Part shown: one piece after another, positions 1 through 64,000 of the stretch
Layout of the letters: the number at the start of each line of letters is the position of its first letter
How positions within the stretch are numbered: the stretch's first letter is position 1
From: Escherichia coli
GTDB lineage: Bacteria > Pseudomonadota > Gammaproteobacteria > Enterobacterales > Enterobacteriaceae
Strand: one strand, 5' to 3'
Length of the DNA: 64,000 nt
Assembly (NCBI RefSeq): GCF_003790525.1
Contig: NZ_CP033635.1
Position numbers and translations under genes: made by a program
Notes under the pieces: generated by a model
The model's database searches: none
Seen by the model: only the letters and a program-made list of their open reading frames with translations
What the model was told of the DNA's origin: nothing

Positions 1-2194
1 TACACTGAGCGGTACAAAATCCGGCACCTACCCCGTGACAGTTAGCGTGAACAATTATGGTGTCAGTGATACGAAACAGGTGACTTTGATTGCCGATGCT
101 GGTACCGCAACACTAGCCTCCTTAACCTCTGTATACTCATTCGTCGTCAGCACGACCGAGGGCGCGACCATGACTGCAAGCGTCACTGACGCTAACGGCA
201 ACCCGGTAGAAGGCATAAAAGTTAATTTCCGCGGAACCTCCGTCACGCTAAGCAGCACCAGCGTTGAAACGGATGATCAGGGTTTCGCTGAAATTCTTGT
301 GACAAGCACCGAAGTCGGACTGAAAACAGTTTCAGCCTCTCTGGCAGATAAACCTACTGAAGTCATATCGCGATTACTGAATGCAAAAGCAGATATTAAT
401 TCTGCAACGATTACCAGTCTGGAGATACCTGAAGGTCAGCTAATGGTCGCACAAGACGTAGCAGTTAAAGCTCACGTCAACGACCAGTTTGGCAACCCGA
501 TTCTTAATGAATCTGTAACATTCAGTGCAGAGCCACCAGAGCACATGACCATCAGCCAAAATATTGTCTCTACTGATACGCATGGTATAGCCGAGGTCTC
601 CATGACGCCCGAAAGAAACGGTTCGTATATGGTGAAAGCATCCCTGGCGAATGGAGCCTCACTTGAGAAACAACTGGAGGCTATTGATGAAAAACTGACA
701 CTCACGGCGTCCAGTCCGCTTATCGGTGTCTATGCCCCTACAGGCACTACTCTGACGGCAACGCTAACCTCTGCAAATGGCACTCCAGTGGAGGGTCAGG
801 TCATCAACTTTAGCGTAACGCCAGAAGGGGCGACGTTAAGTGGCGGAAAAGTGAGAACTAACTCTTCAGGTCAGGCTCCGGTCGTTCTGACCAGCAATAA
901 AGTCGGTACATATACGGTGACTGCATCGTTCCATAACGGCGTAACAATACAGACACAGACAACCGTGAAAGTCACTGGCAACTCAAGCACCGCACATGTT
1001 GCTAGCTTTATCGCTGATCCATCGACTATCGCCGCCACCAACAGTGATTTAAGTACCTTAAAGGCAACGGTTGAGGATGGCAGTGGTAACCTGATCGAAG
1101 GTCTCACTGTGTACTTCGCCTTAAAAAGCGGCTCTGCCACATTAACGTCATTAACAGCGGTGACCGATCAAAACGGAATCGCGACAACAAGCGTGAAAGG
1201 AGCGATGACAGGTAGCGTCACGGTAAGCGCAGTCACGACCGCTGGTGGAATGCAAACAGTAGATATAACGCTGGTGGCTGGCCCGGCAGACACCTCGCAG
1301 TCCGTCCTTAAGAGCAATCGGTCATCACTGAAAGGGGACTATACCGATAGTGCTGAATTACGTCTTGTTCTGCACGATATATCAGGCAATCCGATCAAAG
1401 TTTCTGAAGGGATGGAATTTGTGCAATCAGGTACTAACGTGCCCTATATAAAAATTAGCGCAATTGATTACAGTCTAAATATCAACGGTGATTACAAAGC
1501 CACTGTTACAAGCGGCGGAGAGGGTATCGCAACGCTGATCCCTGTATTGAATGGTGTTCATCAAGCTGGTCTGAGTACCACAATACAATTCACTCGCGCA
1601 GAAGACAAAATAATGAGCGGTACAGTATCAGTCAATGGTACTGACCTACCGACAACTACATTCCCTTCGCAGGGGTTCACCGGGGCGTATTATCAGTTGA
1701 ATAATGACAACTTTGCCCCAGGAAAAACGGCGGCTGATTATGAGTTTTCAAGCTCTGCCTCCTGGGTCGATGTTGATGCTACCGGTAAAGTGACATTTAA
1801 AAATGTCGGCAGCAATTGGGAAAGGATTACGGCGACGCCAAAATCAGGAGGCCCTAGCTATGTATACGAAATCCGTGTGAAGAGTTGGTGGGTGAACGCC
1901 GGCGAGGCTTTCATGATATACAGCCTTGCTGAAAATTTTTGCAGCAGCAATGGCTACACGCTCCCCAGAGCAAACTATTTAAACCACAGTAGTTCCCGAG
2001 GCATCGGGTCACTGTACAGTGAATGGGGAGATATGGGGCATTACACGACTGACGCTGGTTTTCAATCAAATATGTATTGGTCATCTAGTCCCGCAAACTC
2101 AAGCGAACAATACGTAGTTTCCCTGGCAACAGGTGATCAAAGCGTATTTGAAAAGCTTGGGTTTGCTTATGCGACATGTTATAAAAACCTGTGA
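1..2194 (+). CDS. yeeJ: 3' part of inverse-autotransporter adhesin (YeeJ-like); reading frame is open from the left window edge; repeated Ig-like (Big) segments and C-terminal lectin-like domain
   Basis: ORF 35..2194 has no upstream stop back to position 2; T/S/V-rich repeated beta-domain composition typical of intimin/invasin-family passengers; synteny with yeeL-shiA-amn. Confidence 0.8.
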   Translation, partial: TLSGTKSGTYPVTVSVNNYGVSDTKQVTLIADAGTATLASLTSVYSFVVSTTEGATMTASVTDANGNPVEGIKVNFRGTSVTLSSTSVETDDQGFAEILVTSTEVGLKTVSASLADKPTEVISRLLNAKADINSATITSLEIPEGQLMVAQDVAVKAHVNDQFGNPILNESVTFSAEPPEHMTISQNIVSTDTHGIAEVSMTPERNGSYMVKASLANGASLEKQLEAIDEKLTLTASSPLIGVYAPTGTTLTATLTSANGTPVEGQVINFSVTPEGATLSGGKVRTNSSGQAPVVLTSNKVGTYTVTASFHNGVTIQTQTTVKVTGNSSTAHVASFIADPSTIAATNSDLSTLKATVEDGSGNLIEGLTVYFALKSGSATLTSLTAVTDQNGIATTSVKGAMTGSVTVSAVTTAGGMQTVDITLVAGPADTSQSVLKSNRSSLKGDYTDSAELRLVLHDISGNPIKVSEGMEFVQSGTNVPYIKISAIDYSLNINGDYKATVTSGGEGIATLIPVLNGVHQAGLSTTIQFTRAEDKIMSGTVSVNGTDLPTTTFPSQGFTGAYYQLNNDNFAPGKTAADYEFSSSASWVDVDATGKVTFKNVGSNWERITATPKSGGPSYVYEIRVKSWWVNAGEAFMIYSLAENFCSSNGYTLPRANYLNHSSSRGIGSLYSEWGDMGHYTTDAGFQSNMYWSSSPANSSEQYVVSLATGDQSVFEKLGFAYATCYKNL

Positions 2195-2455
2195 TTTTCC
2201 GTTATAATTTCTTAAAGAGTGCTCCATTCGGAGCACTCTTTTTTACATTCCCTCTATAGAGCTTGGCCTTCTCTCACAGAAAATGAATAAATAAAACTGC
2301 TGCACCGCAAGAATCGCGTTCGATGTGACTATGATCGTATCCGGTGAGTACAGCTTTGATCCAAAGGCTGGTTTTCTGTGATGATTGACCAGCCTCAGAG
2401 TATTGATGACACCACCGTTCATAACAGATCGGCATTACTATGCATAAGTACTGTC

Positions 2456-3508
2456 TCATATTCTCGCCAAAACACTTTTTAATGCCTTTGCGAATTCATC
2501 CAGACTTATATTGTCAATTTTTTGCCCAACGACGACTGACTCCGAAACATCGGCCATTGCGGGCCATCGCGTTTTGTAATCAGCATAAATTGCAACAACG
2601 GGAGTATTATAGGCACTTGCCATATGTAATATTGAGGTGTCAGGAGTTATTGCGATATAAGCATCTTTTATGATTGCTGCTGAACGTTTAATCGAGGGTG
2701 ATAAGGATAAACGGTAGACATTATTATAACAATCCACTAATACCCTGGCTTTATCTTCCCCTTTTGGTCCATGAACGATCACTATTGGTATATCTGTTTC
2801 ACTTTGAATTTTTGCTATTAGATTTTCTGCAATCGATAATGAAAATGTACGTTCCTGCGAGCTACCTTCTAAATTAAGCGCAATGTAAGATCCTAACGAT
2901 CGCATTTCCTCGCGCACCTCATCGAGTACATCCTCACTTAGTGGCAATTCATATATTGGCCTGACTGCTGGAAAACCCGCCTCACGCATCATAAATGCCC
3001 ATGTCATGGGTACAGGAGCCCGGAGATTCTGATCCATCCGGGACGCGTTCTTGCACAAAGGGGAGTAGCACTTCATGGTTAAACCAACAACCTGAAAATT
3101 CGTTTTTGCTTTCAACTGACTGATAAATATCATCGTTTTCAGGTTCTTTTTACGCATCGCCTCTATACAAAGATCCGGCGTACCGTATTTCTGTGTTATG
3201 TTCTTTGCTAAATCTTTTATTTCTTTTAATGTTGCGTGATCCTGCATAGTCATTGTGACTAATGTTAATTTAGTCTTTTCAAGTTTAAGTGCATTAAACA
3301 CTTCTAAATTAATTGTCGACGTAACAATTAAAAGATGCTTAATTTTATGCAATTCAAGCGCCCGAATAACAGGAAAGATGGCCATAGCATCGCCAATCTG
3401 GTCGGGAATATGGATGACAACAAAGTCTGTTTTTTCAATATTGAAATTATAAGCTTTATAATCGTAGTAACTAAATGCAATACGTCTCAACAATGATGCT
3501 AAAAACAT
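2456..3508 (-). CDS. yeeL: glycosyltransferase family 9 (heptosyltransferase-like) protein, YeeL-like, apparently intact here
   Basis: 350 aa ORF; position between yeeJ and shiA. Confidence 0.7.
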   Translation of the reverse strand: MFLASLLRRIAFSYYDYKAYNFNIEKTDFVVIHIPDQIGDAMAIFPVIRALELHKIKHLLIVTSTINLEVFNALKLEKTKLTLVTMTMQDHATLKEIKDLAKNITQKYGTPDLCIEAMRKKNLKTMIFISQLKAKTNFQVVGLTMKCYSPLCKNASRMDQNLRAPVPMTWAFMMREAGFPAVRPIYELPLSEDVLDEVREEMRSLGSYIALNLEGSSQERTFSLSIAENLIAKIQSETDIPIVIVHGPKGEDKARVLVDCYNNVYRLSLSPSIKRSAAIIKDAYIAITPDTSILHMASAYNTPVVAIYADYKTRWPAMADVSESVVVGQKIDNISLDEFAKALKSVLARI

Positions 3509-3822
3509 ACCTAACCTCGCCTCCCTACTGGTTATAATGCAATGCAGTCTATCAGACTCATCAGGGTGCCATTTTGTGCATATGCGGACTTTTATGTTTC
3601 ATATCTCTAACCTGTGGCTCCTCTGCTTAATCCTTAAACAACACCAGCAACTCCTGCGCTTTCATCTTCCATCGAATTTTTCATGTTGCCGCTAATCAGC
3701 CATAAAATCATTTGCAGATGCGCTCTGTCGAGGTAGTCTCATAAGGTTCGTTTATAGATCGACGGCAATGTGAGTTACCTTTTCCATACTAATTATAAAA
3801 AGACAGTACAAACAGGATCATT

Positions 3823-5139
3823 ATGGACTCCACGCTCATCTCCACTCGTCCCGATGAAGGGACGCTTTCGTTAAGTCGCGCCCGACGAGCTGCGTTAGGC
3901 AGCTTCGCTGGTGCCGTCGTCGACTGGTATGATTTTTTACTCTATGGCATCACCGCCGCACTGGTGTTTAATCGCGAGTTTTTCCCGCAAGTAAGCCCGG
4001 CGATGGGAACGCTCGCCGCATTTGCCACCTTTGGCGTCGGATTCCTTTTCCGTCCGCTCGGCGGTGTCATTTTCGGTCACTTTGGCGACCGACTGGGACG
4101 TAAGCGCATGTTAATGCTGACCGTCTGGATGATGGGCATCGCGACAGCCTTGATTGGTATTCTTCCTTCATTCTCGACCATTGGGTGGTGGGCACCTATT
4201 TTGCTGGTGACACTGCGTGCCATTCAGGGATTTGCCGTCGGCGGCGAATGGGGAGGCGCGGCGTTGCTTTCCGTTGAAAGTGCACCGAAAAATAAAAAAG
4301 CCTTTTACAGTAGCGGTGTACAAGTTGGCTACGGTGTAGGTTTACTGCTTTCAACCGGACTGGTTTCATTGATCAGTATGATGACGACTGACGAACAGTT
4401 TTTAAGCTGGGGCTGGCGCATTCCTTTCCTGTTTAGCATCGTACTGGTACTGGGAGCATTGTGGGTGCGCAATGGCATGGAGGAGTCCGCGGAATTTGAA
4501 CAACAGCAACATTATCAAGCTGCCGCGAAAAAACGCATCCCGGTTATCGAAGCGCTGTTACGACATCCCGGTGCTTTCCTGAAGATTATTGCGCTACGAC
4601 TGTGCGAATTGCTGACGATGTACATCGTTACTGCCTTTGCACTTAATTATTCAACCCAGAATATGGGGTTACCGCGCGAACTTTTCCTCAATATTGGTTT
4701 GCTGGTAGGTGGATTAAGCTGCTTGACAATTCCCTGTTTTGCCTGGCTTGCCGATCGTTTTGGTCGCCGCAGGGTTTATATCACAGGTGCGTTAATCGGA
4801 ACGTTGAGCGCATTTCCTTTCTTTATGGCGCTTGAAGCACAATCTATTTTCTGGATAGTTTTCTTCTCCATAATGCTGGCAAACATTGCGCATGACATGG
4901 TGGTGTGTGTGCAACAACCGATGTTTACCGAAATGTTTGGTGCCAGTTATCGCTATAGTGGTGCTGGAGTCGGTTATCAGGTCGCCAGTGTGGTTGGCGG
5001 TGGATTTACACCTTTTATTGCCGCTGCACTCATCACTTACTTTGCCGGGAACTGGCATAGCGTCGCCATTTATTTGCTGGCTGGATGTCTGATTTCCGCA
5101 ATGACCGCTTTGTTGATGAAAGACAATCAACGCGCTTGA
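3823..5139 (+). CDS. shiA: shikimate transporter, MFS metabolite:H+ symporter family
   Basis: 438 aa ORF with MFS signature (GHFGDRLGRKRML) and 12-TM composition; conserved synteny. Confidence 0.9.
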   Translation: MDSTLISTRPDEGTLSLSRARRAALGSFAGAVVDWYDFLLYGITAALVFNREFFPQVSPAMGTLAAFATFGVGFLFRPLGGVIFGHFGDRLGRKRMLMLTVWMMGIATALIGILPSFSTIGWWAPILLVTLRAIQGFAVGGEWGGAALLSVESAPKNKKAFYSSGVQVGYGVGLLLSTGLVSLISMMTTDEQFLSWGWRIPFLFSIVLVLGALWVRNGMEESAEFEQQQHYQAAAKKRIPVIEALLRHPGAFLKIIALRLCELLTMYIVTAFALNYSTQNMGLPRELFLNIGLLVGGLSCLTIPCFAWLADRFGRRRVYITGALIGTLSAFPFFMALEAQSIFWIVFFSIMLANIAHDMVVCVQQPMFTEMFGASYRYSGAGVGYQVASVVGGGFTPFIAAALITYFAGNWHSVAIYLLAGCLISAMTALLMKDNQRA

Positions 5140-5240
5140 TAGTCTGGCGAAGATCATCCGATCTTCGCCTTACACTTTTGTTTCACATTCCTGTGACATA
5201 CTATCGGATGTGCGGTAATTGTATGGAACAGGAGACACAC

Positions 5241-6695
5241 ATGAATAATAAGGGCTCCGGTCTGACCCCAGCTCAGGCACTGGATAAACTCGACGCGCTG
5301 TATGAGCAATCTGTAGTCGCATTACGCAACGCCATTGGCAACTATATTACAAGTGGCGAATTACCTGATGAAAACGCCCGCAAATAAGGTCTTTTTGTCT
5401 ATCCATCACTGACCGTAACCTGGGACGGTAGCACAACCAATCCCCCCAAAACGCGCGCATTTGGTCGTTTTACTCACGCAGGCAGCTACACCACCACGAT
5501 TACTCGCCCTACTCTCTTTCGTTCGTATCTTAATGAACAACTTACGTTGCTGTATCAGGATTATGGTGCGCATATCTCTGTGCAACCCTCGCAGCATGAA
5601 ATCCCTTATCCTTATGTCATCGATGGCTCTGAATTGACACTTGATCGCTCAATGAGCGCTGGGTTAACTCGCTACTTCCCGACAACAGAACTGGCGCAAA
5701 TTGGCGATGAAACTGCAGACGGCATTTATCATCCAACTGAATTCTCCCCCCTATCGCATTTTGATGCGCGCCGCGTCGATTTTTCCCTCGCACGGTTGCG
5801 CCATTATACCGGTACGCCAGTTGAACATTTTCAGCCGTTCGTCTTGTTTACCAACTACACACGTTATGTGGATGAATTCGTTCGTTGGGGATGCAGCCAG
5901 ATCCTCGATCCTGATAGTCCCTACATTGCCCTTTCTTGTGCTGGCGGGAACTGGATCACCGCCGAAACCGAAGCGCCAGAAGAAGCCATTTCCGACCTTG
6001 CATGGAAAAAACATCAGATGCCAGCATGGCATTTAATTACCGCCGATGGTCAGGGTATTACTCTGGTGAATATTGGCGTGGGACCGTCAAATGCTAAAAC
6101 CATCTGCGATCATCTGGCAGTGCTACGCCCGGATGTCTGGTTGATGATTGGTCACTGTGGCGGATTACGTGAAAGTCAGGCCATTGGCGATTATGTACTT
6201 GCACACGCTTATTTACGCGATGACCACGTTCTTGATGCGGTTCTGCCGCCCGATATTCCTATTCCGAGCATTGCTGAAGTGCAACGTGCGCTTTATGACG
6301 CCACCAAGCTGGTGAGTGGCAGGCCCGGTGAGGAAGTCAAACAGCGGCTACGTACTGGTACTGTGGTAACCACAGATGACAGGAACTGGGAATTACGTTA
6401 CTCAGCTTCTGCACTTCGTTTTAACTTAAGCCGGGCCGTAGCAATTGATATGGAAAGTGCAACCATTGCCGCGCAAGGATATCGTTTCCGCGTGCCATAC
6501 GGGACACTACTGTGTGTTTCAGATAAACCGTTGCATGGCGAGATTAAACTTCCCGGTCAGGCTAACCGTTTTTATGAAGGCGCTATTTCCGAACACCTAC
6601 AAATTGGCATTCGGGCGATCGATTTGCTGCGCGCAGAAGGCGACCGACTGCATTCACGTAAATTACGAACCTTTAATGAGCCGCCGTTCCGATAA
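5241..6695 (+). pseudogene. amn: AMP nucleosidase gene interrupted by a single in-frame TAA at 5385-5387 (codon about 49); remainder of frame is open
   Basis: ORFs 5085..5387 (contains MNNKGSGLTPAQALDKLDALYEQ...) and 5547..6695 are in the same frame; no other stop between 5388 and 5546. Confidence 0.8.
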
Positions 6696-7037
6696 TAAGT
6701 TCTGAACCTTCTTATCAGAAATAGATGTGAAGGATTAAGTAAGACATCTGGCAAATAGCCTGCAATAAACGCGGGCTGTTTGCTTCCTTGGGCAAATGCG
6801 AGTTTCATTATCGTCTTAATGATTTCCGCATATTAAAAGCAAGTATGCTTTAAAAACATAATTATAAAAAATCCCGCCAACAACATTAGTATTTATAAAA
6901 CAAAATATAAGATTATGGCTTTAGAATATTTTTATTTCTAATAGACGAGATTTTTCCTGTTATGATATAATATGCCGAATTAACACATGTTAACGATTTA
7001 CCTGTAATGTAAATAAATTTTCGAGGAGATCATTCCA

Positions 7038-7754
7038 GTGGGACGTAAATGGGCCAATATTGTTGCTAAAAAAACGGCTAAAGACGGTGCAACGTCTAAA
7101 ATTTATGCAAAATTCGGTGTAGAAATCTATGCTGCTGCCAAACAAGGTGAACCTGATCCAGAATTAAACACATCTTTAAAATTCGTTATTGAACGTGCAA
7201 AGCAGGCACAAGTTCCAAAGCACGTTATTGATAAAGCAATTGATAAAGCCAAAGGCGGCGGAGATGAAACGTTCGTGCAGGGACGTTATGAAGGCTTTGG
7301 TCCTAATGGCTCAATGATTATCGCCGAGACATTGACTTCAAATGTTAACCGTACGATTGCTAACGTTCGCACAATTTTCAATAAAAAAGGCGGCAATATC
7401 GGAGCGGCAGGTTCTGTCAGCTATATGTTTGACAATACGGGTGTGATTGTATTTAAGGGGACAGACCCTGACCATATTTTTGAAATTTTACTTGAAGCTG
7501 AAGTTGATGTTCGTGATGTGACTGAAGAAGAAGGTAACATTGTTATTTATACTGAACCTACTGACCTTCATAAAGGAATCGCGGCTCTAAAAGCAGCTGG
7601 AATCACTGAGTTCTCAACAACAGAATTAGAAATGATTGCTCAATCTGAAGTTGAGCTTTCCCCAGAAGATTTAGAAATCTTTGAAGGGCTTGTTGATGCC
7701 CTTGAAGATGACGACGATGTACAAAAAGTTTATCATAACGTCGCAAATCTCTAA
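7038..7754 (+). CDS. yeeN: YebC/PmpR-family probable transcriptional regulator
   Basis: 238 aa ORF with YebC-family N-terminus ([12 protein letters not shown]...). Confidence 0.9.
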
Positions 7755-8104
7755 TTATCTTTTAAAGAAATCTGTCTTTACGGCAGATTTCTTTAATCTC
7801 ATATAACCCTTATAAAAAATATAATGTTCAACTCGTCATATTGATTATAAAAAATCCCCGTTCCCAGAGAAATAATATTTATTAAAATTCCAGTTCTTCT
7901 TTTTCTGATTACAGAAGGCAAAGTGGCAATAACGCATAGTTTCCCGATAAAGACGCGATAGCGACATCCCGCATAAGGCATTTTTCTCTTTATCTTTGTA
8001 CGGTACTTCATGGAACAGAGTTTTTGACCTTGCGAATCGTGATGTCTGTTGGGGGCAACTTGCTCACTGAAGCGTGAGACTCGATTAAGCGCACGAAACA
8101 CAGA

Positions 8105-8160
8105 AATCAAAAAACCCGGTCACTTTTTTACAAGGTAACCGGGTAAAAATAATTTTTATT
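8105..8160. terminator. hairpin (ACCCGGT...ACCGGGT) followed by A/T-rich run between yeeN and asnW; possible bidirectional terminator
   Basis: inverted repeat read directly in sequence. Confidence 0.4.
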
Positions 8161-8205
8161 TTTTAACTGTTTTGAGACTCATAGAGATATCTCAAAACTA
8201 AAATT

Positions 8206-8281
8206 TGGCTCCTCTGACTGGACTCGAACCAGTGACATACGGATTAACAGTCCGCCGTTCTACCGACTGAACTACAGAGGA
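8206..8281 (-). tRNA. asnW: tRNA-Asn (GTT anticodon)
   Basis: 76-nt reverse complement of the tRNA-Asn sequence also present at 10030 and 12439; ends in CCA. Confidence 0.95.
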
Positions 8282-8381
8282 ATCGTGAGAACGAGACGAA
8301 TATTAGCGATGCCCACCCATAATGTCAAAGCCTGTTTTTTAAATTTGAAATCGTTTGCTGAAATAATCTGCATTTTGTCGT

Positions 8382-9869
8382 TTATTCCGACACAGCTGGC
8401 TTTTTTTCACACTTTTGCGGTTCGGATCGAGGGTATTTCCACAGCCAACGTCCAGTAACCATTCGCCAGTAAAACAGCACGGCCCGCACAGCCCAGTCGG
8501 CAAACATTCCCATCCAGACACCAACCACACCCCAGCCAAGCATGATGCCCAGCACATAACCGACGACAACCCGGCAACCCCACATGCTCAACATAGAAAC
8601 CCACATGGCGTAACGGGCATCGCGAGCACCTTTAAATCCAGCGGGTAGCACCCATGAGGCGGACCAAATAGGCATAAATAAAGCATTTAGCCAAATCAGA
8701 ATCACAACGACATGTTTAACCTGTGGATCCTGGGTGTAAAACGATGCCATAACCCCGGCAAAGGGAGCCGTTAGCCAGGCGATGGCCGTTAATCCAAGAG
8801 TGGAAAGCCAGAACACATGCCGCAACTGAATCTCTGCTTGCGCTATCTGCCCTACCCCCAACCTTCGGCCTGTAATGATCGTAGAAGCAGAGCCGAGCGC
8901 ACTTCCGGGTAAGTTGATAAGAGCCGCAATTGAAAACGCGATAAAATTTCCGGCAATAACACTGGTCCCCATCCCGGCAACGAACATTTGGGTTAATAAC
9001 CGACCACTGGTAAATAACACTGATTCGACACTCGCTGGAATACCAATCCCCATGACTTCCCAGATAATGCTAAAATTCAGCGGTTTAAAATAGCTCTTTA
9101 ACGAAATCCTTAGCGCAGGATTAAAACCAATCGCCAGCACCCACAAAATTGCAACTGCGCCAATATAACGAGAAATGGTTAAACCCAACCCAGCCCCGAC
9201 AAATCCCAGTCCCGGCCAGGAGAAAAGGCCGTAAATCAATATGCCGCTAATAATAATATTAAGAATATTCAGGCTACCGTTAATCAGTAGCGGTATTTTC
9301 GTATTCCCTGCACCACGAAGTGCCCCGCTACCAATCAAAGTGATGGCAGCTGCTGGATAACTGAGTGCCGTCAGCTCCAGATAAGTCAACGCCAGTGCTT
9401 TAACTTCTGTCGTGGCATCACCCGCGACGAAATCAATAATTTGTTCGCCAAAATGATGAATAAGCGTTGCCAACAGTACGGCAAACAACGTCATGATCAC
9501 CAATGACTGCCGCGTCGCCACCCTCGCTCGTCGTCGATCCCGCTTACCGAGACTAAATGCCACAACGACAGTAGTACCAAGATCGATAGCAGCAAAAAAA
9601 GCCATAATGACCATATTGAAGCTGTCCGCCAATCCCACGCCGGCCATCGCATCTTTTCCCAGCCAGCTGACCAGAAAAGTGCTCAGGACACCCATCAACA
9701 GGACACAGGCATTCTCCATGAAGATAGGAACAGCAAGCGGGGTTATCTCGCGCCAGAACAACACTTTGTAGCTCTTGCGTTTAGCGTGCCAGCGAGTGCC
9801 GTGAACAACCTGGCGTAAAGCAGAGGAGATATTCAAAGCCGACCTTAATTGCAGAAAGTGAAACCACAT
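8382..9869 (-). CDS. yeeO: MATE-family efflux transporter; start taken at internal Met (MWHFLQLRS...) of the longer ORF 8382..10022
   Basis: multi-TM MATE-like ORF; synteny between asnW and asnU. Confidence 0.85.
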   Translation of the reverse strand: MWFHFLQLRSALNISSALRQVVHGTRWHAKRKSYKVLFWREITPLAVPIFMENACVLLMGVLSTFLVSWLGKDAMAGVGLADSFNMVIMAFFAAIDLGTTVVVAFSLGKRDRRRARVATRQSLVIMTLFAVLLATLIHHFGEQIIDFVAGDATTEVKALALTYLELTALSYPAAAITLIGSGALRGAGNTKIPLLINGSLNILNIIISGILIYGLFSWPGLGFVGAGLGLTISRYIGAVAILWVLAIGFNPALRISLKSYFKPLNFSIIWEVMGIGIPASVESVLFTSGRLLTQMFVAGMGTSVIAGNFIAFSIAALINLPGSALGSASTIITGRRLGVGQIAQAEIQLRHVFWLSTLGLTAIAWLTAPFAGVMASFYTQDPQVKHVVVILIWLNALFMPIWSASWVLPAGFKGARDARYAMWVSMLSMWGCRVVVGYVLGIMLGWGVVGVWMGMFADWAVRAVLFYWRMVTGRWLWKYPRSEPQKCEKKPAVSE

Positions 9870-10029
9870 TTCAAATAATGAGGGAGAATCAGCAAAGCTG
9901 CAAAGATTTTCGCCAACAAATTGTCTGCAAATGCAACAAACTGTTGATAGAAACGGCAAACAGTTGGGGAATTTAAAAATCGGGTTTGACAAAAGATTTT
10001 TCGCCGTTAAGATGTGCCTCAACAGCGAT

Positions 10030-10105
10030 TCCTCTGTAGTTCAGTCGGTAGAACGGCGGACTGTTAATCCGTATGTCACTGGTTCGAGTCCAGTCAGAGG
10101 AGCCA
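10030..10105 (+). tRNA. asnU: tRNA-Asn (GTT)
   Basis: TCCTCTGTAGTTCAGTCGGTAGAACGGCGGACTGTTAATCCGTATGTCACTGGTTCGAGTCCAGTCAGAGGAGCCA. Confidence 0.95.
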
Positions 10106-10114
10106 AATTTCTGA

Positions 10115-10142
10115 AAAGCCCGCTTTTATAGCGGGCTTTTTG
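10115..10142 (+). terminator. rho-independent terminator after asnU (GC hairpin AGCCCGC...GCGGGCT plus T run)
   Basis: hairpin and T tract read in sequence. Confidence 0.7.
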
Positions 10143-11093
10143 CTATATCTGATAATCAATTTCCTCTTCACTGTTTTCCATCACCTGCCGCTTGATATCC
10201 TCAACTGACAGTCCTGCATTACAAAGTTCCAGAAAGCGCCAGACATAGTTACGCTGAAGTTGTCCTCGCTTCAGTCCCAACCAGACAGTATTAGCATCGA
10301 AAAGATGCCGCGTATCCAGACGGATTAAATTCTCTTCCTCTTGTTCGCCGCTGGATTGTTCGGCAACTAATCCGATCCCAAGCCCAAGAGCAACATAGGT
10401 TTTAATGACATCAGAATCCTGCGCACTTAATACAATATCTGCCAGCAAACCTTTGCGGGCAAATGCGTCATCAATACGTGAGCGCCCCGTAATCCCCTGT
10501 CGGTAAGTGATTAACGGCCACTTCGCTATTGATTCCAGCGTCAATGGTGAAATTTGCGTCAAGGGATGATCGTGTGGAACAAGCAAACTATGGTGCCAAC
10601 GAAACCACGGGAAGGCGACGAGCTGCGGGTCATTACTCAAACGCTCGCTGGCGATACCAATATCAGCTTCGCCATTTTGCAACAATGTCGCAATTTCCTG
10701 TGGCGTCCCCTGGATTAGCCCGAGCCGAACCTCCGGGAAAAGTTCGCGAAAAGCTTTAATGACCTCTGGCAAGCTATAACGTGCCTGAGTATGCGTCGTT
10801 GCAATAGTGAGAACGCCAGACGTATCGTTGGTAAACAGGTCTGCAAGCCGACGAACATTACTGGCTTCATTCAGAATACGTTCTGCAATGACCAGTAATG
10901 CTTTGCCCGGTTCAGTCATGCCCAGCAGTCGCTTACCTCGTCGAACAAATATTTCGATGCCAAGTTCATCCTCCAGTTCCCGAATATGACGGCTGACGCC
11001 TGACTGTGAGGTAAAAAGCATATTCGCAACCTCTGTCAGGTTGTAATCCTGACGTGCAGCCTCGCGGATTATCTTTAGTTGTTGGAAATTCAC
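10143..11093 (-). CDS. cbl: LysR-family regulator Cbl
   Basis: 316 aa ORF with N-terminal LysR HTH; conserved position next to nac. Confidence 0.9.
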   Translation of the reverse strand: MNFQQLKIIREAARQDYNLTEVANMLFTSQSGVSRHIRELEDELGIEIFVRRGKRLLGMTEPGKALLVIAERILNEASNVRRLADLFTNDTSGVLTIATTHTQARYSLPEVIKAFRELFPEVRLGLIQGTPQEIATLLQNGEADIGIASERLSNDPQLVAFPWFRWHHSLLVPHDHPLTQISPLTLESIAKWPLITYRQGITGRSRIDDAFARKGLLADIVLSAQDSDVIKTYVALGLGIGLVAEQSSGEQEEENLIRLDTRHLFDANTVWLGLKRGQLQRNYVWRFLELCNAGLSVEDIKRQVMENSEEEIDYQI

Positions 11094-11194
11094 GGTAAAC
11101 TCCGGGCAGTTCAGATTTCCCGTTATTGTTAAAGTCTAATGCCCGGCATAACAAATAATAAAAACCCGCATCTTATTCCATTCCGATATAACAC

Positions 11195-32257: not shown

Positions 32258-33592
32258 TCAGAACATACTCACCACAAGAAATCCCAGAAGCACTGAGAAA
32301 GCAATAGCCAGTACACCCGGAATAAAGAAAGCATGGTTGAACACATACTTACCAATACGGGTCGTTCCTGTGTCATCCATTTGCACCGCCCCCAGAAGGG
32401 TTGGGTAAGTTGGTAACACAAATAAAGCAGACACAGCAGCAAAAGAAGCTACCAGCATGTAACTGTCATCCGGATTCGCTGCAGTAATACCCAATGCAGT
32501 CACAATAGCCGGAGTGATAGCTTTGGCAGTTGCAGCCTGTGAATACAGAAGCATCGCAGCCAGGAAAAATACCACAGCCAGAAGAGCTGGATACTGGGAT
32601 ACAGTAGTTCTGGCAAGCTCCTTAATTTCTCCTGAATGACCAGATACAAAAGTGTCCCCCAACCATGCCACACCCAGTACACAGATACAGGCAACCATGC
32701 CTGACTTGAACACAGAGGAGTCCGCAATCTTGTTTATATCTGCTTTACAGAAAAGGGTAATGAATCCGCCAACCAGTAGCATGAGACTCATAATAGCCGC
32801 ATCACGACTAACAACAACGTTATCAATCAGACCCAGCGTCGGGCTAATGGCCGAAGCGTAAAGGACCACCAGGATGACGCCAATAAGGAAAATTGCGACA
32901 GATCGTCTGGCATAAGGCTTGAGCTGTTTGTTAACACTCTTTACTGGCGCGCTTACGAGTCCTTTGGAAAGACGCTCCCGGTAAACCGGATCATTGTCTA
33001 ATTTCATGTCAGAAATCAGACTGATTATAAATGCGGTAAGCATGCAACCAACGAATGTGGTAAACAACCATATCCCAAGCAATACTGGATAACTCCACCC
33101 AAAGCCTTCCAGTACGCCAGACATATAGATAACGGCAGCCGATACAGGTGATGCTGTAATTGCAATTTGAGATGATACAACCGCAATTGAGAGCGGACAT
33201 GAGGGCTTAATGTTTTGTTCTTTGGAAACTTCGACAATTACAGGGATCATTGAAAATGCAGTATGTCCCGTACCGGCAAAGATTGTCAGCACATAAGTGA
33301 CAACCGGAGCCAGGTAATTAATATATTTTGGATTTTTACGAAGAATTCGTTCAGCGACCTGAACGAGATAGTCCAGTCCTCCCGCCAGTTGCATGGCCGA
33401 AATAGCAGAAATTACCGATGCAATAATTAGAATCACATCCCAGGGGATATTACCAGGCTTCATATCCAGACAAAGCCCCAGAATCAATACCCCAATGCCA
33501 CCGGCATAACCAATACCAATCCCGCCCATACGGACACCCAAAAAGATTGCCCCCAGCAGAACCACTATCTGAAGAACAGTGATAATATCCAT
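32258..33592 (-). CDS. DcuA-family anaerobic C4-dicarboxylate transporter paralog, downstream of the AspA-like gene
   Basis: 444 aa ORF; N-terminus closely parallels DcuA (…GNIPWDVILIIASVISAISAMQLAGGLDYLV…). Confidence 0.85.
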   Translation of the reverse strand: MDIITVLQIVVLLGAIFLGVRMGGIGIGYAGGIGVLILGLCLDMKPGNIPWDVILIIASVISAISAMQLAGGLDYLVQVAERILRKNPKYINYLAPVVTYVLTIFAGTGHTAFSMIPVIVEVSKEQNIKPSCPLSIAVVSSQIAITASPVSAAVIYMSGVLEGFGWSYPVLLGIWLFTTFVGCMLTAFIISLISDMKLDNDPVYRERLSKGLVSAPVKSVNKQLKPYARRSVAIFLIGVILVVLYASAISPTLGLIDNVVVSRDAAIMSLMLLVGGFITLFCKADINKIADSSVFKSGMVACICVLGVAWLGDTFVSGHSGEIKELARTTVSQYPALLAVVFFLAAMLLYSQAATAKAITPAIVTALGITAANPDDSYMLVASFAAVSALFVLPTYPTLLGAVQMDDTGTTRIGKYVFNHAFFIPGVLAIAFSVLLGFLVVSMF

Positions 33593-33747
33593 GATTCTCT
33601 CCCGAATTAGTGAGACACCTTTACCCCTGAGCTCCTCTCAACAAAGGCCTTATGGAATGTATTTTTACAAACATCCGGGCAGAGGACTGATACGTTTTCA
33701 TTCGCGCCATCCCCTGCCGGATCTCCCTTCTTACAGATTCTGAACAA

Positions 33748-35148
33748 TTATTGTTCGAACTTCGGAGCAATCAGATTATCCAGATTGAATGTCTTCTCCC
33801 ATTCTTCCTGTGTGAGTAGCTTACGTTCGACAACCACTATCTGATGGAGGGATTTGCCTGTATGGTATGCTTCGTGCGCCATTTCAGAACACACCTTATA
33901 TCCCAGATGTGGCTTCAGGAGAGTCACAATACCGCAGGAATGCATTACCATCTCTGCAGTTCGATCGGAATTAGCTGTAATGCCATCAATGCATTTAGTT
34001 CGGAGTGTGTTACAGGCATTCGTCATCACCTTGAGTGAGGTGAACAGCGCAAAGGTGATGACCGGCTCCATAACGTTAAGCTCAAGCTGACCAGCAGATG
34101 CCGCCAGCATCACTGTGGTGTCCAGCCCCTGAACCAGGAAGCAAGACTGGTTTGTTACTTCCGGGATAACGGGGTTAACCTTACCAGGCATAATGGAAGA
34201 ACCCGGTTGCAATTGAGGCAGGTTAATTTCAGCCAGGCCGCAACGGGGGCCTGAAGCAAGCAGTCGAATGTCATTACAAACCTTGGTAAGCTTCACAGAG
34301 AGGCTCTTCATGGCCGAACTGAGTGCAACATATGCACCACAGTCGCTTGTGGCAGCGATGAGATCTTCACTGTTCCTGAAATTAATGCCTGTGATCTGGG
34401 CCAGATATTTCACGGCTAAAGCGGGATAATCCGGGTGAGCGGTAACACAGGTACCAATCGCAGTAGCACCAAGGTTTACAACCCGCAGGTGTTCCTGTGC
34501 ATTACGGATGACCCGAATTTCATCATTAATTGTAAAACCCCAGCCATGGAACTCCTGGCCGAGAGTCATTGGCACTGCATCCTGCAGGTGAGTACGTCCC
34601 ATCTTGAGCACTGTGCTGAACTCGTCAGCCTTTTTGTAGAATGCTCCTACGAGGTGTTCAACAGCTTCAAGCAATACATTGCTTCGCAGCAGCAATGCCA
34701 GATGTAATGCTGTCGGATATGTATCATTGGTGGACTGACCAAAATTAGCATGGTCGTTTGGCGAAACGCGTTTGTAATCCCCTTTAACGCTACCAAGTTT
34801 TTCTGCAGCAAGATTACAAATCACTTCATTGCAGTTCATATTGGTTGACGTTCCGGCTCCCCCCTGAAGCCAGTCGGTCACAAACTGTTCCCGGTACTTA
34901 CCATCAATTAATTGGTCGCAAGCCCAGATTAAAGCATCCGCAACATCAGCAGGAATTGTACCTAACTCCTTATTAGCCATCGCAGCTGCTTTTTTCACAT
35001 AACCGAAGGCAATGATGAAGAAGGGCTCCTGACTCATTGGCATTTCAGTAATATGGAAATTATCCTCACCACGAAGTGTCTGAACACCATAATAGCAATC
35101 ATCCGGAACTTCACGCTCACCAAGGAAATCGCTTTCAATACGAGACAT
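33748..35148 (-). CDS. aspartate ammonia-lyase-family enzyme (AspA paralog), copy 1
   Basis: 466 aa ORF with fumarate-lyase signature GSSIMPGKVNPV; gene order lyase then Dcu transporter mirrors aspA-dcuA. Confidence 0.85.
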   Translation of the reverse strand: MSRIESDFLGEREVPDDCYYGVQTLRGEDNFHITEMPMSQEPFFIIAFGYVKKAAAMANKELGTIPADVADALIWACDQLIDGKYREQFVTDWLQGGAGTSTNMNCNEVICNLAAEKLGSVKGDYKRVSPNDHANFGQSTNDTYPTALHLALLLRSNVLLEAVEHLVGAFYKKADEFSTVLKMGRTHLQDAVPMTLGQEFHGWGFTINDEIRVIRNAQEHLRVVNLGATAIGTCVTAHPDYPALAVKYLAQITGINFRNSEDLIAATSDCGAYVALSSAMKSLSVKLTKVCNDIRLLASGPRCGLAEINLPQLQPGSSIMPGKVNPVIPEVTNQSCFLVQGLDTTVMLAASAGQLELNVMEPVITFALFTSLKVMTNACNTLRTKCIDGITANSDRTAEMVMHSCGIVTLLKPHLGYKVCSEMAHEAYHTGKSLHQIVVVERKLLTQEEWEKTFNLDNLIAPKFEQ

Positions 35149-36013
35149 AATTTTCTAACTCCATTTTTCGAAAACAATGTGACAATAACAAATTGTTTTC
35201 ATAAAACACTTATCCAACATTAAGAATGAATACTTATAATCACCAGATGACATAACCATTACCATCTAATGGAATATATTTAAACTAATAAGATAAACTT
35301 AAAACGTGATATCAAGCACATTTTTATAACGTTAAAATTAGTGGGTTATTTAGCAATCAAATATAACCAGTAAAAGCCCGAAATATGCAGATAACGCTGC
35401 ACTAATATGATTAAGATCAAAAAAAACAATTCCGCAATCAAACTTATTATTAATGCTGATTTTTTAAATCATGATTAAGTAGAACTATTTTATAATAGCA
35501 TCCCGGTTTGGTCACATCCTTCAGAAAAACAACCTGTTTACCACCATAGAAAATCTATATCTCTGCTAGGTTTTCCAGCGTTGTAGATATAGTCACTCAT
35601 GGTGATTCTTATTAAGATAAGAGTTTTTACACGGGAATGTTATTGCACTTCTAATTGATAAATCTTGGAATAGAGTAGAAAACGTAATGTTTCCACTCCA
35701 TCTTCCGCTTTAATGGTTTGTAATTTGAGTTAGATCATGGATTTTAACATCCATTATGATTAATTATTTTTAGATGATTTGATCACTAAATCGTCTTTCA
35801 GGGTGTAACGGCATTAATCATCACAAGCTAAAAAAACGCCATACTGTAATGGAGTCTGTATTTTATGTTCAATCATGCAAAGGCTCTTCATAATTATCAT
35901 TTCTCTCTTGGAAAAATGACAGCCTGAACATAGCATAAATTCACGTTCTTCAGAGTCAGAAGGTGTTAATAAACTGTCCCTAAAATCTGGAAAATGTTGA
36001 AGAAGGCATCTCA

Positions 36014-37270
36014 ATGGATATTGTCGAACGCTTTATCAATTATACAAAAATTAATACCACTACCTCACGAGAAAACGGCGCAAAAGGGATCATGCCTTCA
36101 TCTCCTGGTCAGATGAAACTTGCGAAATTGTTGGTGAGTGAACTTGAAGCATTGGGTATGGAGGATATTATTCTCAGAGAGAATGCTATCGTAACAGCAA
36201 CACTCCCTGCAAATACTGACGAAACAATCCCCGTCGTTTCCTTTTTTGGACATCTGGACACCAGTGCCGAACAGACAGCCGATACAAAAGCGCAACGATT
36301 ACCTTATAATGGGGGCGATCTCTGTCTGAACCCTGAACTGAATATTTATTTGCGTGAGAGTGAATTCCCGGAGCTCAAAAATTATATTGGCGATGACCTT
36401 ATAGTGACAGATGGTACCAGCCTTCTGGGGGCCGATGATAAAGCGGCGCTGGCGGCCATAATGAACGCACTTCAATTTCTGATTTCTCATCCTGAAATCA
36501 GGCATGGAGAAGTTAAAGTTGGGTTTGTGCCAGATGAAGAGCAGGGGTTACGGGGGGCCAAAGCCTTCGATGTTTCAGAGTTTGGCGCAGATTTTGGCTA
36601 CACTCTGGATTGCTGCGGTATTGGAGAATTTGTTTACGAAAACTGGAATGCGGGTGATGCAGAAATTATCTTTACCGGCCAGTCTGCACACCCTATGTCA
36701 GCGAAAGGCAAGCTTAAGAACTCTCTTTTGATGGCTCACAAATTCATTTCGATGTTGCCAGGAGGAGAAGCGCCTGAATATACAGAAGGACGCGAAGGCT
36801 ATTATTGGGTGAAACAGTTACAGGGAAACAGTGCCAGAACTGTACTAAAACTGGATATACGAGATTTCAGCGAGGAAGGATATCACGCCCGGAAGACATT
36901 TGTACGCCAGCTTGCAGAAAGTGCTTGTGCATTATGGGGAGAAGGAAGCGTGATCTGCCAACTGAGCGATCGGTACGCCAATGTCTTTAACAGTCTGCAG
37001 GGAGAGGGGCATTATCCCATCGACATTGCCCTGCGAGCTTACCAACGATGTGGTATTACTCCGACACCGGTGGCGATGCGTGGAGGATATGATGGCGCTG
37101 TTCTTTCACAAAAAGGATTACCCTGCCCGAACATTTTTACCGGCGCACATAATTTCCATTCTATCTATGAATATCTTCCAGTCCGTTCACTTCGGGCGGC
37201 AAGTGATGTGGTTATTGCCATCATTCAGGAGACATTCAATGGGTTCACCACAGGGAATCGTGAGTCATGA
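36014..37270 (+). CDS. peptidase T-like M20-family peptidase
   Basis: 418 aa ORF; HLDTS, GADDKAA and FVPDEE metal-ligand motifs. Confidence 0.75.
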   Translation: MDIVERFINYTKINTTTSRENGAKGIMPSSPGQMKLAKLLVSELEALGMEDIILRENAIVTATLPANTDETIPVVSFFGHLDTSAEQTADTKAQRLPYNGGDLCLNPELNIYLRESEFPELKNYIGDDLIVTDGTSLLGADDKAALAAIMNALQFLISHPEIRHGEVKVGFVPDEEQGLRGAKAFDVSEFGADFGYTLDCCGIGEFVYENWNAGDAEIIFTGQSAHPMSAKGKLKNSLLMAHKFISMLPGGEAPEYTEGREGYYWVKQLQGNSARTVLKLDIRDFSEEGYHARKTFVRQLAESACALWGEGSVICQLSDRYANVFNSLQGEGHYPIDIALRAYQRCGITPTPVAMRGGYDGAVLSQKGLPCPNIFTGAHNFHSIYEYLPVRSLRAASDVVIAIIQETFNGFTTGNRES

Positions 37271-38628
37271 TTAAAGTTGTTATCGCGCTTCTTGTTATCG
37301 TGATAGTTGCTCGCTTAATCCTGAAAGGATATCGTGCAGAACCCGTGCTTTTTATTGCCGGGCTTGCGCTGATGGTTTGTACCTGGTTTACCGGTTGGGG
37401 CACAGTGTTACCGAAGGGCGTGTCCGGTACAGGAATTAGTTTTCTTGATCCTTTCGAAGTCATGCGCAATTTATTCAGTACCCGTGCGGCTGATCTCGGT
37501 CTGATGATTATGACCCTGATGGGATTTGCGCATTACATGGACCATATCGGTGCGAATGAAGCGGTTGTCCGTGTGGTAACCCGGCCATTACGGACATTAC
37601 GTTCCCCCTATGTTCTGCTTTTTTTCTCTTATCTTTTCGCCAGTCTTCTTCAACTGGCTATCCCCTCAGCTACCGGACTTGCTGTTTTACTGATGGGAAC
37701 CATGTTTCCTATTATGCTCGGACTCGGGCTGTCAGCAGCGTCTGCCGCAGGGGTAATTGCCACCTCTCTTGGTGTGGCGTACACACCGACAGCCATTGAC
37801 GCCATACGAGGCTCTGAAGCGGTAAATATGGATGTGGTGGAGTATGTTGTCTATCATCAGGGGCCTGCTGCTCTGGCGACTGTTCTGATTGTCGGTATCA
37901 GCCACTTTTTCTGGCAGAAACACTGTGATCGTAAAGCTGGAACATTACCTCATGAAATTGGTACGACAACGGTCATAAAAGCAGGCAGTACGCCGGCTTA
38001 TTATGCTCTGCTACCTATGCTACCGATCCTGATGGCCGTTGGCTCATCGGAGATTTTTGTCACCGGAATTAATCTCAATATCATTACGATTGTTCTTATC
38101 TCAATGGCAATTTGCATGCTGATCGAATGGGTCCGTAAATGTGATCTGAAAGCTGTATGTGACGGGTTTACCCATTTCCTGAAAGGAATGGGGACAGCAT
38201 TTACCGGCGTGGTGGGCTTACTGGTGGCCGCAGGTGTGTTTGCTCATGGGATTAAAAGCATTGGCGCGATAGATCAATTAATTTTGATGGCAGAGCACGT
38301 TGGGTTACCCCCTTTTGCGATGGGCATCGTTTTTGCTCTGGTTACACTGGCTGCAGCTGTCATTATGGGATCGGGCAATGCGCCATTTCTGGCTTTTGTT
38401 GAACTGATACCACAAATCGCTGCCAGCATGGGCGTGAATGCCATATCGATGATCCTGCCTATGCAGCAGGCTTCCCATATGGGGCGTGCGATGTCTCCCG
38501 TATCTGGCGTGGTTATAGCGGTTTCCAGTGGAGCAAATATAACTCCCTTCGAAGTGGTAAAACGCACTGCTTTACCCCTGATAGTTGGTTTTGTTTTTCA
38601 CTCTGCGATTATCGGTATTTTTTATTAA
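37267..38628 (+). CDS. DcuC-family C4-dicarboxylate transporter paralog
   Basis: 453 aa multi-[19 protein letters not shown] and [10 protein letters not shown]…SPFEVVKRT motifs; start overlaps the peptidase stop. Confidence 0.8.
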
Positions 38629-38818
38629 CTTGTTTTAGATTGTCATCCTCCACGCCCAGAAGGATGTGGATTCCTGCTAATCAGGCTATTGCCGGAATCA
38701 TTTCGGTGGGCTCCTGCTTAAACAAAAGGCCTGACTGCACCATCTCTTTACAGGCAAGTACGGCGTGCCCTGCAGCTAAAATATTACGGGTGCCGTTTAC
38801 ATCGGCGCTCGCTGCATA

Positions 38819-39900
38819 TGTGCGCCGGGCATGGCGCGTAGCGCCGTGACTGGCGCTGTTCTTCAACTGTGGTGGCTGAAGAACGACTAAGAGGTGAAAG
38901 TCCTCCACACACCCGGTGAGGGGAAGTGTTAGCGGAAGGCAAGGGTGTTCATCGCGAGGTGAAATCTGAAGGAAGCCGGATGCAAAATGCTGGCCTGACG
39001 AACAGGAAGCGGTTAAGGCGGCGCAGCAGGGTAAGGTGGCACAAATCACCAAAGCCCGATACTCACACGGAACGCTGTGACGTAAAGCCGACAGGCATAA
39101 GCAGGAAAGTCGCGTGAATTACCCCGGGAGATCTGTCGCCCTGCCAGTGTGCTACCGGTGCCGTGAGGCGCCGGGATGGGGCGGCAGAAGTCAGCCGACG
39201 CCGTAGTAGTGCTGCAAAACCGGCAGCATGAAGGGCCGAACATGATTAACTGTGATTAGGACATCCGAACCCGATGATGATTAATGAAGCACACGCGCAG
39301 GCAACTGCGGCCAGCGGCAGAGGAGACGGACAGTATCCGTCAGGGCTGCATGATGGCGCTGAAATCAGCACGGCGGCGGGTGGGCAAACGAAAGCGGAAG
39401 TGCCGCTGACGATGGAAGCGGTGATAACGAGAGAAAACCTGATGCTGGCTTATCAGCGCGTGGTGGAAAACAAAGGTGTGTCGGAGTTGAAACCGTGGCT
39501 GAAGAAGAACTGGCGCAGCGTATGGCAGGTATTGATTGACGGAAACTACCAGCCGCGGGCAATACGCCGGATGGATATCCCGAAGCCGGATGGCGGCGTG
39601 AGAACCTTAGGCATCCCGACGGTGGTGGACAGGCTTATCCAGCAGGCGATAGCGCAGCAGTTAAGCGCCATCGTGGACACAGCTTCTGCCGCTACGCAGA
39701 CGACTGCAACATCTACGTAAGCAGCCGGAAAGCGGGCGACCATCTGCTGAAGGACATCAGGGCGTTCGTGGAGAGCAAACTGAAACAGAAGGTGAATGAG
39801 AAGAAGAGCGCGGTGGCGCGCCCGTGGGAGCGGAAGTTGTGGGCTGACAGTGACGGACCGTGCTGCTTCACCAAACGCCTTGGACGGCAGGCGGAACTTG
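38819..39900 (+). mobile_element. truncated group II intron: GUGCG 5' end, structured GC-rich domain I region and a degraded intron-encoded reverse transcriptase
   Basis: GTGCGCCGGGCATGGCGCG… at 38819; ORF 39274..39720 has RT domain 0-2 residues (IPKPDGGVRTLGIPTVVDRLIQQAIAQ); a YADD motif appears out of frame downstream. Confidence 0.6.
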
Positions 39901-40243
39901 GATCGTTACGTACTTGAAAAGTGGATCAACAAGAGGGTTCAACGAGACTGGGGAGTTATATTTCTTTCTCAAGGTCCGGCATTTATCTCTTCCACATGAA
40001 ATCTCGATATAAAGTCAGACACGGATGTCCTACTGAAAGCGGGGGGAAGTATGGTGATAGAGGTCAGCGGGAACCTATCCATAAAAGTCACTCATTACAC
40101 TAAAAAATATGTGCATATTATTTGCGTGCAATTAAATTTTGCAAAATCGAATTAGCATAATTTTTTTTGATAGAAGTCAAATAAACATAATGGAAAAAGT
40201 TTAAATATTTATATTGTATAAACTTCAGACAAAAGGAGGAGTT

Positions 40244-41275
40244 ATGAATAAAATAAAAGGTATAACAGTAATGGCAGCCTTCGCATTGTGTATAGGATAT
40301 GCTCACGCTGAATCTCAAACGCCAATACGCCTTGTAATTCATGGTGGAGCTGGCACCATAACAAAAGATACTATTACACCTGAACAAGAAAAACAATACA
40401 GAGAAAAGTTAACAGATGCACTAAATGCTGGGTATGCTGTGCTTAATAGTGGAGGAAGTAGCCTTGATGCTGTTCAGCGTGCAATTAATGTTATGGAGGA
40501 CTCTCCCCTCTTCAATGCTGGAAAAGGCGCTGTCTTTACTCATGATGGCAAAAACGAACTTGATGCTGCAATTATGGATGGAAAAACCAAAATGGCCGGA
40601 GCCGTTGCAGGAGTGACGACCATAAAAAACCCTATAAACGCTGCTTATGCAGTTATGACTAAAAGCCCTCATGTATTAATGATCTCTAATGGTGCGGAAC
40701 TATTTGCAAAAGAGCAAGGCTTAGTTATGGTTGAGCCAGCATATTTCAAAACTGATTTCCGTTGGCAACAGCTACAGAACGCTTTAAAAGACGAAAAAAT
40801 AACCCTTGATCATAATGGTAAATCAGCATCTCTTTTACTCCCCCCAAAGAACTACGACTATAAATATGGAACTGTTGGAGCAGTCGCGTTGGACAAAGAT
40901 GGTAATCTGGCAGCTGGAACATCAACAGGAGGTATGACAAATAAACGTTACGGACGCGTAGGTGACTCGCCAATAATTGGAGCAGGAACCTATGCCGATA
41001 ATAATACCGTTGCTGTTTCTGCTACAGGTACTGGAGAAATGTTTATTAGAACTTCAACTGCATACAATATTGCTGCTCAGGTGAAATATAAAAATACACC
41101 ATTGAAAGAAGCAGCTCAAAATGCGCTTGATGAAGTTAAAAACATTAATGGTAGTGGTGGTGTCATTGTTCTAGATAAGAATGGTAATTATACTATGAGT
41201 TTCAATACAGAAGGGATGTATCGTGGAACTATCGGCAACGATGGTAAAGCTATCGTATCAATTTATGAACAATAG
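40244..41275 (+). CDS. secreted plant-type asparaginase / isoaspartyl peptidase (Ntn hydrolase)
   Basis: ORF 40214..41275; signal peptide after MNKIKG; GGAGT…TSTGGM…GDSPIIGAG motifs; AGGAGG before the ATG at 40244. Confidence 0.8.
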   Translation: MNKIKGITVMAAFALCIGYAHAESQTPIRLVIHGGAGTITKDTITPEQEKQYREKLTDALNAGYAVLNSGGSSLDAVQRAINVMEDSPLFNAGKGAVFTHDGKNELDAAIMDGKTKMAGAVAGVTTIKNPINAAYAVMTKSPHVLMISNGAELFAKEQGLVMVEPAYFKTDFRWQQLQNALKDEKITLDHNGKSASLLLPPKNYDYKYGTVGAVALDKDGNLAAGTSTGGMTNKRYGRVGDSPIIGAGTYADNNTVAVSATGTGEMFIRTSTAYNIAAQVKYKNTPLKEAAQNALDEVKNINGSGGVIVLDKNGNYTMSFNTEGMYRGTIGNDGKAIVSIYEQ

Positions 41276-41612
41276 ATAAAATATTTTATACATCGTCTTG
41301 CCCTTAAGGCCCATTTTAAAAGCGGGCCTTTATTTAATAAATATTCTTAACGCCTCCTTATTTCACAGCTAAAAGAAGAGTAATTCTTAGACTCATTAAC
41401 CGTCTCTCTACCGAGACGCTTACCCATATCCAGCCCGTACCCTGCAGAAATACCGCGATGTATAGCGTTTCTGTGTCATGGTGAAAAGTACAGGAGGAAA
41501 TTATAAATTCTGGGAATATCCCTGGTTATAACATTTTGTAATACATTAAGTGATATCATTATTTATGATGTAAAAAGGGGCCTGCAATAGCCCCTGAAAA
41601 ATCAGAAAACCT

Positions 41613-41891
41613 TCATTTTATACCTGCAGCGCTCATTGACTGCCGCAGTGCATCCAGTCCTTGCTTACAGGCCATATCCTGACTGGCGTCAGGTAAAGCT
41701 GCAATTTGTTTTCGGGATTGTTCATATTGCTGTTTCAGCGTATTAACCTGTGCTTCTGGTGTTCCCATTTCCTTCATCTTTGCTACAAAATTATCGATTT
41801 CTTTATAATACTCTTCACATGCCGGAGTCAGTGCTGCACTGGCTGACATACTGAATAATACTGTAGTAAGTAAGACTGTAATTGTTTTCAT
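41613..41891 (-). CDS. small secreted protein of unknown function
   Basis: ORF 41613..41942; start taken at MKTITVLL; signal peptide and two cysteines. Confidence 0.45.
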   Translation of the reverse strand: MKTITVLLTTVLFSMSASAALTPACEEYYKEIDNFVAKMKEMGTPEAQVNTLKQQYEQSRKQIAALPDASQDMACKQGLDALRQSMSAAGIK

Positions 41892-42249
41892 AAATACACT
41901 CCTTTTTTGTACAAAAACACTCAACCTTCCTGAGAAGGCCATAAAAGCAGAATGTTATTGGAATATCAGCAAAACGAGTATTCCCACAGGTTTTTTCTTG
42001 GTATCAGAATTCTGGGATATAAATCCAGTAAATGATGGAGTAAGTCCGAAAGAATATGTGGTGTGATTACGGACTACCAGTAAATATTACTGATTTCATG
42101 CCATGAAAATACTCATTATAAAAAGCGCCTGTATGCTGCTTATAAAATATCAGAATCCGATGTGTCAAAATGTGATATATATTAAAAAATAAATAAGACT
42201 GACCCAATATACCAAAAGAGGATGACAGAAGTGAAGGATAACCGTATTA

Positions 42250-43320
42250 TTCTGGACCAGAAAGGAGCCTGTACATAGATTTGTGTAATTGCCTGATTTT
42301 GATATGTTCAATTCACCTTCAAATGAAGGTGAATTTATGGCCGACAAACAATTGCAGGCTCTGGCTAACGAACTGGCCAAAAATCTCAAAACTCCTGAAG
42401 ATCTCAGTCAGTTCGATCGCCTGCTCAAGAAAATCAAAGTTGAGGCTGCTCTCAACGCTGAACTGACTCACCATCTGGGACATGAAAAAAATCAACCCAA
42501 ATCGGGAACCAACTCCCGTAATGGCTATTCCACGAAAACCGTCCCACTACCGACGGGCCGATGGAATTACGTACTCCACGTGATCGTGATGGTTCCTTCG
42601 AACCACAACTGGTGAAGAAAAATAAGACCTGCATTATCGGCATGAACAACCAGATCCTGGCGCTGTATGCCAGAGGGATGACTACTCGCGAAATTACCTC
42701 AGTCTTCAAAGAAATGTACGATGCAGACGTTTCTCCGGCGCTGATATCGAAAATCACCGATGCCGTAATCGACCAGGTTGTAGAATGGCAAAACCGTCCT
42801 CTGGATGCGATTTATCCCATTGTTTATCTTGACTGTATTGTCCTGAAAGTACGGCAGGACAGCCGGGTTATCAGCAAAGCGGTGTTCCTGGCTCTGGGTA
42901 TTAACCTTGATGGTCAGAAAGAGCTGCCAGGTATGTGGCTGGCCGAAAATGAAGGTGCAAAGTTCTGGCTGAATGTACTGACGGAACTGAAAAATCGCGG
43001 CCTGAACGATATCCTTATCGCCTGCGTGGACGGCCTGAAAGGCTTCCCGGAAGCGATTAATGCCGTCTACCCGGAGACGCAGCTCCTGTTGTGCATAGTA
43101 CATATGGTACGCAACAGCCTGCGGTTAGGGCGTGGAAAGACTATAAAGCGGTAACCCGTGACCTGAAACAGGTTTACCACACAGCCACGGAAGAAGGCGC
43201 GTTGCAGGCGCTGGATGCGTTCGGGAAGGAATGGGATGCACGGTACCCGCAGATAAGTCGCAGCTGGCAGGCAAACTGGCCGAATGTTGCCACCTTCTTC
43301 GTGTACCCGGAGGCGAGCCG
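42250..43320 (+). mobile_element. IS256-family insertion-sequence remnant; transposase frameshifted and C-terminally truncated
   Basis: ORFs 42289..42615, 42561..43154 and the first part of 43091..44095 together give a mutator-type transposase (…IYPIVYLDCIVLKVRQD…WLNVLTELKNRG…). Confidence 0.75.

Positions 43321-64000: not shown

Follow-up and report, generated by a model that had tools for sequence, protein, structure and literature searches.

Does the amn gene in the 64,000-nucleotide stretch of Escherichia coli DNA analysed here (the window) still encode AMP nucleosidase, or has a single base substitution near its 5′ end recently silenced it? The question arises from an ochre codon in an otherwise open frame, and the answer depends on whether the gene is correctly identified, whether the codon is derived and real, whether any enzyme could still be made, and whether the loss reflects drift or selection.

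The amn locus and its interruption

On the plus strand, the amn frame runs from ATG 5241 to its natural TAA at 6693–6695, and according to the translation (...PDENARK*GLFVYPSL...) its sole interruption is TAA 5385–5387, codon 49. The sequence-only reading had described a frame open throughout except for this codon, and both its coordinates and its reading are exact; the truncation that it placed at about 48 residues falls after exactly 48. The features on which the following argument relies are these.

5241–6695, plus strand: amn (AMP nucleosidase), read as a pseudogene/null allele; 484 codons and a stop, with one interruption
5385–5387, plus strand: ochre TAA at codon 49; T5385 is derived, the ancestral codon CAA (Gln), the following base G
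5241–5387, plus strand: residual ORF of 48 residues and a stop, spanning just the first third of AMNp_N, the N-terminal domain
5230–5234, plus strand: native Shine–Dalgarno (SD) sequence AGGAG, intact, 6 nt upstream of ATG 5241
5181–5198, plus strand: Pho box TTTCACATTCCTGTGACA, intact, upstream of amn; one mismatch relative to the K-12 PhoB site TTTCACATTTCTGTGACA
5547–6695, plus strand: longest in-frame ORF after the stop, from TTG at codon 103, 382 aa, without an RBS; this is what a gene caller would report

With Gln49 restored, the translation is 100% identical over 484 residues to the E. coli AMP nucleosidase of PDB 1t8r, and it scores 836.8 bits against NCBIfam TIGR01717 (cut-off 364.7) and 826.7 bits against NF006142 (cut-off 307), while the residual 48-aa peptide reaches 29.7 bits against TIGR01717, far below the cut-off. 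The order shiA (3823–5139), amn, yeeN (7038–7754) is found in the window, RefSeq places amn (WP_001060244.1, 484 aa) at the equivalent position in the collinear genome of 13KWH46, and the synteny is also seen in 702/18 and SMS-3-5. The family score and the shiA–amn–yeeN synteny together support the identification of the gene as amn, made earlier from the letters alone.

According to Pfam, the regulatory domain AMNp_N (PF10423) covers Amn residues 12–167 (E = 4e-51) and the catalytic domain PNP_UDP_1 (PF01048) residues 266–431 (E = 3e-21); the stop thus lies about 217 codons upstream of the catalytic domain. The sequence-only reading had allowed that reference Amn proteins might start downstream of the stop. 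This objection fails, as ATG 5241 is the start of both WP_001060244.1 and the crystallised protein, and AMNp_N begins at residue 12.

Compared with E. coli Amn (EC 3.2.2.4; PDB 1t8r/1t8s/1t8w/1t8y; WP_001060244.1; TIGR01717), the window has the same locus, start codon, RBS, and Pho box, together with 483 of the 484 codons of the crystallised protein, and its nucleotides match the intact alleles of the closest strains; it differs at codon 49, with TAA for CAA, and only a 48-residue peptide is possible from the native start. An uninterrupted 484-residue frame is therefore lacking, and because TAA at codon 49 breaks the frame, we interpret the window amn as a pseudogene or null allele of the AMP nucleosidase family rather than a functional member. 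In K-12, a PhoB ChIP-seq site at amn and PhoB-dependent amn expression have been reported, amn being a member of the Pho regulon (PMC10294691).

Ancestral base and age of the change

Over positions 5141–6795 (1,655 bp), the alignment of the window with E. coli 13KWH46 contains a single difference, T in the window and C in 13KWH46 at 5385; the base is C in 702/18 and SMS-3-5 as well. Since all three strains carry C, the reference codon 49 is taken to be CAA (Gln49), as the sequence-only reading had supposed, and the one-base C-to-T change proposed earlier is indeed the sole difference from 13KWH46. The lesion is best regarded as a homology-anchored single-base change and not as a chance ORF feature. 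The remainder of amn matches intact alleles base for base, with no further stops, frameshifts, or excess substitutions in the 1,655 bp, in agreement with the earlier remark that the gene shows no further decay.

Queried with the same 1,655 bp, 5,412 of the 5,426 complete E. coli genomes gave matches, the top ones all being one mismatch off. For the base itself, we used 55-mer probes in which the variable base occupies position 28 and is thereby part of any 28-base megablast seed. The C-version matched 5,317 of the 5,426 complete genomes, and the T-version none. The suggestion that the lesion is recent is borne out by these counts and by a sister assembly, considered below, that shares a private nac substitution with the window and still has CAA.

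Between the window and a divergent phylogroup-A-like background, amn shows ten synonymous and no nonsynonymous differences. Because the protein is identical across backgrounds despite the ten synonymous differences, amn appears to be normally under purifying selection, and this makes the stop look like a fresh departure.

Across the full 64 kb, six positions separate the window from SMS-3-5 and eight separate it from 702/18; private to the window relative to both are 2266, 5385, 11285, and a 1-nt deletion at 27524. The three private substitutions all lie within the first 11.3 kb. At 2266, a singleton C-to-G change lies in intergenic DNA where yeeJ, with its stop, and a family-9 glycosyltransferase gene, with its 3′ end, converge; in a search with a positive control, none of the 5,426 complete E. 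coli genomes had it. At 11285, within nac (11195–12112, minus strand), the plus-strand change T-to-G turns TTA into TTC, i.e., Leu276Phe in the nitrogen assimilation regulator Nac; this variant is found in none of the 5,426 complete E. coli genomes, and the 55-mer with the reference base matches 4,241 of them. The nac substitution is common to GCA_003686615.1, GCA_034460245.1, and Logan runs SRR25608274 and SRR25608277.

The exact-product look-up with the window Nac protein (L276F) matched four contigs, of which two allow the lesion to be dated. The draft contig RDDW01000016.1 (GCA_003686615.1) matches window positions 1195–20455 (about 19.3 kb) with 100% identity, T5385 included, and no Amn product is called on it; the allele is already present in this public assembly. 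The sister contig DASMRJ010000004.1 (GCA_034460245.1) shares nac L276F, yet it has C5385, C2266, and an intact amn of 484 aa. Both draft contigs stop near window position 20.5 kb (RDDW01000016.1 at 20455), and the window runs on to 64 kb; as it outruns the GCA_003686615.1 contig, it is a different assembly of the same clone. Because GCA_034460245.1 carries nac L276F but keeps CAA, the amn nonsense mutation appears to sit on a terminal branch, after the nac change. The change at 2266, likewise absent from GCA_034460245.1, would therefore have arisen on the same terminal branch.

Drift, selection, error, and residual activity

We give a probability of about 0.85 to the reading that the window carries a recent, real C-to-T null allele of amn in an SMS-3-5/702-18-like clone, its loss reflecting neutral or mildly deleterious drift. 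In the proposed sequence of events, a very recent C-to-T transition on the terminal branch of this clone would have converted codon 49 from CAA (Gln) to TAA (ochre). Ribosomes loading at the intact RBS and ATG (5230–5243) would then stop after 48 residues, within AMNp_N, and AMP nucleosidase would not be made, leaving a null allele and a nascent pseudogene. The expected phenotype would be loss of the Pho-inducible breakdown of AMP to adenine and ribose-5-phosphate, and a somewhat larger adenylate/ATP pool. Most likely, the loss would be neutral or mildly deleterious drift that selection has yet to purge.

An alternative view of the cause is that amn inactivation was positively selected in the window clone, e.g., for a larger adenylate/ATP pool in starvation or cold. 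The gene is dispensable though near-universal (kept in 5,412 of the 5,426 complete genomes). Its dispensability follows from a 1-bp insertion (frameshift) in amn that was fixed in a long-term stationary-phase evolution lineage (PMC7858067), and from the viability of an amn knock-out, for which the relevant passage of PMC3042610, citing Morrison & Shain 2008, gives about 30% higher ATP and better cold tolerance. Both observations could be taken in favour of selected loss, and so could the recurrence of the same lesion elsewhere.

Ten places were listed in the exact look-up of the 48-aa peptide. Nine are wild-type contigs that end at 5384–5386 with C at 5385, and the only true Q49* carrier among the ten listed matches is the Logan contig ERR15950935_191741 (L016). 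This contig differs from the window at 50 substituted sites, plus indels, in 5.8 kb, and from the nearest complete genome, WCHEC020031, by two differences, namely, the C-to-T change of Q49* and an A-to-C substitution located 33 nt ahead of the ATG. Because L016 differs widely from the window and by two bases from WCHEC020031, Q49* appears to have arisen independently in an unrelated, phylogroup-A-like E. coli background. The private A-to-C change (L016 position 2813, corresponding to window 5208) falls in the amn promoter/5′ UTR, between the Pho box and the start codon, and both private changes in the 5.8 kb are located in the amn 5′ region.

Other N-terminal lesions have also been recorded. 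The public collection contains the 382-aa product in 457 blocks, where it results from varied lesions (IS1-associated truncation, frameshifts), and this again would suit selected loss; however, many of these calls stem from error-rich assemblies in which neighbouring genes are fragmented too. One set of truncations is found in the GenBank CP078557–CP078592 series (L006, L008, L009, L011–L014), near-identical 4.73-Mb chromosomes in which a 5′-truncated amn, giving the 382-aa call, directly follows IS1 fragments and mtfA (Peptidase_M90) lies next to them; this arrangement implies an IS1-associated deletion of the yeeJ–shiA–amn 5′ region. Like the window allele, other amn loss alleles (IS1-associated 5′ truncations, frameshifts, the stationary-phase 1-bp insertion, engineered knock-outs) disrupt this dispensable gene in its N-terminal part, and the 382-aa C-terminal ORF is what gene callers then report. 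In contrast to them, the window allele is a single clean nonsense substitution without other damage, and Q49* is known from the window clone and one independent run, among the matches listed.

The retention of amn in nearly all complete genomes and the ratio of ten synonymous to zero nonsynonymous differences argue against selection for its loss. The JGI metagenome contigs, scanned with a 35-mer carrying T, gave no matches and hence no further copy of the allele; the exact look-up of the 100-aa upstream-extended ORF (5085–5387) likewise returned no record. By our estimate, two events at one C-to-T site of a dispensable gene are expected by chance, given the hundreds of thousands of sequenced E. 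coli. Positive selection in the window clone thus seems unlikely, and it is similarly improbable that natural E. coli loses amn adaptively time and again.

The drift reading also presupposes that T5385 is real. Were the isolate truly CAA, the T would be a consensus miscall from sequencing or assembly. Consistent with such an error, T is a singleton against the 5,426 complete genomes, the window has two more singleton substitutions (2266 and 11285) within 9 kb, and the assembly of the window and GCA_003686615.1 may share an isolate or reads and so are perhaps not independent. Yet the same T is present in GCA_003686615.1, a different assembly that shows no difference from the window over 19.3 kb, and this second occurrence in the clone makes a random consensus error less likely. 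The nac L276F singleton is confirmed in three further independent datasets, which indicates that the private SNPs of the window are real variation. In addition, the site, CGCAAACAAGG, lies outside homopolymers and Dam/Dcm motifs, and the identical change is seen in an unrelated sample (Logan ERR15950935). We therefore consider a miscall quite unlikely.

Finally, an active enzyme could persist in spite of the stop, either by ochre suppression or read-through at TAA-G, or by internal reinitiation yielding a truncated, unregulated enzyme with the catalytic domain. The 382 codons downstream of TTG 5547 are intact, and relatives consisting of the catalytic domain alone do exist in nature, e.g., the 268-aa "AMP nucleosidase" of PDB 1ybf and the families TIGR01721 and NF005500. 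These match Amn residues about 267–470 (1ybf is aligned to 267–467), a region intact downstream of the stop in the window. However, they are separate genes with their own starts, whereas the window amn has no start codon or RBS at the domain boundary, and its restart codons fall inside the N-terminal domain, so that the products would begin in the middle of AMNp_N.

The search for a restart codon with an RBS, suggested by the sequence-only reading, was carried out by listing all in-frame ATG, GTG, and TTG codons after the stop and computing their SD energies. The first four are TTG 5547 (codon 103), GTG 5580, TTG 5634, and ATG 5652, the first being 160 nt past the stop. The SD:anti-SD duplex has an energy of −7.4 kcal/mol at the native start, against +0.6 to −2.8 kcal/mol at these four codons (+0.4 at TTG 5547), the background of SD pairing inside the gene being −1.5 ± 2.2 kcal/mol (mean). 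No RBS-led restart in frame exceeds this background before codon 276, and an internal restart with an RBS was rejected on the strength of this background-level SD pairing. The 382-aa ORF from TTG 5547 is probably not made.

As for suppression, no suppressor tRNA gene was found in the 64-kb window, whose tRNA genes are three tRNA-Asn(GTT) only. In E. coli, a TAA with G as the next base terminates efficiently, and TAA is neither the Sec nor the Pyl codon. Programmed recoding or read-through was rejected, as the stop is conserved in no relative: neither any of the 5,426 complete genomes nor GCA_034460245.1 has it. Persistence of an active enzyme is accordingly very unlikely, and the window amn allele is most likely null, judging from its sequence. 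An origin by cytosine base editing was dismissed, since inspection of the sequence by eye revealed no NGG PAM at the required distance downstream of C5385.

Inside amn, positions 5761–5789 (plus strand) contain a terminator-like hairpin followed by a T-run (TTGATGCGCGCCGCGTCGA TTTTTCCCTC), about 375 nt 3′ of the premature stop; this is a consensus match only. The hairpin would normally be translated through, and it would lie in untranslated mRNA in the window allele. Downstream, yeeN is separated from amn by about 340 bp and has its own promoter-like site at 6942–6971; because of this gap and this site, a polar effect on yeeN is not expected.

Surroundings of the locus and significance of the allele

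The fourth private difference, at 27524, lies in a gene for a DcuA/DcuB-family transporter (about 26300–27615, minus strand), where a C-run has five bases, compared with six in SMS-3-5 and 702/18. The deletion shifts the reading frame about 30 codons into the gene, and a 452-aa ORF begins at an out-of-frame ATG further upstream. Since 19 public contigs, GCA_045574105.1 and GCA_052953255.1 among them, have exactly this 452-aa product as a call, the deletion is a shared polymorphism rather than an error of the window.

Two further regions were noted in the window. Positions 21995–22334 (minus strand) contain fragments of ClbP (precolibactin peptidase) and a thioesterase, according to the RefSeq annotation of the collinear genomes of 702/18 and SMS-3-5; they seem to be what is left of a pks (colibactin) island at its 3′ end. 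Their neighbours are ibrA/ibrB-like genes and a TonB-dependent receptor gene with a frameshift, in the region that follows the tRNA-Asn genes. Positions 33748–35198 and 62785–64000 are inverted copies, about 99.3% identical (the aspartate ammonia-lyase paralogue region), flanking about 28 kb of DNA rich in IS elements and with numerous pseudogenes. SMS-3-5 departs from the window after 63914, owing to an IS3 insertion in the distal inverted copy.

The amn gene, non-essential and well characterised, has here become a nonsense pseudogene of an ordinary kind and very young age. In annotation, amn of the window clone should be flagged as a pseudogene interrupted by an internal stop, no protein should be called from the 382-aa ORF, and the AMP nucleosidase reaction should be left out of metabolic models for the strain. 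If recurrent loss of amn were adaptive after all, it could point to selection against Pho-induced AMP degradation, enlarging the adenylate/ATP pool in starvation or cold. The recurrence of Q49* provides a small data point for surveys of loss-of-function homoplasy in E. coli. Of little import beyond annotation, the window amn is nevertheless a clean, datable case of a conserved core gene beginning to decay.

Follow-up and report, generated by a model that had tools for sequence, protein, structure and literature searches.

Why would one Escherichia coli island carry two nearly identical aspA-like genes in opposite orientation, how did the second one arise, and what has recombination between them done to the DNA that they enclose? 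We analysed a stretch of 64,000 nt from E. coli (GCF_003790525.1, contig NZ_CP033635.1), here referred to as the window. A repeat search in the window returned, as by far its longest repeat, an inverted repeat at 33983-35198 and 62785-64000 (1216 nt, 99% complementary, 27586 nt spacing), at which the limit at 33983 is a product of the window end only. The complete genome of E. coli MS6198, whose locus L001 closely matches the corresponding part of the window, was used as reference. The alignment proposed in the initial annotation, including sequence beyond the window, could be carried out there and gave a full repeat of 1451 bp, ungapped and with 9 mismatches. Projected onto the window, the full arms cover 33748-35198 and 62785-64235. 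Arm A, on the minus strand, is composed of the aspA-like CDS (33748-35148, 466 aa) and a shared 50-nt leader (35149-35198). Arm B, on the plus strand, has its leader at 62785-62834 and its CDS from 62835, and is cut by the window end at 64000 (its end is expected at ~64235); the complete arm B was read in MS6198 L001 at 33811-35261.

The homology extends from 50 bp 5′ of the ATG to exactly the TAA stop codon, and no similarity between the two copies was found upstream of -50. Homology that stops exactly at a stop codon is an odd end-point for a random duplication. All mismatches fall at nine sites (counted from the ATG: -21, -18, -4, +40, +81, +82, +84, +99 and +126), which correspond to 35023-35169 (minus strand) in arm A and 62814-62960 in arm B and lead to only two amino-acid changes, V14I and E28K; past +126, the remaining ~1.3 kb of the arms are identical. 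The initial annotation had described near-identical lyase genes on opposite strands, ~27.6 kb apart, with mismatches clustered at the 5′ end, and this description was correct (99.4% identity over the full 1451 bp, 27,586 bp apart, all nine mismatches within -21 to +126). It had also rightly placed an inverted repeat at copy A and an upstream similarity that comes to a stop, but the repeat is the whole gene and starts at 33748 rather than 33982, and the upstream similarity covers 50 bp rather than 45 bp. The twins are two copies of a whole gene, carried by a single replicon in inverse orientation.

The 466-aa product passes the NCBIfam NF008909 aspartate ammonia-lyase subfamily model (680 bits, cut-off 510) and falls below the cut-off of the TIGR00839 equivalog (645 bits against 681). 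The GSSxMPxKxN loop is present as GSSIMPGKVNP and, together with GGAGTSTNMN, QSTNDTYPT and GRTHLQDAVPMTLGQEF, aligns with the motifs of E. coli AspA. Judged from these matches, the protein is predicted to be an aspartase-like lyase of the class II fumarase/aspartase superfamily. The gene and its downstream neighbour resemble the K-12 aspA-dcuA operon in the order of aspA then dcuA, in the enzyme superfamily and in the conserved GSSxMPxKxN loop; unlike that operon, the island genes have their nearest relatives in Sutterellaceae and are additional to the canonical operon, and the lyase shares 54% amino-acid identity with K-12 AspA. A composite transposon or IS-bounded segment was rejected, as the arms encode the aspartase-type lyase and not a transposase. 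No Rfam RNA family was found within or adjoining the arms.

The arms lie in an E. coli accessory island that adjoins cobUST and asn tRNAs, occurs in some 4-5% of the complete genomes and is also found on conjugative plasmids, one of them an NDM plasmid. The aspA-like gene is carried by ~248 of 5426 complete E. coli genomes, the median copy number being two, which answers the initial annotation's concern that the second copy might be an assembly artefact. Between the arms lies the invertible interior (35199-62784, 27.6 kb), which according to the MS6198 annotation holds the AT-rich 865-bp region upstream of copy A, pepT, dcuC, a group II intron, IS relics, an isoaspartyl peptidase/asparaginase gene, a nucleoside hydrolase cluster, the dgo operon and a module of LysR, racemase and dcuB432. 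The pepT gene (36014-37270, plus strand) is divergent from copy A, with the 865-bp intergenic region between them. In the module, a LysR-type regulator (annotated hypT; 59297-60196, minus strand) is divergent from an Asp/Glu-type amino-acid racemase gene (60536-61255, plus strand), the first gene of the series ending in arm B, and dcuB432, encoding a Dcu-family transporter of 432 aa (61314-62612, plus strand), is directly upstream of arm B. The racemase scores above the cut-off of TIGR00035 (amino-acid racemase) and also reaches 250 bits against the CuyB cysteate-racemase equivalog model (cut-off 190), its NCBIfam name being CuyB-like. On the exterior side, downstream of arm A, lies dcuA444 (32258-33592, minus strand), encoding a Dcu-family transporter of 444 aa. 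From their annotations, the island genes would serve the use of aspartate, asparagine, D-aspartate and C4-dicarboxylates. In the literature searched, we found no prior description of the island or of its protein accessions.

The module at 59297-62612 has the same order as orf7-orf8-orf9 (LysR, aspartate racemase, DcuA) of the Shigella flexneri SRL PAI, including the divergent LysR gene, a likeness by gene order only. The orf8-orf9 pair of the SRL PAI confers D-aspartate metabolism (PMC6980539). Unlike the SRL PAI, the module in the window is followed by an aspartase-type gene, that of arm B, which would putatively complete a route from D-Asp through L-Asp to fumarate.

The closest relatives of the aspA-dcuA pair outside E. 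coli are from gut Sutterellaceae (75-89% amino-acid identity), the next group reaching ≤53%. An aspA gene followed by a dcuA444-type gene was found in 50 of 53 loci of the Sutterellaceae clade, and in all Sutterellaceae loci long enough to show it, a dcuA444-like gene (75-86% amino-acid identity) is directly 3′ of aspA. This taxonomic affinity suggests that the original unit was aspA-dcuA444, its order conserved in gut Sutterellaceae, and that it was acquired horizontally. When compared by blastn with upstream DNA of Sutterellaceae, no similarity extended beyond ~22 bp 5′ of the ATG, and the nucleotide identity was only ~75%; the ancestral orientation is therefore not assignable from the Sutterellaceae flanks.

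Copy B is the added duplicate, since the LysR-racemase-Dcu module occurs with no lyase gene downstream of it in the Citrobacter freundii and Providencia loci, where the same LysR/racemase/Dcu order is also found. The proposed step is that a copy of the segment from -50 to the stop codon was added beside the module, and that in three strains the added copy also took the first 461 bp downstream. Indeed, the arms of three genomes, all with the native order, are 461 bp longer, and the extension lies downstream of the copy in arm B; a simple history leaves this extension unexplained. The arms were not duplicated as a block with their neighbours: dcuB432 and dcuA444, the flanking Dcu genes, share just 44% identity, and the two surroundings differ in gene order. 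A further 359 E. coli genomes carry an 85%-identical racemase-Dcu module, and the only aspA-like gene in these is the canonical aspA. At the one such locus inspected, an IS600 remnant directly follows the Dcu gene; we rejected this as proof of the ancestral downstream content, which a remnant at a single locus does not reveal.

It could be argued instead that gene conversion overwrote an ancient, diverged aspA paralogue native to the racemase-Dcu operon, at which the limits of the repeat would mark the old homology, and the almost exact coincidence of these limits with the gene would fit such a history. We consider it very improbable. The modules of Citrobacter, Providencia and the inspected E. 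coli locus have no downstream lyase, the shared 50-bp non-coding leader argues for copying, and no aspA-like gene of intermediate divergence was detected in E. coli genomes, in which the canonical aspA (~67% nucleotide identity) is the only other one. Given the known homology requirements, gene conversion is not expected across ~67% nucleotide identity.

We compared about ten genomes base by base for traces of exchange between the copies. Both arms were read in six genomes or plasmids; beyond +130, the two copies within a genome showed no difference in five of these and one in plasmid pLR4 (at +1293, near the 3′ edge), whereas 4-6 differences beyond +130 were found between genomes. Five of the between-genome sites (+321, +333, +358, +456 and +897) are carried by both copies, that is, the substitutions are common to the two copies within a genome and vary from one genome to another. 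At the 5′ sites, distinct mosaics of A-type and B-type positions were found in GD33, ST70, TUM12357, pLR4 and GN02461. Copy A of GD33 is B-type from +81 to +126, with 4 differences left between its copies; copy B is A-type at +126 in ST70 and at both +99 and +126 in TUM12357; and in GN02461 the copy in position B is 100% A-type across the 1451 bp, hence fully homogenised. Since the two copies share SNPs that vary between genomes, and since the mosaic boundaries vary as well, these comparisons support gene conversion as the process by which the two copies keep each other identical. The initial annotation had read the pattern as a possible sign of conversion, and this reading holds for both the SNPs shared within genomes and the boundaries that shift between strains. 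Conversion by homologous recombination would erase differences in the gene body and would reach the edge of homology less often, so that a 5′ mismatch cluster would remain. The mismatches lie at one end of the repeat only; an edge effect predicts some at the 3′ end too, which were seen only in pLR4.

A very recent duplication with no conversion at all, in which the insertion brought the 5′ differences with it and inversions are occasional by-products, would account for the 99.4% identity of the copies, for a copy B that was clearly added (no lyase gene accompanies racemase-Dcu elsewhere) and for the longer duplicated block in three genomes. However, identical junctions are common to ~220 genomes and to a plasmid lineage in which the flanks are down to ~97% identity. 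Moreover, gene bodies that are identical in each genome yet variable between genomes would imply that four or five mutations had each occurred twice, and the 5′ mosaics and the homogenised GN02461 require transfer between copies. A recent duplication of this kind is thus largely refuted, and we hold it to be highly unlikely.

The same recombination that would convert the arms would, when resolved as a crossover, invert the 27.6 kb between them. The native junction, with the order of the window, was found in 204 genomes. A synthetic left junction, made of the exterior-left flank, the arm and the reverse complement of the interior flank beside arm B, was contiguous in 18 genomes at 99.3-99.8% identity, and the reciprocal right junction was contiguous in 17 of the 18. 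Both reciprocal junctions of a clean inversion are hence present in 17 complete genomes or plasmids (~8% flipped), in agreement with the earlier suggestion that these inverted repeats can mediate inversion. Three other matches to the inverted junction, with 84% coverage, were rejected as inversions; they have the native order and the 461-bp longer arm B. We inspected the flipped loci of CLSC36, ST70, LS45, EC7518 and plasmid pLR4; four of these were read over their whole length, the fifth across its left junction plus 20 kb to either side. A clean flip was seen in all five, with the same interior genes in reverse order and the exteriors unchanged where read. In the flipped genomes the nine 5′ sites remain with the interior (upstream) flank, so the crossovers fell in the identical gene body.

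Interior SNPs and structural markers separated the loci into two clades, with both orientations in each, and the exterior-left haplotypes also mix orientations. Neither order is confined to one haplotype background, which implies two independent flips at least, and probably a third one. The three-event minimum depends partly on a single SNP (position 6579 of L001), and recurrent inversion might also be mimicked by recombination between strains. The junctions directly support flipping of the 27.6-kb segment in natural strains, and the haplotypes support its recurrence.

Hybrid assemblies can join repeats wrongly when these exceed the short-read length, and the second copy, or else the inverted order, could then be an artefact of repeat mis-assembly. 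This is barely conceivable here: two copies are present in about 220 independent complete genomes with consistent unique flanks on all four sides, the flipped segments carry lineage-specific SNPs, IS insertions and deletions, repeats of 1.45 kb are easily spanned by long reads, and the 17 inverted records stem from many laboratories. Some single inverted assemblies might, in principle, still have the wrong orientation. A recombinase-driven programmed inverton of the fim/hin/shufflon type, with its sites inside the aspA copies, would likewise give both orientations in closely related strains, as phase-variable invertons do. We find this hardly credible, for RefSeq annotation of the segment and its flanks in several genomes includes IS transposases or their relics only and no recombinase, the arms are whole genes of 1451 bp rather than short inverted repeats, and concerted evolution along the entire arm is a signature of general homologous recombination. 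Recombination of the RecA type would underlie both conversion and inversion. Altogether, it is highly probable that the twins are duplicates of an acquired gene that evolve in concert by conversion, with repeated crossover inversion, within the island.

In enterobacterial chromosomes, RecA-type recombination between kilobase inverted repeats such as rrn operons or IS copies makes orientation polymorphic between strains. The aspA-like arms resemble these in being kilobase inverted repeats with an orientation that varies among strains. Unlike them, each repeat consists of one protein-coding gene and the leader belonging to it, so that a flip swaps the downstream partners of two upstream regions, beyond changing gene order.

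A closer parallel is found in tufA and tufB of Salmonella, inverse-oriented duplicates of 1185 nt whose co-evolution proceeds by gene conversion, with inversion accompanying roughly half of these events (PMC5485169, PMC6735719). The tuf pair of Salmonella enterica and E. coli and the aspA-like pair alike consist of whole, near-identical genes that lie inverted to each other on one chromosome, with the gene as the limit of homology; both convert with variable tracts, and in both recombination inverts the DNA between them and makes hybrid operons (PMC5485169, PMC6735719). The behaviour of the aspA-like twins is in this respect already well known, and they are a fresh instance of it. On the other hand, the aspA-like genes are accessory and horizontally acquired whereas tuf genes are essential core genes, and they are separated by 27.6 kb, against about 760 kb for tuf, with the origin not between them. 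Inversion between the tuf genes costs 8% in growth rate and was argued to be selected against in natural isolates (PMC5485169), unlike the aspA-like inversion, at which both orientations are found in such isolates. The island thus offers a case from nature of a process known largely from laboratory work on tufA/tufB, in accessory genes acquired across bacterial classes.

Because each arm is a whole gene, a flip leaves both proteins intact and acts on their partners. In the order of the window, the pepT-side region is followed by aspA and dcuA444, and the racemase gene by dcuB432, aspA and an IS relic; in the flipped order, the racemase gene is followed by dcuB432, aspA and dcuA444, and the pepT-side region by aspA and the IS relic. 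The flip therefore exchanges the upstream region that lies before dcuA444, which may alter dcuA444 expression; co-transcription across the new junctions and a physiological effect of the flip can likewise be envisaged. Promoter and terminator scans around both copies returned matches at or below shuffled expectation, and being at chance level they are uninformative on the distinct promoters that had been suggested at first, although the distinct upstream regions were confirmed.

The flip might be a slow, RecA-driven operon-swap switch and not a neutral by-product, which we regard as unlikely. In one orientation, the D-aspartate module (racemase-Dcu-aspartase) would also drive dcuA444 and perhaps ansB, in the other dcuA444 would follow the pepT-side control region, and gene conversion would keep the switch usable. 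L-aspartate-driven fumarate respiration matters in enterobacterial gut colonisation. If there were such a switch, ExPEC-associated E. coli lineages could tune aspartate and asparagine catabolism, obtained from gut Sutterellaceae, to different hosts or niches. The results also draw attention to a little-described E. coli island rich in genes for aspartate, asparagine, D-aspartate and C4-dicarboxylates, the block of which comparative-genomics pipelines should expect in either orientation.

Scanning the window end to end for repeats revealed one dominant inverted repeat, 33983-35198 against 62785-64000, whose 1216-nt arms are 99% complementary and lie 27,586 nt apart. The initial annotation had described two nearly identical, oppositely oriented aspA-like lyase genes and read them as consistent with recent duplication or gene conversion, noting that such inverted repeats can mediate inversion; the observation and its interpretation were both borne out. 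One point was amended, the start of 33982 assigned to copy A: the ORF containing arm A (minus strand, 466 codons) spans 33748-35148, and the repeat comprises the entire gene with a 50-nt leader. Pairwise alignment showed that similarity starts sharply 50 bp 5′ of the ATG, before which the sequences are unrelated, and that the differences all lie close to the 5′ end. Arm B extends past the end of the window. The complete repeat could be read in E. coli MS6198, a strain close to the window: it measures 1451 bp, aligns without gaps, has 9 mismatches and terminates precisely at the TAA stop; the mismatches (-21, -18, -4, +40, +81, +82, +84, +99 and +126 relative to the ATG) cause 2 amino-acid changes. 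The aspA region was found at 95–100% identity in about 248 of 5426 complete E. coli genomes, the median number of matching places being two per genome.

The arms were read in nine further genomes or plasmids, with both arms in six. Beyond +130, no differences separated the copies within a genome, the sole exception being +1293 in plasmid pLR4; between genomes, on the other hand, copies differed at 4–6 sites, and at +321, +333, +358, +456 and +897 both copies of a genome carried the identical allele. Parallel mutation cannot reasonably account for alleles common to both copies, while transfer between the copies can. At the 5′ end, copy A of GD33 had the bases typical of copy B at +81 to +126, copy B had A-type bases at +126 in ST70 and at +99 and +126 in TUM12357, and pLR4 had mosaic sites in both copies; in GN02461, the copy behind dcuB432 (the 432-aa Dcu transporter gene upstream of arm B) was 100% A-type across all 1451 bp. 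These 5′ mosaics are independent conversion tracts with different ends. The conversion model for tuf genes predicts that differences persist mainly near the homology edge (PMC5485169). The 5′ mismatch cluster matches this prediction, although the model does not fully explain why the 5′ edge is affected while the 3′ edge is almost clean. In 64EVA (L091 6539-7938), copy A is intact and the aspA at position B is a pseudogene frameshifted by a 1-nt deletion, which conversion has left unrepaired, at least so far.

All complete E. coli genomes were searched with a flipped-junction query, consisting of the DNA outside arm A (exterior-left), the arm and the reverse complement of the flank adjacent to arm B. 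The flipped junction was contiguous in 18 records at 99.3–99.8% identity, and the native junction in 204 genomes; the gap to 100% in typical flipped matches was essentially the nine 5′ sites, which move with the interior flank. The reciprocal junction (pepT flank, arm and exterior-right) was contiguous in 17 of the 18 records. In CLSC36, ST70, LS45, EC7518 and the NDM plasmid pLR4-171k, the interior was exactly reversed and the exteriors, where read, were unaltered. Interior SNPs and structural markers gave two clades, each with both orientations. In clade I, the window and MS6198 are native and CLSC36 and LS45 are flipped; in clade II, GD33, 64EVA and TUM12357 are native and EC7518 is flipped. 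ST70 is intermediate. Exterior-left haplotypes also combine both orientations. The approximately ten genomes compared require a minimum of two independent flips; there were probably three or more, the third on thin evidence from the same comparison.

General homologous recombination between the arms is the best-supported reading, in which non-crossover outcomes would homogenise the copies and crossover outcomes would invert the 27.6 kb. An inverton-type switch was rejected, since the arms greatly exceed inverton repeats in length and no site-specific recombinase was annotated in or beside the invertible segment in the several genomes whose segment and flanks were inspected. Each arm carries the gene in full, so both proteins survive the flip. 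In the window order, dcuA444 (encoding a 444-aa Dcu transporter) lies behind the copy fed by an 865-bp AT-rich region on the pepT side, and the racemase-dcuB432-aspA string stops at an IS relic. The flipped order makes co-directional neighbours of racemase, dcuB432, aspA and dcuA444. The flip therefore alters the downstream partner of each arm, re-pairing the halves of putative metabolic operons. Scans for consensus promoters and terminators yielded nothing informative, and an Rfam search of the arms gave no match.

Among known systems, the nearest is tufA/tufB of Salmonella: two inversely oriented copies of 1185 nt that evolve together through gene conversion. About half of their conversion events come with an inversion, which gives hybrid operons (PMC5485169, PMC6735719). 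The aspA arms share every sequence-level feature of this class. Unlike tufA/tufB, the aspA-like genes are accessory and horizontally acquired, their repeats are close together, their arrangement is polymorphic in nature and their flip re-pairs the halves of putative metabolic operons.

The aspA-like protein showed 54% identity to K-12 AspA with the catalytic motifs retained; it passed the NCBIfam aspartate ammonia-lyase subfamily model and narrowly missed the equivalog cut-off. When one genome per bacterial species was searched, its nearest relatives were from gut Sutterellaceae (Duodenibacillus, Sutterella, Parasutterella and Dakarella; 75–89% amino-acid identity), after which identity dropped to 53% or less. 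A dcuA444-type transporter followed the lyase in 50 of 53 Sutterellaceae loci (73–86% identity). On this affinity and gene order, aspA-dcuA444 is the original unit, derived from a Sutterellaceae lineage or an unsampled relative. For 32258-35148, the closeness to gut Sutterellaceae (Betaproteobacteria) points to horizontal transfer between classes, with E. coli as the recipient. Nucleotide identity was only about 75%. GC content was 47% versus 55–60%, a gap that suggests an unsampled donor or long residence.

The racemase module on the B side has a gammaproteobacterial affinity (Citrobacter 79%, Providencia 69%), and in Citrobacter freundii and Providencia the LysR/racemase/Dcu genes have no lyase downstream. 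An 85%-identical racemase-Dcu module occurred in 359 further E. coli genomes lacking the Sutterellaceae-type lyase; in the single such locus inspected, an IS600 remnant followed the Dcu gene. As such lyase-free modules exist elsewhere, copy B is an added duplicate rather than an old resident paralogue. Block duplication was also rejected: dcuA444 and dcuB432 are only 44% identical, the order is aspA then dcu on one side and dcu then aspA on the other, and the aspA gene alone is duplicated. The Shigella SRL island carries a LysR-racemase-DcuA trio in the gene order of the window module, and experiments showed that the orf8-orf9 pair of this trio confers D-aspartate metabolism (PMC6980539). A lyase behind the racemase module would complete a route from D-Asp through L-Asp to fumarate. 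The racemase (60536-61255) exceeds the cut-off of the NCBIfam CuyB cysteate-racemase equivalog model, a name that may be over-specific given the D-aspartate activity of the Shigella counterpart.

In TUM12357, WP2-S18-ESBL-08 and Br_167_kylling, arm B is continued by 461 bp that repeat the sequence downstream of copy A, and then by an intact IS2, giving arms of 1912 bp. This extension, which matches the A side at 100% identity, covers the aspA-dcuA intergenic region and the first 306 nt of dcuA444 (TUM12357, L005 7995-9912), and the exterior-right DNA of these three genomes is different. In the main lineage, homology ends at the stop codon and a degenerate IS2-like end starts 34 bp later. The duplication may initially have covered more sequence and been trimmed afterwards.

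In the window, the island lies downstream of cobUST and adjoins three identical tRNA-Asn (GTT) genes (8206-8281, minus strand; 10030-10105 and 12439-12514, plus strand), one of which has the opposite orientation to the other two. The stretch just upstream holds the yersiniabactin island in MS6198. The tRNA genes create 84–104-nt direct and inverted repeats and represent the asn tRNA cluster known as a hotspot for island integration. PLSDB also contains six E. coli plasmids with the island (H215-H220), five of them predicted conjugative, with both aspA copies present, and a separate NDM plasmid, pLR4-171k_NDM (L092), carries the whole island with both copies. Of the island copies seen, that on pLR4 was the most divergent, its flanks being about 97% identical, and it was in the flipped order.

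The island is packed with genes for C4-dicarboxylates, aspartate and asparagine. They comprise an argH-like lyase accompanied by a GntR regulator and two transporters of the Dcu family, dcuR and ansB, dcuA444 directly downstream of copy A, pepT-dcuC divergent from that copy, an isoaspartyl peptidase/asparaginase and, at the opposite end, a LysR regulator, the amino-acid racemase, dcuB432 and copy B. It has the look of a dedicated "aspartate island". The searchable literature, a part of all published work, yielded no earlier account of it or of the repeat. The density of such genes is unusually high in 23400-44100 and 59297-64000 (also in L002 and L001), with at least five Dcu/DcuC-type transporters and two aspartase copies, and the island dcuR is an orphan without an annotated dcuS.

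Other repeats were also detected. A dgoD (galactonate dehydratase) pseudogene fragment outside the invertible segment (22698-22953), adjoined by colibactin-island relics (ClbP and thioesterase fragments), forms an 89–90% inverted repeat with the intact dgoD inside (55736-56030). Within the segment, a 144-nt inverted repeat (98%; 49514-49657 and 58028-58171) flanks IS relics, an intact ISEc31 and a dgo operon/MFS transporter block. Rfam matches in the window comprised group II intron domain pieces beside a maturase fragment (38948-39236, plus strand), the isrC sRNA (51872-51994, minus strand) and STnc490 (58604-58727, minus strand), which adjoins an IS200 relic.

Follow-up and report, generated by a model that had tools for sequence, protein, structure and literature searches.

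In the aspA-dcuA, dcuB-fumB, and abgABT operons, the carrier brings in the compound on which the neighboring enzyme acts, and in abgABT the AbgA and AbgB proteins cleave an acidic peptide-like substrate once it has been imported. Obligate carrier-enzyme operons, such as aspT-aspD, arcD-arcABC, and gadC-gadB, are typical of precursor/product antiport. PepT is a tripeptide-specific peptidase that releases the N-terminal residue, and the pathway leading from asparagine and aspartate to fumarate supports anaerobic growth in the gut. E. coli DcuC reportedly functions mainly in succinate efflux and can also catalyze exchange (Zientz et al. 1999).

A close relative of the carrier described here has been studied in Edwardsiella, where DcuC1 was treated as a single gene and, on the basis of growth curves, was taken to be an L-aspartate transporter; the bacterium needs it to survive oxidative stress, to grow in macrophages, and to spread in fish (PMC10654080). 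A full-text literature search returned no paper describing a pepT-dcuC pairing or the genomic island in which we find it. Here, we analyze such a pair in a window of 64,000 nucleotides of E. coli DNA (assembly GCF_003790525.1, contig NZ_CP033635.1) and set it beside these systems.

Results

Two plus-strand open reading frames make up the pair: a pepT-like gene at 36014..37270 (418 aa, ATG start), which belongs to the PRK13381 PepT subfamily by its profile matches, and a DcuC-family carrier gene at 37267..38628 (453 aa, ATG start). The carrier ATG (37267-37269) overlaps the pepT-like TGA (37268-37270) in a 4-nt ATGA at 37267..37270 on the plus strand (junction sequence ...GTGAGTCATGATTAAA), which, judged by the sequence and by its conservation in other loci, is a putative translational-coupling junction. 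The preliminary description had claimed that the stop of a PepT-like peptidase overlaps the start of a DcuC-family transporter; both same-strand frames were found exactly where it had placed them, and both family calls hold in profile searches against NCBIfam and Pfam. A weak Shine-Dalgarno-like stretch (AGGGAA ... GTGAG) can be read from the sequence at 37252..37264 on the plus strand, within the 3' end of the pepT-like gene and ahead of the carrier start, and a clearer GGAG lies 7-10 nt 5' of the ATGA at the orthologous junctions of Proteus, Providencia, and Edwardsiella. The overlap is more than a product of chance: all 51 of 51 linked loci of other taxa have an equally tight junction, which is ATGA in about 40 and has a spacing of -1, +2, or +9 nt in the rest, with an overall range, over more than 12 genera, of -4 to +9 nt.

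The pepT-like product exceeds the cutoffs of the PepT models PRK13381 (554.9 bits; cutoff, 293) and PRK05469 (513.7 bits; cutoff, 255) and of the TIGR01882 equivalog (364 bits; cutoff, 285.75). It is 38% identical to K-12 PepT, and its closest solved structure is B. anthracis PepT (3IFE; 340 bits), followed by 1FNO and 1VIX; with these enzymes of B. anthracis and of Salmonella and E. coli it shares the two-domain M20 architecture and the seven active-site residues. The alignment shows the metal-binding and catalytic residues H80, D82, D141, E175, E176, D199, and H382 to be conserved in every one of its 67 sequences. We take them to be the equivalents of H78, D80, D140, E173, E174, D196, and H379 in the K-12/Salmonella numbering, presumably with the roles that these have in 1FNO. 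Inspection of the sequence by eye revealed no signal peptide. Sequence comparison thus identifies the product as a predicted cytoplasmic M20B zinc tripeptidase of the PRK13381 subfamily with an intact active site, and dN/dS values of at most 0.10 for its gene and at most 0.09 for the carrier gene (range over both genes, 0.02-0.10) indicate that both are under purifying selection and have probably retained their function. Unlike the core PepT of E. coli, which belongs to another subfamily, the enzyme falls in a group that is common in Vibrionaceae, Campylobacter, and Firmicutes. It is a second PepT in E. coli, encoded in a two-gene unit, whereas core pepT is monocistronic and lies between potA and roxA.

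The carrier matches Pfam PF03606 DcuC (303.1 bits; cutoff, 23.1), TIGR00771 (380 bits; cutoff, 187), and NF037994 DcuC_1 (362 bits; cutoff, 100) and falls below the cutoffs of both the DcuC equivalog PRK10654 (440.9 bits; cutoff, 513) and the DcuD equivalog PRK09804 (326.9 bits; cutoff, 623). Its identity to DcuC is 44% and that to DcuD is 39%, and the PepT-linked carriers form one monophyletic clade in the tree, sister to E. coli DcuC; by these measures, it is a third E. coli DcuC-family paralog that is orthologous to neither DcuC nor DcuD. Its SAT and GSGNAPF hairpin-type motifs and conserved arginines are the same as in DcuC, and plain C4-dicarboxylate or aspartate transport is therefore fully possible. 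The clade-specific residues of the carrier (E25, T173, D178, G323, Q401, and H445) offer a lead toward a possible amino-group-binding site. A sequence search of the PDB with the carrier found no solved relative. The AF2 model (pLDDT, 80.3; pTM, 0.75) has the elevator fold of the ion-transporter superfamily, and its Foldseek matches include an MleN model, NaDC3, SiaQM, VcINDY, and YdaH/MtrF, with E values of 1e-7 to 1e-3 and TM scores of 0.4-0.67. So generic a predicted fold would suit a dicarboxylate or a peptide alike and cannot separate the two.

As an extra copy, the pair belongs to the accessory genome of E. coli and occurs in 221 of 5426 complete genomes (about 4%), while core dcuC is found in 5414 of the 5426 and core pepT also in nearly all. 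Many of the E. coli isolates carrying the island come from humans, poultry, and water. Within the island, an aspartate ammonia-lyase (aspA) paralog at 33748..35148 on the minus strand (NCBIfam PRK12273, 680 bits) is divergent from the pair and, together with a dcuA-like gene at 32258-33592 (DcuA-type carrier, 620 bits), mirrors the core aspA-dcuA operon, such that a copy of this arrangement directly adjoins the pair. Downstream of the pair lies a gene annotated as belonging to the isoaspartyl (beta-aspartyl) peptidase/asparaginase family (40271..41275, plus strand), which scores 346 bits against PRK10226, below the cutoff of 567. By annotation and NCBIfam, the rest of the island (23426..31770) contains an argH-like lyase gene with a Dcu-type carrier gene, a second Dcu-type carrier gene, an FCD/GntR regulator gene, an orphan dcuR, and an ansB paralog. 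The same island block is present on IncF/IncI plasmids, and other genera lack the E. coli island context around the pair.

The divergent intergenic region between the aspA-like and pepT-like genes (35149..36013; 865 bp) has no open reading frame of at least 80 aa and must hold the promoter of the pair. A consensus scan of this region gave no strong plus-strand sigma-70 site, promoter and terminator scans around the pair gave nothing useful, and an Rfam search there found no leader; the only FNR-like sites upstream of the pair, at -289 and -127, have 2 mismatches. The regulatory region is specific to the E. coli island, because DNA homology to other genera starts only at 36008. When the 400 nt upstream of the 51 linked loci were scanned for FNR (TTGAT-N4-ATCAA) and CRP (TGTGA-N6-TCACA) motifs with at most 2 mismatches, neither type of site was conserved across genera, and no conserved regulator or operator was found. 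CRP-like sites recur within some genera (Proteus at -260, Providencia at -148, Budvicia at -151, and Aeromonas at -200), and one perfect CRP site occurs in an Actinobacillus MAG; CRP-like sites are only modestly more frequent than chance would give, and the loci are not independent of one another.

Linkage of the two genes was scanned in species-representative genomes, with loci binned by the identity of their carrier to the window carrier. A PepT gene lies directly upstream, on the same strand, in 46 of the 47 loci whose carrier has an identity of 48% or more and in none of the 31 more distant DcuC/DcuD-type loci (carrier at most 43% identical). The linked clade spans Enterobacterales, Aeromonas, Vibrionaceae, Psychromonas, and a Pasteurellaceae MAG, more than 12 genera in all, and the flanking gene clusters are genus specific and non-homologous. 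Cross-genus DNA homology begins at 36008 and ends at 38631, and the conserved unit is exactly two genes; many bacteria of gut and marine habitats carry it. Across 46 loci, the identity of one protein tracks that of the other (r = 0.955), and the PepT and carrier trees divide into the same two subclades; these comparisons depict a linkage that is near-obligate and ancient, with the two genes co-diverging. The sole unlinked carrier of the clade, in Thaumasiovibrio, has no PepT remnant upstream, even at an E value of 10. Endozoicomonas, Photobacterium damselae, Photorhabdus, and Campylobacter have equally similar PepTs (69-76% identity) but not the carrier beside them. Since PepT is often found without the carrier, and the carrier clade is almost never found without PepT, it is the carrier that depends on its partner, which fits a transporter dedicated to importing what the enzyme cleaves. 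A recent transfer from Citrobacter found no support, the best DNA identity being 82% and stopping at the gene ends. An aspartate theme around the Aliivibrio copy was discarded, as the neighbors there are a glutamate decarboxylase and an AspT-like antiporter below the cutoff.

The Edwardsiella carrier DcuC1 (ETAE_0790, ACY83635.1; protein identity checked by accession) is 81% identical to the window carrier. Proteomic data in Table S3 of the Edwardsiella study list ETAE_0789, "peptidase T," as increased 2.03-fold (p = 0.0023) under H2O2, and ETAE_0790 was detected only in that H2O2 condition (PMC10654080). The upstream peptidase is absent from the text of that paper and present in Table S3, and its co-induction with the carrier drew no comment from the authors (PMC10654080). 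That both products rise under the same condition lends indirect support to the co-expression of enzyme and carrier proposed in the preliminary description.

The E. coli island is a mosaic that includes many IS, TnpB, and group II intron remnants as well as pseudogenes, a setting in which the two genes could be unrelated neighbors with an incidental 4-nt overlap. Linkage in 46 of 47 loci from more than 12 genera with unrelated flanks, the conserved junction, the co-divergence (r = 0.955), and the co-induction of both products in Edwardsiella all speak against such an adjacency without function, which we regard as extremely improbable and, as far as comparative genomics can do so, as already refuted. 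A homology search for co-occurrence elsewhere had been proposed when the pair was first noted, and the linkage found in the clade amid unrelated flanks bears out the pairing.

Other members of the DcuC family also lie beside peptidases. Eleven of the 31 other DcuC-family loci are 22-59 nt from, or overlap, genes for other cytoplasmic M20 hydrolases, which are glutamate-carboxypeptidase-like or TIGR01883 enzymes without signal peptides. An N-terminal extension with a possible signal peptide on the Aeromonas M20 partner was dismissed as an artifact of ORF calling, as homologs have stop codons there. In Campylobacter, a DcuC-family carrier that is only 25% identical is immediately preceded by pepE (Asp-X dipeptidase equivalog) in 4 of 4 loci, and a PepT of the window subfamily is encoded just downstream in the same four loci, at 9-16 nt and on the same strand in 2 of them.

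Discussion

Our results lead us to propose, with a probability of about 45%, that the pair works as an uptake-and-cleave module whose substrates are small acidic peptides, aspartate, or both. The two genes would form a bicistronic, translationally coupled operon in which the DcuC-type elevator carrier imports a small anionic amino-acid substrate, most likely a short peptide (for example, a tripeptide) that contains Asp or Glu, and perhaps also free L-aspartate. Cytoplasmic PepT would then remove the N-terminal residue, and general dipeptidases would complete the breakdown. In E. coli, this cassette has become part of a mobile island that measures about 20 kb and whose other modules (AnsB, the beta-aspartyl-peptidase-like protein, AspA with a DcuA-type carrier, and the ArgH-like lyase with a Dcu-type carrier) are all predicted to yield aspartate or fumarate; aspartate released by the pair could therefore serve both fumarate respiration and the supply of nitrogen. 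What we infer here is the substrate of the pair, its direction of transport, and its regulation.

Deletion of ETAE_0790 delayed growth only when L-aspartate was supplied in a peptide-free defined medium, left growth with malate or fumarate unaffected, and lowered H2O2 resistance and virulence (PMC10654080). These functional data point to free L-aspartate rather than to peptides, as would be expected if the protein were, in line with its annotation and with the proposal for Edwardsiella DcuC1, an ordinary L-aspartate/C4-dicarboxylate carrier acting in uptake or exchange, with PepT simply co-regulated in an anaerobic or host-associated program and peptides entering via Opp, Dpp, or Dtp to be degraded to aspartate and then to fumarate and succinate. 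We regard such a carrier as a credible, if somewhat doubtful, alternative. The knockout phenotype in a medium without peptides (PMC10654080), the retained carboxylate-binding-type motifs and arginines of the family, and the position of the clade as sister to bona fide DcuC are in line with it, as are the abundance of Asp, Asn, and fumarate genes in the island and the fact that core dcuC, pepE, aspA, and pepT of K-12 are all FNR bound or FNR activated. It leaves unexplained, however, why the carrier clade is nearly always tied to PepT when PepT is often alone, and why other DcuC-family clades lie repeatedly beside other cytoplasmic exopeptidases, including PepE and glutamate-carboxypeptidase-like enzymes. 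Moreover, in aspA-dcuA and dcuB-fumB the enzyme acts on the transported substrate. The plain dicarboxylate carrier assumed in the preliminary description is probably too simple, and the comparative context points to a peptide importer at least as strongly. The link that it drew between peptide breakdown and aspartate flux has fared better, given that the Edwardsiella knockout is specific for L-aspartate and that the E. coli island carries paralogs of AspA, AnsB, DcuA/B-type carriers, and beta-aspartyl-peptidase.

The aspartate phenotype in Edwardsiella is compatible with uptake or with product efflux alike, and the carrier might work outward, exporting a product of peptide catabolism (succinate, an amino acid, or a dipeptide), or swap an incoming peptide for an outgoing product. 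If the carrier supplied such an exchange, the enzyme making the counter-substrate would therefore be kept in the same operon, as in the obligate carrier-enzyme operons aspT-aspD, arcD-arcABC, and gadC-gadB, and DcuC itself reportedly acts in succinate efflux in fermentation and can catalyze exchange. We nevertheless consider this unlikely, since peptide hydrolysis offers no obvious ionic or energetic gain from exchange, and the export of nutritionally valuable products is hard to rationalize.

Extending the uptake-and-cleave reading beyond this locus, we tentatively suggest, as an idea that falls short of even odds, that several DcuC-family clades are unrecognized secondary importers of peptides or acyl-amino acids, unrelated to POT, ABC, and CstA systems, with each clade firmly tied to an exopeptidase of the cytoplasm, be it PepT, PepE, a glutamate-carboxypeptidase-like M20 enzyme, or another M20 amidohydrolase. 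On this view, the PepT-linked carriers would be dedicated to tripeptide (aspartyl-peptide) uptake, would aid host colonization and virulence (Edwardsiella), and would be spreading through E. coli by way of plasmids and of an island that generates fumarate. Should the carrier import peptides, a whole branch now annotated as "C4-dicarboxylate transporter DcuC" would be misassigned, and bacteria would have an additional route of peptide uptake that is currently ignored by metabolic models and by studies of peptide-antibiotic uptake. The cassette is relevant to infection biology through the roles of its Edwardsiella ortholog, and in E. coli it belongs to a mobile island, also found on conjugative plasmids, that duplicates the Asn/Asp-to-fumarate pathway. 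Even if the protein is, more conservatively, an aspartate carrier whose gene is expressed together with that of PepT, the pair gives a concrete, testable link between peptide breakdown and fumarate respiration.

Among known systems, Edwardsiella DcuC1 is by sequence a true ortholog with the same pepT-ATGA-carrier arrangement. Its locus, in a dinB ... pepD context, differs from that of E. coli in having no Asp/fumarate island. The carrier shares family (PF03606), length, and motifs with E. coli DcuC (b0621; TC 2.A.61) and DcuD (YhcL, b3227). In contrast to the PepT-linked carrier gene, core dcuC and dcuD are monocistronic and have no adjoining peptidase, and the carrier is accessory (4% of E. 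coli genomes) whereas dcuC is core. The aspA-dcuA and dcuB-fumB operons likewise combine a Dcu-type carrier with a co-transcribed cytoplasmic enzyme, but their carriers belong to the DcuA/B family (TC 2.A.13) rather than to DcuC, and their enzymes are C4-dicarboxylate lyases or hydratases rather than a peptidase.

The abgABT operon of E. coli (AbgT with the M20 proteins AbgA and AbgB), compared by fold only, resembles the pair in encoding an ion-transporter-superfamily carrier together with cytoplasmic M20 metallohydrolases, although the M20 enzyme of the pair is PepT and those of abg are of the amidohydrolase type. Against the AbgT family (TC 2.A.68), the carrier has no AbgT Pfam match and shows likeness at the level of fold only (YdaH, 4R0C; MtrF, 4R1I), with TM scores of the model to AbgT structures of only 0.39-0.46 and DASS, TRAP, and NhaC-type structures scoring as well or better; the likeness to abg operons is therefore functional and architectural and not one of membership. 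A carrier and a cytoplasmic M20 hydrolase are encoded in one conserved operon in 46 of the 47 clade loci, and because the linkage is asymmetric and exopeptidase partners recur, we infer that here, too, the carrier imports the substrate of the hydrolase.

Results

The peptidase stop was described in the preliminary description as overlapping the transporter start, and this is borne out exactly, both in the ORF coordinates and in a four-base overlap that joins the carrier ATG with the peptidase TGA (junction GTGAGTCATGATTAAA). The sequence matches the E. coli SMS-3-5 chromosome (NC_010498.1, reverse strand) at 100% identity. Profile scores assign the first gene (36014..37270, + strand; 418 aa; RefSeq pepT, WP_000355772.1) to peptidase T (NCBIfam PRK13381, 555 bits, cut-off 293; TIGR01882, 364 bits, cut-off 285.75) and the second (37267..38628, + strand; 453 aa; RefSeq dcuC, WP_000598813.1) to the DcuC family of carriers (PF03606, 303 bits; TIGR00771, 380 bits, cut-off 187), as had been proposed. 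The seven PepT residues that bind metal or take part in catalysis are all conserved without exception in 67/67 aligned sequences, and no signal peptide was seen at its N terminus, so the enzyme is predicted to be cytoplasmic.

Both genes are extra paralogs, distinct from the housekeeping pepT and dcuC. The peptidase shares just 38% identity with K-12 PepT, and the carrier, at 44% identity to DcuC and 39% to DcuD, does not reach the equivalog cut-off of either (441 against 513 and 327 against 623, respectively). Core pepT and dcuC occur in 5424 and 5414 of 5426 complete E. coli genomes, and the pair in 221, 219 of them at ≥99% identity; a 97.6% allele is found on five large E. coli plasmids. 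With dN/dS values of 0.10 and 0.09 for the two genes between chromosomal and plasmid alleles, and of 0.02-0.05 against Citrobacter, both are seen to evolve under purifying selection.

Linkage was examined by searching a single genome for each GTDB species with the aligned carrier clade as query, which gave 78 loci. In 46 of the 47 that encode a carrier at least 48% identical to that of the window, all of which were checked, a PepT gene (59-90% identity) lies directly upstream on the same strand; no upstream PepT was found in any of the 31 loci whose carrier is at most 43% identical (DcuC-, DcuD-, and Firmicutes-type). The co-occurrence of the two families in other genomes, which the preliminary description had left to homology searching, is thus documented from Citrobacter, Edwardsiella, Providencia, Proteus, Morganella, Budvicia, Pragia, and Limnobaculum to Aeromonas, Enterovibrio, Photobacterium, Vibrio owensii, Psychromonas, and an Actinobacillus MAG, and a linked Aliivibrio fischeri locus came from a separate look-up outside the species scan. 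It is very hard to believe that the adjacency of the pair is meaningless.

The junction reads ATGA in about 40 of 51 linked loci (-1, +2, or +9 nt in the others), usually with GGAG just 5' of it. The flanks hold genus-specific genes, and DNA similarity of the window to all other genera starts at 36008 and stops at 38631, the borders of the pair. The identities of PepT and carrier to the window's proteins are correlated (r = 0.955), linked carriers form a single clade, sister to K-12 DcuC, in a neighbour-joining tree, and the linked PepT genes fall into the same two sub-clades as the carriers. Because of this conserved linkage, the DNA borders at the gene ends, the correlation, and the matching trees, we regard the pair as an old two-gene cassette that was inherited together. 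The sole exception among the 47 loci, Thaumasiovibrio, has a carrier nested within the linked clade, which indicates a secondary loss of linkage, and a same-subfamily PepT elsewhere in the genome.

The dependence seems to run one way, in that the carrier almost never occurs without PepT, while PepT is apparently independent of the carrier. Endozoicomonas, Photobacterium damselae, Photorhabdus, and Campylobacter have equally similar enzymes of the same subfamily (69-76% identical) in the absence of this carrier, so the enzyme does not need it. In Photobacterium frigidiphilum, a linked copy (59% identical) exists alongside an unlinked one (70%).

Other exopeptidases accompany more distant members of the carrier family. 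A different cytoplasmic M20 hydrolase adjoins the carrier, with a gap of 22-59 nt or an overlap, in 11 of the 31 non-clade loci: a glutamate-carboxypeptidase-like enzyme in five Firmicutes and five Aeromonas loci, and a TIGR01883 "PepT-like protein" in one Acidaminococcaceae MAG. Aeromonas finlandensis 4287D has two different DcuC-family/M20 pairs in one genome (loci L033 and L080): besides the PepT-linked cassette there is another carrier gene, with a glutamate-carboxypeptidase-like M20 gene after it. In Campylobacter, where the carrier is only 25% identical to that of the window, pepE (Asp-X dipeptidase equivalog, 300 bits) lies directly upstream in 4/4 loci and a PepT gene from the same subfamily as the window's (64-69% identity) just downstream, co-directional in two of them with a gap of 9-16 nt. 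These two, in C. mucosalis (locus L092, 702-6526) and Campylobacter sp. faydin G-140 (locus L094, 559-6554), add two more M20 genes to a tight co-directional string (M20 carbamoylase-type amidase, M20 amidohydrolase [TIGR01891], PepE, carrier, PepT) that looks like a dedicated peptide-utilization operon. Given the non-clade M20 partners and the Campylobacter loci, we conclude that DcuC-family carriers became associated with exopeptidases of the cytoplasm on several occasions, at least two of them involving PepT.

In E. coli, the pair sits between cobU and hypT in a mobile accessory island of about 18-20 kb (23426-41275, or 8427-26276 of the retrieved locus L001), close to three tRNA-Asn (GTT) genes (8206-8281, 10030-10105, and 12439-12514) that lie upstream of the cob genes and that we take to be the classical asn-tRNA integration hot spot. 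The island is made up of "enzyme plus Dcu-type carrier" modules, all yielding aspartate or fumarate. At 23426-26183, a DcuA/B-family carrier gene begins 64 nt after an argininosuccinate-lyase paralog (equivalog, TIGR00838, 615 bits) on the same strand, a pairing which hints that argininosuccinate or a related N-(dicarboxyethyl) compound is taken up and fumarate released. Further members are paralogs of AnsB and AspA, the latter with a DcuA-type carrier in the layout of core aspA-dcuA, another Dcu-type carrier, an FCD/GntR regulator, a beta-aspartyl-peptidase-like gene, and a DcuR response regulator (29405-30130; equivalog, 313 bits, cut-off 262), which is an orphan since no DcuS-type kinase lies beside it and nothing but short ORFs occurs in the 980 nt upstream. 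The same gene block is present on IncF/IncI conjugative plasmids; this context is limited to E. coli and not found in the loci of other genera, and a full-text search found no literature describing the island.

Several remnants were also seen. A pseudogene fragment of an IS200/IS605-type TnpB (RNA-guided endonuclease family; 38681-38818) directly follows the carrier stop and marks the cassette's downstream edge in E. coli; beyond it lies a group II intron remnant (38948-39720; Rfam group-II-D1D4-3, 140 bits, and D1D4-1, 72 bits), with a 148-aa "maturase" ORF (39274-39720) after the intron matches that looks like a truncated intron-encoded protein. The stretch between the tRNA-Asn genes and the island contains colibactin-island gene fragments (ClbP, thioesterase) and ibrB/PAPS-reductase genes, and minus-strand matches to the Hfq-binding sRNAs isrC (150 bits) and STnc490 (122 bits), at 51872-51994 and 58604-58727, lie among IS remnants beside a second dgo (galactonate) gene cluster.

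Discussion

Published data exist for an ortholog of the carrier. The Edwardsiella piscicida carrier (locus L015) exactly matches ACY83635.1, that is, ETAE_0790, the "DcuC1" whose deletion delayed growth relative to the wild type only with added L-aspartate, malate and fumarate having no such effect, and lowered H2O2 survival, macrophage replication, and bacterial loads in turbot, from which the authors inferred an L-aspartate transporter (PMC10654080). The upstream peptidase is not mentioned in the text of that study, which is silent on the adjacency and overlap of the two genes, but in its Table S3 ETAE_0789, "peptidase T," is one of only 17 proteins raised ≥2-fold by H2O2 (2.03-fold, p = 0.0023), and ETAE_0790 was detected in H2O2 samples only (PMC10654080). 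These proteomics are evidence that the pair is co-expressed at the protein level in Edwardsiella and support the co-expression suggested in the preliminary description.

A plain aspartate or C4-dicarboxylate carrier that is co-regulated with PepT is a serious if somewhat less probable explanation: the one set of functional data points to free L-aspartate (PMC10654080), the family's conserved motifs are unchanged in the window carrier, and its predicted fold is the generic elevator fold of the ion-transporter superfamily. However, such a carrier has no reason to be tied to a tripeptidase. We tentatively prefer, at a probability of roughly 45%, an uptake-and-cleave module in which the carrier would import a small anionic amino-acid substrate, probably aspartate- or glutamate-containing peptides, and cytoplasmic PepT would hydrolyze it. 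Peptides are favored over plain C4-dicarboxylates because the carrier depends on PepT and because members of its family repeatedly have cytoplasmic exopeptidases as partners, among them the aspartate-specific PepE. In aspA-dcuA, dcuB-fumB, and abgABT, the carrier brings in the compound on which its operon-partner enzyme acts, and by analogy the same rule may hold here. That the carrier works in efflux or exchange we consider unlikely.

The proposed link between peptide breakdown and aspartate or succinate flux is upheld in part, on its aspartate side, by the L-aspartate phenotype of DcuC1 (PMC10654080) and by the E. coli island, whose context fits a role in aspartate and fumarate supply.

The Edwardsiella study handled the carrier in isolation (PMC10654080), and a full-text search found no description of the distinct carrier clade, its coupling to PepT, or the wider exopeptidase pattern. 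What appears to be new is a distinct DcuC-family clade, a third paralog in E. coli, together with its near-obligate coupling to PepT and a broader tendency of carriers in this family to be wired to exopeptidases. Both proteins are clear members of the PepT and DcuC families, and the operon design resembles that of abgABT. The pair offers a solid functional lead that can be tested and that has some bearing on medicine and annotation, although its mechanism itself is no surprise.

Follow-up and report, generated by a model that had tools for sequence, protein, structure and literature searches.

The window (the whole stretch of E. coli DNA analysed, 64,000 nucleotides long) contains, at 38820-39838 (+), the inactive remains of an E.c.I6-family intron, which belongs to bacterial class C (group IIC); to this reading we assign a probability of roughly 95%. 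The element is a published and annotated, decayed class C group II intron fragment, ordinary and already known. It corresponds to the 5′ 1389 nt of a 1919-nt intron, shrunk to 1019 nt by two internal deletions. The GTGCG 5′ end at 38820 aligns with the 5′ ends of four independent full or near-full copies, the upstream flanks of which are all unrelated, and comparison with the full intron shows that homology stops at 39838. Nucleotide identity to the intact intron is 94.4% for window 38820-39687 (intron nt 1-893) and 98.8% for window 39671-39838 (intron nt 1222-1389), and past intron nt 1389 no further alignment of the window to the 1919-nt intact copy was found. An earlier reading of the letters alone (the sequence-only reading) had proposed a truncated group II intron at 38819-39900, immediately downstream of a DcuC-like gene. 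An intron is indeed present within these bounds, but it starts at 38820 and ends at 39838, the last ~60 nt of the proposed interval being a scrap of IS66 tnpB and a scrap of a phage-plasmid gene. It does lie downstream of dcuC, although "immediately" is approximate: the dcuC stop is at 38628, and the 191 nt between stop and intron are mostly an IS609-like tnpB remnant. The contrast in GC content that had been pointed out is real, the remnant (38820-39838) having 58.2%, dcuC 48.2%, the downstream gene 39.8% and the spacer in front of that gene 22%.

Table 1 Features of the intron remnant and its flanks, in window positions. IEP, intron-encoded protein; L002 and L003, loci on plasmids NZ_AP028825 and NZ_AP022088.
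Feature	Position	Strand	Basis
IS609-like IS200/IS605-family 3′ remnant, the intron's 5′ exon, antisense	38637-38819	-	Nucleotide identity, BLASTP
9-bp hairpin ending 8 nt upstream of the intron, the usual position of a class C target stem-loop	38787-38811	+	Fold
Intron ribozyme 5′ part: GUGCG end, domains I-III and 5′ side of domain IV up to the IEP start codon	38820-39273	+	Rfam; near-identity to the L002 intron
IEP N-terminal piece, residues 1-143 of 462 (N-terminal extension, partial RT-0, RT-1)	39274-39678	+	tblastn, TIGR04416
Junction of the 346-nt deletion, at the one copy left of the 9-nt direct repeat TCGTGGACA	39671-39679	+	Alignment with L003 and L002
IEP residues 257-312 (RT-5 YADD, RT-6), out of frame with the upstream ORF	39672-39838	+	tblastn, TIGR04416
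IS66-family tnpB (accessory protein) scrap adjoining the truncation point, outside the intron	39839-39887	+	Nucleotide identity, translation
3′ scrap of a "baseplate protein" gene, outside the intron	39882-40094	+	Nucleotide identity

Models of the intron RNA and of the IEP both match strongly, in agreement with the truncated group II intron first proposed and contrary to the outcome that would have refuted it, a lack of significant matches to either kind of model. A covariance-model search with Rfam gave complete model matches to RF02001 (group-II-D1D4-3) at 38948-39117 (+), with 140 bits and an E value of 2.8e-30 (gathering score 32), and to RF01998 (group-II-D1D4-1) at 39152-39236 (+), with 72 bits and an E value of 2.8e-12 (gathering score 35). 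Over 38000-41000 at E ≤ 1, these two were the only families detected. The model for domains V and VI (RF00029) had no match in the same segment at E ≤ 1, nor anywhere in the window at its gathering score, because the remnant is truncated at intron nt 1389; in the intact relative L002, RF00029 matches domains V/VI at 4851-4922 of that locus. The loss of the 3′ domains, which the sequence-only reading had held to be probable, is therefore confirmed both by the absence of D5/D6 and by the alignment to full copies, which ends at nt 1389. As domain V, domain VI and the 3′ splice site are missing, the window copy is classed as a remnant and not as a complete member. Directly after GTGCGCC, at 38827-38845, the window carries a 19-nt insert, GGGCATGGCGCGTAGCGCC, which is able to form a small GGCGC/GCGCC hairpin. 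This insert is also found in intact plasmid copies, and the CFT073 E.c.I6 reference is without it (L004 1509-1530).

Of the 462 residues of the IEP only 1-143 and 257-312 survive, in two frames. The first piece lies in the ORF 39274-39720 (148 aa), which is the PGAP "maturase" WP_001327935.1; it is 91% identical to the full IEP with an 8-residue gap (tblastn), and the ORF matches NCBIfam TIGR04416 at profile positions 2-93 with an E value of 2.4e-22. The second, beginning RGHSFCRYADDCNIYV..., is encoded in another frame by 39672-39839, with 95% identity (tblastn) and a TIGR04416 match at profile positions 205-256 with an E value of 2.1e-10. TIGR04416 is the NCBIfam equivalog "group II intron reverse transcriptase/maturase" with a cut-off of 300 bits, and while both IEP fragments match this model, both score far below that cut-off.

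Three lesions separate the remnant from the intact intron. A 24-nt in-frame deletion near 39476 removes the eight residues AAGVDNLS of RT-0. A 346-nt deletion, at both edges of which the intact sequence carries TCGTGGACA, removes IEP residues 144-256 (RT-2 to RT-4, by motif reading); as 346 is not a multiple of 3, the stretch starting RGHSFCRYADDCNIYV..., YADD included, is shifted out of frame. Finally, the intron is cut short at nt 1389 of 1919. The missing 3′ 530 nt comprise the 3′ half of domain IV, all of domains V and VI, and the code for IEP residues 313-462, where RT-7 and the GIIM domain (maturase) lie. This pattern agrees for the most part with what had been read from the letters, namely an ORF with RT domains 0-2 followed by frame disruptions, loss of central RT sequence and an out-of-frame YADD. 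Alignment to full-length copies shows that residues 144-256 are gone, and tblastn places residues 257-312 in a different frame from the N-terminal ORF. The ORF does contain partial RT-0 and RT-1, but RT-2 is absent by motif reading; similarly, the frame does shift, but through a single event, the 346-nt deletion, the 24-nt deletion being in frame. With no D5/D6 (the catalytic centre and branch site), no 3′ splice site, no RT motifs 2-4 and 7, no maturase (X/thumb) domain and YADD out of frame, the element should therefore be incapable of splicing, reverse transcription or movement. From these missing parts we deduce that the remnant is non-functional, and presumably merely carried with the pepT-dcuC island.

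The extent and class of the parental intron were established on intact relatives. A full copy on the Escherichia fergusonii plasmid NZ_AP028825 (L002 3004-4922) is 1919 nt long and encodes a 462-aa ltrA. The intron ends were set by four independent copies (L002, L004 from CFT073, L005 and L006), which share the 5′ GTGCG and the 3′ ...CCUACUCGAU and have unrelated flanks beyond these ends. Full-length plasmid copies are 94-99% identical to the remnant and are themselves 96-97% identical to the CFT073 reference, which places the remnant in the E.c.I6 family. Assignment to class C was made on the intact relative, which is 91-95% identical to the window fragments. Its 462-aa IEP contains RVT_1 and GIIM only, with no endonuclease domain (Pfam), and scores 407 bits against TIGR04416, above the cut-off of 300. 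Among proteins of known structure, it aligned end to end with the GsI-IIC RT (6AR1, E 2.9e-139), and matched a group II intron RT/maturase (7UIM, E 7e-106), RT-domain fragments deposited as "retron-type RT" (5HHJ and 5HHL, E ~1e-83), LtrA (IIA; 5G2X, E 4e-43) and a maturase reverse transcriptase (6ME0, E 4e-33). To judge from the intact relative, the IEP thus groups with class C RTs and is without an endonuclease.

Insertion a few nt after terminator stem-loops is a hallmark of class C introns, according to PMC1702495 and PMC3522654. The full copies in L002, L005 and L006 lie ~7 nt after strong hairpins (DNA fold, z -5.8 to -8.9, with 0 of 200 shuffles as stable), and the near-full CFT073 copy lies ~5 nt after the grpO terminator hairpin, read by eye from the sequence and unscored. 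In the window, the DNA directly upstream of the intron consists of the last 45 codons of tnpB/insQ on the minus strand (38684-38818, stop at 38681-38683) together with the right end of that element. The segment is ~85% identical at the nucleotide level to the insQ 3′ end in ~4900 E. coli genomes, and the homology stops exactly at the intron boundary. In translation, 36 of 45 residues are identical to K-12 InsQ residues 358-402 (BLASTP, E 1e-22), and PGAP annotates the same piece in E. coli SMS-3-5 as [quoted passage not shown]. The 45-aa piece is too short to have given a match in NCBIfam or in the PDB sequence search, and none was obtained from either. By these alignments, the intron is evidently inserted in an IS609-like tnpB/insQ remnant, in antisense orientation and within the last 183 nt of the latter.

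The hairpin at 38787-38811 has a predicted stability of -7.4 kcal/mol (z = -1.26, with 21 of 200 shuffles as stable), is not followed by a T-run and is not significant alone. With so weak a hairpin and no T-run, class C retrohoming at this site is inferred only by analogy. The 3′ exon is gone, and the original insertion can therefore not be reconstructed; no more intact copy was found at the same IS609-like site in other genomes, the sole variant keeping the 346 nt and having the same truncation. The uninterrupted K-12 insQ site reads ...GCTGTATAT/CCACATACC (...TAT/CCACA), with the antisense target sequence being ...CATTTACATCGGCGTTCGCTGTATAT/CCACATACC. This is similar to the sites of two full copies, ...TTTTTAT/GCACATT and ...TTATTGT/GCACAGA. 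The U(A/G)U found directly 5′ of every copy could pair with AUA in domain I.

On the 3′ side, 39839-39887 is 89-93% identical at the nucleotide level to IS66 tnpB on many plasmids, and its translation matches LWADSDGLCLFTKRLERG of the IS66 TnpB in L002. The following scrap, 39882-40094, is 87% identical over 213 nt to a baseplate gene on ~96-kb plasmids with phage tail genes, where the annotated context reads baseplate, tail tape measure protein, baseplate protein; PGAP marks the scrap as a frameshifted pseudogene. The ORFs 39768-39914 and 39921-40100 had no NCBIfam match, and DNA similarity assigns them to the IS66 tnpB and baseplate scraps. By sequence comparison, the 1.46 kb between dcuC and the next gene is made up of four unrelated mobile-element fragments. 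The PGAP gene order in SMS-3-5 is pepT, dcuC, a partial InsQ/TnpB pseudogene (-), the 148-aa "maturase", a frameshifted "hypothetical" pseudogene, an isoaspartyl peptidase/L-asparaginase family gene, a DUF5339 gene, and IS256-family and IS4-family pseudogenes. What is called "maturase", "hypothetical" and "TnpB" at this locus is in every case debris of pseudogenes.

Several further observations concern the wider neighbourhood. The PGAP annotation of the identical SMS-3-5 sequence places the IS256-family transposase pseudogene (frameshifted) at ~42337-43330 (+) and the IS4-family one (internal stop) from ~43376 (+), and this debris bounds the same island as the intron remnant. Three tRNA-Asn(GTT) genes lie within 4.3 kb, at 8206-8281 (-), 10030-10105 (+) and 12439-12514 (+), one of them inverted; this trio looks like the asn tRNA cluster, an island integration hotspot in E. 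coli. Full-length Rfam matches were also obtained to two Hfq-binding sRNA families, isrC at 51872-51994 (-) with 150 bits and STnc490 at 58604-58727 (-) with 122 bits.

All 1501 bases of window 38600-40100 are identical to the SMS-3-5 chromosome (NC_010498.1 1127045-1128545, reverse strand), and the same 1501 bases are 100% identical in at least 24 other complete E. coli genomes. At least 80% of 38600-40100 is held by about 220 records, and 1237 of 5426 genomes have some intron-family match. Five large E. coli plasmids of 136-184 kb carry the pepT-dcuC-remnant-peptidase-DUF5339 block, one of them being L003 (NZ_AP022088 146779-154624), a conjugative IncFIB/IncI plasmid. The plasmid form has the same IS609 flank, the same 24-nt deletion and the same truncation, but keeps the 346 nt, which leaves IEP residues 1-312 in one frame and gives a remnant of 1365 nt in L003 compared with 1019 nt in the window. 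Within the complete-genome set, the form retaining the 346 nt occurs in only 4 records, all plasmids, and the deleted form in about 216. The 346-nt deletion is a handy marker for the chromosomal versus the plasmid-borne form of the pepT-dcuC island.

These variants are consistent with the following order of events. A full 1.9-kb copy would have retrohomed into an IS609-like element, antisense to its tnpB and a few bases past a stem-loop, with 24 nt of RT-0 lost thereafter. A rearrangement may also have cut off the 3′ 530 nt and brought the IS66 tnpB and phage-plasmid gene scraps alongside, after which the chromosomal lineage probably lost a further 346 nt by slippage or recombination between the two TCGTGGACA repeats. 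As plasmid copies keep the 346 nt and share the other lesions, the 346-nt loss would be the latest step, by parsimony applied to two variants only. This suggests a transfer of the island between plasmid and chromosome that predates the last deletion.

A search of the 64-kb window with the full intron and the IEP (blastn with word size 7, tblastn) returned no other intron pieces beyond the two known, and on the SMS-3-5 chromosome there is no second intron-family place other than this locus. One tblastn match at 14884-15030 was rejected as an intron piece, being due to chance (E 0.81).

We consider it very improbable that the fragment has been co-opted, with its D1-D3 RNA acting as a stable 3′ UTR or small RNA with dcuC, or with the 148-aa RT stub being a functional protein. 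A structured 3′ extension of the dcuC transcript would, if true, explain retention in about 220 genomes. The fragment is oriented as dcuC, and a simple terminator scan found no plus-strand terminator between the two. PGAP calls the ORF a protein ("maturase"), but after residue 143 it is frameshifted nonsense. The locus is 100% identical in many complete genomes; however, this identity is equal in the flanking junk, and its extension there therefore speaks for recent common descent and not for selection. No compensating change accompanies the 346-nt difference in the plasmid variant, and the neighbours are scraps of unrelated mobile elements. We place as little weight on the notion that class C introns home to hairpins in the IS200/IS605 tnpB 3′ region, which, if true, would have one mobile element targeting another. 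Fainter still is the chance that the element is active, whether as one half of a split trans-splicing intron or served in trans by the protein of another copy. Its D1-D3 sequence is almost unchanged relative to intact copies, and some genomes carrying the locus have 2-4 query-matching places. However, neither D5/D6 nor a 3′ splice site was found in the 64 kb, the SMS-3-5 chromosome has a single matching place, and the break falls mid-ORF at RT-7, abutting IS66 debris and not an exon. We reject, as similarly far-fetched, another RT element (retron, DRT defence RT or DGR) or an assembly chimera: the weak secondary NCBIfam matches to retron and Drt families score far below their curated cut-offs, compared with 407 bits for the intact relative against the TIGR04416 cut-off of 300, two group II RNA models match in full, and the same structure is present in about 220 independently assembled complete genomes.

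The decayed E.c.I6-family intron has a published counterpart. Leclercq and Cordaux (PLoS One 2012, PMC3522654) named the CFT073 element E.c.I6, with an ORF of class C and the reference copy in the CFT073 selC island (NC_004431 4320108-4321914), and catalogued a truncated copy in E. coli SMS-3-5, E.c.I6-tr1, with 94/98% identity. The published coordinates, NC_010498 1127307-1127474/1127497-1128304, correspond to window 39838-39671 and 39648-38841 (record = 1167145 - window). By this correspondence, E.c.I6-tr1 is evidently the same element as the window fragment, with nothing substantive different. Since the CFT073 reference is without the 19-nt hairpin after GTGCGCC, the published 5′ limit lies 21 nt inside the 5′ end of the intron. 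That paper does not mention the host site in an IS609-like element, the loss of 24 nt, the part of the direct repeats in the 346-nt deletion, the scraps of IS66 and phage origin, or the plasmid variant that keeps the 346 nt.

Compared with the characterised group IIC introns GsI-IIC (Geobacillus stearothermophilus), E.r. IIC (Eubacterium rectale) and B.h.I1 (Bacillus halodurans), the intact relative is likewise without an endonuclease domain and likewise inserts a few nt after terminator stem-loops. The window copy, in contrast, has lost D5/D6, the RT core and the maturase domain and is no more than a remnant; the hairpin before it is weak and is located within an IS gene, not at a terminator. 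In itself the remnant matters little. It shares the general pattern of the Enterobacteriales survey in PMC3522654, which recorded 111 fragmented group II introns (55 distinct copies), in being a solitary inactivated copy, embedded in degraded mobile DNA, in a genome that has no intact sibling, and it adds one more Enterobacteriales example of group II introns that come in with mobile DNA, soon become inactive and survive as isolated fragments.

Follow-up and report, generated by a model that had tools for sequence, protein, structure and literature searches.

Two periplasmic Ntn hydrolases that process themselves, the glycosylasparaginase of Flavobacterium and the gamma-glutamyltranspeptidase (GGT) of Escherichia coli, cleave non-alpha amide bonds and so set an amino acid free. 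E. coli also has a cytoplasmic enzyme, the isoaspartyl peptidase IaaA (EcAIII), whose gene belongs to the core genome: it was present in 5425 of 5426 complete E. coli genomes and lies upstream of gsiA (gsiABCD) in K-12. In class 2 enzymes the dominant activity is on isoaspartyl dipeptides, and the Km for asparagine is in the millimolar range (PMC8256714). The residues that act as nucleophile, form the oxyanion hole and anchor the alpha-carboxylate and alpha-amino group of the aspartyl moiety are described in the same IUCrJ review (PMC8256714). Its class 2 section does not mention exported bacterial members, and in the literature we found neither a characterisation of an IaaA-type enzyme that is periplasmic or exported nor a description of the island treated here.

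The DNA analysed, referred to as the window, is a stretch of 64,000 nucleotides from E. coli (assembly GCF_003790525.1, contig NZ_CP033635.1). It contains an intact open reading frame of 343 codons on the plus strand, from the ATG at 40244 to the TAG at 41273-41275. The RefSeq product name of the E. coli protein is 'isoaspartyl peptidase/L-asparaginase family protein', and a cluster search returned the identical 343-residue protein (cluster P0001). We put the probability at about 75% that this gene, gained by horizontal transfer, codes for a paralog (xenolog) of the class 2 Ntn hydrolases which is predicted to be exported by the Sec route and to act as a periplasmic beta-aspartyl peptidase that would complement AnsB. 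The coordinates of the features are collected in Table 1.

Table 1. Positions in the window of the asparaginase-family gene, its predicted protein segments and the neighbouring features discussed in the text.
Feature	Position	Strand	Basis
Island ansB, periplasmic type II asparaginase, signal peptide MNFYKRTALAALVMGFSGAALA	30724..31770	-	703 bits, AnsB equivalog model
FNR-box-like palindrome TTGATAGAAGTCAA, 64 nt upstream of the ATG	40167..40180	+	1 mismatch; lead only
Shine-Dalgarno sequence AAGGAGG, 4 nt 5' of the ATG	40233..40239	+	direct sequence reading
CDS, IaaA-like isoaspartyl peptidase/L-asparaginase precursor, predicted to be exported (343 aa + stop)	40244..41275	+	ORF; Pfam; structure matches; export predicted
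Predicted Sec signal peptide, residues 1-22 (MNKIKGITVMAAFALCIGYAHA); signal peptidase I cleavage predicted after AHA	40244..40309	+	hydropathy, layout
Predicted alpha subunit, Glu23-Gly209, with HGGAG (33-37) and oxyanion/Na-loop Asn91	40310..40870	+	EcAIII alignment; invariant columns
Flexible linker, residues 191-207	40814..40864	+	pLDDT <50
Predicted beta subunit, Thr210-Gln343; Thr210 as N-terminal nucleophile	40871..41272	+	EcAIII alignment; residue roles from PMC8256714
Beta-subunit substrate-binding/catalytic residues Thr228, Arg238, Asp241, Thr261, Gly262, Gly264, Glu265	within 40871..41272	+	
Hairpin AAGGCCC...GGGCCUU followed by a U-rich tail; possible intrinsic terminator	41306..41336	+	-11.4 kcal/mol; z = -1.1, weak and by itself not significant
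DUF5339 small secreted-protein gene, travels with the asparaginase-family gene on chromosomes and plasmids	41613..41891	-	

The protein matched the Pfam profile PF01112 (Asparaginase_2) over its full length (E = 3.6e-118; residues 29-336 align with positions 2-304 of the 309-position model), which places it among the class 2 (type III, plant-type) Ntn hydrolases, as the original prediction of an Ntn-hydrolase asparaginase/isoaspartyl peptidase had it. Among proteins of solved structure the best relative was the EcAIII precursor (2zak; E = 2.5e-89, 303 bits, full length), followed by the plant, human and guinea-pig type III asparaginases, with glycosylasparaginases and taspase far lower. An AlphaFold model computed with 37 homologs as input had a mean pLDDT of 88.6 and could be superimposed on 2zak with a target-normalised TM score of 0.97 and an rmsd of 1.1 Å; the predicted structure thus has the alpha-beta-beta-alpha fold of the Ntn hydrolases. 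Definition was poor only for residues 1-20 (pLDDT about 58-60) and for the linker, residues 191-207 (pLDDT <50); a signal peptide and a flexible linker in front of an autoprocessing site would be expected to behave in this way.

Alignment with K-12 IaaA (52% identity over 299 residues) allowed us to assign the residues of the active site. The scissile bond of EcAIII, Gly178-Thr179, corresponds to Gly209-Thr210, which is preceded by the flexible linker and whose threonine is invariant. The threonine triad is present as Thr210, Thr228 and Thr261; Arg238, Asp241 and Asn91 are the equivalents of Arg207, Asp210 and Asn67 in EcAIII, and Gly262, Gly264, Glu265 and the HGGAG loop (33-37) are likewise kept. 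All of these catalytic and substrate-binding residues were invariant in the 37-sequence alignment, which reaches down to 45% identity. The autoproteolytic threonine and the substrate pocket, named at the outset as the points to be checked, are therefore those of IaaA.

In front of this fold lies an N-terminal segment that IaaA does not have. The first conserved strand (IRLVIHGGAG) begins at residue 28, whereas in K-12 IaaA it begins at about residue 4-6 with no N-terminal segment before it, in line with the statement in the original prediction that the cytoplasmic enzyme lacks a signal peptide. In a rule-based test, the N-terminus (MNKIKGITVMAAFALCIGYAHA, followed by ESQ) showed the tripartite layout of a Sec/signal peptidase I substrate, composed of an n-region MNKIK with a net charge of +2, a hydrophobic core of 12 residues (GITVMAAFALCI) and a c-region GYAHA with A-H-A at positions -3 to -1 before the glutamate. 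The best 9-residue Kyte-Doolittle window scored 2.79, against 1.67 in IaaA, where it lies inside the fold. In the AlphaFold model residues 5-16 form a detached helix. A signal-like extension of at least 20 residues, with the same architecture and a divergent sequence, was found in 104 of 120 homologs at ≥64% identity, where the cleavage site also occurs as VFA/N, AIA/A, TLA/S or AWG/D; the homologs that lack the extension are mostly truncated, partial or N-terminally shortened sequences.

The cysteine content points in the same direction. The mature protein has no cysteine, compared with five in IaaA, and the core is free of cysteine in 111 of 115 close homologs. Among representatives of clusters at 50% identity, the median number of cysteines was 2 for those with a signal-like N-terminus and 4 for those with no extension (Mann-Whitney p = 5.7e-6). 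Proteins whose folding takes place in the oxidising periplasm are expected to show such a depletion. Other export routes were considered and rejected: the only cysteine of the precursor (C16) is preceded by F-A-L, and leucine at -1 is disallowed, so that there is no lipobox and a lipoprotein can be discarded; the n-region contains no RR, and hence no twin-arginine motif for Tat export. From this rule-based and comparative evidence we infer that the protein is exported by Sec and cleaved after Ala22. The clear signal peptide of the original prediction is thus upheld at the same level of evidence.

The gene could have been the ordinary iaaA ortholog, a reading which we reject. Its score against the IaaA beta-aspartyl-peptidase equivalog model (NCBIfam NF007589) was 346.4 bits, against a cut-off of 567, which leaves it outside the IaaA group; it is located in an accessory island and has a 22-residue extension; core iaaA is nearly universal; and blastn with 'distant' settings detected no similarity at the DNA level. 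The gene was found in 225 of the 5426 complete E. coli genomes (about 4%) at ≥99% identity, and in five plasmid copies, and the carrier genomes hold both core iaaA and the exported-type gene. Codon composition differs as well: GC3 is 0.26, equal to that of the Proteus ortholog, and 0.57 in iaaA. The low value suggests acquisition from a low-GC donor. The distinction from IaaA that had been predicted therefore stands.

The nearest relatives were found in Citrobacter braakii (85% identity), Proteus (77-79%), Aeromonas and Plesiomonas (76%), Providencia (75%) and Photobacterium (74%), where it is likewise named 'isoaspartyl peptidase/L-asparaginase family protein', except that one Proteus ortholog already bears the name 'exported L-asparaginase'. 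Like the window protein, the orthologs of Proteus, Providencia, C. braakii, Aeromonas and Plesiomonas are 341-345 residues long, have the signal-peptide architecture and the autoprocessing motif YDYKYG/T and contain no cysteines; a search of the literature found no experimental characterisation of them. In Proteus the gene is chromosomal, core and genus-wide, whereas the E. coli copy is accessory, mobile and clonal. We surveyed the family more widely through the closest 150 cluster representatives out of 1.84 billion proteins, whose N-termini were sorted by a heuristic. Signal-like N-termini were found in 54 of them, no extension in 45, long N-terminal domains in 20 and a short non-hydrophobic extension in 6, while 25 without an HGGAG-type anchor motif were left unplaced. 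With about a third of the representatives having signal-like N-termini, exported members appear to be common in the family. Judged from sequence, the gene is a further example of a known exported type. The exported paralog that had been proposed is accordingly real, as far as prediction goes, but less unusual than the proposal implied.

The gene sits in a mosaic island adjoining the asn-tRNA cluster and cobUST, at a site where a decayed colibactin island is recognisable by what is left of clbP and clbQ. The island holds a second ansB, an aspartase gene (aspA), pepT, dcuC, an ArgH-type lyase, several Dcu-type C4-dicarboxylate carriers, a GntR-type regulator and an orphan dcuR. Its ansB lies 8.5 kb from the asparaginase-family gene, in agreement with the predicted location of the two genes in the same island. 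Full-length copies of the ansB-dcu-aspA segment were counted in 222 genomes and those of the asparaginase-family gene in 223, and the same gene order recurs on conjugative IncF/IncI plasmids. The genes of the island AnsB and of the putatively exported enzyme thus travel together as part of one mobile block. In a simple positional comparison of the window with SMS-3-5 we counted 7006 mismatches over 41.4 kb; as the annotated genes are displaced by 1 nt towards the end of the block, these mismatches probably reflect a small indel and not divergence.

Within the block, the asparaginase-family and DUF5339 genes form a separate low-GC segment between remains of TnpB, a group II intron, IS256 and IS4. 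The G+C content of the asparaginase-family gene is 38-40%, against 41-48% for the ansB/aspA module, and it is the TnpB and group II intron debris that separates the gene from this module. The Proteus and Citrobacter orthologs showed no conserved neighbourhood; they are monocistronic and have unrelated neighbours. A functional tie to the island is for this reason drawn from proximity and not from synteny, and the link between the gene and the metabolism of the island may be only physical.

The gene of the window is also monocistronic. Scans for sigma-70 promoters and for terminators gave nothing beyond what shuffled sequence gave, and promoter-like hexamers were no more frequent than in such sequence. 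The FNR-like box raised the question of FNR-dependent regulation as in ansB, which we set aside as a weak lead, since 4.7 one-mismatch FNR-like sites are expected per 64 kb and no conserved counterpart was seen upstream of the Proteus or Citrobacter orthologs.

The function that we propose would involve four steps. The precursor would be exported by Sec and cut by signal peptidase I after Ala22, as its sequence suggests. In the periplasm the protein would adopt the Ntn fold and cleave itself between Gly209 and Thr210, freeing Thr210 as the nucleophile; this step is suggested by the conserved residues and has precedents in the Flavobacterium glycosylasparaginase and GGT. By homology, the mature (alpha-beta)2 enzyme would hydrolyse a beta-carboxyl linkage in substrates whose L-aspartyl moiety has its alpha-amino and alpha-carboxyl groups free. 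Its main substrates would be isoaspartyl (beta-aspartyl) dipeptides and tripeptides, and L-asparagine would be bound far less tightly; the products would be L-aspartate and an amino acid or ammonia. Finally, as the genomic context suggests, Dcu-type carriers could import the aspartate, from which the aspartase of the block would form ammonia and fumarate for anaerobic respiration. The enzyme would in this way complement the high-affinity periplasmic AnsB, which is itself unable to use beta-aspartyl peptides. We assign the main role to beta-aspartyl peptides, with asparagine hydrolysis as a side activity, because the affinity of class 2 enzymes for asparagine is only millimolar and the block already encodes the high-affinity AnsB; the substrate preference is extrapolated from enzymes of 35-52% identity. 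Of the second route to periplasmic aspartate that had been suggested, the distinctness of the route is retained as probable, with beta-aspartyl peptides as a likelier source than asparagine and a role complementary to that of AnsB.

The relatives of the protein provide a hint as to substrates. The nearest clusters at 50% identity include fusions of a signal peptide, a Peptidase_S51 domain (cyanophycinase/aspartyl dipeptidase family) and an Asparaginase_2 domain, which may tie exported relatives to the breakdown of peptides rather than of asparagine. Cyanophycin-derived beta-Asp dipeptides are cross-fed in microbial consortia, gut flora included (PMC10206079). Taken together, the secreted Peptidase_S51-fused relatives and this published cross-feeding make it conceivable that the enzyme scavenges extracellular beta-aspartyl dipeptides and, with the Dcu carriers, the aspartase and the ArgH-like lyase, constitutes a mobile module leading from peptides to fumarate respiration that would confer an advantage in colonisation. 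We regard this extension as unlikely. No cyanophycinase or Peptidase_S51 gene was found near the gene of the window. Conceivable sources of substrate are beta-Asp-Arg and beta-Asp-Lys from cyanophycinase-producing gut neighbours and isoaspartyl peptides from aged dietary or host protein.

An enzyme that serves mainly as a second periplasmic L-asparaginase, converting asparagine to aspartate and ammonia in parallel with AnsB, would fit the genuine asparaginase activity of the family (PMC8256714) and the proximity of the gene to ansB and aspA, within an island given over to the use of asparagine and aspartate. The millimolar Km of characterised class 2 enzymes speaks against it, as does the AnsB already encoded in the block, next to which any additional capacity would be marginal; nor does the pocket differ from that of EcAIII in any way that hints at a higher affinity for asparagine. 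We consider such a role unlikely.

Whether the gene is expressed and functional at all may be asked in view of its flanks, a pseudogenised TnpB, a group II intron maturase and remnants of IS256 and IS4, which could make it a passenger of a decaying mosaic island. The E. coli copies are near-identical (≥99%), so that selection within E. coli cannot be assessed from them. However, the reading frame is intact with all catalytic residues in at least 223 genomes and five plasmids, the Shine-Dalgarno site is strong, and comparison with the Proteus ortholog (dN = 0.146, dS saturated) indicates strong purifying selection on the family. A functionless passenger is therefore distinctly improbable.

The hydrophobic N-terminus could also be something other than a cleaved signal, either a membrane anchor or, with a start at 40271, part of a cytoplasmic protein. 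It is this start, at Met10, that RefSeq/PGAP annotates, giving a product of 334 residues in which the charged n-region is lost. We retained the ATG at 40244 because the Shine-Dalgarno site serves this codon and because the N-terminus MN(K/N)IK, shared by the Proteus orthologs, is kept; a TTG at 40214 was rejected, as it has no Shine-Dalgarno site. Even from Met10 a hydrophobic segment would precede the fold, nearly all relatives have an AXA-type site behind the h-region, and the depletion of cysteines fits an oxidising compartment. An uncleaved or cytoplasmic protein is thus very unlikely. Hardly credible, finally, is a periplasmic glycosylasparaginase like that of Flavobacterium, which would release aspartate from the GlcNAc-Asn of host or dietary N-glycoproteins: the Pfam family and fold are shared and glycosylasparaginase chains occur among the matches, but these reach only about 134 bits over residues 63-326, compared with 303 bits over the full length for EcAIII, the fold ranking descends from EcAIII through the plant and human type III enzymes to glycosylasparaginase and so leaves the protein outside that group, and the HGGAG loop of the asparaginase/isoaspartyl branch is kept in an N-terminal segment that does not align with glycosylasparaginase.

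We therefore keep to the periplasmic beta-aspartyl peptidase as the preferred reading. Should export and activity be confirmed, E. coli carriers of the gene would be able to release aspartate in the periplasm from beta-linked aspartyl peptides. Such peptides are cleaved neither by AnsB nor by ordinary peptidases, and the aspartate would feed the anaerobic respiration that proceeds from aspartate to fumarate, a process which matters in the gut. Many of the carrier lineages come from poultry and from human extraintestinal sources. The locus also exemplifies a systematic annotation problem, in that the RefSeq start truncates the signal peptide, which would then escape predictions of localisation based on the deposited protein. 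Enzymologists would find in the clade a class 2 asparaginase scaffold that is naturally free of cysteine and predicted to be exported. An exported gene of the asparaginase family does not overturn current understanding.

Compared with known systems, the protein is closest to IaaA/EcAIII (ybiK; PDB 2zak, 2zal and 1k2x), with which it has in common the Pfam family, the fold (TM 0.97), 52% identity, the Gly-Thr processing site, the threonine triad, the Arg/Asp/Gly/Gly/Glu set and the HGGAG loop. EcAIII, however, has no signal peptide, five cysteines and a core gene next to gsiABCD, whereas the window protein has a predicted signal peptide of 22 residues, a linker longer by 7 residues, no cysteine, low-GC codons and a place in an accessory island. 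AnsB (EcAII) resembles the proposed enzyme in being exported, in giving periplasmic aspartate and in its link to anaerobic fumarate respiration (PMC8256714), but it has an unrelated fold (class 1 tetramer), a micromolar Km for asparagine, no beta-aspartyl peptidase activity and no autoprocessing. The Flavobacterium glycosylasparaginase acts on another substrate, is much less similar and has a sugar-binding N-terminal segment that is not shared; GGT likewise has another substrate and belongs to a different Pfam family. The Asparaginase_2 domains of the Peptidase_S51 fusions (P0121, P0126, P0131, P0154 and P0208) are 54-59% identical to the window protein and several of these fusions have signal-like N-termini, while the window protein itself has no S51 domain.

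Between 23421 and 38628 of the window lies a coherent accessory module for asparagine, aspartate and C4-dicarboxylates, the members of which are listed in the table together with the mobile-element debris around the asparaginase gene and the genes at the right end of the island. The pairing of C4-dicarboxylate carriers with an argininosuccinate-lyase homolog in this module is unusual.

Features of the island by position in the window
Feature	Position	Strand	Remark
ArgH-type lyase	within 23421-38628		615 bits on TIGR00838
Two divergent Dcu-type carriers	within 23421-38628		
GntR/FadR regulator	within 23421-38628		
dcuR	within 23421-38628		orphan, without dcuS
Second ansB and another dcu carrier	within 23421-38628		
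Aspartase, pepT, dcuC	within 23421-38628		
TnpB (InsQ-family) fragment	within 38681-39720		directly upstream of asparaginase gene
Group II intron maturase ORF, truncated	39274-39720		directly upstream of asparaginase gene
DUF5339 gene	41613-41891	-	small protein
IS256 and IS4 transposase genes, frameshifted	about 42337-44749		downstream of asparaginase gene
Further aspartate/glutamate racemase-family gene	60536-62612 and beyond		right end; database locus L002, 21144-23831
Another anaerobic C4-dicarboxylate carrier	60536-62612 and beyond		right end; L002, 21144-23831
Third aspartate ammonia-lyase gene	60536-62612 and beyond		right end; L002, 21144-23831

The whole asparaginase block is also present on five E. 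coli plasmids (NZ_AP022088.1, locus L009, and four others), all large conjugative IncF/IncI elements, in the order dcuR-ansB-dcu-aspA-pepT-dcuC-asparaginase-DUF5339-nucleoside hydrolase-dgo. Strain WP4-S18-ESBL-07 carries copies on both chromosome and plasmid. Chromosomal and plasmid-borne copies of the asparaginase gene alike are accompanied by the DUF5339 gene, which occurs by itself on one Salmonella plasmid (84% identity). The DUF5339 product has a signal-like N-terminus of its own (MKTITVLLTTVLFSMSASA) and two cysteines.

At about 21990-22960, adjoined by ibrA/ibrB-like genes, two colibactin genes, clbQ (thioesterase) and clbP, survive as pseudogene fragments. They indicate that a pks island has decayed at the asn-tRNA hot spot, where tRNA-Asn genes are located at 8206, 10030 and 12439. 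In Proteus (loci L005/L006, 9376-11910) a phage-type integrase gene comes next after the asparaginase ortholog, with amn (AMP nucleosidase) beyond it; in E. coli, amn likewise lies a few kb from the island. This shared proximity may be a coincidence or may reflect an old shared insertion region.

The RefSeq/PGAP annotation of the asparaginase gene (WP_001439114.1, 334 aa) starts at Met10, at 40271 as opposed to 40244, and its product lacks the signal peptide's charged n-region. With this annotated start, automated predictions of localisation probably miss the export signal.

Finally, in five database relatives of the asparaginase (P0121, P0126, P0131, P0154 and P0208) a Peptidase_S51 domain is naturally fused to an Asparaginase_2 domain, and several of these proteins have signal-like N-terminal segments. 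Such fusions, of which one cyanophycin paper examined makes no mention, look like secreted enzymes combining cyanophycinase and isoaspartyl dipeptidase in a single polypeptide.
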